Shown here: in pieces, positions 1 to 64,000 of the stretch | Layout of the letters: each line of letters starts with the position of its first letter | Position numbering within the stretch: position 1 is the stretch's first letter | Source of the DNA: Pseudomonas aeruginosa PAO1 | Lineage (GTDB): Bacteria; Pseudomonadota; Gammaproteobacteria; Pseudomonadales; Pseudomonadaceae | Assembly: GCF_000006765.1 (NCBI RefSeq) | Contig: NC_002516.2 | Direction: 5' to 3' (one strand) | DNA length: 64,000 bases | Notes under the pieces: model-generated | Told to the model about the DNA's origin: nothing | What the model saw: only the letters and a program-made list of their open reading frames with translations | Databases searched by the model: none | Translations under genes and position numbers: made by a program

Positions 1-83
1 GACGGAGCTCCGGACGAAGATACTGGCATTCTAGCTGCGCCCGACATGTCCAGGCACGACGGCGATCACGCTGCGCCCTTTTC

Positions 84-108
84 AAAAATGCAAATCTTTC
101 GCATTATG
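84..108. promoter_or_regulatory. Fur-box-like operator upstream of icmP
   Basis: AAAAATGCAAATCTTTCGCATTATG. About 12/19 match to GATAATGATAATCATTATC on each strand (overlapping boxes). AT-rich imperfect palindrome AATGC..GCATT. Confidence 0.65.
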
Positions 109-192
109 TGGCGGTTTTTTAACGCCCTCGCGGGTGTTTCCGACAAGCGCACGCCGCTTCGGCACGCCACCAATAAAGCAAAGGAATCCGCC

Positions 193-1533
193 ATGACTCG
201 TATGCCCCTGGCCACCGCCAGTCTGCTGGCCCTCGCCATCTCCCTCGCCGGCTGCGGCGACGACAAGAAAGCCGAAGCGCCCGCAACACCGGCGGCCAGC
301 ACGCAGCCCGCCGCGCCCGCCGCCGCCCCGGCCGCCAAGGTCGACGAGGCCGCCGCCAAGGCGGTGATCAAGAATTACGCGGACCTCGCCGAAGCCACCT
401 TCGCCGATGCCCTGAGCACCGCCAAGGACCTGCAGAAAGCCATCGACGCGTTCCTCGCCAAGCCTGACGCGGAGACCCTGAAAGCCGCCAAGGAAGCCTG
501 GTTCGCCGCTCGTACCCCTTACTCCCAGAGCGAAGCCTTCCGCTTCGGCAACGCGATCATCGACGACTGGGAAGGACAGGTTAACGCCTGGCCGCTGGAC
601 GAAGGCCTGATCGACTATGTCGCCAAGGACTACCAGCACGCCCTGGGCAACCCCGGCGCCACCGCCAACATCGTCGCCAACACCGAGATCCAGGTCGGCG
701 AAGACAAGATCGACGTCAAGGAAATCACCGGCGAGAAACTGGCCAGCCTGAACGAGCTGGGCGGTTCCGAAGCCAACGTCGCCACCGGCTACCACGCCAT
801 CGAGTTCCTCCTCTGGGGCCAAGACCTGAACGGCACCGGTCCCGGCGCCGGCAACCGTCCCGCCACCGACTATGCCCAGGGCAAGGACTGCACCGGCGGC
901 CATTGCGACCGTCGTGCCGCCTACCTGAAGGCCGTCACCGACCTGCTGGTCAGCGACCTCGAATACATGGCCGGACAGTGGAAAGCCGGCGTCGCCGACA
1001 ACTACCGCGCCAAGCTGGAGGCCGAACCGGTGGATACCGGCCTGCGCAAGATGTTCTTCGGCATGGGCAGCCTGTCCCTCGGCGAACTGGCCGGCGAGCG
1101 CATGAAGGTCGCGCTGGAGGCCAACTCCACCGAAGACGAGCACGACTGCTTCAGCGACGACACCCACCACACCCTGTTCTTCAACGGCAAGAGCATCCGC
1201 AACATCTACCTCGGCGAGTACAAGCGCATCGACGGCAGCGTGGTCAAGGGCCCGAGCCTGGCCGACCTGGTCGCCAAGGCCGACGCCGCCGCCAACGACA
1301 CCCTGAAGGCCGACCTGGCCGACACCGAGGCCAAGCTGCAGGCCATCGTCGACAGCGCCGAGAAGGATGGCGTGCACTTCGACCAGATGATCGCTCCGGA
1401 CAACAAGGACGGCCAGCAGAAGATCCGCGACGCCATCGCCGCCCTGGTCAAGCAGACCGGCGCCATCGAGCAGGCCGCTGGCAAGCTGGGTATCCAGGAC
1501 CTGAAGCCGGACAACGCCGACCACGAGTTCTGA
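193..1533 (+). CDS. icmP: Imelysin-family outer-membrane lipoprotein (insulin-cleaving metalloproteinase IcmP), 446 aa
   Basis: SD AAGGA at 181-185. Lipobox LAGC, Ala/Pro-rich tether, imelysin GYHAIE (GxHxxE) motif at 787-804. Confidence 0.92.
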   Translation: MTRMPLATASLLALAISLAGCGDDKKAEAPATPAASTQPAAPAAAPAAKVDEAAAKAVIKNYADLAEATFADALSTAKDLQKAIDAFLAKPDAETLKAAKEAWFAARTPYSQSEAFRFGNAIIDDWEGQVNAWPLDEGLIDYVAKDYQHALGNPGATANIVANTEIQVGEDKIDVKEITGEKLASLNELGGSEANVATGYHAIEFLLWGQDLNGTGPGAGNRPATDYAQGKDCTGGHCDRRAAYLKAVTDLLVSDLEYMAGQWKAGVADNYRAKLEAEPVDTGLRKMFFGMGSLSLGELAGERMKVALEANSTEDEHDCFSDDTHHTLFFNGKSIRNIYLGEYKRIDGSVVKGPSLADLVAKADAAANDTLKADLADTEAKLQAIVDSAEKDGVHFDQMIAPDNKDGQQKIRDAIAALVKQTGAIEQAAGKLGIQDLKPDNADHEF

Positions 1534-1549
1534 TTCCTTCCTGTGCCAA

Positions 1550-1576
1550 CAGCGTGCGGCCCATGGCCGCACGCTG
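1550..1576 (+). terminator. Perfect 12-bp hairpin after icmP (terminator or mRNA-stabilising stem)
   Basis: CAGCGTGCGGCC-CAT-GGCCGCACGCTG followed only by CGTTTC (weak U tract). Confidence 0.55.
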
Positions 1577-1617
1577 CGTTTCAGGGCCTCGAAAGCGGTC
1601 TTCGCGGGCCTTTACAA

Positions 1618-1638
1618 ACGCAAATCCCTCTTATTTTG
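1618..1638. promoter_or_regulatory. Second Fur-like AT-rich site upstream of the di-heme gene
   Basis: Minus strand reads AAAATAAGAGGGATTTGCGTT, resembling AATGAGAATCATTTGC-type Fur sites. Confidence 0.4.
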
Positions 1639-1695
1639 ATTAGCCCCAACTGGTAAGCTTGCGGGCTGTTTCCACGCAGTCCGGGATGTTCGCCG

Positions 1696-3117
1696 ATGTC
1701 GTTGCCGTCACCTTCCATGCCGCTCGCCTGTCTCCTGACGGCGCTCCTTCTGGGCGGATGCGGCGCCGACGACGAACCGCTGCGCGCCGAGCCCGGCGAA
1801 CACCTGTCCGGGGGCGCGACCACGGTGCTGCAAAGCGACCGCAACGCCTTCTCCCTGCCCTCCGCCAACCTCGCCCCGAGCCGGCGCCTGGACTTCAGCG
1901 TGGGCAACAGTTTCTTCCGCAACCCCTGGGTCATCGCCCCTTCCTCCACCACCGCGCGCGACGGTCTGGGACCGCTGTTCAATACCAACGCCTGCCAGAA
2001 CTGCCATGTGAAGGACGGCCGCGGCCACCCGCCGGGAGCGGACGCGGTCAGCGCGGTGTCGATGCTGGTACGCCTGTCGATCCCGGCCGGCCCTGCGGAC
2101 GGCAAGACCCTGTTGCACCAGGGGGTGATTCCCGAGCCGACCTACGGCGGCCAGTTGCAGGACGTCGGCATTCCCGGCGTCGCCCCGGAAGGCAAGGTGC
2201 GGGTGGACTACGAGCCGCTGAAGGTGAGGTTCGAGGACGGCACCGAGGTCGAACTGCGCAAGCCGATCCTGCGTATCAGCCAGCTCGGCTATGGGCCGAT
2301 GCATCCGCAGACGATGTTTTCCGCCCGCGTCGCCCCGCCGATGATCGGGCTCGGCCTGCTCGAGGCGATTCCCGAAGAGGCGATCCTGGCCAATGCCGAT
2401 CCGGACGACCGAAACGGCGACGGTATCCGCGGGCGCGCCAACCAGGTCTGGGATGCCGCGCGGCAGCGCACCGCGCTCGGCCGCTTCGGCTGGAAGGCCG
2501 GCCAGCCGAATATCCCGCAGCAGAACGCGCACGCCTTCGCCAACGACATGGGCCTGACCAGCAGCCTGCTGCCCCACGACGACTGCAGCGCCGCCCAGGT
2601 CGAGTGCCGCCGGGCGCCCGACGGCGGCGAGCCGGAAGTCAGCGACAACATCTTCGCCCAGGTGCTGTTCTACAGCCGCAACCTGGCGGTCCCGGCGCGG
2701 CGCAAGGTGGACGACCCGCAGGTGCTGGCCGGCAAGCGCCTGTTCGCCCAGGCCAACTGCGTGGCCTGCCACGTTCCCGCCTTCACTACCGGTTCCGACG
2801 CCAGCGAGCCGGAGCTGGCCAACCAGCGGATTCGTCCCTATTCCGACCTGTTGCTGCATGACATGGGCGACGGCTTGGCGGACAATCGCCCGGAATTTCT
2901 CGCCAGCGGGCGGGACTGGCGAACCCCGCCGCTATGGGGCATCGGCCTGACCGAAACGGTCAACGGCCACACCCAGTTCCTCCACGACGGGCGCGCCCGC
3001 AATCTGCTGGAGGCGATCCTCTGGCACGGCGGCGAAGCCGAAGCGGCCAAGCGGCACGTGCTCGGCTTCGACGCCGACCAGCGCAGCGCCCTGCTGGCCT
3101 TCCTGAATTCACTCTGA
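1696..3117 (+). CDS. Di-heme oxidoreductase (DHOR-like) c-type cytochrome lipoprotein
   Basis: Lipobox LGGC. Two CxxCH motifs: CQNCH (1993-2007) and CVACH (2758-2772). Also LLHDMG, WRTPPLWG and LHDGRA motifs. Alternative start at 1717. Confidence 0.88.
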   Translation: MSLPSPSMPLACLLTALLLGGCGADDEPLRAEPGEHLSGGATTVLQSDRNAFSLPSANLAPSRRLDFSVGNSFFRNPWVIAPSSTTARDGLGPLFNTNACQNCHVKDGRGHPPGADAVSAVSMLVRLSIPAGPADGKTLLHQGVIPEPTYGGQLQDVGIPGVAPEGKVRVDYEPLKVRFEDGTEVELRKPILRISQLGYGPMHPQTMFSARVAPPMIGLGLLEAIPEEAILANADPDDRNGDGIRGRANQVWDAARQRTALGRFGWKAGQPNIPQQNAHAFANDMGLTSSLLPHDDCSAAQVECRRAPDGGEPEVSDNIFAQVLFYSRNLAVPARRKVDDPQVLAGKRLFAQANCVACHVPAFTTGSDASEPELANQRIRPYSDLLLHDMGDGLADNRPEFLASGRDWRTPPLWGIGLTETVNGHTQFLHDGRARNLLEAILWHGGEAEAAKRHVLGFDADQRSALLAFLNSL

Positions 3118-3126
3118 GGAGCCCAC

Positions 3127-4191
3127 ATGTTCCGCCCACGACTGCTCTTGACCAGCCTCGCCATCGCCCTCGGCGCCTGCTCGCCGCAAGACCCGCAGGC
3201 CGTCACCAGTGCCGCCCTGGCGCAACAGGTGATCCTGCCGACCTACAGCCGCTGGGTGGAGGCCGACCAGGCCCTGGCCAGCAGCGCCCTGGCCTACTGC
3301 CAGGGCAAGGAAGACCTGGCCAAGGCCCGCGACGCGTTCCACGCCGCGCAGAAGGCCTGGGCCGAGCTGCAACCGCTGCTGATCGGCCCGCTGGCCGAGG
3401 GCAACCGCGCCTGGCAGGTGCAGTTCTGGCCGGACAAGAAGGACCTGGTCGGGCGCCAGGTCGAACAGTTGCTGAAGAACAACCCGCAGGTCGACGCCGC
3501 GGCCCTGGCCAAGGCCAGCGTGGTGGTGCAGGGGCTCTCCGCCTACGAATACATCCTCTTCGACAGCAAGATCGACCTCGCCGACGCCGCCACCAAGGCC
3601 CGCTATTGCCCGTTGCTGGAAGCCATCGGCACCCACCAGCAGCAACTGGCCCAGGACATCCTGGCGCGCTGGAAGAACGACGGCGGCATGCTCACCCAGA
3701 TGAGCAAGTTCCCCAACGACCGCTACGCCGACGCCCACGAGGCGATCGCCGAGCTGCTGCGGGTCCAGGTCACCGCCCTGGACATGCTGAAGAAGAAACT
3801 CGGTACTCCGCTGGGCCGGCAGAGCAAGGGCATTCCCCAGCCCTACCAGGCCGAGGCCTGGCGCAGCAACGCCTCGCTGGCCAGCCTGGACGCCAGCCTG
3901 AGCGGCGCCCAGGCGCTCTGGGAAGGTATCGACGGCAAGGGCCTGAAGACCCTGCTGCCGGCCGAACAGAAGGACCTGGCCGGCAAGATCGACGCCGCCT
4001 ACGCCGACAGCCACGCGAAGCTGGCGGCGCTGGAACAGAAACCGCTCTCCGAACTGCTCGCCAGCGAAGACGGGCGCAACCAGCTCAACGCCCTCTATGA
4101 CAGCCTGAACGTGGTCCACCGCCTGCACGAAGGCGATCTGGCCCGCGCCCTCGGCGTGCAACTGGGCTTCAACGCCAACGATGGCGACTGA
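3127..4191 (+). CDS. Imelysin-family lipoprotein, second paralogue, 354 aa
   Basis: Lipobox LGAC, FWPD motif, GLSAYE variant of the imelysin motif, C-terminal GFNANDGD. SD GAGGA. Confidence 0.85.
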   Translation: MFRPRLLLTSLAIALGACSPQDPQAVTSAALAQQVILPTYSRWVEADQALASSALAYCQGKEDLAKARDAFHAAQKAWAELQPLLIGPLAEGNRAWQVQFWPDKKDLVGRQVEQLLKNNPQVDAAALAKASVVVQGLSAYEYILFDSKIDLADAATKARYCPLLEAIGTHQQQLAQDILARWKNDGGMLTQMSKFPNDRYADAHEAIAELLRVQVTALDMLKKKLGTPLGRQSKGIPQPYQAEAWRSNASLASLDASLSGAQALWEGIDGKGLKTLLPAEQKDLAGKIDAAYADSHAKLAALEQKPLSELLASEDGRNQLNALYDSLNVVHRLHEGDLARALGVQLGFNANDGD

Positions 4192-4201
4192 GGTCGGCAC
4201 C

Positions 4202-5296
4202 ATGCTGCGACGTCATGTGATCGGCCTGGGCAGCCTGCTGCTCGGCGCCTTGTCCTTCGGCGGCTGGAGCTTCAGCCGCCTGGGTAGCCAACCGCTGGTG
4301 CTATCGGCGCGCGACGACGCCGATGGCCAGCATTACGCGGTGGGCTACCGCCTGGACGGCAAGTGCCAGTTCGCCACCCGCGTGGCCCAGCGCTGCCACG
4401 ACATCGTCCAGCACCCGAGCCTGCCGCTGGCGCTGTTCGTCGCCCGCCGGCCAGGCACCGAAAGCTACCTGATCGACCTGAACGACGGTCGCCTGCTGCA
4501 GACCCTGGTCTCGCAGAAAGACCGCCACTTCTACGGCCACGGCGTGTTCCACCAGAGCGGCGAGTGGCTCTACGCCACCGAGAACGACACTACCGATCCC
4601 GGTCGCGGCGTGCTCGGCGTCTACCGTTTCGACGGCGAGCGACTGCAGCACAGCGGCGAGATCTCCACCCACGGCCTCGGGCCGCACCAGGTTTCCTGGA
4701 TGCCCGACGGCGAGACACTGGTAGTGGCCAACGGCGGCATTCGCACCGAGGCGGAAAGCCGGGTCGAGATGAACCTCGACGCCATGGAGCCCAGCCTGGT
4801 GCTGATGCGCCGCGACGGCAACCTGCTGTCCAAGGAAACCCTGGCGCAGCAGATGAACAGCGTCCGCCACCTGGCGATCGGTCGCGACGGCACCATCGTC
4901 GCCGGCCAGCAGTTCATGGGCGATGCCCACGAACATGCCGACCTGCTGGCGATCAAGCGCCCCGGCCGTCCCTTCGAAGCCTTCCCTGTGGCCGAGGAGC
5001 AGCGCCTGGCGATGGCCCAGTACACCGCCAGCGTGGCGATCCACGACGACCTGCGCCTGGTGGCCCTGACCGCCCCGCGCGGCAACCGTTTCTTCATCTG
5101 GGACCTGGACAGCGGTGCCGTACGCCTCGACGCGCCGTTGCCGGACTGCGCCGGCGTGGGCGCGGTGAAGAACGGCTTCGTCGTCACGTCCGGACAGGGC
5201 CGTTGCCGCTTCTACGACTGCCAGGGCGAGCGCATCGCCGCGCAACCGCTGGAGCTGCCTTCCGGCCTCTGGGACAACCACCTGCACCTGGCCTGA
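4202..5296 (+). CDS. DUF1513-like beta-propeller protein, probably Tat-exported
   Basis: SD GAGGT at 4190. MLRRHVIG twin-Arg signal. FYGHG, GPHQV and ANGGI.T motifs, C-terminal WDNH. Confidence 0.82.
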   Translation: MLRRHVIGLGSLLLGALSFGGWSFSRLGSQPLVLSARDDADGQHYAVGYRLDGKCQFATRVAQRCHDIVQHPSLPLALFVARRPGTESYLIDLNDGRLLQTLVSQKDRHFYGHGVFHQSGEWLYATENDTTDPGRGVLGVYRFDGERLQHSGEISTHGLGPHQVSWMPDGETLVVANGGIRTEAESRVEMNLDAMEPSLVLMRRDGNLLSKETLAQQMNSVRHLAIGRDGTIVAGQQFMGDAHEHADLLAIKRPGRPFEAFPVAEEQRLAMAQYTASVAIHDDLRLVALTAPRGNRFFIWDLDSGAVRLDAPLPDCAGVGAVKNGFVVTSGQGRCRFYDCQGERIAAQPLELPSGLWDNHLHLA

Positions 5297-5384
5297 GAGC
5301 ACGGCATCAACCTCTCGCCATACCGGTCCGCGAAAGTCGGAAGCGACCTGCAACACGCTTGAAATCTTTCGCCAATCCTGTGCT

Positions 5385-5414
5385 TTGACAAGCCCTGAAA
5401 GCTGCACGTAATGT
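5385..5414 (+). promoter_or_regulatory. Candidate sigma70 promoter for mexVW
   Basis: TTGACA (5385-5390)-N18-TAATGT (5409-5414). Confidence 0.5.
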
Positions 5415-5465
5415 GTCGGATTCGCCCCGAAACGGGGCGCTCTCGGCATACCAGGGACCAGGATT

Positions 5466-6596
5466 ATGTTGCTCCGCCGCATGTTGATCATGCTCGCCGC
5501 GGTGATCGCCGTGGTGGCGATTCTCGCCGGCTACAAGGTCTACTCCATCCGTCAGCAGATCGCCCTTTTCAGCGCACCGAAACCGCCGATCAGCGTGACC
5601 GCCAGCCTGGCCGAAAAGCGTCCCTGGCAGAGCCGCCTGCCAGCCATCGGCAGCCTCAAGGCATTCCAGGGCGTGACCCTCACCGCCGAAGTCTCCGGCA
5701 CGGTACGCGACGTACTGTTCCTTTCCGGCGACCAGGTGAAGCTGGACCAACCGCTGATCCAGTTGGAAAGCGACGTCGAGGAAGCCACCCTGCGCACTGC
5801 CGAGGCCGATCTCGGCCTGGCCAGGGCCGAGTACCAGCGCGGCCGCGAACTGATCGGCAGCAAGGCCATCTCGAAAAGCGAATTCGATCGTCTCGCCGCG
5901 CAGTGGGCCAAGACCAGCGCCACCGTCGCCGAGCTGAAGGCGGCGCTGGCGAAGAAGCGCGTGCTCGCGCCCTTCGCCGGGACCATCGGCATCCGCCAGG
6001 TGGACGTCGGCGACTACGTCTCGCCCGGGACGCCGATCGCCACCTTGCAGGACCTTTCCACCCTGCTCCTGGATTTCCACCTGCCCGAGCAGGACTTCCC
6101 CCTGCTCAGCCGCGGCCAACTGGTGAAGGTCCGGGTCGCCGCCTACCCCGCCCAGGTGTTCGACGCCGAGATCGCCGCCATCAACCCCAAGGTCGACAAC
6201 GAGACCCGCAACCTGCAGGTCCGCGCTGCCCTGGAGAACCCGGACGGCAAGCTGCTGCCGGGCATGTTCGCCAACCTCGAGGTGATGTTGCCTGGCGAGG
6301 AACAACGCGTCGTGGTCCCGGAGACGGCGATCACCTTCACCCTCTACGGCGACTCGATCTACGTCGTCGGGCAGAAGAAGGACGAGCAGGGCCAGGTGTC
6401 GAAGGATGACAAGGGCCAGCCGCAACAGGTCGTCGAGCGCCGCTTCGTCAGGATCGGCGAACGCCGCGAAGGCCTGGCGGTGGTGCTCGAAGGCCTTGAG
6501 GGCGGCGAGCAGGTAGTGACTTCCGGGCAACTGAAGCTCGACAACGGCGCCGCGGTGGCCATCGTCGCCGAGCGGGACCTCCAGCAAGAGCACTGA
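5466..6596 (+). CDS. mexV: RND efflux membrane fusion protein
   Basis: N-terminal membrane anchor, lipoyl/hairpin MFP architecture (APFAGTIG, LLPGMF), directly upstream of an RND transporter. Confidence 0.92.
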   Translation: MLLRRMLIMLAAVIAVVAILAGYKVYSIRQQIALFSAPKPPISVTASLAEKRPWQSRLPAIGSLKAFQGVTLTAEVSGTVRDVLFLSGDQVKLDQPLIQLESDVEEATLRTAEADLGLARAEYQRGRELIGSKAISKSEFDRLAAQWAKTSATVAELKAALAKKRVLAPFAGTIGIRQVDVGDYVSPGTPIATLQDLSTLLLDFHLPEQDFPLLSRGQLVKVRVAAYPAQVFDAEIAAINPKVDNETRNLQVRAALENPDGKLLPGMFANLEVMLPGEEQRVVVPETAITFTLYGDSIYVVGQKKDEQGQVSKDDKGQPQQVVERRFVRIGERREGLAVVLEGLEGGEQVVTSGQLKLDNGAAVAIVAERDLQQEH

Positions 6597-6646
6597 GTCG
6601 CGCGCCTTCCCGCTCCGTGGCGGAAGGCTTGCCAAGGGACTGAAAC

Positions 6647-9600
6647 ATGGCTTTTACCGATCCGTTCATCCGTCGTCCGGTCCTGGCGAGCGTGGTCAGC
6701 CTGCTGATCGTCCTGCTCGGCATGCAGGCCTTCAGCAAGCTGGTGATCCGCGAGTATCCGCAAATGGAGAACGCGCTGATCACGGTGACCACGCTCTACG
6801 CCGGCGCCAACGCGGAAACCATCCAGGGCTACATCACCCAGCCGCTGCAGCAGAGCCTGGCCAGCGCCGAAGGCATCGACTACATGACCTCGGTGAGCCG
6901 GCAGAACTATTCGACCATCTCCATCTACGCGCGGATCGGCGCCAATACCGATCGCCTGGTCACCGAGCTGCTGGCCAAGTCCAACGAAGTGAAGAGCCAG
7001 CTGCCGCCGGACGCCGAGGACCCGGTGCTGCAGAAGGAGGCCGCGGACGCCTCGGCGCTGATGTACATCAGCTTCTACAGCGAGCAGATGAACAACCCGC
7101 AGATCACCGACTACCTGTCGCGGGTGATCCAGCCCAAGCTGGCGACCCTGCCCGGTATCGCCGAGGCGGAGATCCTCGGCAACCAGGTGTTCGCCATGCG
7201 CCTGTGGCTGGACCCGGTGAAGATGGCCGCGTTCGGCGTCACCGCCGGCGAGATCAACCAGGCGGTGCAGCAGTACAACTTCCTCGCCGCCGCCGGCGAG
7301 GTGAAGGGCCAGTTGGTGGTCACCAGCGTCAATGCTTCCACCGACCTCAAGTCGCCCCAGGCCTTCGCCGCCATCCCGGTGAAGACCGACGGCGACCGCC
7401 GGGTGCTGATGGGTGATGTCGCACGGGTCGAACTGGGCGCCGCCAGCTACGACGCGATCAGTTCGTTCAATGGGATTCCCTCGGTCTACATCGGCATCAA
7501 GGGCACGCCCAGCGCCAACCCGCTGGACGTGATCAAGGAAGTGCGGGCGAAGATGCCCGAACTGGAAGAGCAATTGCCGCCCAACCTCAAGGTGTCCATC
7601 GCCTACGACGCCACGCGCTTCATTCAGGCCTCCATCGATGAAGTGGTGAAGACCCTCGGCGAGGCGGTGCTGATCGTCATCGTGGTGGTGTTCCTGTTCC
7701 TCGGCGCGTTCCGTTCGGTACTGATCCCGGTGGTGACCATTCCGCTGTCGATGATCGGCGTATTGTTCTTCATGCAGGCCATGGGCTACTCGATCAACCT
7801 GCTGACCCTGCTGGCGATGGTCCTGGCCATCGGCCTGGTGGTGGACGACGCGATCGTGGTGGTGGAAAACATCCACCGCCACATCGAGGAGGGCAAGCCG
7901 CCCTTCGAGGCTGCCCTGGAGGGCGCGCGGGAGATCGCCGTACCGGTGGTCAGCATGACCATCACCCTCGCCGCGGTCTACGCGCCGATCGGCTTCCTCA
8001 CCGGCCTCACCGGCGCCCTGTTCAAGGAGTTCGCCTTCACCCTGGCCGGCGCGGTGATCATTTCCGGGATCGTCGCCCTGACCCTGTCGCCGATGATGTG
8101 CTCGCGCCTGTTGCGCCACGAGGAGAATCCCTCGGGCCTGGCGCATCGCCTCGACCTGATCTTCGAGGGCCTGAAGCAACGCTACCAGCGCGCCCTCCAC
8201 GGCACCCTGGACACCCGTCCGGTGGTCCTGGTGTTCGCCGTGCTGGTACTGGCGCTGATCCCGGTACTGCTGATGTTCACCAAGAAGGAGCTGGCGCCGG
8301 AAGAGGACCAGGGCATCGTGTTCCTCATGACCAACTCGCCGCAAACCGCCAACCTCGACTACCTGAATCGCTACACCGCCGAGTTCGAAGGCATCTTCCG
8401 CAGCTTCCCGGAGTATTACTCGGCGTTCCAGATCAACGGCTACAACGGCGTCCAGGCCGGCATCGGCGGCATGCTGCTCAAGCCCTGGGACGAACGCGAA
8501 AAGAGCCAGATGGAATTGCTCCATGCGGTGCAGGCGAAGCTCAACGAGATTCCCGGCGTGCAGATCTTCGCCTTCAACCTGCCGTCGCTACCGGGCACCG
8601 GCGAGGGCCTGCCATTCCAGTTCGTGCTCAACACCGCCAACGACTACGAGTCGCTGCTGCAAGTGGCGCAACGGGTGAAGCAGCGCGCCAGCGAGTCCGG
8701 CAAGTTCGCCTTCCTCGATCTCGACCTGGCGTTCGACAAACCCGAGCTGGTGGTCGACATCGACCGCGAGAAGGCCGCGCAGATGGGCGTCTCCATGCAG
8801 GACCTGGGGGTGGCGCTGGCCAGCCTGCTCGGCGAGGGCGAGATCAACCGCTTCACCATCGACGGGCGCAGCTACAAGGTCATCGCCCAGGTCGAACGCC
8901 CCTATCGCGACAATCCCGGCTGGCTCGGCAGCTACTACGTGAAGAGCCGCAACGGCCAACTGGTCGCCCTCTCGACCCTGATCGAGACCCACGAACGGGC
9001 ACGGCCACGGCAACTGAACCAGTTCCAGCAGCTCAACTCGGCGATCATCTCCGGCTTCCCCATCGTCAGCATGGGCGAGGCCATCGAGACGGTTCAGCAG
9101 ATCGCCCGCGAGGAAGCCCCGCGTGGCTTCGCCGTCGACTACGCCGGCGCTTCCCGGCAATACGTGCAGGAAGGCAGCGCATTGCTGGTCACCTTCGGAC
9201 TGGCCCTGGCGATCATCTTCCTGGTCCTCGCCGCACAGTTCGAAAGCTTCCGCGATCCGCTGGTGATCATGGTCACCGTGCCGCTGTCGATCTGCGGTGC
9301 GCTGATACCGCTGTTCCTCGGCGTGTCGAGCCTGAACATCTATACCCAGGTCGGCCTGGTGACCCTGATCGGCCTGATCAGCAAACACGGCATCCTGATC
9401 GTCGAGTTCGCCAACCAGTTGCGCCACGAACAGGGGCTGGGGCGTCGCGAGGCCATCGAGCAGGCCGCCGCGATCCGCCTGCGGCCAGTACTGATGACCA
9501 CCGCGGCGATGGTGCTCGGGGTGATCCCGCTGATCCTCGCCACCGGCGCCGGGGCGGTCAGTCGCTTCGACATCGGCATCGTGATCGCGACCGGCATGTC

Positions 9601-9703
9601 GGTGGGCACCCTCTTCACCCTGTTCGTCCTGCCGTGCATCTACACCCTGGTGGCCAGGCCGGATGCCCCGCCAGGCGTGACGCAAGCGGCAAACGCACAC
9701 TGA
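6647..9703 (+). CDS. mexW: RND efflux inner-membrane transporter, 1018 aa
   Basis: [12 protein letters not shown] start, [13 protein letters not shown] proton-relay motif, [21 protein letters not shown]. Confidence 0.93.
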
Positions 9704-9840
9704 TCGGAAACGGCGGACAGCGACAACAGCGCTGTCCGCCGGCGCTGTCGCCCCATCCCACAGCCCTCCGGGCGCGATCCTATGTCCGCCGGCAGCCGCC
9801 TCCAGTAGACTGCCCGCTGAAACGCAGTGGTGAGACGAGC

Positions 9841-11037
9841 ATGGCCGAGAGCGCTTTTTCCGAACGTATCGTGCAGAACCTGCTGGATACCGACTTCTAC
9901 AAGCTGACCATGATGCAGGCGGTGCTGCACAACTATCCCAACGCCGAGGTGGAATGGGAGTTCCGCTGCCGCAACCAGGAAGACCTGCGCCTGTACCTGC
10001 CGGCCATCCGCGAACAACTGGAATACCTGGCGGGCCTGGCGATCAGCGACGAGCAACTGGCCTTCCTCGAACGGATTCCCTTCCTCGCGCCGGACTTCAT
10101 CCGCTTCCTCGGGTTGTTCCGCTTCAACCCGCGCTACGTGCAGACCGGCATCGAGAACGACGAATTCTTCCTGCGCCTGAAAGGTCCCTGGCTGCACGTG
10201 ATCCTCTTCGAAGTGCCGCTGCTGGCGATGATCAGCGAGGTGCGCAACCGCGCCCGCTACCCGGCCGCCACCGTCGAGCAGGCGCGCGAACGCCTGCAGG
10301 AAAAGTTCGATTGGCTGCGCCGGGAGGCCAGCGCCGAGGAACTGGCCGGCTTCAAGATGGCCGACTTCGGTACCCGCCGCCGCTTCTCCTATCGGGTCCA
10401 CGAGGCGGTGGTGAGCGGTCTGAAGGAGGACTTTCCGGGCTGCTTCGTCGGCACCAGCAACGTCCACCTGGCACGCAAGCTCGACCTCAAGCCCCTCGGC
10501 ACCATGGCCCACGAATGGCTGATGGCCCACCAGCAGCTCGGTCCGCGCCTGATCGACAGCCAGAGTGCCGCGTTGGACTGCTGGGTCCGCGAATACCGTG
10601 GGCTGCTCGGCATCGCGCTGACCGACTGCATCACCACCGATGCCTTCCTGCGCGACTTCGACCTCTATTTCGCCAAGCTCTTCGACGGCCTCCGCCACGA
10701 CTCGGGCGACCCATTGCTGTGGGCGGAAAAGACCATCGCCCACTACCTCAAGCTGGGCATCGACCCGCTGACCAAGACCCTGGTGTTCTCCGACGGCCTC
10801 GACCTGCCGCGGGCCCTGAAGATCTATCGCGCGCTGCAGGGCCGGATCAACGTCAGCTTCGGCATAGGCACGCATTTCACCTGCGACCTGCCGGGCGTCG
10901 AGCCGATGAACATCGTGGTGAAGATGAGCGCCTGCAACGGCCATCCGGTGGCGAAGATCTCCGATACGCCCGGCAAGGCGCAATGCCGGGACCCTGACTT
11001 CATCCACTACCTCAAGCACGTGTTCCAGGTCGCCTAG
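9841..11037 (+). CDS. pncB2: Nicotinate phosphoribosyltransferase, 398 aa
   Basis: [40 protein letters not shown] and KISDTPGK motifs. Confidence 0.93.
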
Positions 11038-11120
11038 GGCAAGCCTGGCGCGCTGCGGCAGGGTGGCGCATGAGGCCTGGTCCTTATTCGGCCCATGCCT
11101 CCGACGATCTCATCGCCCAT

Positions 11121-11150
11121 GAAAAAGCCCCGCCAAGGCGGGGCTTTTTC
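11121..11150. terminator. Bidirectional intrinsic terminator
   Basis: GAAAAAGCCCCGCC-AA-GGCGGGGCTTTTTC between convergent genes. Confidence 0.9.
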
Positions 11151-11161
11151 GACAAGGAGAC

Positions 11162-11404
11162 TCAGCGCGACAGGCTGGCTCCCCCCTGGGAAAGACCGAA
11201 CATCAGCAGCAGGATGTCCTTGTTCGGCTGGACCTCCTGGCGCGTCGGCCGCTCGGCCTTGAGCGCCGAAGGCGTCGGGCAGTACTCATGACCGCCGCTC
11301 ATCTGCACCACGTTCGGCGCGGGTTCGTGCCAGGCGGCAGCCGCGGCTGTAGCCACGGCGAGAGCGCCGACCAGCAACAAACCTCGAGTGATTTCTAATT
11401 TCAT
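11162..11404 (-). CDS. Small exported hypothetical protein (80 aa), last gene of the war operon
   Basis: MKLEITRGLLLVGALAVATAAAAA signal peptide. ATGA overlap with the warB stop. Confidence 0.75.
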   Translation of the reverse strand: MKLEITRGLLLVGALAVATAAAAAWHEPAPNVVQMSGGHEYCPTPSALKAERPTRQEVQPNKDILLLMFGLSQGGASLSR

Positions 11405-12105
11405 GTCTGCAACCCTTTGATGGCGCTGCCAAACGCCGTCTGGTAACCATAGATGAAGGCTTGCCACTGCGCGCCAGTCCACGACGAACGGCGCTTCAAC
11501 TGCTTCAGGTCGTGCTGGGACGCCTTGTTCACCGTAAGGCGGCGGCGGCTCTTCTCCAGGTCGATCAGCGCTACTTCGATGGCCTCACCCTCGACGCGGA
11601 CGAAGATGTGCTTCGGATAGAGACAACCGTGCTGCCAGTGGGCGAGATTCATCCGGGCAATGGTAGCGCCGATTTGTTGCAGAATTCTTTGGTGCTTCGC
11701 TTCGCCCCAGCGGTCCTGGTCACCGCGCGCATAGCACTCGTCGAGGCTGGAGAAACCCTCCAGGGCTTCGGTCACCAGCAGCGCCTGCCATTGCCCGTCG
11801 ACCTTGCGGCAGCCGGAATAGACCAGGCGCGGCACGCGTATACCGAGCGACTCGAAGGCCCGTAGCGCATCGCGCTCGCGCATGGCGGTGGGATAGCCGA
11901 AAGGGCGCTGCCAGTCGCGGTAGACGTGGCCGGTCTGCTGCTTGCGATAGAGCAGCCGTCCATCGCCGGTGTACACCCGCTGCACGCCGCTCGCCCCGCC
12001 ACGGCGCTCGTTGGGCTCCTCGACCCAGCTGCCGGGTACCTGCAACCACTGGTCGATGGCGGAGTCGCCGGAGATACGTTGCAGGGATGCCAGATCGGGA
12101 GCCAT
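11401..12105 (-). CDS. warB: InaA/WarB lipopolysaccharide kinase (Kdo/WaaP family)
   Basis: SD GAAAGGA. EEPNERRGG.SGV, HGCLYPKHIF catalytic loop and LIDLEK motif. Confidence 0.85.
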   Translation of the reverse strand: MAPDLASLQRISGDSAIDQWLQVPGSWVEEPNERRGGASGVQRVYTGDGRLLYRKQQTGHVYRDWQRPFGYPTAMRERDALRAFESLGIRVPRLVYSGCRKVDGQWQALLVTEALEGFSSLDECYARGDQDRWGEAKHQRILQQIGATIARMNLAHWQHGCLYPKHIFVRVEGEAIEVALIDLEKSRRRLTVNKASQHDLKQLKRRSSWTGAQWQAFIYGYQTAFGSAIKGLQT

Positions 12106-12107
12106 CG

Positions 12108-12791
12108 TTATTCCTTTCGCAAGATATAGACCCGCCACATGTGATACAGCGGGATGAAATCGAGATGCTTCTGGACGACGAAGCCGGCGTCGCGGAACTC
12201 GCGCTCGACCGTTTCGGCTGGTAATACGAAGCGGTTCTGGTAGCCGGTCTGTTCCCCGTTCGCTACCCGCCGTGCCTCCATGCGCCTACGCTTCCAGGCC
12301 TTGAAATTGCCATCGACCCAGAGGGAAAGGATCACGCTGTCCCGCGTGACCCGGTGAAACTCGCGGAGCAGGACGCGTCGATCGTCCGCCTCGCCGATGT
12401 GGTGGAGCAGCCGCATGCAGAAGATATTGTCCACCGAGCTGTCCGGCAGGTCGATGGCGAAAGCGGAAGTCTGCAAGGGCCGTACCCGTTTCACCACACC
12501 GTCCGGCTGGCCGGCGCAGGCGACCGCCAGCATGTCCGCGGAATTGTCGGCGCCGATGATCACCCGGTTGTCCTTTTCCGCCAGCAGCGGCCAGAAGCGT
12601 CCGGCGCCGCAGGGCAGGTCGAGCACCAGGTTGGGCTGCCCTGCGAGCTTCAGCGCGTGCCGGGCGAGTTGGACGTCGCGCCGGTGGGAAAGTTTCCGGG
12701 CGAGGCCGTCCTGATGCTTCTTCAGGTAGGCCTCAGCATGCTCGCGATCATACTTGTGAGAAAAGTCGAGGTCGACAGGCGGATTGTTCAT
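12108..12791 (-). CDS. warA: Class I SAM-dependent methyltransferase WarA
   Basis: VLDLPCGAGRF SAM motif, GADNS, FCMRLLHH. Sits between colS and the inaA-type kinase. Confidence 0.87.
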   Translation of the reverse strand: MNNPPVDLDFSHKYDREHAEAYLKKHQDGLARKLSHRRDVQLARHALKLAGQPNLVLDLPCGAGRFWPLLAEKDNRVIIGADNSADMLAVACAGQPDGVVKRVRPLQTSAFAIDLPDSSVDNIFCMRLLHHIGEADDRRVLLREFHRVTRDSVILSLWVDGNFKAWKRRRMEARRVANGEQTGYQNRFVLPAETVEREFRDAGFVVQKHLDFIPLYHMWRVYILRKE

Positions 12792-12847
12792 GACGGGAAC
12801 TCCAGGATTCATGAGACGAACGGTATGAATCCAGCCGTCAAGCTCGG

Positions 12848-12874
12848 GTCAAGGGGTGGTGAATTTTTCGTCAA
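12848..12874 (-). promoter_or_regulatory. ColR-type direct-repeat operator upstream of warA
   Basis: Minus strand TTGAC-N6-TTCAC-N6-TTGAC, exact 11-bp period. Overlaps the colS stop codon. Confidence 0.65.
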
Positions 12875-14151
12875 GCAACATCGAGTAAAACTTCGAACCG
12901 GCAGCCATGCGGCTCCACCGCGCTGAGGGTTACGCTCCAGCCCTCGGCGGCGCAGATCCGCTTCACCAGCGAGAGCCCGAGGCCAAGGCCTTCGCCGCGC
13001 CCGGAGCTGGAACTGCCGCGAACGAAGGGCATGAAAATGCGTTCGCGTTGTTCTTCCGGGACGCCCGCCCCGGTGTCCTCGACGCTGAAACCATGCTCGT
13101 CGAGGGTCAGCGTGATGCTCCCGGCATCGGTGTAGTGGGTCGCGTTGCGCAACAGGTTGCCCATCACCGCGCGCAGCAGTGGCGCGTTGAACTGGCCGGC
13201 GCAGGCACCTTCGTTGCGGTAGTGCAGGGTCAGTCCTCGCGCTTCGACCTGTTCGCGCCAGACCTGGACCAGGTCGTCGGCGATGCTCTCCAGGCTACCG
13301 TGGGGCGCCAGGCTTTCCTCGCCCTTCTGCGCACGCGCCAGCAACAGGAAGGTTTGCACCAGGTCGCGCATCTCCTCGGTGGCCTTGGTCATCCGCTCCA
13401 GTTGGCCACGGGCGCGCGGGCCGAGGCTGGGTTCTTCGGCCAGCAGTTCGCATGAGGTGGCGATGACCATCAACGGCGTACGCAACTCATGACTGACGTC
13501 GCTGGTGAACAATTGCTCGCGCTTGAGCGCGTCGCGCAGGCGGCCAAGGGTCTCGTCGAAGGAAGCGGCCAGCTCGCCGACCTCGTCGTTGGCGTAGTCC
13601 GGCGCCAACGGCGGCGCCAGACCGAGCAACTGTTCGCGATGCCGCACCTGGCGCGCCAGGCGCACCACCGGCTCCATCACCTTGCGCGCGAGCATCCAGC
13701 CAAGCAGGCCGGCCAGGGCGATGCTCAGCACGTAGCCGGTCAGCACCGAGGCGTAGAGCACCTGCTCGCGCGCTTCGAAATCGCTCTGGTCCTGCAGCAG
13801 GACGAAGCGGCGACCATCGATGTCGCGCACCAGCGCATGGAACGACAAGTCGCCCTCGAACACTTCGTGGAAACCGACATCCAGTTGGTCCAGCGCCGGC
13901 GGCATGGCGTAGGAGCCCTGGCCGTCGCTGATGAAGAAGCGCATGCCGGGATCGAGCACCGGGTTGCGTCCCTGGGCCAGGTCGTCGCGCAGGATGCGCT
14001 CCAGCTCGCCGCCCAGGTCGCGGGAAATCAGGCGCTCCTCGATGATGTGGACCACGCCGACGATGCCGGCGGAGAACAGTCCCCCCACGGCGACCGTCAT
14101 CAGCATGAAGGCGATGACGATCCGGCGGGCGAGGCTCTGCTTATACTCCAT
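12871..14151 (-). CDS. colS: Two-component sensor histidine kinase ColS, 426 aa
   Basis: Two TM segments, H35/E38 and FEARE (ExxE) periplasmic metal motifs, HAMP, SHELRTPL H-box, GLGLGLS G-box. Confidence 0.9.
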   Translation of the reverse strand: MEYKQSLARRIVIAFMLMTVAVGGLFSAGIVGVVHIIEERLISRDLGGELERILRDDLAQGRNPVLDPGMRFFISDGQGSYAMPPALDQLDVGFHEVFEGDLSFHALVRDIDGRRFVLLQDQSDFEAREQVLYASVLTGYVLSIALAGLLGWMLARKVMEPVVRLARQVRHREQLLGLAPPLAPDYANDEVGELAASFDETLGRLRDALKREQLFTSDVSHELRTPLMVIATSCELLAEEPSLGPRARGQLERMTKATEEMRDLVQTFLLLARAQKGEESLAPHGSLESIADDLVQVWREQVEARGLTLHYRNEGACAGQFNAPLLRAVMGNLLRNATHYTDAGSITLTLDEHGFSVEDTGAGVPEEQRERIFMPFVRGSSSSGRGEGLGLGLSLVKRICAAEGWSVTLSAVEPHGCRFEVLLDVA

Positions 14152-14824
14152 TCGGCTCCTCCGCCAGGCGGTAGCCGACGCCATGCACCGTATGCAGCAA
14201 GGCCACGGAGAATGGCTTGTCGATCACCTGACGGAGTTGATGGACGTGGCTGCGCAGGCTGTCACTGTCCGGGCAGTCGTCGCCCCAGACCGCTTCTTCC
14301 AGGGCATCCCGGCGCACCACATGGGGGCTCTTCTGCATCAGCACGGCGAGCAGCTTTAGGCCGATCGGATTGAGCTTGAGCGACTTGCCCGCGCGCTTGA
14401 CCTCCAGGGTATCCAGGTCATAGCTGAGATCGGCCACGCTCAGCTCGCGGCGGCCGCCACCCTGGGCGCGACGCAGCACCGCCTCGATGCGTGCGGAAAG
14501 TTCGGAAAGGGCGAAGGGCTTGACCAGGTAATCGTCGGCTCCGGAACGAAACCCCTGCAGGCGATCGTCCAACTGGTCGCGGGCGGTGAGCATGATCACC
14601 GGGGTGTCGCGCCGTGCGTCTTCGCGCAGGCGCCGGCACAGGGCATAGCCGTCGATTCCCGGCAGCATCACGTCGAGCACGATCAGGTCGTAGTGCTCGG
14701 TGGCCGCCAGGTGCAGGCCGGACAGCCCGTCCTGCGCGCAATCCACGGTATAGCCCTTGAGCGACAGGTAATCGGCCAGGTTGGCCAGGATGTCGCGGTT
14801 GTCTTCGACCACCAGTATTCGCAT
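14141..14824 (-). CDS. colR: OmpR-family response regulator ColR, 227 aa
   Basis: SD AAGGAG. MRILVVED, LDVMLP phospho-Asp, KPF, winged helix TVHGVGY. Confidence 0.92.
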   Translation of the reverse strand: MRILVVEDNRDILANLADYLSLKGYTVDCAQDGLSGLHLAATEHYDLIVLDVMLPGIDGYALCRRLREDARRDTPVIMLTARDQLDDRLQGFRSGADDYLVKPFALSELSARIEAVLRRAQGGGRRELSVADLSYDLDTLEVKRAGKSLKLNPIGLKLLAVLMQKSPHVVRRDALEEAVWGDDCPDSDSLRSHVHQLRQVIDKPFSVALLHTVHGVGYRLAEEPNGV

Positions 14825-14868
14825 GTCCCACTCCTTCGCAGGAAGACCGATCGAGCGCCTCTCGCGCA

Positions 14869-14895
14869 TTTACGGATTCTTCACCGGCGATTCAC
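14869..14895 (+). promoter_or_regulatory. ColR-type direct-repeat operator in the colR/PAP2 intergenic region
   Basis: TTTAC-N6-TTCAC-N6-TTCAC at 14869, 14880 and 14891 (11-bp period). Confidence 0.65.
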
Positions 14896-15005
14896 ACCGG
14901 CTCTACGCTCGCCACCAGAGACTGCATGGCGTCTTCCATGGCCGCCGATCATAGCGGCTTTGCGGATGCGCACGAACCCCGGCGGTGGATTTAACCAGCG
15001 TCGAA

Positions 15006-15021
15006 GTCAAGAGAACGTCAA
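15006..15021 (-). promoter_or_regulatory. Third ColR-like half-site pair just upstream of the PAP2 gene
   Basis: Plus strand GTCAA-N6-GTCAA (minus strand TTGAC-N6-TTGAC). Confidence 0.45.
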
Positions 15022-15040
15022 CGCCAGCGTTGGAGATCGC

Positions 15041-15835
15041 ATGACCCAGGCCGCCGTCCATTCCCCTTCCCGTCCATTCAACCCCTGGCTGTTCCTCGCC
15101 CTGCCGCTGGGCCTGGCGGCACTGCTGCTGGCCTTCGAGCCGGTGACCCTCGACCTCGCCCTGGCCAACCTGATGTACGACCCGGGCGCCGGCTTCATCG
15201 GCCGGCACAGTTGGTTCCTGGAGAACATCCTGCACGACCGGGTCAAGCAACTGGTGATCGCCATCAGCGTCCTCGGCCTGCTGGTCTCCATCGCCGGACT
15301 GTTCCACCGGCCATGGCGCGCACTGAGCAGGCCGCTGGCCTATGTGTTCCTCGCCATGAGCCTTGCAGCCAGCATAGTCACTCCGCTCAAGGCGCTCACC
15401 GCCGTGCAGTGCCCCTGGAGCCTGGCGCAGTTCGGCGGCGAGGAAACCTATAGTTCGCTGCTCAGCCCACGGCCGCCGACCGAGCACCCCGGACGCTGCT
15501 GGCCGGGCGGGCACGCATCGTCCGGATTCGTCCTGTTCGCGCTGTTCTTCGCCCTGCGCGACCGCAAGCCCAGGCTGGCGCGCTACGCCCTGGCCTTCGC
15601 CTTCGCCATGGGCTGTCTGCTATCGCTGTCGCGCATGCTGCAAGGTGCGCACTTCCTCTCGCACAACCTGTGGACGATGCTGTTCGACTGGCTGATCTGC
15701 CTCGGCCTGTACCGCCTGATGCTCTACCGACCGGAGACGCGGGGACAGCGCAACGGCGGCGCCGACGAAAACCGCGTTCAGGAAGACGATTCGTCCGCTC
15801 CCAGCACGCCGAACTCGATGGGCACCTTCATGTAG
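15041..15835 (+). CDS. PAP2-family membrane phosphatase (lipid A phosphatase-like)
   Basis: SD GGAG. K..CPW, WPGGHAS and SRMLQGAHF PAP2 motifs, several TM helices. Confidence 0.85.
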   Translation: MTQAAVHSPSRPFNPWLFLALPLGLAALLLAFEPVTLDLALANLMYDPGAGFIGRHSWFLENILHDRVKQLVIAISVLGLLVSIAGLFHRPWRALSRPLAYVFLAMSLAASIVTPLKALTAVQCPWSLAQFGGEETYSSLLSPRPPTEHPGRCWPGGHASSGFVLFALFFALRDRKPRLARYALAFAFAMGCLLSLSRMLQGAHFLSHNLWTMLFDWLICLGLYRLMLYRPETRGQRNGGADENRVQEDDSSAPSTPNSMGTFM

Positions 15836-16107
15836 AACAGCCGCACGCCGGCCTGGCGGATCGACTCGAACAGCCGTTCTGACTGCTCGGGATCGACCGC
15901 CATGAGGATTTCCTGCGGCTGGTCGGCCAGCTCGAAGAAGTGCATCGAATGCAGCCGGCCGCTCTGGCCGAAGCCTTCGCTGGCAGCCAGCGCGGTGGCA
16001 CCGCGCACGCCCAGGCGGCGCGCCTCTTCCAGCAGCCAGTCGCAGATCGGCTGGCCCTGGTGGCGGCGCCCCTGCTGGGTGATGAAGGTCAGTTGATAGC
16101 CTTGCAT
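15778..16107 (-). CDS. DUF190-family PII-like protein, 109 aa
   Basis: Strong SD GGGAGGA 6 nt upstream. GATAL...EGFGQSGRLH and ELA.QP motifs. Starts 19 nt after the crcB stop. Confidence 0.8.
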   Translation of the reverse strand: MQGYQLTFITQQGRRHQGQPICDWLLEEARRLGVRGATALAASEGFGQSGRLHSMHFFELADQPQEILMAVDPEQSERLFESIRQAGVRLFYMKVPIEFGVLGADESSS

Positions 16108-16126
16108 GGTCGGTCCTCCCGCTGCG

Positions 16127-16510
16127 CTATTTGCCCAGCATCCAGTTCATCGAGAACAACCCCAGCAGGGTCATCAGCAACGAGCCGCTGACGTGCGTCG
16201 CGATGGCCCCGGCGGCCCAGCCCAGGCGGCCCTCCTGAAGCAGGCTGACGACCTCGGCGGAAAAGGTGGAGAAAGTGGTCAGGCCGCCGCAGAACCCGGT
16301 GATGATCAGTAGCCGCCATTCCGGAGCGATGCCCGGCGCCTGGGCGAAATAGGCAATCGCCGCGCCGATGACATAGCCGCCGACCAGGTTGGCCAGCAGC
16401 GTGCCGGGGGGAATGCTGGGCAGCAGGCTGTTCAGCTTGAGCCCGAGGAACCAGCGCAGCAACGCCCCCAGGGCGGCGCCGAGGGCGATGGCGAGAATGG
16501 ATTTCCACAT
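16127..16510 (-). CDS. crcB: Fluoride efflux channel Fluc/CrcB, 127 aa
   Basis: [21 protein letters not shown] and [12 protein letters not shown] signatures. Lies downstream of a fluoride riboswitch. Confidence 0.95.
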
Positions 16511-16580
16511 AGTCCTGTCCTTGTAGGAGCGATTCGGACAGGCGGCAGGCGAGCGCCTACGCGCCTTTCCAGGTTCATGC

Positions 16581-16630
16581 GTAGGCATCATCAGCCCCAG
16601 GGGCGGTTGAAGGAGGAATGCCATCTCCTG
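16581..16630 (-). ncRNA. Fluoride riboswitch aptamer (crcB motif)
   Basis: Minus strand GGAGATGGCATTCCTCCTTCAACCGCCCCTGGGGCTGATGATGCCTAC. P1 GGAG/CTCC, pseudoknot GGCATT/GATGCC, P2 GCCCC..GGGGC. Confidence 0.93.
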
Positions 16631-16636
16631 TCGGCA

Positions 16637-16665
16637 AGATTGGCACAAAGCGAGGCACCTATCAA
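16637..16665 (-). promoter_or_regulatory. sigma70 promoter for the riboswitch-crcB transcript
   Basis: TTGATA-N17-CAATCT with extended TG. Predicted start near 16630, at the aptamer 5' end. Confidence 0.65.
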
Positions 16666-16738
16666 AGGCCGGAGTACGCCGGATCGCCCGAAGCGTGCCA
16701 GTCTAGGGAACCTTCCCCCTTCCTTCGCCGGAGCCCCC

Positions 16739-17425
16739 ATGCGCCCAGTCCTGCTGCTTTGCTGCCTGTTCCTGTCCGCCACCGCCCAGGCCGAGGATTG
16801 CTCGCCGCAAACCTCTGTCGGTAGCTGGTGCGAGCTGCCGCTCGCGGCCCTCCACCCGACCCAGCAGAATGTCGGCCTGCTGCAGGTCGAGGATGACCAG
16901 GCCAAGCTCGCCGGGAAGAAGCCCAAGGCTCTCGAGCGCTACTTGCGCAAGAAGGAGATTCCGGTGGTGATCGGCCCCGGCGGCCGCTTCTACCTCACCG
17001 ATCGCCATCACCTGAGTAGCGCGCTCTGGCGCCTGGACCCGAAACAGGGCGTGCCGGTGAAGGTGATCGGCCGGCTACCCCAGGCCAGCGACTTCTGGGA
17101 GAAGATGCAGGAAAACCACTGGGTCTGGCTGCACGATGCGCGTGGCGCGGAGATCCCGCCCGAGGCCCTGCCGGACGCTCTCGCCGGGCTTGGCGACGAT
17201 CCCTACCGCGCCCTGGCCGGCTACGCCGAGGACGAGAACGCCTTCGACAAGGATCGGCAGAGCTATTTCATCGAATTCCACTGGGCGCGCTATTTCGGCG
17301 AACGCATGCACTGGCGGCCGATCAGCCGCGCCACTCTGCCCGACGACCTGAAGCAGGCACTGCGCCTGGCCTGCGAACCGGCGGCAAGGGAGCTGCCGGG
17401 CTACCGCCAGGACTGCCCGCACTGA
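16739..17425 (+). CDS. Exported ParB/Srx (ParBc_2-like) domain protein, 228 aa
   Basis: Signal peptide ending AQA. L.PTQ..VG, IPVVIGP and YLTDRHH motifs, DDPYRALAG, YFIEF.WA. Confidence 0.75.
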   Translation: MRPVLLLCCLFLSATAQAEDCSPQTSVGSWCELPLAALHPTQQNVGLLQVEDDQAKLAGKKPKALERYLRKKEIPVVIGPGGRFYLTDRHHLSSALWRLDPKQGVPVKVIGRLPQASDFWEKMQENHWVWLHDARGAEIPPEALPDALAGLGDDPYRALAGYAEDENAFDKDRQSYFIEFHWARYFGERMHWRPISRATLPDDLKQALRLACEPAARELPGYRQDCPH

Positions 17426-17430
17426 GGAAT

Positions 17431-17458
17431 AAAAAAGCCCCGCCGAAGCGGGGCTTTT
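17431..17458. terminator. Bidirectional intrinsic terminator (groEL end)
   Basis: AAAAAAGCCCCGC-CGAA-GCGGGGCTTTT. Confidence 0.9.
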
Positions 17459-17480
17459 CCAACCACAGGGGCCGGTCGGC

Positions 17481-19136
<1,656 letters not shown>

Positions 19137-19174
19137 CTAAATCGAATTCGGTGAAAACGGAGTGGTGAGACCGA

Positions 19175-19468
19175 TCAGTCTTCCAGGACGGCGAGGATTT
19201 CGGACTCGCCCATCACCAGCAGTTCCTCGCCATCGACCTTGATGGCGTTGCTGCCGGAGTAAGGCCCGAAGACCACCTTGTCGCCCACCTTCACTGCCAG
19301 AGCGCGCACTTCGCCGTTGTCCAGTACACGACCGGTACCTACGGCTACCACTTCACCGCGGTTCGGCTTCTCGGCGGCGGAACCCGGCAGCACGATGCCG
19401 CCTGCGGTCTTGGTCTCTTCCTCGCTGCGACGGATAACGACGCGATCATGCAGAGGACGAAGCTTCAT
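19175..19468 (-). CDS. groES: Co-chaperonin GroES, 97 aa
   Basis: [10 protein letters not shown] and [11 protein letters not shown] mobile loop. Confidence 0.99.
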
Positions 19469-19469
19469 A

Positions 19470-19606
19470 GTCGTAACTCTCCCAAACAGTGGTTTCCAAC
19501 GGCCGGATCGAAGTCCGGCGGGTTTTGTTGAAGCCGGCGTTGCCGGGTTGCGACTCGACGCGCGAGCCGCGTAAGACAGCCTGCCCTTGTGGCAGGGACC
19601 TTGCGG
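19470..19606 (-). ncRNA. Structured groES 5' leader (position of the Pseudomon-groES RNA motif)
   Basis: Four consecutive hairpins: 19502-19519, 19534-19546, 19550-19570 and 19580-19596. Family name assigned from position and recall only. Confidence 0.55.
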
Positions 19607-19613
19607 TGACCGT

Positions 19614-19644
19614 TACATAAGGTCGCCACAAGCCATTTCAAGGG
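19614..19644 (-). promoter_or_regulatory. sigma32 (RpoH) promoter of groESL
   Basis: CCCTTGAAA-N13-CCTTATGTA versus consensus CTTGAAA-N13/14-CCCCATNT. Confidence 0.75.
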
Positions 19645-19662
19645 CATGCAGTGAAATTTTTT

Positions 19663-20130
19663 TCAGTTGCGCGAATCGTCGCGGCGCTCGTACTCGCCCT
19701 CGATGACGTTCGGCCGCGACGGACCCTGTCCGTAGCGGGCGTTCAGGTCGTCGGCGAAGGCGCGCCGGCGCAGCGCCTGCTGTTCGACGCGGCGGCGCAG
19801 GCCGCCGAGCATCAGGCGACGGGTGAAAGGAATCAGGCAGAGGATGCCGAAGATGTCGCTGATGAAACCCGGCAGCATCAGCAGGCCGCCGCCGACGGCG
19901 ATCAACAGGCCTTCGAGCATTTCCTGCTCCGGCAGTTCGCCACGGGCCAGTCGTTCGCGGGCGCGCCAGGCGGTGGCCACGCCGGCCACGCGCAACAATG
20001 CAGCACCGATGAAGGCGCTGGCGACGATCAGGAACAGGGTCCAGCCGACCCCGATGACACTGCCGACCTTGATCAGGACGGCCAGCTCGACCAGCGGGAA
20101 GAGCAACAGCAGAAAGAGGAAAGCGCGCAT
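19663..20130 (-). CDS. fxsA: FxsA-family membrane protein, 155 aa
   Basis: [22 protein letters not shown] and C-terminal VIEGEYER. Sits next to groES. Confidence 0.9.
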
Positions 20131-20173
20131 TTCAGAGTCCTTGGCGGGGCCCGTTTGCCCCCGGTACCACCAG

Positions 20174-20205
20174 TAGTTGGCGCCAGCCGGGGAAGAATTC
20201 AACCC
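20174..20205 (-). promoter_or_regulatory. Candidate sigma32 promoter for fxsA
   Basis: GGGTTGAAT-N14-CGCCAACTA. The -35 overlaps the upstream gene's stop codon. Confidence 0.4.
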
Positions 20206-20933
20206 TGCTCCGGCTCGACGGTAGGCCAGCGCTCGGCCCTGGCCAATTGCACCAGCGCCTGGCGCACGGCCCCGGGGTTGCCGCAGGCGGCGGGGAACGG
20301 CAGCCAGTGCAGGCCCTGGCCGATGCGCAGGTGGAAACCTTCTGTATCAATTCCCGCCAGCTGCGCCGCGGCATGCGCCGGCAGTCCGGCCAGTTCCACA
20401 TAGTGGGCGATGGCGGCGGCGTGGTCGCTGTTCATGTGCTCGACCATGCCGCGCTCGGCTTCTCCGGCGAACGGATTGGCCAGCGGCACGCGCTCGGCGG
20501 CCAGCCAGTGGATCGCGCCGAAACCGCCGATGAAACGCCACTGGACCGGCTGCAGCACCCAGAAGTCGAAATCGTGGACCCGATGGTAGTCGGCGGACTC
20601 GGGGAAATAGCGGTAGTAACGCTCGGCCGCCGCGGCGACCTCCTCCTCCGCCAATTGCCGCGCCTCGGCCAGCAGGGTGAGGCGGCCGACAGCCTGGATA
20701 TCCTCGGCGCCGCGCTCGCCTACCAGCATCGAGCAGCGCGGGTCCGCCTGCAGGTTGTGGGTGTGCTGGGCGATCCGGCTGATCAGGATCAGCGGCCGGC
20801 CTTCGGCATCCAGGCAATAGGGAACCACCGAGCCGAAAGGAAAGCCCGGCCATTTCTTCGAGTGGGTGGAAAGGACCGCACGGTATTCCTTGAGCAGCAA
20901 TTCTCGGGCATTCTTTGCAGCTTCAACGCTCAA
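20199..20933 (-). CDS. HugZ-like split-barrel heme/FMN-binding protein with DUF2470-type C-terminus, 244 aa
   Basis: TTG start with [33 protein letters not shown] and EHMNSDH motifs. Confidence 0.82.
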
Positions 20934-21041
20934 TTTATGACTCCTTGCATAGAATCCGTCGTAAACGGACGGGCATATCAAAGTACGTTCGCAGGTGCCG
21001 GCAAGGTCCGCTTCCAGAAACTGCTCGTGGGGTTCCAAGCA

Positions 21042-21800
21042 ATGCAATTGAAAGACAAGGTCATCATCATCACCGGCGGCTGCCAGGGGCTCGGCCGGGC
21101 AATGGGCGAATATCTCGCCGGCAAGGGCGCCAGGCTGGCCCTGGTCGATCTCAACCGCGAACGTCTCGACGAAGCCGTCGCTGCCTGCAAGGCCGCCGGC
21201 GGCGACGCTCGCGCCTACGTGTGCAACGTGGCGGACGAGGAACAGGTTACCCACATGGTGGCCCAGGTCGCCAGCGACTTCGGCGCGATCAACGGCCTGG
21301 TCAACAACGCCGGCATCCTCCGCGACGGCCTGACCATCAAGGTCAAGGACGGCCAGTTGAGCAAGATGAGCCTGGCCCAATGGCAATCGGTGATCGACGT
21401 CAACCTCACCGGTGTGTTCCTCTGCACCCGCGAAGTGGCGGCGAAGATGATCGAGCTGAAGAACGAAGGCGCGATCGTCAACATTTCCTCGATCTCCCGC
21501 GCCGGCAACATGGGCCAGGCCAACTACTCGGCAGCCAAGGCCGGGGTGGCCGCGGATACCGTGGTCTGGGCGAAGGAACTGGCGCGCTACGGCATCCGCG
21601 TGGCCGGCGTGGCGCCGGGCTTCATCGAGACCGAGATGACCGCCGGGATGAAACCCGAGGCGCTGGAGAAGATGACCGCCGGCATCCCCCTCAAGCGTAT
21701 GGGCAAGCCGGTGGAGATCGCCCACTCGGTGGCCTACATCTTCGAGAACGACTACTACACCGGCCGCGTTCTCGAACTGGACGGCGGCCTGCGCCTGTAG
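21042..21800 (+). CDS. Short-chain dehydrogenase/reductase (FabG-like), 252 aa
   Basis: [17 protein letters not shown] and PGFIET motifs. Confidence 0.9.
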
Positions 21801-21816
21801 GCCCCGGCCCCGCAAG

Positions 21817-21846
21817 GAAAAAGCCCCGCTATCGCGGGGCTTTTTC
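21817..21846. terminator. Bidirectional intrinsic terminator
   Basis: GAAAAAGCCCCGC-TATC-GCGGGGCTTTTTC. Confidence 0.9.
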
Positions 21847-21858
21847 GTGCAGGCCGGC

Positions 21859-22866
21859 TTACCAGCCGACCCCGAGGCCGAAGGTATAGCGGCGCTGGTT
21901 GACGTTGCCGTCGTTGCCGCTGAACTTGTCCCATTCCGCCTTCATGCTCAGCGAAGCCCAGCTGGTCAGCTTGTAGCGGATCCCCGCCTCGGTCTGCAGC
22001 TCGTAGTCCAGGCCGGATTGCAGCGGCTTGCTGACCTCGCCGTTGGTGAACAGCTCGAACTGCTTGGCCAGCAGGTAGCGGTTGTAGTCCCACTTGAAGC
22101 TCGACGAATAGAAGTGCTCCTTCTCGCCATCGGCGAACTCGTAGTCGTTGCGGTTGACCAAGGTGGCGATGGAGAACGCGCCCAGCTCGTTGTCCCAGAA
22201 CTGGTAGCCGGGGCCGGTACCGACGGTACGCTTCTTCGCCAGGTCCTCGATCATGTCGCGCTTGTAGGCGACCTGGCCCTGCCAGAACCAGTGGTCGTCG
22301 ATGAAACGGTCCAGCGCGTACTGGCCGGAATAATTGTCGGTGCTGACCTGGCCGTTCTTCTTCTCGCGGTTGTACTCGCCCTGCACGTTGTGGCGCCAGA
22401 GTCCGTGGCGGGCGTTGGTCTTGAAATCGATGTCGTAGTCGGACACATCGTTCTCGGCCTGCTTGCGGTCCAGCGAGAAATCGACGTTGCCGTTCCATAC
22501 CCAGTCCTGGAGGATCGGCTTGGGCGGCATCATCTGCTGGATGCTGGCCAGCTCCACGGTCTTCGGCTCGCCGTTGACCAGGGTCACCTGGCCCGGCCCG
22601 GCGGCCTTGATGCCCTTGGAGTGCTCGCCAGTCTCGGCATCCTGCTTGACCAGCAGGTTCTGCTCGCTCTCGAAGGTGGAGATCTTGTCCCACTTGAGCG
22701 TGATGTCGCCGCCATAGTCGGTCTTCAGCAGCAGCTTGCCGCCGTCGAACAGGGTGATCTTGCCGGTAAGGCGGTCACCGTTCTTCATCCAGACCGTATC
22801 GGCAAGGGCAGAGGTGGAACTTGCAAGGGCAGCGAGGCACAGCAGGATTCTCGACAACATGAGCAC
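21859..22866 (-). CDS. DUF481/YdiY-like outer-membrane beta-barrel protein (paralogue A)
   Basis: Signal peptide ending ALA, DTVWMKNGDRLTG, alternating beta strands, C-terminal GLGVGW. Alternative start at 22860. Confidence 0.82.
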   Translation of the reverse strand: MLMLSRILLCLAALASSTSALADTVWMKNGDRLTGKITLFDGGKLLLKTDYGGDITLKWDKISTFESEQNLLVKQDAETGEHSKGIKAAGPGQVTLVNGEPKTVELASIQQMMPPKPILQDWVWNGNVDFSLDRKQAENDVSDYDIDFKTNARHGLWRHNVQGEYNREKKNGQVSTDNYSGQYALDRFIDDHWFWQGQVAYKRDMIEDLAKKRTVGTGPGYQFWDNELGAFSIATLVNRNDYEFADGEKEHFYSSSFKWDYNRYLLAKQFELFTNGEVSKPLQSGLDYELQTEAGIRYKLTSWASLSMKAEWDKFSGNDGNVNQRRYTFGLGVGW

Positions 22867-22980
22867 AAATCAACTGAGTTGGGTTCGAAGAGGCCGGCAT
22901 TATCCAAATGCCGGGCGGCAGAGCAAGGACCGGGGCACGGGCGGTAAAGTTCAGCCGGATCGACCGACAGGTGAGCCGCG

Positions 22981-23982
22981 TCACCAGCCGACGCCGACCC
23001 CGATCAGGTAATGCCGGTCGGACTGGGTGCCCCCCTCGGTGCGCAACTGGTCCAGTTCATAGAGGAACGAAAGACGCGCCCAACTGTTCAGGCGATAGCG
23101 CAGGCCGTATTCGCTGTCGAGCAGGTAGTCGATCCGCTCGATGCCGGGAACCAGCACGGTCCCCTTGCTGTACAGCTCCAGCCGGGTGCCGGCGAGCAGC
23201 CGCTTGTAGTCCCACTCCAGCGAATAGGAGGTGAAATCCTCGCGCGGCTGATCGCGCCACTCCAGTTGCCAGCGACTGATCTCGGCGACCAGGTCGAAAC
23301 GCCCGAGTTCGTCGTCCCAGAACTGGTAGCCGGGGCCGGTTCCCAGCGCGCTCTGGCGCTCCAGGTTGTCGATCGCATCGTGCTTCTGCGAATAGCTGCC
23401 GCGCCAGAACCAGTGTTCGTCGAAGAAGCGATCGAGGTCGTAGTCCAGCTCCCAGTTGTCCTCGACCTTGCGCCCGTCCTTCTTTTCCCGCTCCACTTCC
23501 CCCGCCAGCACGTGGCGCCAGGCACCGTGGCGAAGCCGGGTATCGCCCTTGAGCTTCCATTCGTCCTTGTCGCTGTCGTTGCGCTTGCTATCCAGCTTGA
23601 CGTCGAGATTGCCCTCCCAGACCAGGTCCTCCACCAGCGGTCGCGGCGGCACCATCTGGCGAATACTGGCCAGCGGGACGGTATGGCTGCCGCCATCGAC
23701 GATCCGCACCATGCCCTTGCCCGCCGCCTCCAGGGTTCGGCTACGCTGCCCGGATACGCCCTGCTGCTTGATCAGCAGGGGTTTGTCGGAACTGATGGTG
23801 TCGATATCCTTCCAATCGATCAGCACCTGGCCGGCATAACGGGTCTTCAGCGCCAGCTTGCCGCCGTCCATCAGCACGATCTCGCCGGACAGGCGGTCGC
23901 CGTTGTCCAGCCATACGGTGTCGGCCAGCGCGGGGCCGGCCAGGAGCATCACGACGATTGAACAGAGGGCTCTGAGCGACAT
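22981..23982 (-). CDS. DUF481/YdiY-like outer-membrane beta-barrel protein (paralogue B)
   Basis: Signal peptide, DTVWLDNGDRLSG, GTGPGYQFWD, C-terminal GVGVGW. Confidence 0.82.
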   Translation of the reverse strand: MSLRALCSIVVMLLAGPALADTVWLDNGDRLSGEIVLMDGGKLALKTRYAGQVLIDWKDIDTISSDKPLLIKQQGVSGQRSRTLEAAGKGMVRIVDGGSHTVPLASIRQMVPPRPLVEDLVWEGNLDVKLDSKRNDSDKDEWKLKGDTRLRHGAWRHVLAGEVEREKKDGRKVEDNWELDYDLDRFFDEHWFWRGSYSQKHDAIDNLERQSALGTGPGYQFWDDELGRFDLVAEISRWQLEWRDQPREDFTSYSLEWDYKRLLAGTRLELYSKGTVLVPGIERIDYLLDSEYGLRYRLNSWARLSFLYELDQLRTEGGTQSDRHYLIGVGVGW

Positions 23983-24364
23983 GGGCGTTCACAAGGCGGA
24001 CAGGAAAGGGAAAACCGATGAGCATGCATGGGCCGGCAGCGACCCGGCAAGTGCCCAGGCGCGCCGCGAGGCCCTGTACCTGGTGCTGGCGCAGGTGCCG
24101 CCGGGGCAGGTGGTCAGCTACGGGCAACTGGCCGAACTGGCCGGCCTAGGCCGCGCCGCCCGCTGGGTCGGCAGGACGCTCAGCCAGTTGCCGGTGGATA
24201 CCCGCCTGCCCTGGCATCGGGTTCTCGGCGCCGGCGGTCGCATCAGCCTGCCGGCGGACAGTCCCGGCGGTCGCGAACAACGCGCACGCTTGCGCGAGGA
24301 AGGCGTTCTCCTGCACAACGACAGGGTGGACATACGTCGGCATGGCTGGCTTACAGCGAAGTAG
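23981..24364 (+). CDS. Alkyltransferase-like (ATL/MGMT-family) protein, 127 aa
   Basis: VPPGQVVSYGQLA, ARWVG and PWHRV (Trp replaces the catalytic Cys). The start is the only in-frame Met close to the domain. Confidence 0.82.
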   Translation: MGVHKADRKGKTDEHAWAGSDPASAQARREALYLVLAQVPPGQVVSYGQLAELAGLGRAARWVGRTLSQLPVDTRLPWHRVLGAGGRISLPADSPGGREQRARLREEGVLLHNDRVDIRRHGWLTAK

Positions 24365-24406
24365 AGCGGTTAGAGTGCGCGTTATTTTTTGCGGAACGGT
24401 TACCCC

Positions 24407-26191
24407 ATGACTCAGCAATCCTGGCGAGAGGCCCTGGTCGCCTACAAGTCTCCCGCCAGCCTGGCCCTCCTGCTGCTCGGCTTCGCCGCCGGCCTGCCGA
24501 CCATGCTGGTGTTCAACACCCTGTCGGTGTGGCTGCGCGAAGCCGGCGTGGCGCGGGATACCATCGGTTTCGCCAGTTGGCTGGGGCTGGTGTACGCCTT
24601 CAAGTGGGTCTGGTCGCCGATGCTCGACCAGTGGCGCCTGCCCTTCGTCGGCCGTCTCGGCCGGCGCCGTTCCTGGCTGGTGTTCTCGCAGGTGCTGATC
24701 GCCCTGGGACTGCTCGGCATGGCCCTGTGCAATCCGCAGAGCCACCTGCCCTGGCTGATCGGCCTGGCCCTGCTGGTGGCGTTCGCCTCCGCCACCCAGG
24801 ACATCGCGATCGACGCCTACCGCCTGGAAATCGCCGAGGATAGCCGCCAGGCCGCCCTCGCTGCCTGCTACATGACCGGCTACCGCGCGGCGATCCTGCT
24901 GGCCAGCGCCGGCGCGCTGATTCTCGCCGAATGGTTCGGCTCCACCAGCCTCAACTACAGCCAGTCGGCCTGGGGCCTGACCTATGCGTTGTTCGCCCTG
25001 CTGATCCTGCCTGGGCTGGTCACCAGCCTGCTGATCCGCGAGCCGGCGGTGGACGTGCCGATCCACGTCAACCCGTCGCGTTTCGACTTCAACCACCAAC
25101 TGCTCTCGGTGCTCCTGCTGCTGATCCTGCTGATCTCGCTGCCGGCGATGATCACCGCCCTCCTCGACCGCGCCTGGCCGCGCGCCGGCCTCTACGCGCT
25201 GCTCATGGGGATCTGCCTGTCGCCGTGGGGACGCCAGCAGATCCGCCCGGTCCGCGAACTGCTCGCCACCGTGCGCAGGCCGCTGCTGGTGGCGGCGCGC
25301 GGCAAGGAAGTGCCGCTGTTCGATTTCGTCCACCAGGCGGTCTCGGTGATGGTGCTGATCATCCTCCTCGTCACCGTCACCGCCATGTGCCGCGCCTACT
25401 ACTCCGGCGCCTGGCCGCGCGGCACGCTGTTCCTGCTGATCGCCGCGTCCTGCCTGTCGGCACCCGGACGCCTGCTGATGGCCCCGGTGCTGACGCCGAT
25501 CACCGAGTTCGTCCAGCGCTATCGCTGGCAGGCCCTGCTGCTGCTCGGCCTGATCTCCACCTATCGCCTGTCGGACACGGTGATGGGGGTGATGGCCGGG
25601 GTCTTCTACATCGACATGGGCTTCTCCAAGGAAGTCATCGCCAGTGTCAGCAAGGTCTTCGGCGTACTCATGACCCTGATCGGCGCCGCCGCCGGCGGGG
25701 TGCTGATCGCCCGCTTCAGCATCCTCTCCATCCTGTTCATCGGCGGTGCCGCTTCGGCTGCCACCAACCTGCTGTTCGCCATGCTCGCCCAGCTCGGCCC
25801 GCTGCACGCCGAGGCCCTGCCCAGCCATGACGTGATCAGCCTGGTGATGGCGCTCGAGCCGCACGTGCTGATGCTGGTGATGACCATCACCCTCGACAAC
25901 TTCAGCGGCGGCCTCGCCGCCTCGGCCTTCGTCGCCTACCTGTCGAGCCTGACCAACCTGAAGTTCTCCGCCACCCAGTACGCCATGCTCAGCTCGACCA
26001 TGCTCCTGCTGCCGCGCTTCATCGGCGGCTACTCCGGAACCATGGTCGAGAGCCTCGGCTACGAGCACTTCTTCTACGTCACCGCGGTGATGGGCATTCC
26101 CACCCTGCTGCTGATCGGCTGGTTGTGGCTGCGCCGCGCGCCGTCCAGCGAGGCGCCGGCGCCGGGACACCAGAACGCCGAGCAGCACTGA
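24407..26191 (+). CDS. ampG: AmpG muropeptide MFS permease, 594 aa
   Basis: LGFAAGLP, FKWVWSP, GRRRSW, SATQDIAIDAYR and SATQYAMLSS motifs. Confidence 0.93.
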   Translation: MTQQSWREALVAYKSPASLALLLLGFAAGLPTMLVFNTLSVWLREAGVARDTIGFASWLGLVYAFKWVWSPMLDQWRLPFVGRLGRRRSWLVFSQVLIALGLLGMALCNPQSHLPWLIGLALLVAFASATQDIAIDAYRLEIAEDSRQAALAACYMTGYRAAILLASAGALILAEWFGSTSLNYSQSAWGLTYALFALLILPGLVTSLLIREPAVDVPIHVNPSRFDFNHQLLSVLLLLILLISLPAMITALLDRAWPRAGLYALLMGICLSPWGRQQIRPVRELLATVRRPLLVAARGKEVPLFDFVHQAVSVMVLIILLVTVTAMCRAYYSGAWPRGTLFLLIAASCLSAPGRLLMAPVLTPITEFVQRYRWQALLLLGLISTYRLSDTVMGVMAGVFYIDMGFSKEVIASVSKVFGVLMTLIGAAAGGVLIARFSILSILFIGGAASAATNLLFAMLAQLGPLHAEALPSHDVISLVMALEPHVLMLVMTITLDNFSGGLAASAFVAYLSSLTNLKFSATQYAMLSSTMLLLPRFIGGYSGTMVESLGYEHFFYVTAVMGIPTLLLIGWLWLRRAPSSEAPAPGHQNAEQH

Positions 26192-26200
26192 GGCGAGAAT

Positions 26201-26230
26201 GAAAAAGGCCGGCATTCGCCGGCCTTTTTC
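26201..26230. terminator. Bidirectional intrinsic terminator
   Basis: GAAAAAGGCCGGC-ATTC-GCCGGCCTTTTTC. Confidence 0.9.
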
Positions 26231-26246
26231 GTGGATCGCACGGACC

Positions 26247-27083
26247 TCAGTCGGCCATCGCGCCCTGCACAACCTTGACCACCCGCTGCGGGAAGGGAAT
26301 GCCGATACCTTCCTTGCCCAGCGCGTCGCGGGCCTTTTCGTTGAACATGAACATCACGTCCCAGTAGTCGGCGTTCTTCACCCAGACCCGCAGGGACAGG
26401 GTAATCGCGCTTTCGCCGAGATTGGAAACCACCGCCACCGGTGCCGGGTCCTTCAGAACCCGCGGATCGTCGGCCATGGCCAGGAGAATGTTCTGCGCAT
26501 TCTTCAGATCGGCGTCGTAGTCGATGCCGACGTCGAAGATCACCTTGCGCACGGGCTCGGCGGAGTAGTTGGTCACCGTTCCGTTGGACAGCGCCCCGTT
26601 GGGCACGATGATCCGCTTGTTGTCGCCGCTACGCAGCACGGTGTGGAAGATCAGGATCGAATCCACGGTGCCGGCCACGCCCTGTGCCTCGATCCAGTCG
26701 CCGACCTTGAACGGGCGGAACAGCAGGATCAGCACGCCGCCGGCGAAGTTAGCCAGGCTGCCCTGCAGGGCCAGGCCGATGGCCAGGCCGGCGGCGCCGA
26801 TGGCGGCGACGAAGCTGGTGGTCTGGATGCCGATCATGGAAGCCACGCTGACCACCAGCAGGATCTTCAGGACGATGCTCACCAGGCTGCCGACGAAGCC
26901 TTGCAGGGTGCGGTCGACGCTGCGCCTGGCGAGCAGGCCGCCGACCCGGCCGGTCAGGGTGTTGATCAGCCACCAGCCGATCGCCAGGGTCAGCAGCGCC
27001 AGGGCGACCTTGCCGCTGTACTCCAGCACGATCGGCAGCCAGGACTCGGTCTGCTGCACCAGTCGGTCGTAGTTCAATTCCAT
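26247..27083 (-). CDS. mscS: Small-conductance mechanosensitive channel (MscS family), 278 aa
   Basis: GLAIGLALQGSLANFAGG, RPFKVGD, IIVPNG and IPFPQ motifs. Confidence 0.92.
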   Translation of the reverse strand: MELNYDRLVQQTESWLPIVLEYSGKVALALLTLAIGWWLINTLTGRVGGLLARRSVDRTLQGFVGSLVSIVLKILLVVSVASMIGIQTTSFVAAIGAAGLAIGLALQGSLANFAGGVLILLFRPFKVGDWIEAQGVAGTVDSILIFHTVLRSGDNKRIIVPNGALSNGTVTNYSAEPVRKVIFDVGIDYDADLKNAQNILLAMADDPRVLKDPAPVAVVSNLGESAITLSLRVWVKNADYWDVMFMFNEKARDALGKEGIGIPFPQRVVKVVQGAMAD

Positions 27084-27276
27084 GCATTACCTCCATTTCT
27101 CGAAAAAACACCCCTCCCTTCCGCAACGGAAACGGGACGGGCTTGCAGATTCCTGCCCGGACGCCGTGGGGCGACGTTTCCGGGCCTGGATACGAATCGG
27201 CGCAGCGCGGACGAACCGACGCTGCGCCGACAGGGGCGGACAACGCGGGAGAGGTCGCGGCGGCGCTACTCCCTAT

Positions 27277-27303
27277 TGCGATGCCCGGGATGGCGAGAGG
27301 TTC
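27277..27303 (-). promoter_or_regulatory. Candidate AlgU (sigma22) promoter for mscS
   Basis: GAACCT-N16-TCGCA versus consensus GAACTT-N16/17-TCnnA. Confidence 0.45.
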
Positions 27304-27315
27304 CGAAAAACCTCG

Positions 27316-29947
<2,632 letters not shown>

Positions 29948-29997
29948 AGCGCGTTACCCTGCCCGCCATTCCTTTTCGCCGCGGACCGCCAGAGCCC

Positions 29998-32094
29998 ATG
30001 AACCTGCGCCAGCGCCTCGACAACCTGCCCGTAGGGCAGAAACTGCTCGCCGCCCTGCTGATCCTGCTGGCTACCGTGCTGCTGGTGGCCAACCTGGCGT
30101 TCATCAGCGCCGCCTACTGGATTTCCCAGGAGAGCGTCGCCCCCCAGGCGATGCAGACCATCGGCCGGCTGATCGCCAACCCGGCGCTCAGCCAGCCGGC
30201 ACTCAGTTCGCCGCAGACCGCCGAGGTCCTGCTGCGCCAGCTCAACGATTACCAGCCGTTACGCGCCGCGGCCCTGTACGACAGCAATGGGCTGATGCTG
30301 GCCGACCTGCAACGCGGCGACACCCTCAAGCTGCCGGCCCGCCTGGACCGCCTGGAGCACTGGAGGCGCGGCGAGTACCGCCTCAACGCGCTGATCGAAC
30401 TGCCCCAGGAAAACGCCCGTCCCGGCTACCTGCTGCTGGTGGCCAGCGGTGAACTGCCGAGCGCGTTCTACACCGGAACCCTCACCGCCAGCCTGGCGAT
30501 CCTCGGCGTCAGCGTGCTGCTCTGGCTGCTGGTGGCGCAGCAGATACGCCGCCTGATCACCCGGCCGATCCGCGATCTCGAGGAACTGTCGCGGCAGGTC
30601 ACCCGCGAGGAGAACTACGCCCTCCGCGCCCAGCGCGGCAACGGCGACGAGATCGGCCGCCTGGCCGACGCGTTCAACACCATGCTGACCCGCATCGAGG
30701 CCCGCGAGCAGCAGCTCAAGCGCGCCCGCGACGATGCCCAGGAAGCGGTCGAGCAGGCCCAGAGCCTGGCCGAGGAAACCCGCCGCTCGAACCGCAAGCT
30801 GGAACTGGAAGTGCAGGTGCGCAGCAAGATCGAGAAGAAGCTCACCGGTTTCCAGCACTACCTCAACAGCATCATCGACTCCATGCCTTCGGCGCTGATC
30901 GCGGTGGACGAGCAACTCTACGTCACGCAGTGGAACCAGGAGGCCAGCCAGCTTTCCGGCACCAGCCTGGACGATGCGGTCAACCAGCCGGTGTTCCTCG
31001 CCTTTCCCTCGCTCAAGCCGTTCCTTCCGCAGCTCACCCGGGCTGCCGAGAAGCACAGCGTGGAGCGTGTCGAACGGGTCACCTGGGCGCTGATCGACAC
31101 GCCACGCCACTACGCCCTGACCTTCTACCCGCTGATGGGCGGCACCGGCCGCGGCGCGGTGATCCGCATCGACGACATCACCCAGCGGCTGAGCCTGGAA
31201 GAAGTGATGGTGCAATCGGAGAAGATGCTCTCGGTCGGCAGCCTCGCCGCCGGCATGGCCCACGAGATCAACAACCCGCTCGGCGCGATCCTGCACAACG
31301 TGCAGAACATCAAGCGGCGCCTGTCCCCGGAGCTGGCGAAGAACGTCGAGCTGGCGGCCGAGGTCGGAGTGCCGCTGGAAGACATCAATCACTACCTCGA
31401 CGGCCGCGACATCCCGCGCCTGCTGGAAGGCATCCAGCACGCCGGCTCGCGGGCAGCGAAGATCGTCACCCACATGCTCGCCTTCAGCCGCCGCAGCCAC
31501 CGGCAGATGACCGCTTGCGAACTGCCCGCACTGCTCGAACAGGCGGTGGAAATCGCCGGTAACGACTTCGACCTGGCCGAAGGCTTCGACTTCAAGTCGT
31601 TGCAGATCGTCCACGAGTTCGACCCCAACCTCGGCCCGGTGCCGGTGATCGCCAACGAGGTCGAGCAGGTCCTGCTCAACCTGCTGAAGAACGCCGCCCA
31701 GGCCATCCACCAGCGCGACGACGAAGAGGAAGGCGAACAGGGCCGGATCGTCCTGCGCACGCGCCTGACGCCGCCCTGGGCGGAAGTCCAGGTGGAAGAC
31801 AACGGCAGCGGCATGCCCGAACTGGTGCGCAAGCGTATCTTCGAGCCGTTCTTCACCACCAAGGAAGTCGGCCAGGGCACCGGTCTCGGCCTGTCCGTCT
31901 CGTATTTCATCATCACCAACAATCACAAGGGCCAGATGGAAGTACGCTCGGAACTGGGCCGCGGCACCTGCTTCAGCATCCGCCTGCCGCTGGAAAGCTC
32001 CGAAGCGGTCGCCCCGGCACAAGCCAAGGCCCTGCCGCCCGCTCTGCCGCAACCCGGTAGCAGCCTGCGGCGGGGCGACGAAGAGGAAGGTTGA
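29998..32094 (+). CDS. Sensor histidine kinase (periplasmic-HAMP-PAS-HisKA-HATPase), 698 aa
   Basis: Two TM segments, [32 protein letters not shown] and [16 protein letters not shown]. Confidence 0.92.
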
Positions 32095-32098
32095 ATCC

Positions 32099-32677
32099 AT
32101 GGGCAATCGATTGTCGAAGATCTACACCCGTACCGGCGACCGCGGCGAGACCGGCCTGGCCGGCGGACGCCGGGTGCCCAAGAGCCATCCACGCATCGAG
32201 GCGATCGGCGCGGTGGACGAATTGAACAGCCAGTTGGGCCTGCTCCTTGCCGAGCTGCTGGAAGCGCGTGGCGCACATCCCGGCCTGGAGGAGATCGTCC
32301 AGGCGCTGGCGCCGGTGCAACACCGCCTGTTCGACCTCGGCGGGGAGCTGGCGATGCCGGAGTATCGGGCCCTGGACGAGACGGAAGTGGCACGCCTGGA
32401 AAGCTGCATCGACCGCTGGAACGACGAGCTGGGCCCGCTGAAGAATTTCATCCTCCCCGGCGGTTCCCGCCCGGTCGCCCAGGCCCATGTCTGCCGCAGC
32501 CTGGCGCGCAGTGCCGAACGGCGCTGCCAGGCGCTGGACCAGGAGGAAACGCTGGAGGGCGTCGGCCTGCGCTACCTGAACCGGCTCTCCGACCTGCTGT
32601 TCGTCGCCGCCCGCGCCATCGCCCGGCGCCAGGGCGTGGCGGAGATTCTCTGGGAGGCGGCGGCAAAACCGGACTGA
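32099..32677 (+). CDS. PduO-type ATP:cob(I)alamin adenosyltransferase, 192 aa
   Basis: KIYTRTGDRGET, GAVDELNS, FILPGG and YLNRLSDLLF motifs. Confidence 0.92.
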   Translation: MGNRLSKIYTRTGDRGETGLAGGRRVPKSHPRIEAIGAVDELNSQLGLLLAELLEARGAHPGLEEIVQALAPVQHRLFDLGGELAMPEYRALDETEVARLESCIDRWNDELGPLKNFILPGGSRPVAQAHVCRSLARSAERRCQALDQEETLEGVGLRYLNRLSDLLFVAARAIARRQGVAEILWEAAAKPD

Positions 32678-32705
32678 CGGCGAGCGAGGGCTCGGCATCG
32701 AGACG

Positions 32706-32734
32706 AAAAAAAGGAGGCCGAAGCCTCCTTTTTT
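32706..32734. terminator. Bidirectional intrinsic terminator
   Basis: AAAAAAAGGAGGC-CGAA-GCCTCCTTTTTT. Confidence 0.9.
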
Positions 32735-32747
32735 CTTCATTCCACCG

Positions 32748-33695
32748 TCAAAGGCCGCCCGGCCAGAACGCACGGATACCCGCCACGCCCTGGGCTCCAT
32801 GCTCCCAAGCCTGCTCGGCTTGCTGCGGACCGAGGCCACCCAGCAGGTAGACCGGCTGGTTGAAGCCGGCGATCAGTTCGGCGGCCTTGTCCCAACCCAG
32901 CGCCGGCTCGCCGGGATGGCTCTCGGTCGGCTGTACCGGCGAAAGGGTGACGAACTCCACTCCCATCGAGGCAGCCAGGGCCAGTTCCTCCGCGTCGTGG
33001 CAGGAGGCGGCCAGCAGGCGCCCTTCGGGGAACGGCCGACCGGCGCTGGCGTATTTGCGCAGTTGAGCGGAGGTCAGGTGCCAACCGGCAGCCGGGAAGT
33101 CGCCCAGCCACTCCAGCGGGCCTTTCAGCATCAGTTGCGCCTTGCCGGCGCAGAGTCCCTGGATATCGATGGCGAGATCGCGGTATTCGGGACTGAACAT
33201 GTTCGGCGCGCGCAACTGGATCAGGCGGATGCCCGCCTCCACCGCCTTGCGTACGCCGCTGATCAGCTCGCCCGGCTCCAATCCGTCCGGGGTGATCAGG
33301 TAGTGCGCCGGCAGGCGCGCGGCCTGGACGATCGGCGCGTTGGCGGCGGGGAACTCGTAGTCGGCCAGCTCGCGCGGCTCCACCCAGGCCAGCGGTTGGC
33401 CCTCGGCGCCGTGGGCTTCGCCGGAAAACCCGTCGACCTCCCAGACATCGAGCAGGACGTGCTTGTCGGCATAGTCGTGCCGGACCTGGATCAGCGGCCG
33501 GGCCCGCTCGACACGGATGCCCAGTTCCTCTTCCAGCTCACGGGCCAACGCCGCGCGCACCGGCTCGCCGTCCTCCACCTTGCCCCCGGGAAACTCCCAC
33601 AGGCCGCCCTGGTGCTTGTCTTCCGGCCGCCGGGCGATCAGCACCCGGCCATCGGAGCCACGAATCACGGCCGCGGCGACATGTACTCGTTTCAC
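32748..33695 (-). CDS. mutT: MutT Nudix hydrolase fused to a thiamine-phosphate-synthase-like TIM barrel, 315 aa
   Basis: Nudix box GGKVE.GE....A..RELEEELG. C-terminal IQLR, ASCH and LSPV.PT.SHPG motifs. Confidence 0.88.
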   Translation of the reverse strand: MKRVHVAAAVIRGSDGRVLIARRPEDKHQGGLWEFPGGKVEDGEPVRAALARELEEELGIRVERARPLIQVRHDYADKHVLLDVWEVDGFSGEAHGAEGQPLAWVEPRELADYEFPAANAPIVQAARLPAHYLITPDGLEPGELISGVRKAVEAGIRLIQLRAPNMFSPEYRDLAIDIQGLCAGKAQLMLKGPLEWLGDFPAAGWHLTSAQLRKYASAGRPFPEGRLLAASCHDAEELALAASMGVEFVTLSPVQPTESHPGEPALGWDKAAELIAGFNQPVYLLGGLGPQQAEQAWEHGAQGVAGIRAFWPGGL

Positions 33696-33745
33696 GGATC
33701 ATCTCCTCGCTACTGCCGTCACGCACCGCAAGCGGCGGACGGCCA

Positions 33746-34381
33746 TCAACTACCGGCCTGCTCGCGCAATGCCGCGTCGTACCAGGCGCGGAACGCAGGC
33801 CACTGATAAATCGTCTCGACATAGGTCCGGGCGATATCCGGCAACTCCACCGCATAACTGCGGAAACGCGCCGCCACCGGTGCGTAGAACGCATCCGCCA
33901 GGCTGGCGTGGCCGAACAGGAACGGACCGTCCTGGCCGAAGCGCCGCAGGCAATCCGCCCAGGCTTCGCAGATACGTTGAATATCCTGTCGTGTCGCCTC
34001 GGACAATTCCACCAATGGCTGCTGGCGCCGCAGGTCCATCGGCAGCTCGCCGCGCAACGCGGCGAAACCGCTGTGCATTTCCGCGCAAACCGAACGGGCC
34101 AGCGCCCGCGCCGCCTCGCCGCGCGGCCACAGGTGGGCCTCGGGGAAGCGCTCGGCGAGGTACTCGGCGATGGCCAGGGAATCCCAGATGTCGCCATCCT
34201 CGCTTTTCAGCAAGGGCACCTTGCCGGTCGGCGAATATTGCAGGATCCGCTCCCGGGTATCGGGCCGCCCCAGCGGGACGAGGATCTCGTCGAACGCCGC
34301 CCCGCTCATGCGCAGGGCCAGCCAGCCCCGCAGCGACCAGGACGAGTCATTGCGATTGCCAATCACGATGGTCAGGGCCAT
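33746..34381 (-). CDS. Glutathione S-transferase family protein, 211 aa
   Basis: SD GAGGAG. SSWSLR, SPTGKVP, WDSLAI.EYL and AEMHSGF motifs. Confidence 0.9.
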   Translation of the reverse strand: MALTIVIGNRNDSSWSLRGWLALRMSGAAFDEILVPLGRPDTRERILQYSPTGKVPLLKSEDGDIWDSLAIAEYLAERFPEAHLWPRGEAARALARSVCAEMHSGFAALRGELPMDLRRQQPLVELSEATRQDIQRICEAWADCLRRFGQDGPFLFGHASLADAFYAPVAARFRSYAVELPDIARTYVETIYQWPAFRAWYDAALREQAGS

Positions 34382-34501
34382 GCGCCTCTCCTCTTCGGCC
34401 GCCCGACGCGGACGGCCATGCACCAGAGAACTTAAGAGGCGCACGGACCGATGGCAAATTCCCGATTTTCATCCATCGATGAAGGATCGGAATGCCTGGC
34501 T

Positions 34502-35719
34502 TCAGGTGCGGTACTCTGCGTTGATCTTCACGTATTCGTGGGACAGGTCGGTGGTCCAGATGGTCTCGCTGCAGGTGCCGCGTCCCAGTTCGATGCGGAT
34601 GCCGATCTCGGCCTGGGCCATCACCGCCGCGCCCTGTTCCTCGGTGTAACTGGCCGCCCGGCCGCCACGGCTGGCGATACAGACGTCGCCAAGGAATACG
34701 TCGATCTTGCTCACGTCCAGATTGGCCACGCCGGCACGTCCGACCGCGGCGAGAATGCGTCCCCAGTTCGGGTCGGAGGCGAACAGCGCGGTCTTGATCA
34801 GCGGCGAGTGGGCCACGGCATAGCCGACATCCAGGCACTCCTGGTGGGTGGCGCCGCCGTTGACCTGAACAGTGACGAACTTGGTCGCGCCCTCGCCGTC
34901 GCGAACGATGGCCTGGGCCAGCTCCATGGAAACCTCCAGTACCGCTTGCTTCAACGCGGCGAACAGCGCGCCGCTGGCCTGGGTGACTTCCGGCAGCGCC
35001 GCGCGACCGGTGGCGATCAGCATGCAGCAGTCGTTGGTGGAGGTATCGCCGTCGATGGTGATGCGGTTGAAGGACTTGTTGGCGGCGTCGCGCAACAGAT
35101 CCTGCAGCACGCCCTGGGCGACCTTGGCGTCGGTGGCGATATAACCGAGCATGGTCGCCATGTTCGGCTTGATCATCCCGGCGCCCTTGCTGATCCCGGT
35201 GACGGTCACGGTCACGCCATCGTGCACGAACTGGCGGCTGGCGCCCTTGGGCAGGGTATCGGTGGTCATGATCCCCGCGGCAGCTTCGGCCCAGCGGTCC
35301 TCGGCCAGGTCGGCCAGGGCCGCAGGCAACGCCGCCTCGATCTTGGCCACCGGCAGGGGCTCGCCGATCACCCCGGTGGAATATGGCAGCACCGAAGTCT
35401 CGGCGACCCCGGCCAGTTCGGCGAGCTTGGCGCAGGTTTGCGCAGCGGCGGCGAGGCCGGCCTCGCCGGTACCGGCGTTGGCGTTGCCGGTATTGGTCAG
35501 CAGGTAGCGCACCTCACCGAGGAAACGCTGTTTGGCCAGGGTCACCGGCGCGGCACAGAACGCGTTCAGGGTGAACACCCCGGCCACGCTGGAGCCTTCG
35601 GCGCAGCGCATGACCACCACGTCTTTGCGCCCCGGTCGCTTGATGCCGGCGGAAGCGATGCCGAGTTCGAAACCGGGGACCGGGTGCAGGGTGGACAGGG
35701 GGCCAAGACCGACAGCCAT
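34502..35719 (-). CDS. argJ: Ornithine acetyltransferase/N-acetylglutamate synthase ArgJ, 405 aa
   Basis: [28 protein letters not shown] cleavage site, DGDTSTND and RDGEGATK motifs. Confidence 0.96.
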
Positions 35720-35865
35720 GGGAACGCGCTCCTTTACCAAACAGTGGACTCGATGCCGTCCGCGACGGCGTGACGGAAAACGCATCGGCGCCGGGCTGGC
35801 GCCAATTCGAACAAACGCCGCGAGCGGCAGGACCGGTCGCGGCGTTGGTGAACCAGGCGGGAAGC

Positions 35866-38616
35866 TTAGTCCAGCTGCCCGTGGCAGTGCTTGTATTTCT
35901 TGCCGGAACCGCACGGGCAAGGCTCGTTGCGGCCGATCTTCTGCTCGTTGCGCACAGGCTCGAGCGGCACGACCGGAGCCGGGCCCTCGGGAAGCTCTTC
36001 TTCCTCGCCGGCCACGGCCTGCTCCATCGAGGGAGCCTCGGCGTGCTGGAACTGCATGCGCTTGGCCAGTTCCTCCGCCTCGCGACGCAGGCGGGCCTCC
36101 TCTTCGGCCGGGTCTTCGCGACGGACCTGGACGTGGGACAGCACGCGGATGGTGTCGCGCTTGATCGAGTCCAGCAGCTCCTGGAACAGGGTGAAGGACT
36201 CGCGCTTGTATTCCTGCTTCGGATTCTTCTGCGCGTAGCCACGCAGGTGGATGCCGTGCCGCAGGTGGTCCATGGTCGACAGGTGGTCCTTCCACAGGTC
36301 GTCCAGTACCCGCAGCAGCATCTGCTTCTCGAAGGCGCGCAGGGCTTCGGCGCCGGCCAGCTCTTCCTTCTCGTAGTAGGCGGCGACGATCTGCTCGAGG
36401 ATCTTGCTACGCAGGGTTTCCTCGTACAGCTTGTCGTCTTCGTCCAGCCACTGCTGGATCGGCAGGCGCACGGCGAAGTCGCTGTACAGCGCAGCCTCCA
36501 GGCCTTCGATGTCCCACTGCTCGGGCAGCGACTGCGGCGGAATGTGCTGGTTGATGGTGGCGCTGAGGGTTTCCTCGCGGAATTCCTTGATGGTCTCGCC
36601 CACGTCCTCTGCCGACAGCAGGGTATTGCGCATGTGGTAGATCACCTTGCGCTGCTCGTTGGCTACGTCATCGAATTCCAGCAGTTGCTTGCGGATGTCG
36701 AAGTTGCGCCCTTCGACCTTGCGCTGGGCCTTCTCGATGGCGTTGGTCACCATGCGGTGCTCGATCGCCTCGCCGGACTGCATGCCCAGCGCCTTCATGA
36801 AGTTCTTCACCCGGTCGGAGGCGAAGATCCGCATCAGGTTGTCTTCCAGCGACAGGTAGAAGCGGCTGGAACCCGGGTCGCCCTGACGACCGGCACGGCC
36901 GCGCAACTGGTTGTCGATCCGGCGGGATTCGTGGCGCTCGGAGGCGATCACGTGCAGGCCGCCCGCCTCGATCACCTGCTGGTGGCGCTTCTGCCATTCG
37001 GCCTTGATCTGGGCGATCTGCTCCTCGGTGGGGTTCTCCAGGGCCGCGACTTCGACTTCCCAGTTGCCGCCGAGGAGGATGTCGGTACCGCGGCCGGCCA
37101 TGTTGGTGGCGATGGTCACCGAACCGGGCGCGCCAGCCTGGGCGATGATCTCGGCTTCCTTCTCGTGGTACTTGGCGTTGAGCACCTTGTGCTCGATGCC
37201 TGCCTCTTGCAACAGCTTGGAAACGTACTCGGAACTCTCGATCGACGCGGTGCCGACCAGGATCGGCCGGCCGAGGGCCTGGCACTGCTTGATGTCGGTG
37301 ATGATCGCCGCGTACTTCTCTTCCTGGGTCAGGTAGACCAGGTCGTTGAAGTCCTTGCGCGCGATCGGCCGGTGGGTCGGGATCACCACCACGTCGAGAC
37401 CGTAGATCTGGCGGAACTCGAAGGCCTCGGTATCGGCGGTGCCGGTCATGCCGGCCAGCTTGTTGTACAGGCGGAAGTAGTTCTGGAAGGTGGTGGAGGC
37501 CAGGGTCTGGCTCTCGGCCTGGATCGGCAAGCCTTCCTTCGCCTCGATGGCCTGGTGCAGGCCCTCGGACAGGCGTCGGCCAGGCATGGTGCGGCCGGTG
37601 TGCTCGTCGATCAGGAGGATCTGGTCGCCCTGGACGATGTACTCGACGTTGCGGTGGAACAGGGTGTGCGCGCGCAGCGCTGCGTAGACGTGGGTCAGCA
37701 GGCTCAGGTTGTGCGCCGAGTAGAGGCTCTCGCCTTCGCCGAGCAGGCCGTTCTGGCTCAGCAGGTCCTCGATGAACTGGTGGCCCTGCTCGTTGAGTTC
37801 GACCTGGCGGGTCTTCTCGTCGATGCTGTAGTGGCCTTCCTCGGTCGGCTTGCCCTCGACCTCTTCAACCTGGCGCTTGAGACGCGGGATCAGCTTGTTG
37901 ATCTTGATGTACAGCTCGGAGCTGTCTTCGGCCTGGCCGGAGATGATCAGCGGGGTACGCGCCTCGTCGATGAGGATCGAGTCCACTTCGTCGACCACGG
38001 CGAAGTTCAGCTCGCGCTGGAACTTGTCGTCCAGGCTGAAGGCCATGTTGTCGCGCAGGTAATCGAAGCCGAATTCGTTGTTGGTGCCGTAGGTGATGTC
38101 GGCGGCGTAGGCGGCGCGCTTGTCTTCCGGCGGCTGGAAGGGAGTGACCACGCCGACGCTGAGGCCGAGGAACTCGTACAGCGGGCGCATCCAGTTGGCG
38201 TCGCGGCGCGCCAGGTAGTCGTTCACCGTGACCACGTGCACGCCCTTGCCGGACAGCGCGTTGAGGTAGACCGGCAGGGTGCCCACCAGGGTCTTGCCCT
38301 CGCCGGTACGCATTTCGGCGATCTTGCCGTCGTGCAGGGTCATGCCACCGATCAGCTGGACATCGAAGTGGCGCATGCCCATCACCCGCTTGCCAGCCTC
38401 GCGAACCACGGCGAAGGCTTCGGGCAGCAATTGGTCGAGCGTTTCGCCCTTGGCGTAGCGCTGCTGGAATTCAGCCGTTTTCGCCTTCAACTGCTCGTCG
38501 GAGAGCGCCACCATCTGGGGCTCGAGCGCATTGATGGCCTGTACAGCCTTGGCCATGCGCTTTACATCACGCTCGTTCTTGCTTCCAAAGAGTTTCTTCA
38601 ACAAAGGCGCAAACAT
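35866..38616 (-). CDS. secA: Preprotein translocase ATPase SecA, 916 aa
   Basis: [33 protein letters not shown] and C-terminal [13 protein letters not shown]. Confidence 0.99.
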
Positions 38617-38749
38617 ATCGACTTGGTCATCCACACGTGGGGAATGGAAGGCTCACCCATCCGGCGGCCCGTGCCGATCAACGGCATGAAAGGGAACATT
38701 CTACCCGGAAACGGGTATGAGAAAAGTACAGCAGATCAATGCGCGTCGC

Positions 38750-39673
38750 TCACTCGGAAACAGACGCGCGTGCGATGAAGCTTTGCGGATTCATTACCCG
38801 GCCATCCTTCATCACTTCGAAATGTACGTGGTAGCCGGTGGAGCGTCCGGTGCTGCCGACCTTGGCCAGCACCTGGCCGCGCTTGACCAGGTCACCGACC
38901 TCGACCAGGTTCTTCTGGTTATGGGCATACAACGTGGTGTAGCCATCGGCGTGCCCGACCTCGACCACGTTGCCATAGCCGTTCTTGCGCCCGGACCAGG
39001 TCACCACCCCCGCCGCCACGGCCACCACGTCGCTGCCGGCCGGCGCGGCGAAGTCGATGCCCTTGTGCATGCTCAGGCGGCCGCTCACCGGATTGACCCG
39101 GCGCCCGAACGGCGAGGAGATGTAGCCCTGGCGCACCGGCTGGCCGGCCAGGTAGGTCGACTGGCTGATGTGCTTGTCGGCGAGCAGTTGCTCCAGCACC
39201 TCGAGCTGCTGCTCGCGGGTATCCAGGCGTGCCGCCAGTTCGTCCAGCGTCGCCATGAACGACGGCGGGGCATAGGCGCTGCCCTCCAGCGGTTCGTCGA
39301 CGCCACCCTGGCCGACGCTCAGGGAGAAGTCGAACTCGTCGGGGTCGACGTCGGCCAGCTCGGTGAGACGTTCGCCGAGGGCATCCAGCCGAACCAGGCG
39401 CGCCTGCAGTTCGCCGAGATGCACGCTCAGTGCGTCCATCTGCCGCTGCGCGTCCTCGCGGGCGCTGCTGATCTCGGCGCTCTGCGCCTGCAGCGCGGCA
39501 TCGACTTCGATGCCGGCCACCGGAGCCGGCGCGCGGAACAGCCAGGCGCCCATGAAGCCCCCGGCCAACAGGCTGGCACCGACCACGCAGGCCCCGGCCA
39601 GCATCAGCAACCGCGGCTGCAGATGGACGGAGCGAGCGGCCCCATGGTGCCGGCTCAGAAAAATGATGTGCAT
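38750..39673 (-). CDS. M23-family peptidoglycan endopeptidase with TM and coiled coil, 307 aa
   Basis: SSPFGRR, HKGIDFAAP, LYAHN and GRSTGYHVHFEV motifs. Confidence 0.9.
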   Translation of the reverse strand: MHIIFLSRHHGAARSVHLQPRLLMLAGACVVGASLLAGGFMGAWLFRAPAPVAGIEVDAALQAQSAEISSAREDAQRQMDALSVHLGELQARLVRLDALGERLTELADVDPDEFDFSLSVGQGGVDEPLEGSAYAPPSFMATLDELAARLDTREQQLEVLEQLLADKHISQSTYLAGQPVRQGYISSPFGRRVNPVSGRLSMHKGIDFAAPAGSDVVAVAAGVVTWSGRKNGYGNVVEVGHADGYTTLYAHNQKNLVEVGDLVKRGQVLAKVGSTGRSTGYHVHFEVMKDGRVMNPQSFIARASVSE

Positions 39674-39753
39674 GACTTATCCTTCATACGGGCCGGCAGT
39701 AGCGAAACGCTTTCTGCTACCATTCCGACTCAGTAACCCCCAGGCTTCCCGCC

Positions 39754-40215
39754 ATGTCTTTTCGTCCCTTGCCCGCCCAGGCATCGACCCAGTTGCTGCG
39801 CCAGGCCAGGCCGCTGCAGATGCTGTTCGCCGAAGCCCAGCGCATCTGCCGCCTGCAGCAACTGCTGGAAAGCCAGTTGCAACCGGCGGCGCGCCCGTAC
39901 TGCCATGTGGCTTCGTGGCGCGGCGGTTGCCTGCTGCTGATCGTCACCGATGGCCACTGGGCCACACGCCTGCGCTATCAGCAGCGGCGCCTGCAGCGGC
40001 AGCTGCAGGCTTTCGAAGAATTCGCGAACTTAGCGAAAATCCTTTTCAAGGTGCAACCCACCACGTCCACACAACGTGCGGCACGTCGCAGCTTGACCCT
40101 GTCTGCCGTCGCGGCGGAAAACCTTCGCGAATCCGCCGAGATCGTCGGCAATCCACGCCTGCGGGAAGCGCTCGAGCGGTTGGCAAGCCGCGCCGAGAAA
40201 AGCCGGCAAGAATAA
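39754..40215 (+). CDS. dciA: DciA (DUF721) replicative helicase loader, 153 aa
   Basis: MSFRPL start, CHVASWR.G.LLL and WATRLRYQQ. Located between lpxC and secA. Confidence 0.82.
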   Translation: MSFRPLPAQASTQLLRQARPLQMLFAEAQRICRLQQLLESQLQPAARPYCHVASWRGGCLLLIVTDGHWATRLRYQQRRLQRQLQAFEEFANLAKILFKVQPTTSTQRAARRSLTLSAVAAENLRESAEIVGNPRLREALERLASRAEKSRQE

Positions 40216-40225
40216 ATCCCGAAAT

Positions 40226-40252
40226 AAAAAGAGGCCACCCTGAGGTGGCCTC
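40226..40252 (-). terminator. Intrinsic terminator after lpxC
   Basis: GAGGCCACC-CTGA-GGTGGCCTC with an A tract on the left (U tract on the minus strand). Confidence 0.8.
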
Positions 40253-40275
40253 CAAATATGGAAAGGAGAGTTTTC

Positions 40276-41199
<924 letters not shown>

Positions 41200-41239
41200 T
41201 TAAGCGCTGACTGCGAACTGTTTTCAACAATGGCCGGCG

Positions 41240-41248
41240 ATGATAGCA
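41240..41248 (-). promoter_or_regulatory. Extended -10 of the lpxC promoter
   Basis: TG-C-TATCAT within the ftsZ-lpxC gap, flanked by a GGCCGG/CCGGCC inverted repeat. Confidence 0.5.
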
Positions 41249-41299
41249 GAACCGGCCTTTGCTGAACACCAATCACATCTCTACTCCTGATTAATTACT

Positions 41300-42484
41300 T
41301 CAATCGGCCTGACGACGCAGGAACGCCGGGATATCCAGGTAATCCAGGTCATCCTGCGGGTTCAGCTTGGCCGCGGTCGCCGCGCTGCCGTGAGACTGGT
41401 TGCGCATCACGGTAGGACGGTCGAGGTCGCGGTAGTTCACCGACTGCTGCTCGCGCTGGGCCGGAGCGGCTGCCTGGGCTGCACTGCCCTGCACGGTGTT
41501 GTCGACGACCTTCACCGGTTTCTCCAGGCGCGCGCCCAGGCCGGTGGCGACTACGGTGACGTGCAGCTCATCGCGCATGTCCGCGTCGATCACGGTGCCC
41601 ACCTTCACAGTGGCGTGCTCGGAAGCGAACTGTTCGATGATGTTGCCGACATCGGAGTACTCGCCCAGGGACAGGTCCGGACCCGCGGTGATGTTCACCA
41701 GGATGCCGCGCGCGCCCTGCAGGTTGACGTCTTCCAGCAGCGGGTTGCGGATTGCCGCCTCGGTGGCCTCGCGGGCACGGTTCGGACCGCTGGCGCAGCC
41801 GGTACCCATCATCGCCATGCCCATTTCGCTCATGACGGTCTTCACGTCGGCGAAGTCGACGTTGATCATGCCCGGACGCTTGATGATGTCGGAGATACCG
41901 CGCACGGCACCGGCCAGCACGTCATCGGCCTTGGCGAAGGCGGCCAGCAGGCTGGCGTCCTTGCCGAGGATGGTCAGCAGCTTCTCGTTCGGGATGGTGA
42001 TCAGCGAATCGACGCTCTCGGCCAGCGCGCGGATGCCCTCGTCGGCGATCTGCATGCGCTTGCGACCTTCGAACGGGAACGGGCGGGTCACCACCGCGAC
42101 GGTGAGGATGCCCATTTCCTTCGCCACTTCGGCGATGATCGGCGCGGCGCCGGTACCGGTGCCGCCACCCATGCCGGTGGTGATGAAGACCATGTCGGCG
42201 CCTTCCAGCACTTCGGAAATGCGCTCGCGATCTTCCAGAGCCGCCTGACGACCGACTTCCGGATTGGCGCCGGCACCCAGCCCCTTGGTGACGCCCGGGC
42301 CGAGTTGCAGAACGGTGCGCGCCGCGATGTTCTTCAGCGCTTGTGCGTCGGTGTTGGCGCAGATGAACTCGACGCCCTCGACGTTGTTCTTGGCCATGTG
42401 ATTGACGGCGTTGCCGCCACCACCACCTACACCGATCACTTTTATGACGGCGGTTTGTGCGATGTTATCGACCAGTTCAAACAT
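41300..42484 (-). CDS. ftsZ: Cell division protein FtsZ, 394 aa
   Basis: [15 protein letters not shown] tubulin signature and C-terminal [10 protein letters not shown]. Confidence 0.99.
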
Positions 42485-42534
42485 TTCCCCTCTCCTTCCT
42501 TTCTAGTTTTGTCGCCTACTGTTACCGCGTTGAA

Positions 42535-43788
42535 TCAGAAATTGCCCTGGACCCAGCGTTTGAGCCGCTCCAGGACAGGTGCCTTGGGTTCGTCGCTGCT
42601 GTAGCTGCTGCCTGACACAGACATCGACATTCCATCGGACTGCTTCTGCAGTCCGTACATCAGCAGGCCGACGCCCGTCGAATAGATCGGGTTGCGCACC
42701 ACGTCGGTGAGGCCCTTCACGCTATACGGCACGCCGAGGCGTACCGGCATGTGGAAGATTTCCTCGGCCAGCTCGACCGCGCCTTCCATCTTCGAGGTGC
42801 CGCCGGTGAGGACGATCCCTGCCGGGATCAGGTCCTCGTAGCCGCTGCGGCGCAGCTCGGCCTGGACCAGGGTGAACAGCTCGTCGTAACGAGGCTCGAC
42901 CACTTCGGCCAGGGCCTGGCGCGACAGTTCGCGCGGCGGCCGGTCGCCGACGCTGGGCACCTTGATGGTCTCGCCGGCACCGGCCAGCTTGGCCAGGGCG
43001 CAGGCGTAGCGGATCTTGATCTCTTCCGCGTACTGGGTCGGCGTACGCAGGGCCATGGCGATGTCATTGGTGACCTGGTCGCCGGCGATCGGGATCACCG
43101 CGGTATGGCGGATCGCGCCTTCGGTGAAGATCGCGATATCGGTGGTGCCGCCGCCGATATCCACCAGGCACACGCCCAGTTCCTTCTCGTCCTCGGTCAG
43201 CACCGAATAGGCCGAGGCCAACTGCTCGAGGATGATGTCGTCGACCTCGAGGCCGCAGCGGCGCACGCACTTCTCGATGTTCTGCGAAGCATTCACCGCG
43301 CAGGTCACCACGTGCACCTTGGCTTCCAGGCGCACCCCGGACATGCCCAGCGGCTCGCGCACGCCTTCCTGGTTATCGATCACGTAATCCTGGGCCAGGG
43401 TATGCAGCACCCGCTGGTCCGCTGGGATCGCCACCGCCTGGGCGGCATCCAGTACCCGTTCGATATCCGCCGGGTTCACCTCGCGATCGCGGATCGCCAC
43501 GATGCCGTGGGAATTGAGGCTGCGGATGTGGTTGCCGGCGATGCCGACGAACGCCGAGTGGATACGGCAACCGGCCATCTGCTGGGCCTCGTCGATGGCG
43601 CGCTGGATCGACTGCACGGTGGACTCGATGTTCACCACCACGCCCTTCTTCAGGCCGCGGGACGGATGAGTACCGATGCCAACGACCTCCAGCTGGCCAT
43701 CGGCCGTCACCTCGCCCACCAGCGCCACCACCTTGGAGGTACCGATGTCGAGGCCGACGATCATCTTGCCGCTCTGCACGCTTGCCAT
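42535..43788 (-). CDS. ftsA: Cell division protein FtsA, 417 aa
   Basis: LDIGTSK, VDIGGGTT, LTGGTS and C-terminal amphipathic WVQGNF. Confidence 0.99.
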   Translation of the reverse strand: MASVQSGKMIVGLDIGTSKVVALVGEVTADGQLEVVGIGTHPSRGLKKGVVVNIESTVQSIQRAIDEAQQMAGCRIHSAFVGIAGNHIRSLNSHGIVAIRDREVNPADIERVLDAAQAVAIPADQRVLHTLAQDYVIDNQEGVREPLGMSGVRLEAKVHVVTCAVNASQNIEKCVRRCGLEVDDIILEQLASAYSVLTEDEKELGVCLVDIGGGTTDIAIFTEGAIRHTAVIPIAGDQVTNDIAMALRTPTQYAEEIKIRYACALAKLAGAGETIKVPSVGDRPPRELSRQALAEVVEPRYDELFTLVQAELRRSGYEDLIPAGIVLTGGTSKMEGAVELAEEIFHMPVRLGVPYSVKGLTDVVRNPIYSTGVGLLMYGLQKQSDGMSMSVSGSSYSSDEPKAPVLERLKRWVQGNF

Positions 43789-43809
43789 GGTTATTACTGT
43801 CTCCTCAAC

Positions 43810-44673
43810 TCACTGCACGGCGCTGGCCGTGGCCACCGTCGCGGGCGTGACCGGCTCGCGCCACGCAACGGCGAGGCCGTTGGGGTAACGCAGGTCGATC
43901 CGCGCAATGTTCGAAATCTGATCTTTGAGTGCCTTGTCGTAGATGCTTACGAAGCGGCGAATCTTGTCTACCACGTGGTCGCGCCCGATCTGGATCTCGA
44001 CGCCCTGGGCCGTGGTCAGCGCCCAACCGCCGCGATCGCTCATTTCCAGGCGGGCGATGGAGAACCCGAGGGGACGCAGCAACTGGCTGAGCAACTGGTA
44101 TTGCTGCATCACCTGCTGTTGCGCCCGCTGTGGACCATGCAAGCGGGGCAGATGTTCATAATTCGCCAGTTCCTTTGGCGTAAAAGCCTGTCCCTGGTTG
44201 TTCAGCAGCGCTTCGTCGCCCCACCGCGCGATCGGCAGTTGCTCGTCCAGGCGGATCACCACCTGGTCCGGCCACACCCGGCGCACCTCGGCGTGGGCGA
44301 TCCAGGGCATCTGTTCCAGTTGCCCGCGCATGCCCGCCAGGTCGATGGTGAAGAAGCTCGCCGCCAGGTACGGGGAGATCCGCTGCTGCACCGCGCGCTG
44401 GCTGATGTAGCTGAGGTCGCCCTCGACACTGACCTTGGCGATCGGCCGGTCGGCGTACGGCAGGATGTACTCGGCGCCGCGATAGGCGCCATAGCCGAGA
44501 ACGGCCAGCAACAGCGGCCAGGCCAGGTACTTGAGGAAACTGAAGTCGGCTTTCGGCAGGCGCACGCTCAGCGGTTCCTTGGCCACCAGACGGCTGGCGC
44601 CGCGCGGCATCGGCTTGCGCGGAGCGCGGCCGAGTCCACCGGGTTGCTGATGACGGAGCAGTACGCCATTCAT
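43810..44673 (-). CDS. ftsQ: Cell division protein FtsQ, 287 aa
   Basis: Single TM, POTRA domain ([13 protein letters not shown]) and [11 protein letters not shown]. Confidence 0.96.
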
Positions 44674-44676
44674 GGC

Positions 44677-47067
<2,391 letters not shown>

Positions 47068-47075
<8 letters not shown>

Positions 47076-48141
47076 GGGCCACCTCCAGGCAGGCATCGAC
47101 CACCGTCCGGGTAGCCTCGGGTTTCGCCAGGCTGCGTGCCTGGTCTGCCATGGAGCGCAGGGTTTCGGGATGCATCAGGACCTCGGACAGCTGCGCGGCC
47201 AGTTCGGCCGCGCCGGTAGACTTTTGCGGCAGCAGGCGGCCGGCGCCGCTGCGTACCAGGAATTCGGCATTGCGGGTCTGGTGATCGTCGATCGCGTGAG
47301 GCAACGGCACCAGGAAGGCGGGCAATCCCGCCGCCGTCAGCTCGCTGACGGTCAGCGCGCCGGCGCGACAGATCACCAGGTCGGCCCAGGCATAGGCCGC
47401 GGCCATGTCGCTGATGAAGGGCGCGACGTCCGCTTCGACCGCCACTGTGCGATAACGCTCGGCGGTAATCTCGGCATGCTGACGACCGGCCTGATGGCGG
47501 ATTGCCGGACGGATTTCCAGCGGCACCTGCGCCAGGGCCTCTGGCAACAGCTTGTTCAGCGGTTCCGCGCCAAGGCTGCCGCCGAGCACCAGCAGATTGA
47601 CCCGACGGCCGGTCAGCGGCGCGCGGGCGTGCGCGTCGAGGAACAGCTCGCCGCGCACCGGATTGCCGGTGGTCAGACGCTTGTCACTGGCCGGGAAGGT
47701 ATCCGGGAATGCCTCGCAGACGCGCCTGGCGATCGGCGCCAGGCTGCGGTTGGCGGTGCCGGCCACGGCGTTCTGCTCGTGGATCACCAGCGGCACGCCG
47801 TTGAGGCGCGCAGCCAGGCCGCCCGGGCCGGTGACATAGCCACCCAGGCCGAGCACGCAGACCGGCCTCAGCTGGCGGATCACCCGCAGCGCCTGGAACA
47901 GCGACTTGAGCAGTTCCAGCGGCGCCTTGACCAGCGACTTCAGGCCCTTGCCGCGCAGCCCGCTGACCTGGATCAGGTGCAACGGCAGGCCGGCCTTGGG
48001 TACCAGGTCATTCTCGATGCCGCGCGGCGTCCCCAGCCAGTGCACGGCATAGCCGCGCGCCTGGAACTCCCGCGCACAGGCGAGCGCCGGGAACACGTGT
48101 CCGCCGGTGCCACCCGCCATGATCAGGACATTACCTTTCAT
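47068..48141 (-). CDS. murG: MurG glycosyltransferase, 357 aa
   Basis: [24 protein letters not shown] and [10 protein letters not shown] motifs. Confidence 0.98.
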
Positions 48142-49333
48142 CGGCAAAGTCCTCTTCGTTGAACTCATATTCCTCGCTACCCAGGTGGGTTCGCCGTTCC
48201 CATTCGATGCGCAGCAACATCCCCAGACAGGCACAGCAGATCACCAGCGAACTGCCGCCGTAGCTGAGGAACGGCAGGGTCAGGCCCTTGGTCGGCAGCA
48301 GGCCGACGTTCACCCCGATGTTGATCAGGAACTGGCCGATCCAGAGGAAGGCCAGGCCGTAGGCCACGTAGGCGGAGAAGAACTGCTTGGCCTGCTCGGC
48401 CCAGATGCCGATGTACAGCGCGCGCAGGCTGACGAACACGAACAGGGCGACGGTCGCCAGGGCGCCGACGATGCCCAGCTCCTCTGCAAGCACGGCGAAG
48501 ACGAAGTCGGTGTGCGCCTCCGGCAGGTAGAACTGCTTCTGGATGCTGTTGCCCAGTCCCATGCCCAACCAGCCGCCGCGGCCGAAGGCGATCAGCGCCT
48601 GGCTCAACTGATAGCCGGCGCCGAACTGGTCGGCCCAGGGGTCGGTGAAGTTGGTCAGGCGTGCCATCCGGTAGGGCTGGGTCTGGATCAGCAGGACCAC
48701 CGCGCCGACCGCCAGCAGCACCATCAGGCCGAAGCGGAACAGCCCCACCCCGCCGAGGAACAGCATGGCCGCGGCAGCGCCCATCATTACCACGGTGGCG
48801 CCGAAGTCCGGCTCGCGCAGCAGCAGGCCGGCCATCGGCAGCAACACCACGAAGGGCTTGAAGAAGCCCATCCAGCTTTCCCGGACCTCCTGCTGGCGGC
48901 GGATCAGGTAGCCGGCCATGAAGATCACCACGCAGACCTTGGCGATCTCCGAAGGCTGGATGTTGAACAGGCCGAAGCCGATCCAGCGCATCGAGCCGTT
49001 CACCTCGCGGCCGATACCGGGGGTGATCACCAGCACCAGCAGGCCGAAGGCGACCAGCAACAGCTTCCAGCCCCAGCGCTGCCAGGTGGCCATCGGGACC
49101 ATCATGGTCAGGCCGCAGGAAATCAGGCCGATCACCAGGTAGATCAGGTGACGGACGGAGAAGTACAGCGGGTTGCCCGACTGCGCCGCCGCCACCTCGG
49201 AAGAGGCGGAAGTCACCATCACCAGGCCGAGGCCGAGCAGCGCCAGGCAACCCGCCAGCAGCGGGAAGTCCAGGTCGATGCCGTGCCGGCTCAACAGCGG
49301 CGACGGGAAGGGGCGCAACACCGACAGCATCAC
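48131..49333 (-). CDS. ftsW: SEDS peptidoglycan polymerase FtsW
   Basis: RWI, QPSEIAK, EPDFG, YLPEAHTDF and LPFLSYGGSS motifs. Confidence 0.98.
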   Translation of the reverse strand: MMLSVLRPFPSPLLSRHGIDLDFPLLAGCLALLGLGLVMVTSASSEVAAAQSGNPLYFSVRHLIYLVIGLISCGLTMMVPMATWQRWGWKLLLVAFGLLVLVITPGIGREVNGSMRWIGFGLFNIQPSEIAKVCVVIFMAGYLIRRQQEVRESWMGFFKPFVVLLPMAGLLLREPDFGATVVMMGAAAAMLFLGGVGLFRFGLMVLLAVGAVVLLIQTQPYRMARLTNFTDPWADQFGAGYQLSQALIAFGRGGWLGMGLGNSIQKQFYLPEAHTDFVFAVLAEELGIVGALATVALFVFVSLRALYIGIWAEQAKQFFSAYVAYGLAFLWIGQFLINIGVNVGLLPTKGLTLPFLSYGGSSLVICCACLGMLLRIEWERRTHLGSEEYEFNEEDFADER

Positions 49334-50676
49334 GCTAGCTCCTCTACGGCTTTGGCGAACAGGCGTCCGCGTTCTTCGAAGTTCTTGAACATGTCCAGGC
49401 TCGCGCAGGCCGGCGACAACAGCACCGCATCGCCTTCGCGGGCCAGCTCGGCGGCCTGCCGGACTGCTTCGTCCAGCGTTGCGACGCGCACCAGCGGTAC
49501 CGCGTTGCCCAGTGCCTGGGCAATCAGCCCGGCGTCACGGCCAAGCAGTACCACCGCCCGGCAGAAGCGCGCGACCGGCTCGCGCAGGTCATGGAAATCG
49601 GCGCCCTTGCCGTCTCCGCCGGCGAGCAGCACCAGCTTGCCGTCGATGTCGGCACCCAGCCCCTCGATCGCCGCCAGGGCGGCGCCGACGTTGGTGGCCT
49701 TGGAATCGTCGTAGTAGCTCACGCCCTGCCGCTCGCGTACCCACTGGCAGCGATGAGCCAGGCCGGAAAACGCCTTCAGCGCGCCGAGCATGGCGTCGAA
49801 CGGCAGGCCGACCGCATGGCCCAGCGCCAGCGCGGCGAGCGCGTTGGAATAGTTGTGGGCGCCACGGATCTTCAGTTCGCCAACCGGCAGCAGCTTGTCG
49901 AACTGGAACGCCAGCCACTTCTGGCCGTCTTCCTCGATCAGGCCGAAAGCCTTGAAGTCCGGCTTGTTCAGGCCGAACGACCAGCACGGCACGGTATCGG
50001 CGATCAGCGGTCGGGTCAGGGCATCGGCGCGATTCACCACGACCTGGCGGGCACCGCGGAAGATCCGGTGCTTGGCCAGGTGGTAGTCAGCCATGCCGTC
50101 GTAGCGATCCATATGGTCTTCGCTGACGTTCAGCACGGTCGCCACCTCGGCGTTGAGGCGATCGCAGGTTTCCAGCTGGAAGCTCGACAGCTCCAACACG
50201 TACAGCTCGATGTCGTCGGCCAGCAGGTCGAGCGCCGGGGTGCCGAGGTTGCCGCCGACGGCGACACGCTTGTCCGCGGCCACCGCCATTTCGCCCACCA
50301 GGGTGGTCACGGTGCTCTTCGCGTTGGAACCGGTGATGGCGACGATCGGGGCCTTCGCCTCGCGGGCGAAGAGATCGATGTCACCGGAGATGCGCACGCC
50401 TTTCGCGGCGGCCTGTACCAGCGCAGGGGTGCGCAGCGACAAGCCGGGGCTGACATAGAGTTCGCGGGCGGAGCAGAGGAACTCGGCGTCGAGTTCGCCG
50501 CAACGCACTTCCACCTGCGGATACTGGGCACGCAGGGTGGCCAGCTCCGGCGGGTTCTCTCGGGTATCGACCACGGCGAAAGGCAAGCCGCGGCGCGCCA
50601 GGTAGCGCACCAGGGACATGCCGCTCTTGCCGAGGCCGACAACGATGCGGAAGTGGTCGGAGGCGATCAGGCTCAT
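49330..50676 (-). CDS. murD: UDP-MurNAc-L-Ala--D-glutamate ligase, 448 aa
   Basis: GLGKSG, GSNAKSTV, ELSSFQLE, DSKATN and LSPACASLD motifs. Confidence 0.98.
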   Translation of the reverse strand: MSLIASDHFRIVVGLGKSGMSLVRYLARRGLPFAVVDTRENPPELATLRAQYPQVEVRCGELDAEFLCSARELYVSPGLSLRTPALVQAAAKGVRISGDIDLFAREAKAPIVAITGSNAKSTVTTLVGEMAVAADKRVAVGGNLGTPALDLLADDIELYVLELSSFQLETCDRLNAEVATVLNVSEDHMDRYDGMADYHLAKHRIFRGARQVVVNRADALTRPLIADTVPCWSFGLNKPDFKAFGLIEEDGQKWLAFQFDKLLPVGELKIRGAHNYSNALAALALGHAVGLPFDAMLGALKAFSGLAHRCQWVRERQGVSYYDDSKATNVGAALAAIEGLGADIDGKLVLLAGGDGKGADFHDLREPVARFCRAVVLLGRDAGLIAQALGNAVPLVRVATLDEAVRQAAELAREGDAVLLSPACASLDMFKNFEERGRLFAKAVEELA

Positions 50677-50689
50677 GCTCTCTTCGTCC

Positions 50690-51772
50690 TCAACGCAGCT
50701 TCAAGGTGGCGAGGCCGATCAGCACCAGGATCACGGTGATGATCCAGAAGCGCACGATCACGCGCGGCTCCGGCCAGCCTTTCAGTTCGAAATGGTGATG
50801 GATCGGCGCCATACGGAAGACGCGGCGTCCGGTCAGCTTGAAGGAAGCGACCTGGATCATCACCGAGAGGGTTTCCATGACGAACACCCCACCCATGATG
50901 AACAGCACGATCTCCTGGCGCACGATCACCGCGATGGTGCCCAGCGCGGCGCCCAGCGCCAGCGCGCCGACGTCGCCCATGAAGACCTGCGCCGGATAGG
51001 TGTTGAACCAGAGGAAGCCGAGGCCGGCGCCGACCAGCGCGGCGCAGAACACGATCAGCTCGCCGGCGCCCGGTACGTTGGGAATCAGCAGGTACTCGGC
51101 GAACTTCACGTTGCCCGACAGGTAGCAGAAGATGCCCAGCGCGCCGGCAACCATTACCGTCGGCATGATCGCCAGGCCGTCGAGACCGTCGGTGAGGTTC
51201 ACCGCATTGCTCGAGCCGACGATGACGAAGTAGGTCAGGACCACGAAGAAGATGCCCAACTGGATCTCGACGCTCTTCAGCATCGGCACGATCAGGGTGG
51301 TCTCGATCGGGGTTTCGGCAGTCATGTAGAGGAACACGGCGGCGCCGATGCCGAACACCGACTGCCAGAAGTACTTCCAGCGGCTCGGCAGGCCACGGGA
51401 GTTCTTCTCGATCACCTTGCGGTAGTCGTCCACCCAGCCGATGGCACCGAACAGCAGGGTAACGACCAGCACTACCCACACGTAGCGGTTGGAAAGATCC
51501 GCCCACAGCAGCGTGCTGATGGCTATGGCGGTAAGGATCAGGGCGCCGCCCATGGTCGGGGTGCCCTTCTTCGACAGGTGCGACTGCGGACCGTCGTTGC
51601 GCACGGCCTGGCCGATCTGGCGGATCTGCAAGGTACGGATCATCCAGGGCCCCAGCCACAGCGACAGCGACAGCGCGGTGAGCACGCTGAGAATGCCGCG
51701 CAGGGTCAGGTACTGGAAGACGCCGAAGCCCTTGTAGAACTGTTGCAGGTATTCGGCCAGCAGCAGGAGCAT
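50690..51772 (-). CDS. mraY: Phospho-MurNAc-pentapeptide transferase, 360 aa
   Basis: [26 protein letters not shown] and APIHHHFE motifs. Confidence 0.98.
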
Positions 51773-53148
51773 TAGTGACTCTCCTCGGAGGAACCGCACA
51801 GCGCCGCGACGACTTTGTCCATCGCCGCACTGCGGGAACCCTTGATCAAAATGGTGGTTGTCGGTTGTTCGGTGGCCAGCGCCCCGATCAGGCTGGCCTG
51901 GTCGGCGAAGTGCCGGCCCGTGGCGCCGAACGCCTGTACGGCGTGGGCCATCAGCGGTCCGACCGCATAGAGCGCGGACACCTTGCCAGCGGCGTAGGCG
52001 CCCACCTCGCGGTGGGCCTGCTCGGCCCAGGAACCGAGTTCGCCCATGTCTCCGAGGACCAGGACGGTGCGCCCGGAAAAGCCGCTCAGTATATCAATCG
52101 CCGCCAGCATTGACGCGGGGTTGGCGTTGTAGCTGTCGTCTATCACACGCAGCCCGCTGGCGGTCAGTTGCGCTACCGCGCGGCCCTTGACCGGCTGCAG
52201 CGCCTGCAGCCCGGCGACGATCCCATCCAGCGGCACGCCCAGTGCATGGGCGGCAGCGGCGGCAGCCAGGGCATTGGCGACATTGTGCCGCCCCAGCAGG
52301 TTGAGCTGGACCTGCGCTTCACCCGCTACGCCCTGCAGCCTGAAGCCCATGCAGCCGCGCGCATCGCGCTGCAGATCGGCGGCGCGGAAATCGGCCTGGG
52401 GCCGGTCGAGGGAGAAAGTCAGCAACGGACGGCCGCTGGCACGGGCCTTCCAGGTGTCGAAGGCCTTGTCGTCCAGGTTCAGTACGGCGGTGCCGTCGGC
52501 GGCCAGCCCTTCGAGTATCTCGCCCTTCGCCTCGACGATCTTCTCCGGTCCGCCGAACTCGCCGACATGGGCGGTTCCGGCATTGGTGATGATCGCCACG
52601 TGCGGGCGGGTCAGCTCGACCGTGTAGGCGATCTCGCCGATGCGCGAGGCGCCCAGTTCGATCACTGCGCTACGGTGCTGCGGCGCCAGTTGCAGCAGGG
52701 TCAGCGGTACGCCGAGGTCGTTGTTCAGATTGCCACGGGTAGCCAGCACCGACTCGGCATCGCCGGCCTGGGTACGCAGGATGCTGGCGAGCATCTCCTT
52801 GACCGTGGTCTTGCCGCTGGAGCCCGTCATGGCCGCCAGCGGGCCGGTGAACTTGCGCCGGTTCAGCGCGCCCAGTCGCCCCAGGGCCGCACGGGTATCG
52901 CGCACCAGCAATTGCGGCAGGGGCGCGTCGGCGACTTCGCGCTCCACCAGCGCAGCCACCGCGCCCTTGGCGGCAACCTCGGCGAGATAGTCGTGGCCGT
53001 CGAAACGCGGCCCACTCAGGGCAATGAACAGTTGGCCGGGCCCGATGGCGCGACTGTCGGTGGAAACCGCCGAAAAGACGGCGTCCTCGCCGATCAGGCG
53101 GGCGTCCAGCGCGACCGTCAACTGGCTGAGGCGAAGAGGCTCAAGCAT
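51772..53148 (-). CDS. murF: UDP-MurNAc-tripeptide--D-Ala-D-Ala ligase, 458 aa
   Basis: [29 protein letters not shown] and KGSRS motifs. Confidence 0.98.
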
Positions 53149-54603
53149 GCGGCACCTCCCAGGCGGCCAGGGCGCGCTCGGCCTGCTCGATGTCGGAGAA
53201 CGGATGGCGTACGCCGTCGATCTCCTGATAATCCTCGTGACCCTTGCCGGCCAGGAGCACCACGTCATCCACCGCAGCGGAAGCGATCAGATGGGCGATC
53301 GCCTCACCGCGCGACGGCAGGAAGGTAACCTTGTCAGCGGCAGCGAAGCCTTTGCGGATATCGGCGATGATCGCCGCACTGGCCTCGGTGCGCGGGTTGT
53401 CGTCGGTGACCAGCACCTCATCCGCCAGGCGTTCGGCGATCGCAGCCATCAGCGGACGCTTGCCGGCATCGCGATCGCCACCGCAGCCGAACAGGCACAG
53501 CAGGCGCGCGGCCGCGTGCGGACGCAGGGCCTCCAGGACTTTTTCCAGGGCGTCGGGAGTATGCGCGTAGTCCACCACCACCAGCGGCTTGTCGCCGCCT
53601 CCCAGGCGCTGCATGCGGCCGACCGGCCCCTGCAGTTGCGGCAAAGTGCGGAGGATATCGCCCAGGGGATAACCCAGGCCAAGCAACGCACCGACCGCCG
53701 CCAGCAGGTTGCTCAGGTTGAAGCGGCCGAGCAACGGGCTGCGCAGCAGGCCCTCGCCGTGCGGAGTGACCAGCGCCGCCTCGATGCCGGCGTCGCCGAA
53801 GCGCGCTTCGCGGCAATAGAGGAACGCCGAGCTGTCGGTGAGGCTGTAGGTGATCAGCTCCGAGTCCTGCTCCTCGCCGGCCAGTCGACGGCCGAAATCG
53901 TCGTCCAGGTTGATCACCCGGCAGCGCAGGCCCGGCCAGGCGAACAGCTTGGCCTTGGCGGCGGCATAGGCTTCCATCGAACCGTGATAGTCGAGGTGGT
54001 CGCGGGACAGATTGGTGAACACCGCGATATCGAAACCGAGCGCCGCCACGCGGCCCTGGTCGAGGCCGTGGGAAGACACTTCCATCGCTACCGCGCGGGC
54101 GCCGGCCTGCTTCAGCGTGGCCAGCGTGGCCTGCACCGCGAGCGGGTCCGGCGTGGTGTGCCGGCCGCTCTCCAGGGCGCCGTAGAAACCGGTGCCGAGG
54201 GTGCCGACGATGCCGCAGCGCTCGCCGAGCAGATCCAGGGCCTGGGCCACCAGTTGGCTGACGCTGGTCTTGCCGTTGGTGCCGGTGACGCCGATCAGGT
54301 CCAGCCCGCGGCTCGGCTCGCCGTAGAAACGCCCGGCGACCGCCGACAGTTGCGCGGCCAGCCCCTTCACCGCGATCAGCGGCGCATCGCTGGGCGGCAA
54401 CTCTCCGGCGCCTTCCGCCTCGTAAGCCACGGCAGCCGCGCCCTTGGCCAGGGCATCGGCGATGTGCGCACGACCATCCTGGCGCCCGCCCGGCACCGCC
54501 AGGAACAGGTCGCCCGGACGAACGCCGCGGCTATCCAGGGTCAGCTCGCGGATCAGCAGATCGCGCTCGGCCTGGGGAAACAGTTGGTTCAGGCTCATAG
54601 GCA

Positions 54604-54604
<1 letters not shown>
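53141..54604 (-). CDS. murE: UDP-MurNAc-dipeptide--meso-DAP ligase, 487 aa
   Basis: GTNGKTS, HTTP, MEVSSH, DYAHTPD, DNPR and AGKGHE motifs. Confidence 0.98.
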
Positions 54605-56629
<2,025 letters not shown>

Positions 56630-56633
<4 letters not shown>

Positions 56634-57571
56634 CTCAGCTTCTCCGCCACGCGCATGACCGCGCTGCGCGAGCGCGGGTTGGCCTTGAGTTCTTCTTCCG
56701 AAGCGTACTGCGGCTTGCCCAGCAGCTTCAGGCGCGGCTCGAAGACCTTGGAACGGATCGGCAGGTCGCGCGGCAGGTTGTCCGCCTCGCCCTTGGCGTG
56801 CTTGCGCATGAACAGCTTGACGATGCGGTCTTCCAGGGAATGGAAACTGATCACCACCAGCCGGCCACCGACGGCCAGCGATTCGAGCGCGGCGTCAAGG
56901 CCACGCTCGAGATCGCCCAGCTCATTGTTCACATGGATGCGCAGGCCCTGGAATGCGCGGGTCGCCGGATTCTTGCCCTTCTCCCAGGCGGGGTTGGCAA
57001 CCGTGATCACTTCGGCGAGATCGGCAGTTCGTTCGAACGGCCGCTCCTGACGGCGCTGCACGATGGCGCGGGCCATCCGCTTGGCGAAGCGCTCTTCGCC
57101 ATATTCCTTGAAGACCCGGGCGATTTCCTCTTCGGTGGCGTTGGCGATGAACTCCGCTGCGCTGATGCCCTGGCCGGGATTCATGCGCATGTCCAGCGGA
57201 CCATCGTTGAGGAAGCTGAAGCCGCGCTCGGGATCGTCGAGTTGCGGCGACGACACGCCAAGGTCGAGCAGGACGCCATCGACCCGCCCTTCGAGACCGC
57301 GTGCGCGCACCTCATCGCCCAGTTCGGCGAACGAGCGCTGCACAATGACGAAGCGGCCGTCTTCGGCCGCCAATGCTTTTCCTGTCTGGATGGCCTGGGG
57401 ATCTTTGTCGAATCCGAGCAGGCGTCCCCCGGCGCCCAGTTTCTCGAGCAAGGCTCGACTATGGCCCCCTCTTCCGAAGGTACCGTCCAGATAGCAGCCG
57501 TCCTCCCGCGGGGCCAGTGCGGAAACGGCCTCCTCGAGCAGAACGGTGATATGGCGGTAGGTGGCATTCAT
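56630..57571 (-). CDS. rsmH: 16S rRNA m4C1402 methyltransferase RsmH (MraW), 313 aa
   Basis: [33 protein letters not shown] and NPRSRSA motifs. Confidence 0.98.
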
Positions 57572-57573
57572 AG

Positions 57574-58029
57574 TCAAAGGATCAGGTCGCGTAGTTCGTC
57601 CGGCAGCCCACCGGGTTGTTTGATTGCCGCCAGGTCGGCTTCAGCCATGGCGTTCCAGGCATCCTCATCCCACAACTGAAACTTGTTCAGTTGCCCCACC
57701 AGCATCGCCCGCTTGTCCAGCTTGGCGTACTCGCGCAGGCGCGGCGGAATCAGGAAACGCCCGTTTCCGTCCAGTTCCAGATCGACGGCATTACCGATCA
57801 GCAGCCGCTGCAGGCGCCGCGTTTCTTCTCGCAAAGAAGGCAGCTCGCGCAGCTTGGCTTCGATCAGTTCCCATTCGGGCAAGGGGTAAACGGTGAGGCA
57901 GGGGTCGACTGCGTCGATAGTGACGATGAGCTGGCCGGCACAACGCGAAACGAGCTCGTCACGATACCGACTCGGCATCGCGAGGCGCCCTTTGGCGTCG
58001 AGACTTATGGCATTAGCTCCGCGAAACAC
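57574..58029 (-). CDS. mraZ: Division/cell-wall cluster repressor MraZ, 151 aa
   Basis: GTG start with SD GGGGAA. FRG...[17 protein letters not shown] and WDE..W motifs. Confidence 0.97.
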
Positions 58030-58070
58030 GTCAGCGCTTCCCCTGTGGTTGGCTTTCCATGCCAATTGAT

Positions 58071-58105
58071 CCCACTTTTACCCACTTCATACCACTTCTG
58101 CACAC
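58071..58105 (-). promoter_or_regulatory. MraZ operator: four GTGGG-like boxes at 10-bp period
   Basis: Plus strand CCCAC (58071), CCCAC (58081), ACCAC (58091), CACAC (58101). Confidence 0.85.
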
Positions 58106-58133
58106 TATAGAAATCCACACTCCCCACCGTCAA
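58104..58133 (-). promoter_or_regulatory. sigma70 promoter of the dcw operon
   Basis: TTGACG-N18-TATAGT, directly adjacent to the MraZ boxes. Confidence 0.75.
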
Positions 58134-58345
58134 GGCGCGTCAGAAGTGAAAAATCCTTACAGGACGGAGATTTAGCGTGCTTTTGGAAGGTTGCGGAGCG
58201 CTTTTAGAAGTAAAAGAGATGACAAAACACAATAAGTCCAAAGTCTTAGCCTTCGAACTTAAAGTGATTTATCAAGAGTTGCGGCTTTTCGCTTTTGCGA
58301 CGGACGGATAAAACCGGGAAAAAGCGAAGAGAGTGGGAAGAAGTG

Positions 58346-58695
58346 GGAGAGTCGATCTATAAGCCGGGTTCTGTCGAGGACAGCCATTCCTCTGGGACGC
58401 ACATCACTGTACGCCTCAAGCGACCTACCCGAATCCAACGCGGGCCGCGCCAATGGATTCCTATTTGGTCTTGCTCCGAGTGGGGTTTACCTAGCCACGC
58501 ACTGTTGCCAGCCGTGCGGTGCGCTCTTACCGCACCTTTTCACCCTTACCGGCGCTGTTGCGCTTAGGCGGTTATTTTCTGTGGCACTTTCCGTAGGCTC
58601 GCGCCTCCCAGGCGTTACCTGGCACTCTGCCCTATGGAGCCCGGACTTTCCTCCACCGCGCTATTGCGCGACAGCGACTGTCCAATCGACTCTCC
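58346..58695 (-). ncRNA. rnpB: RNase P RNA (type A)
   Basis: P1 ends GGAGAGUCGAU/AUCGACUCUCC. Contains GAGGAAAGUCCGGGC, GGAAAGUGCCACAGAAA and AGAACCCGGCUUA. Confidence 0.98.
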
Positions 58696-58702
58696 GCCGA
58701 CA

Positions 58703-58731
58703 AGGTTAGCGGGAGCAGGCGCGAAGAACAA
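58703..58731 (-). promoter_or_regulatory. rnpB promoter
   Basis: TTGTTC-N17-TAACCT, then a GC-rich discriminator 7 nt before the mature 5' end. Confidence 0.6.
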
Positions 58732-58733
58732 GC

Positions 58734-59582
58734 TCAACTCTTCCCTTGGCGTTGCAAAGCCTGTTGATACAAAAGGTTTTTTCGCACCCCGGTAATTTCC
58801 GCCGCCAGCGCCGCGGCTTTCTTCAACGGCAGCTCGGCAAGCAGCAGGTCGAGCACCCTGAGCGCCTCCGCACCGATCGACTCCTCGCCTTCCGGCGCCT
58901 GCCACCCCGCCACCAGCACAACGCACTCGCCGCGCTGCTGGTTGCTGTCCGACGCGACCCAATCGTGCAGTTCGGCCAACGGCAGGCTGCGAATGGTCTC
59001 GAAGGTCTTGCTCAGCTCCCGCGCCAGCACCGCACGGCGCTCCCCGCCGAACACGTCGCGCATGTCCGCCAGGCTTTCCAGCAGACGATGGGGCGCCTCG
59101 TAGAAAATCAGCGTGCGCGGCTCTTCCTGTACCGCCTGGAGGCGGCTGCGTCGTCCCGCAGCCTTGGCGGGCAGGAAACCTTCGAAGATGAACCGGTCCG
59201 ACGGCAATCCCGCCGCCGACAGCGCCGCGATCAGCGCGCAGGAGCCCGGCACCGGGACCACCCGGATACCCAGCGCCTGTGCCTGGCGCACCAGGTGGAA
59301 GCCGGGATCGGAAATCAGCGGGGTACCGGCGTCCGAGATCAGCGCGACGTCCTCCCCACCCTGCAGCCGGGAGATGAAGCGCCCGCCCTCCTCGCGCTCG
59401 TTGTGCTCGTGGCAGGCCGCCAATGGCGTCTCGATGCCGAAGTGCTGGAACAGCCGGATCGAATGGCGGGTATCCTCCGCAGCCACCAGGGCCACCTCCC
59501 GCAGCACCCGCAGGGCGCGCGGGCTGATGTCGTCGAGATTGCCGATCGGGGTCGCCACTACGAACAGAGTGCCTGCTGACAC
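58734..59582 (-). CDS. rsmI: 16S rRNA Cm1402 2'-O-methyltransferase RsmI, 282 aa
   Basis: GTG start. [34 protein letters not shown] and RELSK.FE motifs. Confidence 0.96.
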
Positions 59583-59708
59583 GAAAATACCTCGGGAGCT
59601 ATCTGAAAAGGCGGCATTGTATCGCGATTCAGGGTGCCGCCATCGCACCCGAGGCGGGCCTCCGGTACAATCGGCGACTCTTCGTGAATGCGCCATGAGA
59701 AGCCCTAT

Positions 59709-61519
59709 ATGATCGCTTGCCTGCGTCCGCTTTCTGCTCTGATCCTGGCCGGTCTGCTGACCGCCTGCGCGACCTCGTCCAATTCCGGACTGGGCGAACT
59801 TCCCCGTACGCCGAATGCCAGCATCGAGCAGTTGTTGCAACAGGCCAGCCAGAGCAAGCCCGAGGAAGCGGCGCTGCTGCGCCTCTCGGCAGCGGACCTT
59901 GCCTACCAGCAGAAGGACCTCGCCAGGTCCACCGCCATCCTGGGACAGATTCCGCTGGAAAGCCTGAAGCCGGCCCAGCAGGTCTTCGCCAGCACCCTGA
60001 ACGCCGAACTGGCCCTCGCCCGCAGCAAGCCCAAGGCCGCCCTGCAGGCATTGCAGCATCCGAGCATGCAGCATCTCAGCGAACTGCCGGTGACCCAGCA
60101 GGTTCGTACCCAGCGCGCCAAGGCCCAGGCCCTCGCCGCCGACGGCCAGGTCCTTGCCGCAGCCAAGGAGCGCATCTACTTCGCACCGCTGCTCGAGGGC
60201 CCGGCGGTGATCGAGAACCAGGAAAAGATCTGGACCCTGGTCAGCAGCCTGCCGGTCGACCAGTTGCAACCGAGCGCCAACGAAGGCGACCTCAGCGGCT
60301 GGCTGACCCTGGCACGCATCACCAAGACCTCGCCGACCCTGCAGCAACAGCAGGCCAGCATCGAGAGCTGGCAACAGCAGAACCCCGAGCACCCGGCGGC
60401 CAAGCACTTGCCGGCGGCGCTGGAGAAACTCAAGACGCTGTCCCAGCAGCCGCTGACCCGCATCGCCCTCCTGCTACCCCAGCAGGGGCAGTTGGCCAAC
60501 GTCGCCCGGGCCCTGCAGGACGGCTTCCTCGCCGCCCACTTCCAGGCCCAGCAGGCCGGCCAGAATCCTCCTTCGATCAAGCTCTACGACAGTACCCAGG
60601 TGCGCTCGCTAGATGACTTCTACCGCCAGGCCCAGGCCGATGGCGTCGAACTGGTCGTCGGTCCACTGGAGAAGCCGCTGGTCAAGCAACTCGCTAGCCG
60701 CGAGCAACTGCCGATCACCACCCTCGCACTCAACTACAGCGACAACAGCCAGGAAGGCCCGGCGCAGCTGTTCCAGTTCGGCCTCGCCGCCGAGGACGAA
60801 GCGCGCGCGGTGGCCAGCCGGGCCTGGGGCGACGGCATGCGCCGGGCCGTGGCGCTGGTGCCGCGCGGCGAATGGGGCGACCGCGTGTTGGCCGCCTTCA
60901 GCCAGAGCTGGCAGTCCGCGGGCGGCAGCCTGATCGCCGCCGAGCATGTCGACCAGCCGGTACAACTGGCGCAACAGATCGCCGACCTGCTGCAACTGCG
61001 CCAGAGCGAAGGCCGCGCCCAGCGCCTGCAGGGCGCCCTCGGCAGCCAGATCGCCACCCAGCCGTCGCGCCGCCAGGACATCGACTTCGTGTTCCTTGCC
61101 GCCACCCCGCAGCAGGCCCGCCAGATCAAGCCGACCCTGGCCTTCCAGTACGCCGGCGACCTTCCGGTCTACGCCACTTCGCACCTCTACACCGGGACCA
61201 ACAACCCGACCCAGGACCAGGATCTCAACGGCATCCGCTTCTGCGAGACCCCGTGGCTGCTCAACCCCAGCGACCCGACCCGCCAGCAGGTCGCCGCCCA
61301 ATGGCCCCAGGCCAACGGCAGCATGGGCCGCCTCTACGCCATGGGCGTCGACGCCTACCGCCTCGCTCCGCGTCTGCCTGAACTGAAGGCCGTGCCGAGC
61401 CTGCAGATCGACGGCCTGACCGGTACCCTGAGCCTGAATCCGACCCAACGTATCGAACGCCAGTTGCAATGGGCCGAGTTCCGCAATGGCCAGGTCCAGC
61501 CGCTGGGGACCAGCAGCTT

Positions 61520-61523
<4 letters not shown>
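59709..61523 (+). CDS. lpoA: PBP1A activator lipoprotein LpoA, 604 aa
   Basis: Lipobox [34 protein letters not shown] and GLTG.L motifs. Confidence 0.92.
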
Positions 61524-63094
<1,571 letters not shown>

Positions 63095-63107
63095 AGAACA
63101 GCGAACG

Positions 63108-63137
63108 AAAAAAAGGCGATCCTTCGATCGCCTTTTT
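63108..63137. terminator. Bidirectional intrinsic terminator
   Basis: AAAAAAAGGCGATC-CTTC-GATCGCCTTTTT. Confidence 0.9.
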
Positions 63138-63150
63138 CATTGCTCGCCGT

Positions 63151-63558
63151 TTACTTGACCACCTTCAGGGATGGCCTGCCACTGGGACGCGGCGGCTCAT
63201 CGGACGGTCCGCCATCGTCATCGCCCGGCTCGTCGTCCACCGGACCCGGCTGCTCCAGATCGAAGACCATGCCCTGTCCGTTTTCCCGGGCGTAGATGGC
63301 CATTACCGCCAGCGCTGGAATGTACAGGCTCTGCGCCACGCCGCCGAAACGCCCCTCGAAGCTGACCGCCTCGTTGTCCATGTGCAGATGCCGCACGGCA
63401 GAGGGCGAGACATTGAGCACGATCTGCCCATCGCTGGCATAACCCGGAGGCACCTTTACCCCGGCGAACTCTGCGTTCACCAGGATATGTGGCGTGCAAT
63501 CGTTGTCGACGATCCATTCATAGAGCGCGCGGACCAGATAGGGACGGCTGGAATTCAT
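63151..63558 (-). CDS. sspB: ClpXP adaptor SspB, 135 aa
   Basis: SSRPYLVRALYEW, IVLNVS and C-terminal PSLKVVK ClpX-binding tail. Confidence 0.96.
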   Translation of the reverse strand: MNSSRPYLVRALYEWIVDNDCTPHILVNAEFAGVKVPPGYASDGQIVLNVSPSAVRHLHMDNEAVSFEGRFGGVAQSLYIPALAVMAIYARENGQGMVFDLEQPGPVDDEPGDDDGGPSDEPPRPSGRPSLKVVK

Positions 63559-63569
63559 CTTCATGTTCC

Positions 63570-64000
63570 TTAACGCATATCTCGTTCAACGGAAGACAGG
63601 CTGGCCCGGAAGCTTTCCCGGGCGAATCCGCGCTCCATGTAGTCGAGCAACGGCTTGGCCTGCCGCGGCAACTCGATGCCCAGCAACGGCAGACGCCAGA
63701 GGATCGGCAACAGGCAGCAATCCACCAGGCTGAAATCCTCGCTGAGGAAATATGCCTTGTCGGCGAACAGCGGGGAAACCCCGGTCAGGCTCTCGCGCAA
63801 CTCCTTGCGCGCCTGGACCCGCTCGGCCTCCTTGCTGCGCGCATCCAGGATCCGGTCCACCAGGGAACACCAGTCCCGCTGGATACGATGGATCAACAGG
63901 CGGCTGTTGGCACGCTTCACCGGATAATCGGGCAGCAGCGGCGGATGCGGATAGCGTTCGTCGAGGTATTCCATGACCACCGTCGGCTCGTACAGCGCCA
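63570..64000 (-). CDS. sspA: Stringent starvation protein A (GST fold), 5' part outside the window
   Basis: [25 protein letters not shown] and F.RESF.ASLS motifs. Confidence 0.95.

What the first reader, a model, noticed from the sequence alone, without database searches (positions are those of the whole stretch)
193..5296. Imelysin / di-heme cytochrome / imelysin / DUF1513 cluster: a self-contained envelope metal-redox system with no transporter
Seen: four co-directional, tightly spaced genes. The first three carry lipoboxes (LAGC, LGGC, LGAC) and the fourth a twin-Arg signal. There are two CxxCH motifs, Fur-like boxes, and no permease or TonB receptor. Established: imelysins with GxHxxE are linked to iron uptake (EfeO/IrpA type). 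In the bCcP/MauG/MbnH di-heme superfamily, some members oxidatively modify a Trp in a partner protein. Inference: the di-heme lipoprotein either oxidises Fe(II) for capture by the imelysins, or modifies them. Both imelysins keep a Trp-Pro motif before the metal motif (NAWPLD, QFWPD). I know of no mechanistic description of this four-part system.
Basis: partly seen in the sequence, partly recalled or inferred. Interest (0 to 1): 0.72.

Follow-up and report, generated by a model that had tools for sequence, protein, structure and literature searches.

The report
Iron-regulated imelysin, di-haem cytochrome operon
This is the already described iron-repressed icmP-PA4373 operon of Pseudomonas aeruginosa: a widely conserved set of four periplasmic proteins (two imelysins, a two-haem cytochrome, a propeller protein) whose chemistry is unsolved and which most likely oxidises and captures iron.

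Summary
Four intact, co-directional genes lie at 193-5296: imelysin IcmP, a DHOR (ex-DUF1111) di-haem cytochrome c, a GxxxxE imelysin-like protein and DUF1513. Lipoboxes, two CxxCH motifs and a twin-arginine leader are all present. IcmP matches PDB 7XRX at 100%, so this is P. aeruginosa PA4370-PA4373.

The cluster is not new. Xu et al. 2011 described it as a Fur-regulated imelysin operon. Price et al. 2016 described the conserved four-gene operon with cofitness.

What I add:
- DHOR, the second imelysin and DUF1513 are contiguous in 80/80 Pseudomonas loci and 10/10 distant loci. The first imelysin is separable.
- DUF1513 models confidently as a Tat-exported seven-bladed propeller. Its invariant histidines sit on the innermost strands, which suggests a metal or cofactor centre, not an outer-membrane component.
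- Lipid anchors are lineage-specific.
- "No transporter" is true in Pseudomonas. Elsewhere the module sits beside ExbBD-TonB, an LbtU-type siderophore porin, Feo, bacterioferritin/Bfd, multicopper oxidases or MbnH/MauG-like enzymes.
- The di-haem protein is not a CCP_MauG family member by sequence.
- The Trp-Pro motif is an imelysin family feature, and it is Tyr-Pro in the solved homologue 3PF0.

Most likely function: periplasmic Fe(II) oxidation and Fe(III) capture. The Trp-modification idea is unsupported.

The parts
79..108 (+). Promoter with Fur-like operator. It has a -35-like TTTTCA (79-84), the palindrome AATGCAAATCTTTCGCATT (87-105) and a -10-like CATTAT (102-107).
   Evidence: Two overlapping 12/19 matches to the Fur consensus. 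It is the only conserved block upstream of g1 in 10 Pseudomonas species. The same motif lies about 80 nt (-76 to -107) upstream of g1 in the Pseudomonas loci where that region could be read. Fur regulation is reported in PMC3143127.
193..1533 (+). g1, icmP (PA4370): canonical imelysin lipoprotein. It has lipobox LAGC, a Pro/Ala-rich tether at residues 22-48, the GYHAIE (GxHxxE) motif and an acidic EDEHDCFSDDTH cluster.
   Evidence: Peptidase_M75, 3e-89. 100% identical to PDB 7XRX over residues 49-446. Invariant residues are listed in alignment A5.
1550..1576 (+). Strong stem-loop just after the g1 stop (12-bp stem, 3-nt loop, no T-run). Possibly an mRNA-stabilising or attenuating element.
   Evidence: Folding energy -34.4 kcal/mol, z = -4.1, and 0 of 200 shuffles fold as well.
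1611..1661 (+). Second conserved upstream block, CAAACGCAAATCCCTCTTATT ... CTGGTAAGCTTG. It is a likely internal iron-regulated promoter for g2-g4.
   Evidence: Conserved in 15 Pseudomonas sequences, including species in which g1 is not adjacent. Fur-consensus match is 10-12/19.
1696..3117 (+). g2 (PA4371): DHOR-family di-haem c-type cytochrome lipoprotein. Haem motifs are CQNCH (nt 1993-2007) and CVACH (nt 2758-2772). Invariant residues include C297/C304, H388-D389, H430, H444, W408, W414 and W443; M390 is nearly invariant.
   Evidence: PF06537, 2.9e-102. Invariant columns are in A3/A4. There is no CCP_MauG match.
3127..4191 (+). g3 (PA4372): imelysin-like lipoprotein of the IPPA family. It has GLSAYE (GxxxxE, no His), an FWPD motif and an invariant C-terminal GFNxxDGD.
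   Evidence: Peptidase_M75, 3.8e-62. Matches PDB 3PF0 at 2.6e-17. Alignment A6.
4202..5296 (+). g4 (PA4373): DUF1513, a Tat-exported seven-bladed beta-propeller. Invariant residues are H66, H113, H162, H223 and H360 (H109 nearly invariant), together with R64, R82 and D358.
   Evidence: PF07433, 9.6e-115. Invariant columns come from 121 sequences. The AlphaFold2 model has pLDDT 92.4 and pTM 0.89. Foldseek finds only generic propellers. The start at 4202 follows from homologue length and the RBS.

Best explanation
This is the Fur-repressed icmP-PA4371-PA4372-PA4373 operon of P. aeruginosa. It is one copy of a widespread periplasmic iron redox and capture module.

Shown:
- Two EfeO/EfeM-type imelysin proteins are present. 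One has the full GxHxxE and acidic site; the other has a degenerate site.
- A Sec-exported di-haem c cytochrome (DHOR) is present.
- A Tat-exported seven-bladed propeller (DUF1513) is present.
- These genes are co-inherited, tightly coupled and preceded by conserved Fur-like operators.

Inferred:
- The module works like EfeOB without its own permease.
- DHOR takes electrons from periplasmic Fe(II) and passes them to peroxide or another oxidant. It may act together with a metal or cofactor centre in the DUF1513 propeller.
- The Fe(III) formed is held on the imelysin acidic site.
- That iron is then handed to separately encoded routes. These differ between lineages and include TonB-energised or LbtU-type outer-membrane channels, Feo, SBP/ABC systems and bacterioferritin.
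- The second imelysin and DUF1513 are obligatory partners of DHOR. IcmP is a separable front-end.
For: Identity:
- Pfam matches for all four proteins.
- 100% identity to PDB 7XRX, IcmP.
- Xu et al. 2011 name PA4370-PA4373 a Fur-regulated imelysin operon.
- Price et al. describe the conserved EfeO-like/DUF1111/EfeO-like/DUF1513 operon with cofitness.

Linkage:
- g2-g3-g4 are contiguous in 80/80 Pseudomonas loci.
- They are also contiguous in 10/10 distant loci, where DUF1513 is 32-38% identical to the window and 34-61% identical among the loci.
- The intergenic gaps are 9-10 nt with ribosome-binding sites.

Iron link:
- The operator-like palindrome between -35 and -10 is conserved. A second conserved block lies upstream of g2.
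- Stronger Fur-consensus matches (14-15/19) lie upstream of three distant clusters, L085, L087 and L088.
- Recurrent neighbours in the 10 distant loci: bacterioferritin/Bfd 4/10, hemP 2/10, ExbBD-TonB 2/10, LbtU-family siderophore porin 2/10, Feo 1/10.
- The Leptospira imelysin/cytochrome/imelysin operon is induced by low iron and by H2O2.

Direction of redox:
- Extra oxidases are encoded directly after DUF1513: a multicopper oxidase in 2/10 loci and a CCP_MauG enzyme in 3/10.
- M75 domains bind Fe, Cu and Zn at conserved acidic and HxxE sites, and the EfeB-EfeO precedent supports oxidation followed by capture.

DUF1513:
- The model is confident.
- The twin-arginine leader is conserved.
- Invariant His residues lie at or near the start of the innermost strand of blades 1-5.
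Against: - No activity, metal content or protein-protein contact was tested here or reported in the papers I could read.
- The direction of electron flow is inferred from neighbours only.
- The DHOR structure prediction failed (pLDDT 40), so nothing can be said about a substrate site.
- PIBO did not bind zinc, and zinc destabilised IPPA, in thermofluor assays.
- Published mutant phenotypes (chlorite, various metals) are not iron-specific, and Price et al. say ferrous iron is not certain.
- A separate report gives IcmP a role as receptor for T6SS-secreted ModA in molybdate uptake.
- The central clustering of the His residues is deduced from strand register, not from coordinates.
Confidence: 0.45

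Rival explanations
1. Reductive version. DHOR draws electrons from the periplasmic cytochrome pool. It reduces Fe(III) held by imelysins, siderophores or host ligands, and the Fe(II) released enters through Feo or other ferrous importers.
For: feoABC lies divergently next to the cluster in L087. c-type di-haem proteins can act in either direction. The module is iron-starvation regulated. There is no dedicated Fe(III) permease in the cluster.
Against: The recurrent add-on enzymes are oxidases or peroxidases that consume electrons (multicopper oxidase, CCP_MauG). The EfeOB precedent is oxidative. The Leptospira operon is induced by H2O2.
Confidence: 0.15
2. Envelope peroxide and metal-stress defence. 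DHOR acts as a periplasmic peroxidase, and the imelysins and DUF1513 buffer or donate metal. Iron regulation would then reflect iron sparing rather than uptake.
For: Pfam calls DHOR a putative peroxidase. The Leptospira operon is up-regulated by H2O2. Mutants are sensitive to chlorite and metals. sodB, a Cu-SOD gene and CCP genes occur nearby.
Against: The conserved Fur-type control and the iron storage and uptake neighbours fit acquisition better. Two metal-binding imelysins are unnecessary for simple peroxide removal.
Confidence: 0.12
3. The di-haem protein is a MauG/MbnH-like maturase that oxidises the conserved Trp of the imelysins, or a residue of DUF1513, to create the functional metal site.
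For: W-P is invariant in 11/11 g1 and 11/11 g3 sequences compared. Genuine MbnH/MauG-like genes follow DUF1513 in 3/10 distant loci (best NCBIfam hit TIGR04039 at 2e-47, below its cut-off). DUF1513 resembles the propeller subunits of amine dehydrogenases, but only generically.
Against: g2 is not a CCP_MauG family member. WPLD is also present in the Bacteroidales imelysin-family structures 3N8U and 4ECG, so it is a family feature rather than specific to this operon; I had no EfeO/EfeM sequence to check. The solved g3-family protein 3PF0 has Tyr-Pro. The MbnH-like gene is absent from Pseudomonas. No modified residue is mentioned in what I read of the imelysin structure papers.
Confidence: 0.06
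4. IcmP is mainly the outer-membrane receptor for T6SS-secreted ModA in molybdate acquisition. The operon would then serve oxyanion uptake rather than iron uptake.
For: This is reported for P. aeruginosa (Wang et al. 2021, as cited in PMC8602904 and PMC9769707). DUF1513 has many invariant Arg and His residues that could bind an anion.
Against: I could not read the primary paper. g1 is a lipoprotein in only 3/11 lineages and otherwise soluble periplasmic. All conserved neighbours and operators point to iron. g1 is the most separable gene of the four.
Confidence: 0.05
5. IcmP is a zinc metalloprotease (the original 'insulin-cleaving membrane protease'), and the cluster processes envelope proteins.
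For: This is the historical assignment, with MEROPS family M75 and an HxxE motif.
Against: Crystal structures show an all-helical fold with no peptidase-like site. Zinc did not bind PIBO and destabilised IPPA in thermofluor assays. Xu et al. attribute the activity to contamination.
Confidence: 0.02

Closest known systems
[quoted passage not shown] 2011, PMC3143127) and the 'EfeO-like, DUF1111, EfeO-like, DUF1513' operon of Price et al. (bioRxiv 10.1101/072470)
   Same: It is the same locus and the same four families. Fur control, conservation and cofitness are already reported.
   Different: Nothing differs in content. My analysis disagrees with two published remarks. First, DUF1111/DHOR is not an EfeB (DyP) homologue. 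Second, DUF1513 is a Tat-exported soluble propeller, not an outer-membrane component.
EfeUOB / EfeUOB-M ferrous iron transporter
   Same: It pairs an M75 imelysin-type metal-binding protein with an exported haem peroxidase. It is iron-regulated. The model of Fe(II) oxidation followed by Fe(III) hand-over is the working analogy.
   Different: There is no EfeU (FTR1) permease and no cupredoxin domain. The haem enzyme is a Sec-exported di-haem c cytochrome, not a Tat-exported DyP. There is an extra GxxxxE imelysin and an extra Tat propeller.
MauG/MADH and MbnH/MbnP di-haem maturases
   Same: They have two c-type haems and act in the periplasm. A propeller partner exists in the MADH/AADH case. MbnH-like genes sit next to the module in some lineages (L085, L087, L088).
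   Different: g2 does not match the CCP_MauG family. It has about 255 residues between its haem motifs, against about 173 in the MbnH-like proteins compared here. No substrate with a known modified Trp is present.
Leptospira LruB operon (LIMLP_14170-14180)
   Same: It has an imelysin, cytochrome-c-domain 'thiol peroxidase', imelysin order and is induced by low iron.
   Different: It is also peroxide-induced. Whether DUF1513 is present there was not checked. It is known mainly as a uveitis antigen.
Redox enzymes that pair a c-type cytochrome with a beta-propeller carrying the active centre (cd1 nitrite reductase, quinohaemoprotein amine dehydrogenase, hydrazine synthase, NosZ, carotenoid oxygenases for the His-ring)
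   Same: They have a seven- or eight-bladed propeller with conserved His on the inner strands. Some are Tat-exported and some have a cytochrome partner.
   Different: The fold similarity is only generic (TM about 0.6, 9-16% identity). No cofactor has been identified for DUF1513.

Membership tests
Imelysin / Peptidase_M75 superfamily (g1, ICMP family) | Pfam PF09375 match above the gathering score | tested here: met
   299.8 bits against a cut-off of 23.5. 100% identical to PDB 7XRX, IcmP.
Imelysin / Peptidase_M75 superfamily (g1, ICMP family) | GxHxxE motif plus conserved acidic site residues | tested here: met
   GYHAIE at residues 199-204. E114, D124, E127, E137, D141, E314, E316, H317, D322 and H325 are invariant in 8 diverse sequences.
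IPPA-type imelysin-like family (g3) | PF09375 match, with GxxxxE in place of GxHxxE | tested here: met
   210.9 bits. GLSAYE motif. Matches PDB 3PF0 (IPPA) at 2.6e-17 over the full length.
DHOR / DUF1111 di-haem oxidoreductase (g2) | PF06537 full-length match and two CxxCH motifs | tested here: met
   343.2 bits, covering profile positions 6-499 of 499. CxxCH at residues 100 and 355, invariant in 20 sequences.
bCcP / MauG / MbnH (CCP_MauG, PF03150) | Sequence membership of PF03150 | tested here: not met
   No PF03150 hit at E<=10. hhalign against three MbnH/MauG-like proteins gives probability 3.4% over 37 columns. bCcP chains 3O5C and 1EB7 are found only at E 1.5-1.9.
bCcP / MauG / MbnH (CCP_MauG, PF03150) | Two-domain fold with a Trp between the haems, a Ca2+ site, and a Met or Tyr distal ligand | tested here: inconclusive
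   The AlphaFold2 model of g2 was unusable (pLDDT 40). No DHOR structure is in the PDB. Candidate residues (M390, H388, W408, W414, W443) are conserved but unplaced.
EfeUOB | FTR1-type permease EfeU in the operon | tested here: not met
   None in window 1-9700. None upstream in close relatives. None in the 10 distant loci.
EfeUOB | DyP-type peroxidase EfeB and a cupredoxin domain on EfeO | tested here: not met
   g2 matches only DHOR and cytochrome c families. g1 and g3 carry only the M75 domain.
DUF1513 (g4) | PF07433 full-length match | tested here: met
   383.2 bits, covering profile positions 2-303 of 304.
Tat substrates (g4) | Twin-arginine motif in an N-terminal signal peptide | tested here: met
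   MLRRHVIG in the window and (S/T)RRxFL in homologues. RR is present in 11/11 loci and at least 90% conserved in 121 sequences. Export itself was not tested.
Fur regulon | Fur box overlapping the promoter, and iron-dependent repression | tested here: inconclusive
   The score is only 12/19 (about 10% of random 320-nt windows reach this). The element is nevertheless conserved in sequence and position. Repression is reported in the literature and was not tested here.

The most novel reading that the evidence does not exclude
DUF1513 is a new kind of Tat-exported metalloprotein. A ring of invariant histidines, one per blade, at the mouth of a seven-bladed propeller would hold a metal or tetrapyrrole centre. 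Together with the DHOR di-haem cytochrome it would form a two-protein periplasmic oxidoreductase. That enzyme would act on iron, or on the imelysins. If so, this is a permease-independent ferroxidase and capture system distinct from EfeUOB, Fet3/Ftr1-type and cupredoxin-based systems.
Probability: 0.25. Interest if true: 0.7.

Novelty: already known. Interest (0 to 1): 0.35.

Why it matters
The module is widespread. DUF1513 alone has about 1,900 clusters at 50% identity, and DHOR has many more. It is iron-regulated in pathogens and in environmental bacteria.

It has had no mechanism since it was first noted as Fur-regulated more than twenty years ago. It contains three families with no assigned chemistry.

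Solving it would explain how Gram-negative bacteria handle iron in the periplasm between outer-membrane entry and inner-membrane uptake or storage. It would also assign a function to the M75 'peptidase' family.

The present finding itself adds no new entity. Its value is as a pointer to an open, testable problem.

Tried and rejected
1. AlphaFold2 of g2 with a 20-sequence alignment gave pLDDT 40.
2. The third protein search, with a DHOR profile, returned almost only Pseudomonas sequences, so it did not deepen the alignment.
3. The genome-contig scan kept only the 80 best loci, all Pseudomonas-like. I obtained diversity from ten encoding-contig look-ups instead.
4. Searching the PDB by sequence for DHOR and DUF1513 relatives gave nothing specific. 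DUF1513 hits were only WD40-like repeats.
5. I looked for informative domain fusions of DUF1513. The long variants carry only an N-terminal membrane anchor.
6. I considered mexVW as the 'missing transporter' and rejected it. It has its own promoter (PMC9718400), is absent from all distant loci, and is missing downstream in 18/80 Pseudomonas loci.
7. I rejected the 'thiol oxidoreductase' annotation of g2. It appears to come from reading the CxxC of the haem motifs (source names).
8. The consensus promoter/terminator scan gave nothing above shuffled expectation.
9. Literature searches for a newer mechanistic paper found none.

Full report
What is there.

The region 193-5296 holds four intact ORFs on the + strand. 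Pfam places them as follows:
- g1, 193-1533: Peptidase_M75 (imelysin), 3e-89.
- g2, 1696-3117: DHOR PF06537 (the former DUF1111), 2.9e-102.
- g3, 3127-4191: Peptidase_M75, 3.8e-62.
- g4: DUF1513 PF07433, 9.6e-115.

[quoted passage not shown] The window is therefore Pseudomonas aeruginosa and the genes are icmP/PA4370 to PA4373. The next genes downstream are an RND adaptor and pump, which I take to be mexV-mexW on the strength of PMC9718400.

- Lipoboxes LAGC, LGGC and LGAC.
- Two CxxCH motifs, at g2 residues 100 and 355.
- An N-terminal MLRRHVIG on g4.
- NAWPLD in g1 and QFWPD in g3.

Three corrections apply:
- g4 most likely starts at 4202. A GAGG lies eight bases upstream and homologues are 364 aa long.
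- g3 has GLSAYE, i.e. GxxxxE without the histidine.
- The Fur-like boxes are weak by score, at 12/19.

Regulatory elements.

I aligned the region upstream of g1 from ten Pseudomonas species. The only conserved block besides the ribosome-binding site is TTTACA-N-AAAATGCAAATCTTTCGCATTATG. It contains the palindrome AATGC-N9-GCATT between a -35-like and a -10-like hexamer, at window 79-108. The same motif lies 76-107 nt upstream of g1 in the Pseudomonas loci where that region could be read.

A second conserved block, CAAACG(A/C)WAATYSCTCTTATT followed by CCTGWTARRCTT, lies upstream of g2 at window 1611-1661. It is kept in species where g1 is not adjacent, so g2-g4 probably have their own iron-responsive promoter.

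A 12-bp stem-loop follows the g1 stop codon (-34.4 kcal/mol, z -4.1).

By score alone these operators are not significant, since about 10% of random 320-nt windows reach 12/19. Their conservation, and the published Fur regulation (Xu et al. 2011), make them credible. Three distant clusters (L085, L087, L088) carry 14-15/19 matches upstream.

What is already known.
- Xu et al. [quoted passage not shown] They solved structures of both imelysin types. They argue that imelysins are not peptidases and note that they are almost always linked to a DUF1111 di-haem protein.
- Price et al. [quoted passage not shown] They report cofitness of its genes in several bacteria and phenotypes on chlorite and metals. 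They note bacterioferritin next to alpha-proteobacterial versions and call DUF1513 the outer-membrane component of a ferrous uptake system, while admitting that the substrate is uncertain.
- A separate line of work names IcmP as the receptor of T6SS-secreted ModA in molybdate uptake.
- The Leptospira imelysin (LruB), cytochrome-c-domain protein, imelysin operon is induced by H2O2 and by low iron.
- I found no paper giving a mechanism.

The cluster is therefore known. Only its chemistry is open.

Linkage.

In 80 Pseudomonas loci, g2-g3-g4 are contiguous in all 80. The position of g1 relative to g2 varies:
- within 600 nt upstream in 51 loci;
- 0.6-2 kb away in 10;
- more than 2 kb away in 7;
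- not within at least 7 kb in 11.

In L011 the spacer holds a large opposite-strand ORF. In L039 a two-component system lies upstream of g2.

I also read ten distant loci from genomes and metagenomes. Their DUF1513 is 32-38% identical to the window's and 34-61% identical to each other. All ten have DHOR, imelysin-like and DUF1513 contiguous. Nine have the canonical imelysin directly upstream in the same direction, and in the tenth it is divergent. The core is therefore three genes, with IcmP as a frequent but separable fourth.

Neighbours.

In Pseudomonas the flanks hold no importer. Upstream are a LysR regulator, LysE, sodB and a GGDEF-EAL gene. Downstream is mexVW, which has its own promoter.

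In the distant loci the module is adjacent to the following:
- ExbB/ExbD/ExbD/TonB, directly upstream and co-directional (L082, L084).
- A protein that passes the NCBIfam cut-off for LbtU-family siderophore porins (203 bits against 90; L086), and its homologue in L089.
- hemP (L085, L088).
- feoABC (L087).
- An SBP gene (L092).
- Bfd and/or bacterioferritin (L084, L087, L089, L091).
- A multicopper oxidase immediately after DUF1513 (L086, L090).
- A CCP_MauG di-haem enzyme immediately after DUF1513 (L085, L087, L088). Its best NCBIfam match is the MbnH family, below the cut-off.

All of these point to iron and to electron transfer to O2 or peroxide. They also show that 'no transporter' is a property of the Pseudomonas arrangement, not of the system.

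The proteins.

g1 keeps GxHxxE and a dense set of invariant acidic and His residues. These correspond to the sites that bind Cu, Fe or Zn in EfeM and Algp7.

g3 keeps few invariant residues. Among them are FWP(D/E/Q), the Glu of GxxxxE, two Cys and a C-terminal GFNxxDGD.

W-P is invariant in my sets. WPLD is also present in the Bacteroidales imelysin-family structures 3N8U and 4ECG. The solved g3-family protein 3PF0 has Tyr-Pro. The motif is a family feature beside the acidic site, not a mark of a modification target.

Lipoboxes are lineage-specific. They occur in g1 in 3/11 loci, in g2 in 1-2/11 and in g3 in 4/11; the rest have plain signal peptides. The conserved compartment is therefore the periplasm.

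g2 has two invariant haem motifs about 255 residues apart, an invariant Cys pair and several invariant His and Trp residues, plus a nearly invariant Met. It does not match CCP_MauG even at E<=10. It aligns with MbnH/MauG-like proteins only around the second haem motif, and it finds bacterial peroxidases in the PDB only at E above 1. Its predicted structure was unusable. Membership of the bCcP/MauG/MbnH family is thus not met by sequence and untested by fold.

DUF1513.

The family has about 1,945 clusters at 50% identity. In 121 diverse sequences the invariant residues are R64, H66, R82, P84, G112, H113, H162, G178, G179, H223, Q237, D358 and H360. H109, E127 and the twin arginines are nearly invariant.

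The AlphaFold2 model is confident (pLDDT 92.4, pTM 0.89) and is an all-beta seven-bladed propeller. Foldseek and profile searches find only generic propellers. These include YbhE, PpgL, amine dehydrogenase propeller subunits, hydrazine synthase beta and WD40 proteins, at TM about 0.6 and 9-16% identity.

I read the invariant residues against the strand order. H360, H66, H109, H162 and H223 fall at or near the start of the innermost strand of blades 1-5, and S277 and D315 do so in blades 6-7. That register puts them around the mouth of the central channel, as in propellers that hold a metal or tetrapyrrole on the axis. This is an inference from secondary-structure register, because I had no coordinates.

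Together with the conserved Tat leader it argues for a folded, possibly cofactor-bearing periplasmic protein. It argues against the 'outer membrane component' label.

Mechanism.

I commit to an EfeOB-like reading, at 0.45:
1. DHOR, perhaps with the DUF1513 centre, oxidises periplasmic Fe(II) at the expense of peroxide or another acceptor.
2. The imelysins hold the Fe(III).
3. The metal passes to transport or storage proteins encoded elsewhere.

Shown: the families, the linkage, the signals, the conserved operators and the iron and redox neighbours.

Inferred: every chemical step and its direction.

Rivals and my confidence in each:
- a reductive version feeding Feo, 0.15;
- an envelope peroxide or metal-stress role, 0.12;
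- a molybdate-receptor role for the operon, 0.05;
- the old protease assignment, 0.02.

Verdict.

The entity is already known. The open mechanism, and the likely metal centre in DUF1513, are the parts worth pursuing.

Noticed in passing
L011:2985-7268 (- strand); similar 4.5-6.5 kb spacers in L019, L026, L034, L046, L052, L066: In several P. fluorescens-group genomes g1 and g2 are separated by 4.5-6.5 kb. In L011 the spacer holds a 1427-aa opposite-strand ORF with a ToxA_N (dermonecrotic toxin N-terminal) domain. This shows the operon tolerates being split after icmP. I did not analyse that protein further.
   Followed up: partly
L086:4801-5934 (+) and L089:6111-7160 (-): A signal-peptide protein with an N-terminal coiled coil, a strand-rich body and a C-terminal Phe lies next to the canonical imelysin gene. 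The L086 copy passes the NCBIfam cut-off for LbtU-family siderophore porins (203 bits against 90). The two copies are 25% identical (E 9e-15). It is a candidate outer-membrane channel for the module.
   Followed up: partly
L085:11144-12304, L087:11135-12304, L088:11119-12294: A true CCP_MauG di-haem enzyme is encoded 6-15 nt after DUF1513 in three distant loci. Its best NCBIfam match is the MbnH family (2e-47, below the cut-off), followed by MauG. So some lineages carry two different di-haem proteins in one cluster.
   Followed up: partly
L086:11204-12595 and L090:11146-12528: A CopA/CueO-like multicopper oxidase gene follows DUF1513 directly and in the same direction in two distant loci. It occupies the same position as the CCP_MauG gene in other loci.
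   Followed up: no
L082:4091-5954 and L084:3228-5985: An exbB/exbD/exbD/tonB set ends 60-71 nt before the first imelysin gene and runs in the same direction, yet no TonB-dependent receptor gene is nearby.
   Followed up: no
window 1550-1576: A perfect 12-bp stem with a 3-nt loop lies 17 nt after the icmP stop codon, without a T-run (-34.4 kcal/mol, z -4.1). It could stabilise the icmP message or attenuate read-through into g2.
   Followed up: partly
window 256-336 (g1 residues 22-48): IcmP has a tether of about 27 residues, rich in Pro, Ala, Thr and Gln, between the lipidated Cys and the folded domain. The tether is absent from the crystallised construct (7XRX starts at residue 49). It is long enough to let an anchored protein reach well into the periplasm.
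   Followed up: no
window 5466-9703: The mexV-mexW RND pump genes follow g4 after 170 nt. This synteny is kept in 62 of 80 Pseudomonas loci but in none of the distant loci. Published work places a separate mexV promoter in the PA4373-mexV spacer.
   Followed up: partly
P0188, P0214 (DUF1513 homologues of 529 and 540 aa): These long DUF1513 variants lack the twin arginine. Instead they have an N-terminal extension of about 170 residues, low in complexity, with one hydrophobic helix. This suggests an inner-membrane-anchored version of the propeller.
   Followed up: partly
Source names for DHOR homologues: The same family is variously named 'thiol oxidoreductase', 'CxxC motif-containing protein', 'c-type cytochrome' and even 'photosystem II cytochrome PsbV2'. 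The thiol label seems to come from reading the haem CxxCH motif as CxxC.
   Followed up: no

Follow-up and report, generated by a model that had tools for sequence, protein, structure and literature searches.

The window, a stretch of 64,000 nucleotides of Pseudomonas aeruginosa PAO1 DNA, carries a fluoride riboswitch followed on the same strand by crcB, which encodes a Fluc-type fluoride channel, and by a gene for a DUF190/COG1993 protein (referred to here as DUF190). DUF190 is thereby placed with crcB in a fluoride riboswitch-led unit, and it is best read as a PII-like protein under fluoride control that assists or regulates fluoride exporters. As a possible first protein partner for these exporters, it is a strong candidate. 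In its more specific form, our proposal is a fluoride-induced two-gene unit in which DUF190 would serve fluoride export specifically, as an accessory or regulatory partner, docking through a loop and modulating flux; we consider the chances of this being correct to be about even. The anatomy of the unit, the fold of DUF190, the riboswitch control and the conserved linkage are observed and are described below, and the features are collected in Table 1.

Table 1. Features of the riboswitch-crcB-DUF190 unit and of the adjoining convergent gene, in window coordinates.
Feature	Position	Strand	Evidence
Fluoride riboswitch aptamer RF01734	16575..16637	(-)	cmscan 57.4 bits (gathering score 34), E 5.3e-14, full model 1-64
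Leader, aptamer to crcB start; putative expression platform	16511..16574	(-)	MFE fold, terminator scan
crcB, Fluc-type fluoride channel, 127 aa	16127..16510	(-)	PF02537, NF010792
C6 run within crcB	16406..16411	(-)	Pairwise DNA alignment
crcB-DUF190 spacer, 19 nt, with Shine-Dalgarno GGGAGGA at 16114-16120	16108..16126	(-)	Sequence reading
DUF190/COG1993 PII-like protein (by predicted fold), 109 aa	15778..16107	(-)	PF02641, PDB relatives, AF2, Foldseek
T-loop-like segment, codons 43-64, with G45-F-G47-x5-H53	15916..15981	(-)	A1/A3 invariant columns, per-clade conservation
DUF190/PAP2 convergent 3'-end overlap, 58 nt	15778..15835	both strands	ORF list, Pfam
PAP2-family gene, convergent to DUF190	15041-15835	(+)	ORF list, Pfam PF01569

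The product of crcB matched PF02537 (E 3.9e-29) and the NCBIfam equivalog NF010792 (190.1 bits against a cut-off of 125), and it has every residue that is invariant in the CrcB alignment A5 (G15, R19, T37, N41, G72, G75, T79, S81 and G117). The MFE fold of the leader contains a GC-rich hairpin without a U-tract, with a z-score of only -1.84, and a clear terminator or anti-terminator was not found in this fold. The crcB stop codon TAG occupies 16127-16129 and the DUF190 ATG 16105-16107, with the Shine-Dalgarno sequence ending 6 nt 5' of that ATG. No terminator-like site was detected between the two genes or anywhere across 15500-16900. Because such sites are absent between crcB and DUF190, the sequence fits transcription of the riboswitch, crcB and DUF190 as a single unit. 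The 24 public RNA runs, seen as Logan contigs, cover the whole stretch in a form from which start, end, strand and level are not readable. DUF190 belongs to the fluoride regulon, as it lies 3' of the RF01734 aptamer, on its strand, and no terminator was detected in between. The preliminary description of this locus, made from the sequence, was therefore accurate as to the reading frame, its Shine-Dalgarno sequence, its distance from crcB and the riboswitch-led unit. It was also right that the gene overlaps a convergent one, which we identified as a PAP2-family ORF. The Pfam matches stop short of this overlap on both sides, at residue 85 of 109 in DUF190 and at residue 230 of 264 in the PAP2-family protein, and the last DUF190 residues, encoded in the overlap, were little conserved in the per-clade comparison. 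The gene had further been called easily missed. This did not hold, as public entries for close relatives, one of them from P. aeruginosa, are already named 'DUF190 domain-containing protein' or 'PII-like signaling protein'.

DUF190 matched PF02641 at 50.2 bits (cut-off 23.4) over residues 6-85, and a word search returned 408 relatives. Its AF2 model (pLDDT 85.6) has the order beta-alpha-beta-beta-alpha-beta with a long loop after strand 2. A Foldseek search with this model gave 55 PDB matches with E <= 0.001, those listed being PII or PII-like proteins. On this model and its matches, DUF190 is PII-like by fold, of the GlnB-like ferredoxin-like kind, as had been proposed. The best structural matches were the solved DUF190 proteins TM0021 (1o51) and PH1503 (2dcl), with target-length TM-scores of 0.89 and 0.78, which were also its sequence relatives in the PDB (E 8.6e-8 and 4.6e-5, respectively); neither PDB entry title gives a function or partner. 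The entry 2dcl has three chains of one sequence, consistent with a trimer but not proof of one. Unlike GlnK, DUF190 missed the canonical PII profile (Pfam P-II, PF00543), scoring 18.4 bits against a cut-off of 25 with residues 25-86 on profile positions 16-77. The Gly-rich motif (B-loop, for nucleotide phosphates) between helix 2 and strand 4 was not seen in the per-clade consensus, as judged by eye from the alignments against the PII motif. DUF190 thus appears to lie outside the canonical PII proteins.

AF2 confidence was lowest at residues 45-60, within the T-loop-like segment. In window numbering, G36, G45, G47 and H53 are invariant or at least 90% conserved in alignments A1 (26 sequences) and A3 (63 sequences). 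Within the segment corresponding to the PII T-loop, G45, G47 and H53, the first His of 'LHSMH', do not vary across the family. The preliminary description had pointed to a His-rich LHSMH loop and to possible nucleotide binding; the first part stands in so far as this His is conserved, and for the second, no Gly-rich loop is apparent in the alignments and the P-II match is below cut-off. A phylogenetic tree divided DUF190 into two deep clades. Clade II, to which TM0021 and PH1503 belong as the canonical type, has the invariant residues R7, E12, D14, E68 and D71, and these are absent in clade I, the divergent one, where the window protein falls.

We examined how closely DUF190 is linked to crcB. 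In Pseudomonas, DUF190 was located directly 3' of crcB on the same strand in 20 of 22 cases, and the remaining two were within fluoride-riboswitch units. Across more than 15 phyla, including archaea, crcB lay immediately upstream of DUF190 in 79/80 loci, in a sample skewed to canonical, crcB-linked DUF190 because it was gathered with the narrower alignment A2; the lone exception was cut off by a contig end. The spacer was 30 nt or less in 85 of 100 pairs, with a median of 10 nt. The pairing is beyond chance and among the tightest gene pairs measured here, and the operon linkage is like that of GlnK-AmtB and SbtB-SbtA. Relatives of DUF190 in riboswitch-led units were found at loci L005, L010, L011, L059, L060, L062, L063, L064, L091, L170 and L171. 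Both deep clades are crcB-linked, suggesting that the module was carried through both branches. The CrcBs partnered with clade-I DUF190 make up one well-supported CrcB clade, and CrcB and DUF190 have therefore diversified jointly.

To our knowledge, Fluc channels are regarded as constitutively open, unregulated pores. Synthetic monobodies block Fluc as a 'cork-in-bottle', so the vestibule can be occluded from one side by a loop of a soluble protein; these are engineered binders, unrelated to DUF190. Excerpts of a review of fluoride exporters deal with gene-level regulation and do not name a protein partner (PMC11139923), and DUF190 is not mentioned in excerpts of a study in which P. putida fluoride tolerance depends on CrcB (PMC9796867). 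In agreement with the preliminary description, no demonstrated function for the pair was found in the literature searched; an earlier mention of the linkage itself may exist elsewhere. The structure of the complex was predicted, as that description had suggested. Two CrcB chains with DUF190 gave an ipSAE of 0.38 (runs 0.37, 0.38 and 0.43) compared to 0.00 for the best control, with a partner pLDDT of 74 and at least 90% contact agreement between runs. The prediction exceeded its controls, but it was graded as 'weak support' only and gave no interface; in the calibration at 0.60 or under, the mark was reached by 7/80 solved complexes and 2/110 mismatched pairs. Direct binding between CrcB and DUF190 is plausible. 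In the mechanism that we propose, DUF190 would be a small cytoplasmic PII-superfamily protein made along with the channel as fluoride rises. Its conserved G-F-G-x5-H loop, the T-loop counterpart, would dock it on the cytoplasmic face of the exporter, where it may modulate flux or block back-flux as PII-like proteins do on AmtB and SbtA. That the two proteins bind, that this loop does the docking and which way the regulation runs are what we infer here.

The closest known systems are similar to the crcB-DUF190 pair in part. As in GlnK-AmtB, a small PII-fold protein is encoded beside a membrane channel gene in one operon, and DUF190 has a long loop past strand 2, with a G-F-G motif. GlnK-AmtB is also the precedent for plugging of a pore from the cytoplasmic side. 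In contrast to glnK, which is usually 5' of amtB, DUF190 comes second and crcB first. AmtB is a trimer that imports its substrate, whereas Fluc is, by the literature, a dual-topology dimer and its substrate is exported. Because PII-like proteins are trimers, symmetric trimer-on-trimer docking of the GlnK/AmtB kind would be expected to fail on such a dimer, and the GlnK/AmtB-style control envisaged in the preliminary description would be inapplicable in that form. GlnK-style gating of Fluc by DUF190 is speculative. The SbtB-SbtA system resembles the pair in that the PII-like gene is directly 3' of the transporter gene, and SbtB chains were among the Foldseek matches. Among the known properties of SbtB are a redox R-loop and binding to adenine nucleotides, cAMP and c-di-AMP. 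PII-like genes adjacent to SbtA in the searched loci gave weak Pfam 'DUF190' matches, and these were set aside as SbtB-like, in a clade of their own distinct from DUF190. Both SbtB and GlnK are described as valve plugs, on SbtA and AmtB, respectively, and in the 'valve plug' model SbtB is proposed to halt reverse flux in de-energised cells (bioRxiv 10.1101/2023.08.10.552651). The closest functionally studied Foldseek match was CPII, a carboxysome-associated PII-like protein of Thiomonas (E 1.2e-5), from which DUF190 differs in sequence (~20% identity) and in genomic context; anion binding by DUF190, by comparison with CPII, would be a conjecture. A further DUF190 gene, flJ, is found in the fluorometabolite cluster of Streptomyces cattleya (PMC9173684). 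Like the window gene, flJ is within a fluorine-related gene cluster and therefore supports a link between DUF190 and fluoride, although its context is biosynthetic and not a crcB operon.

In riboswitch operons, a divergent DUF190-like paralogue ('HHH') was found directly 3' of CLC-type exporters. One Comamonas plasmid has CLC, the paralogue, crcB and DUF190, in this order, behind a single riboswitch, so that every exporter there has its own PII-like gene. A narrower version of our proposal is that DUF190 and the HHH paralogue are exporter-specific PII-like check valves, which would be produced along with Fluc or CLC(F) during fluoride stress, dock asymmetrically from the cytoplasm on dimeric Fluc and CLC(F) and close when the membrane potential or proton-motive force drops, or a ligand signals, against re-entry of fluoride. 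We regard this version as unlikely.

The distribution of DUF190 bears on whether the channel requires it. Most Flucs are without it: DUF190 was found in 0/16 of the other Pseudomonadales genera and crcB in 14/16, and 6 of 25 Pseudomonas genomes have a riboswitch-crcB unit without DUF190. Some of the CrcBs nested in the DUF190-linked CrcB clade have no DUF190 and retain the riboswitch, and after one such crcB there is a 19-aa DUF190 remnant. Since DUF190 has been lost beside crcB in close relatives, it is a dispensable accessory rather than a required subunit. If DUF190 were obligatory for this Fluc subtype, as a structural subunit or an assembly factor, the tight operon coupling and the joint diversification would be explained, but the nested CrcBs and the remnant argue against it, as does the fact that Flucs studied in bilayers function alone, and we consider it highly improbable. 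A fortuitous, functionally meaningless adjacency has a next to negligible probability, given a pairing that both deep clades share, that is kept in archaea as well as bacteria, that is under riboswitch control and that plasmids carry as a module.

At other loci, DUF190 is found away from exporters. One riboswitch operon (L059) comprises two MutS-like genes, DUF190 and enolase with no adjoining exporter, and at L060 a solitary DUF190 lies behind its own riboswitch. Elsewhere DUF190 precedes Crp-type regulators or follows RND pumps. A group of 22 loci that pair it with a Crp/FNR-type regulator is monophyletic and keeps the clade-II signature residues. On plasmid islands, it is found together with eno and ppa. 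Except for the RND pump loci, these are the contexts expected if DUF190 were a soluble PII-like transducer of fluoride stress, sensing fluoride, a metal-fluoride or nucleotide complex or energy charge and acting on cytoplasmic targets or regulators, with its place next to crcB reflecting a shared regulon. Regulators are also among the targets of canonical PII proteins. Such a transducer leaves unexplained the near-invariant place 3' of crcB with the short median spacer across phyla, the paralogue immediately 3' of CLC exporters and the joint diversification of CrcB and DUF190, and we judge it somewhat unlikely. A CutA-like cytoplasmic buffer, which would use the conserved His and the acidic residues to take up divalent cations or metal-fluoride, reducing damage without touching the exporter, is in keeping with the invariant H53 and the clade-II signature. 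It also has a PII-like precedent in CutA, linked to metal tolerance and copper binding (PMC12685090), and disturbance of divalent-cation homeostasis by fluoride is described in the excerpted review (PMC11139923). However, clade I, with the window protein, is crcB-linked without the acidic signature, and a buffer would have to be abundant and would not be expected to pair tightly with a channel. This reading is quite improbable.

DUF190 sits behind crcB in many phyla and a sister family takes that place behind CLC-type fluoride exporters, which points to a level of fluoride homeostasis so far overlooked and open to ordinary assays. If an accessory or regulatory role in fluoride export is correct, the transporters guarded by PII-like proteins would include a toxin exporter besides nutrient importers, and dimers besides trimers, and a function would be found for DUF190, whose two crystal structures are orphans. 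The check-valve version, if also correct, would make DUF190 the first protein in nature to regulate fluoride channels, and the first of the PII type to act on an exporter and on a dimeric channel of dual topology. A possible use may be the engineering of strains that tolerate fluoride, for organofluorine synthesis or breakdown.

In several GC-rich loci (L002, L039, L046 and L051), long ORFs that seemed to fuse crcB with DUF190 were rejected as other-frame artefacts of ORF calling. No ORF with both domains was present in the loci examined for fusions, and none among the nearest ESM Atlas clusters, in a check where the word search, by its length limits, would conceal fusions. At the C6 run in crcB, no indel was seen in four RNA-run contig sets. 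The nearest genome (G001, 87% shared words), on which the genome comparison was centred, has C5 at this run, resulting in a frameshift in its crcB.

Within the window, crcB, the gene for the Fluc fluoride channel, and a DUF190 gene form a riboswitch-led unit. The complete fluoride riboswitch aptamer is followed after 64 nt by crcB, and the encoded CrcB has all residues that are invariant in a 43-sequence CrcB alignment. The DUF190 ORF starts 19 nt past the crcB stop codon and 6 nt past a GGGAGGA motif (16114-16120), and its 3' end and that of a convergent PAP2-family gene overlap by 58 nt. No terminator-like site was found in 15500-16900. Fluoride-induced read-through past DUF190 would be antisense to the PAP2-family gene. 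The other neighbours are a ParB-like nuclease-domain protein, groEL and the Pseudomon-groES RNA. The preliminary description of this arrangement, from riboswitch to convergent overlap, was right in every detail readable from the sequence.

Features of the window locus and copies of the divergent DUF190 paralogue in other loci
Feature	Position	Strand	Evidence or remark
Fluoride riboswitch aptamer, complete	window 16575-16637	-	Rfam RF01734, 57.4 bits vs gathering score 34
crcB, 127 aa	window 16127-16510	-	PF02537 E 3.9e-29; NCBIfam equivalog NF010792 190.1 bits vs cut-off 125
DUF190 ORF, 109 aa	window 15778-16107	-	Pfam DUF190 50.2 bits vs cut-off 23.4
PAP2-family gene, convergent, resembling lipid A phosphatases	window 15041-15835	+	Pfam PAP2; sub-threshold NCBIfam matches
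ColR-like response regulator	window 14141-14869	-	adjoins PAP2-family gene
Paralogue copies	L005 4356-4721; L010 4362-4982, 4802-5230	-	sub-cut-off Pfam match and profile comparison
Paralogue copies	L062 3249-3653; L170 8916-9281; L171 4243-4581	+	sub-cut-off Pfam match and profile comparison

The linkage of DUF190 to crcB is deep, tight and co-diversifying. Twenty-five genomes of the same genus were searched with the Pfam models for both families, and in 20 of 22 DUF190 matches crcB was the gene directly upstream, on the same strand. The two exceptions are L059, a fluoride-riboswitch operon of two MutS-like genes, DUF190 and enolase, and L060 (G017:C51, 6394-6946, minus strand), where a lone second DUF190 comes immediately after a fluoride riboswitch of its own, with a riboswitch-crcB-DUF190 unit ~1.6 kb away. 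In a 401-genome sample of the same phylum, DUF190 was present in 131 genomes and in 57 of 211 genera, a tally that includes one unpublished genome (G421) from which no locus was drawn and which bears on no further claim. Among loci taken at one per genus and scored with HMMs built for this analysis, crcB adjoined DUF190 in 18 genera besides the window's own, and a Crp/FNR-type regulator followed DUF190 in a group of related families (f56, f78 and f99, plus f53). Two of the remaining loci were in riboswitch-CLC operons, two came after an AcrB-type pump and four were without a recognisable partner. In L030 (781-4435, plus strand) and L055 (751-4342, plus strand), the gene directly ahead of DUF190 encodes an AcrB-type RND pump, another kind of transporter partner. 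Four weak DUF190 matches beside SbtA were SbtB-like and were not taken as DUF190; SbtB-like proteins, such as that encoded in L042 (2801-4869) with an SbtA-like transporter beside a convergent inorganic pyrophosphatase gene, match Pfam DUF190 weakly and may be miscounted.

A cross-phylum scan with the canonical DUF190 alignment as query, at one genome per species, returned 80 loci from Nitrospirota, Acidobacteriota, Calditrichota, Chloroflexota, Planctomycetota, Omnitrophota, Elusimicrobiota, Gemmatimonadota, Bacteroidota, Verrucomicrobiota, Thermodesulfobacteriota, Methanosarcinales archaea and others. crcB was immediately upstream on the same strand in 79 of these 80, the lone exception being truncated by a contig end, in a sample biased to the best matches to an alignment made mostly of crcB-linked proteins. 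Co-occurrence of the two genes, named in the preliminary description as a check, is borne out both within the genus and in this biased wider sample. The spacer between crcB stop and DUF190 start had a median of 10 nt over 100 pairs and was ≤30 nt in 85 of them. DUF190 was also found on plasmids, in 33 records, of which 17 are conjugative or mobilisable.

DUF190 appears to be linked to fluoride export and not solely to Fluc. Two loci (L005, L010) have the order fluoride riboswitch, CLC-type exporter gene, one or two copies of a gene for a ~120-aa protein, DUF190, and an enolase or phosphoglycerate-mutase-like gene. A divergent relative of DUF190, the ~120-aa protein scores 20-22 bits against the Pfam DUF190 model (below its cut-off) and matches the DUF190 alignment with 95% probability by profile comparison. 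Its G-F-G..H loop is replaced by 'SHHH', and annotations read 'hypothetical' or 'DUF190'. This sister family lies directly after CLC-type exporter genes in riboswitch operons and, in one Pseudomonas locus, before crcB. Two plasmids, with gene orders taken from RefSeq annotation and independent of L005 and L010, have similar islands. P. syringae plasmid pPs0170 (L170, NZ_KY362372.1, 7001-13050) carries DUF190, riboswitch, CLC, paralogue, DUF190, two hypothetical genes, enolase (eno), pyrophosphatase (ppa) and uracil-DNA glycosylase, with copper-resistance genes alongside. On a Comamonas sp. C11 plasmid (L171, NZ_CP101745.1, 2772-5762), one riboswitch precedes CLC, paralogue, crcB, DUF190 and an EamA transporter, a compact mobile fluoride-export cassette with its own PII-like gene for each exporter. 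The cassette adjoins an ars operon and an IS3 element. In a further locus (L064, G015:C46, 91-1444, minus strand), a fluoride riboswitch stands ahead of a CMAS-type cyclopropane-fatty-acid synthase gene, which points to membrane remodelling as a possible part of the fluoride regulon.

A long, fully supported branch divides the DUF190 tree into two deep clades. Clade I comprises 24 rows, including the window protein, in the contexts CrcB (17), CLC (3), MutS/enolase (1) and none (3), every recognisable context being fluoride-related. Clade II, the canonical type, takes in the majority of crcB-linked members together with the Crp-linked clade and the RND-linked pair. Its invariant residues R7, E12, D14, E68 and D71 are absent from clade I, which has invariants of its own (W24, F57, G100), so the clades may not share the same ligand or contact surface. 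Clade-I loci commonly have a fluoride riboswitch; among canonical loci, only 1 of 15 tested has one, in line with the ~15% of Flucs given as riboswitch-controlled in PMC11139923.

In the CrcB tree, the partners of clade-I DUF190 fall into a single clade (support 99, 26 rows), and CrcB and DUF190 have diversified together. Inside this clade are 11 CrcBs without DUF190, 10 from the same genus or family and one from a same-class genome (G342), and a riboswitch is directly upstream in nine (L150-L155, L157, L158, L167). Since DUF190-less crcBs nest among DUF190-linked ones and have kept the riboswitch, DUF190 was lost repeatedly and is dispensable, the channel evidently working without it. This agrees with excerpts of a P. 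putida study (PMC9796867), in which CrcB is the main fluoride defence and DUF190 is not mentioned. In L167 (G375:C22, ~1436-1492, minus strand), a 19-aa remnant of the DUF190 N-terminus right behind the riboswitch-led crcB is the footprint of gene loss.

The Crp-linked DUF190 proteins (L017, L020-L022, L024 and 17 further loci, families f56, f78 and f99) form a monophyletic clade from small genomes (~2 Mb) of the same phylum, and in every case the next gene encodes a Crp/FNR-type regulator with a cyclic-nucleotide-binding domain. No fluoride riboswitch was found at the 8 of these 22 loci checked, nor at crcB, located elsewhere, in the five genomes checked. The two proteins might be a protein-based signalling pair.

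TM0021 (1o51) and PH1503 (2dcl), two proteins with solved structures and no known function, are sequence relatives of the window DUF190. An AlphaFold2 model built from a 63-sequence alignment was confident (pLDDT 85.6), with beta-alpha-beta-beta-alpha-beta order and a poorly defined loop at residues 45-60. Foldseek ranked TM0021 and PH1503 top, followed by CPII, TTHA0516, SbtB and GlnK/GlnZ proteins, and the model thus places DUF190 in the PII superfamily. As a canonical PII it was rejected (Pfam P-II 18.4 bits, cut-off 25, residues 25-86 only aligned), and no glycine-rich loop ahead of the last strand was apparent by eye in the DUF190 consensus. The only invariant residues across all aligned DUF190 proteins are G36, G45, G47 (at least 90%) and H53; L60 and P64 come close. 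G45-F-G47-x5-H53, apparently homologous to the GlnB segment G-F-G-R-Q-K-G-H, is at the start of the loop corresponding to the PII T-loop. The His-rich 'LHSMH' loop singled out earlier holds in its first histidine, which is H53, but its second is conserved in the window's clade only.

A complex of two CrcB copies and one DUF190 copy, each with its own alignments, was predicted with an ipSAE of 0.38 (runs 0.37, 0.38, 0.43), against 0.00 in each of the three controls. The runs shared at least 90% of contacts, at a partner pLDDT of 74; no interface was given. Scores of ≤0.60 were obtained for 7 of 80 solved complexes in calibration and for both of the two mismatched pairs that passed (of 110), so that such a pass is wrong more often than right unless the pair is likely beforehand. 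The prediction tool rates the score as weak support. With the gene order considered, the prior is not low, but alone the score proves nothing. No CrcB-DUF190 domain fusion was found among the fetched loci or the nearest ESM Atlas clusters.

Collectively, we put at about even the chance that DUF190 serves fluoride export as a functional accessory or regulator, most likely by contacting the exporter directly. DUF190 would be made together with the exporter upon a rise in fluoride, dock on its cytoplasmic face via the G-F-G-x5-H loop, and tune export or block reverse flux. The potential-driven channel and the F-/H+ antiporter should both reverse on membrane de-energisation, and a block of reverse flux would explain why both exporter types have a PII-like partner. 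In monobody work, a protein loop can reportedly cork the Fluc vestibule. A one-way valve plug, the very role suggested here, is the proposal made for SbtB and B. subtilis GlnK (bioRxiv 10.1101/2023.08.10.552651). That DUF190 actually binds the exporter is a possibility just short of even, and a gate or valve action is unlikely. Since Fluc is a dual-topology dimer, a trimer could bind it only asymmetrically, and nucleotide sensing by DUF190 is doubtful; both argue against the literal GlnK/AmtB-style control first envisaged.

The main alternative, supported by the exporter-free contexts and the Crp-linked clade, is that DUF190 would act as a soluble PII-like sensor in the fluoride response and have other targets. 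Two unrelated exporters, each with its own PII-like gene, fit an exporter-specific partner and would not be predicted for a general stress protein. An exporter partner and a soluble sensor are not exclusive, because PII proteins typically have several targets. In the literature searched we found no paper that gives DUF190 a function or describes the crcB-DUF190 pair, and the linkage may have earlier mention. The family member flJ occurs in fluorometabolite clusters (PMC9173684), and a genome paper speculated that DUF190 is a GlnK-like transport modulator. The module is widespread and the window copy an ordinary example of it; the interest lies at the family level: if true, DUF190 would be a PII-like guardian of a transporter, here a toxin exporter with dimeric architecture.

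In DNA alignment, the nearest genome to the window (G001) was near-identical across the crcB-DUF190 stretch. A C6 run in crcB (window 16406-16411, minus strand) is C5 in G001 (L061, G001:C1:4946000-4954700), which shifts the crcB frame after ~codon 33; contigs of four public RNA runs had no indel at the C6 run. The C5 could be a real inactivation, phase-type variation at the homopolymer or an assembly error in G001. Three of the four RNA runs have contigs with a 9-nt insertion, CATGCCGCC, at window 17486, in the 3' end of groEL (17481-19124, minus strand). This is strain variation, adding one extra Gly-Gly-Met unit to the GroEL C-terminal repeat.
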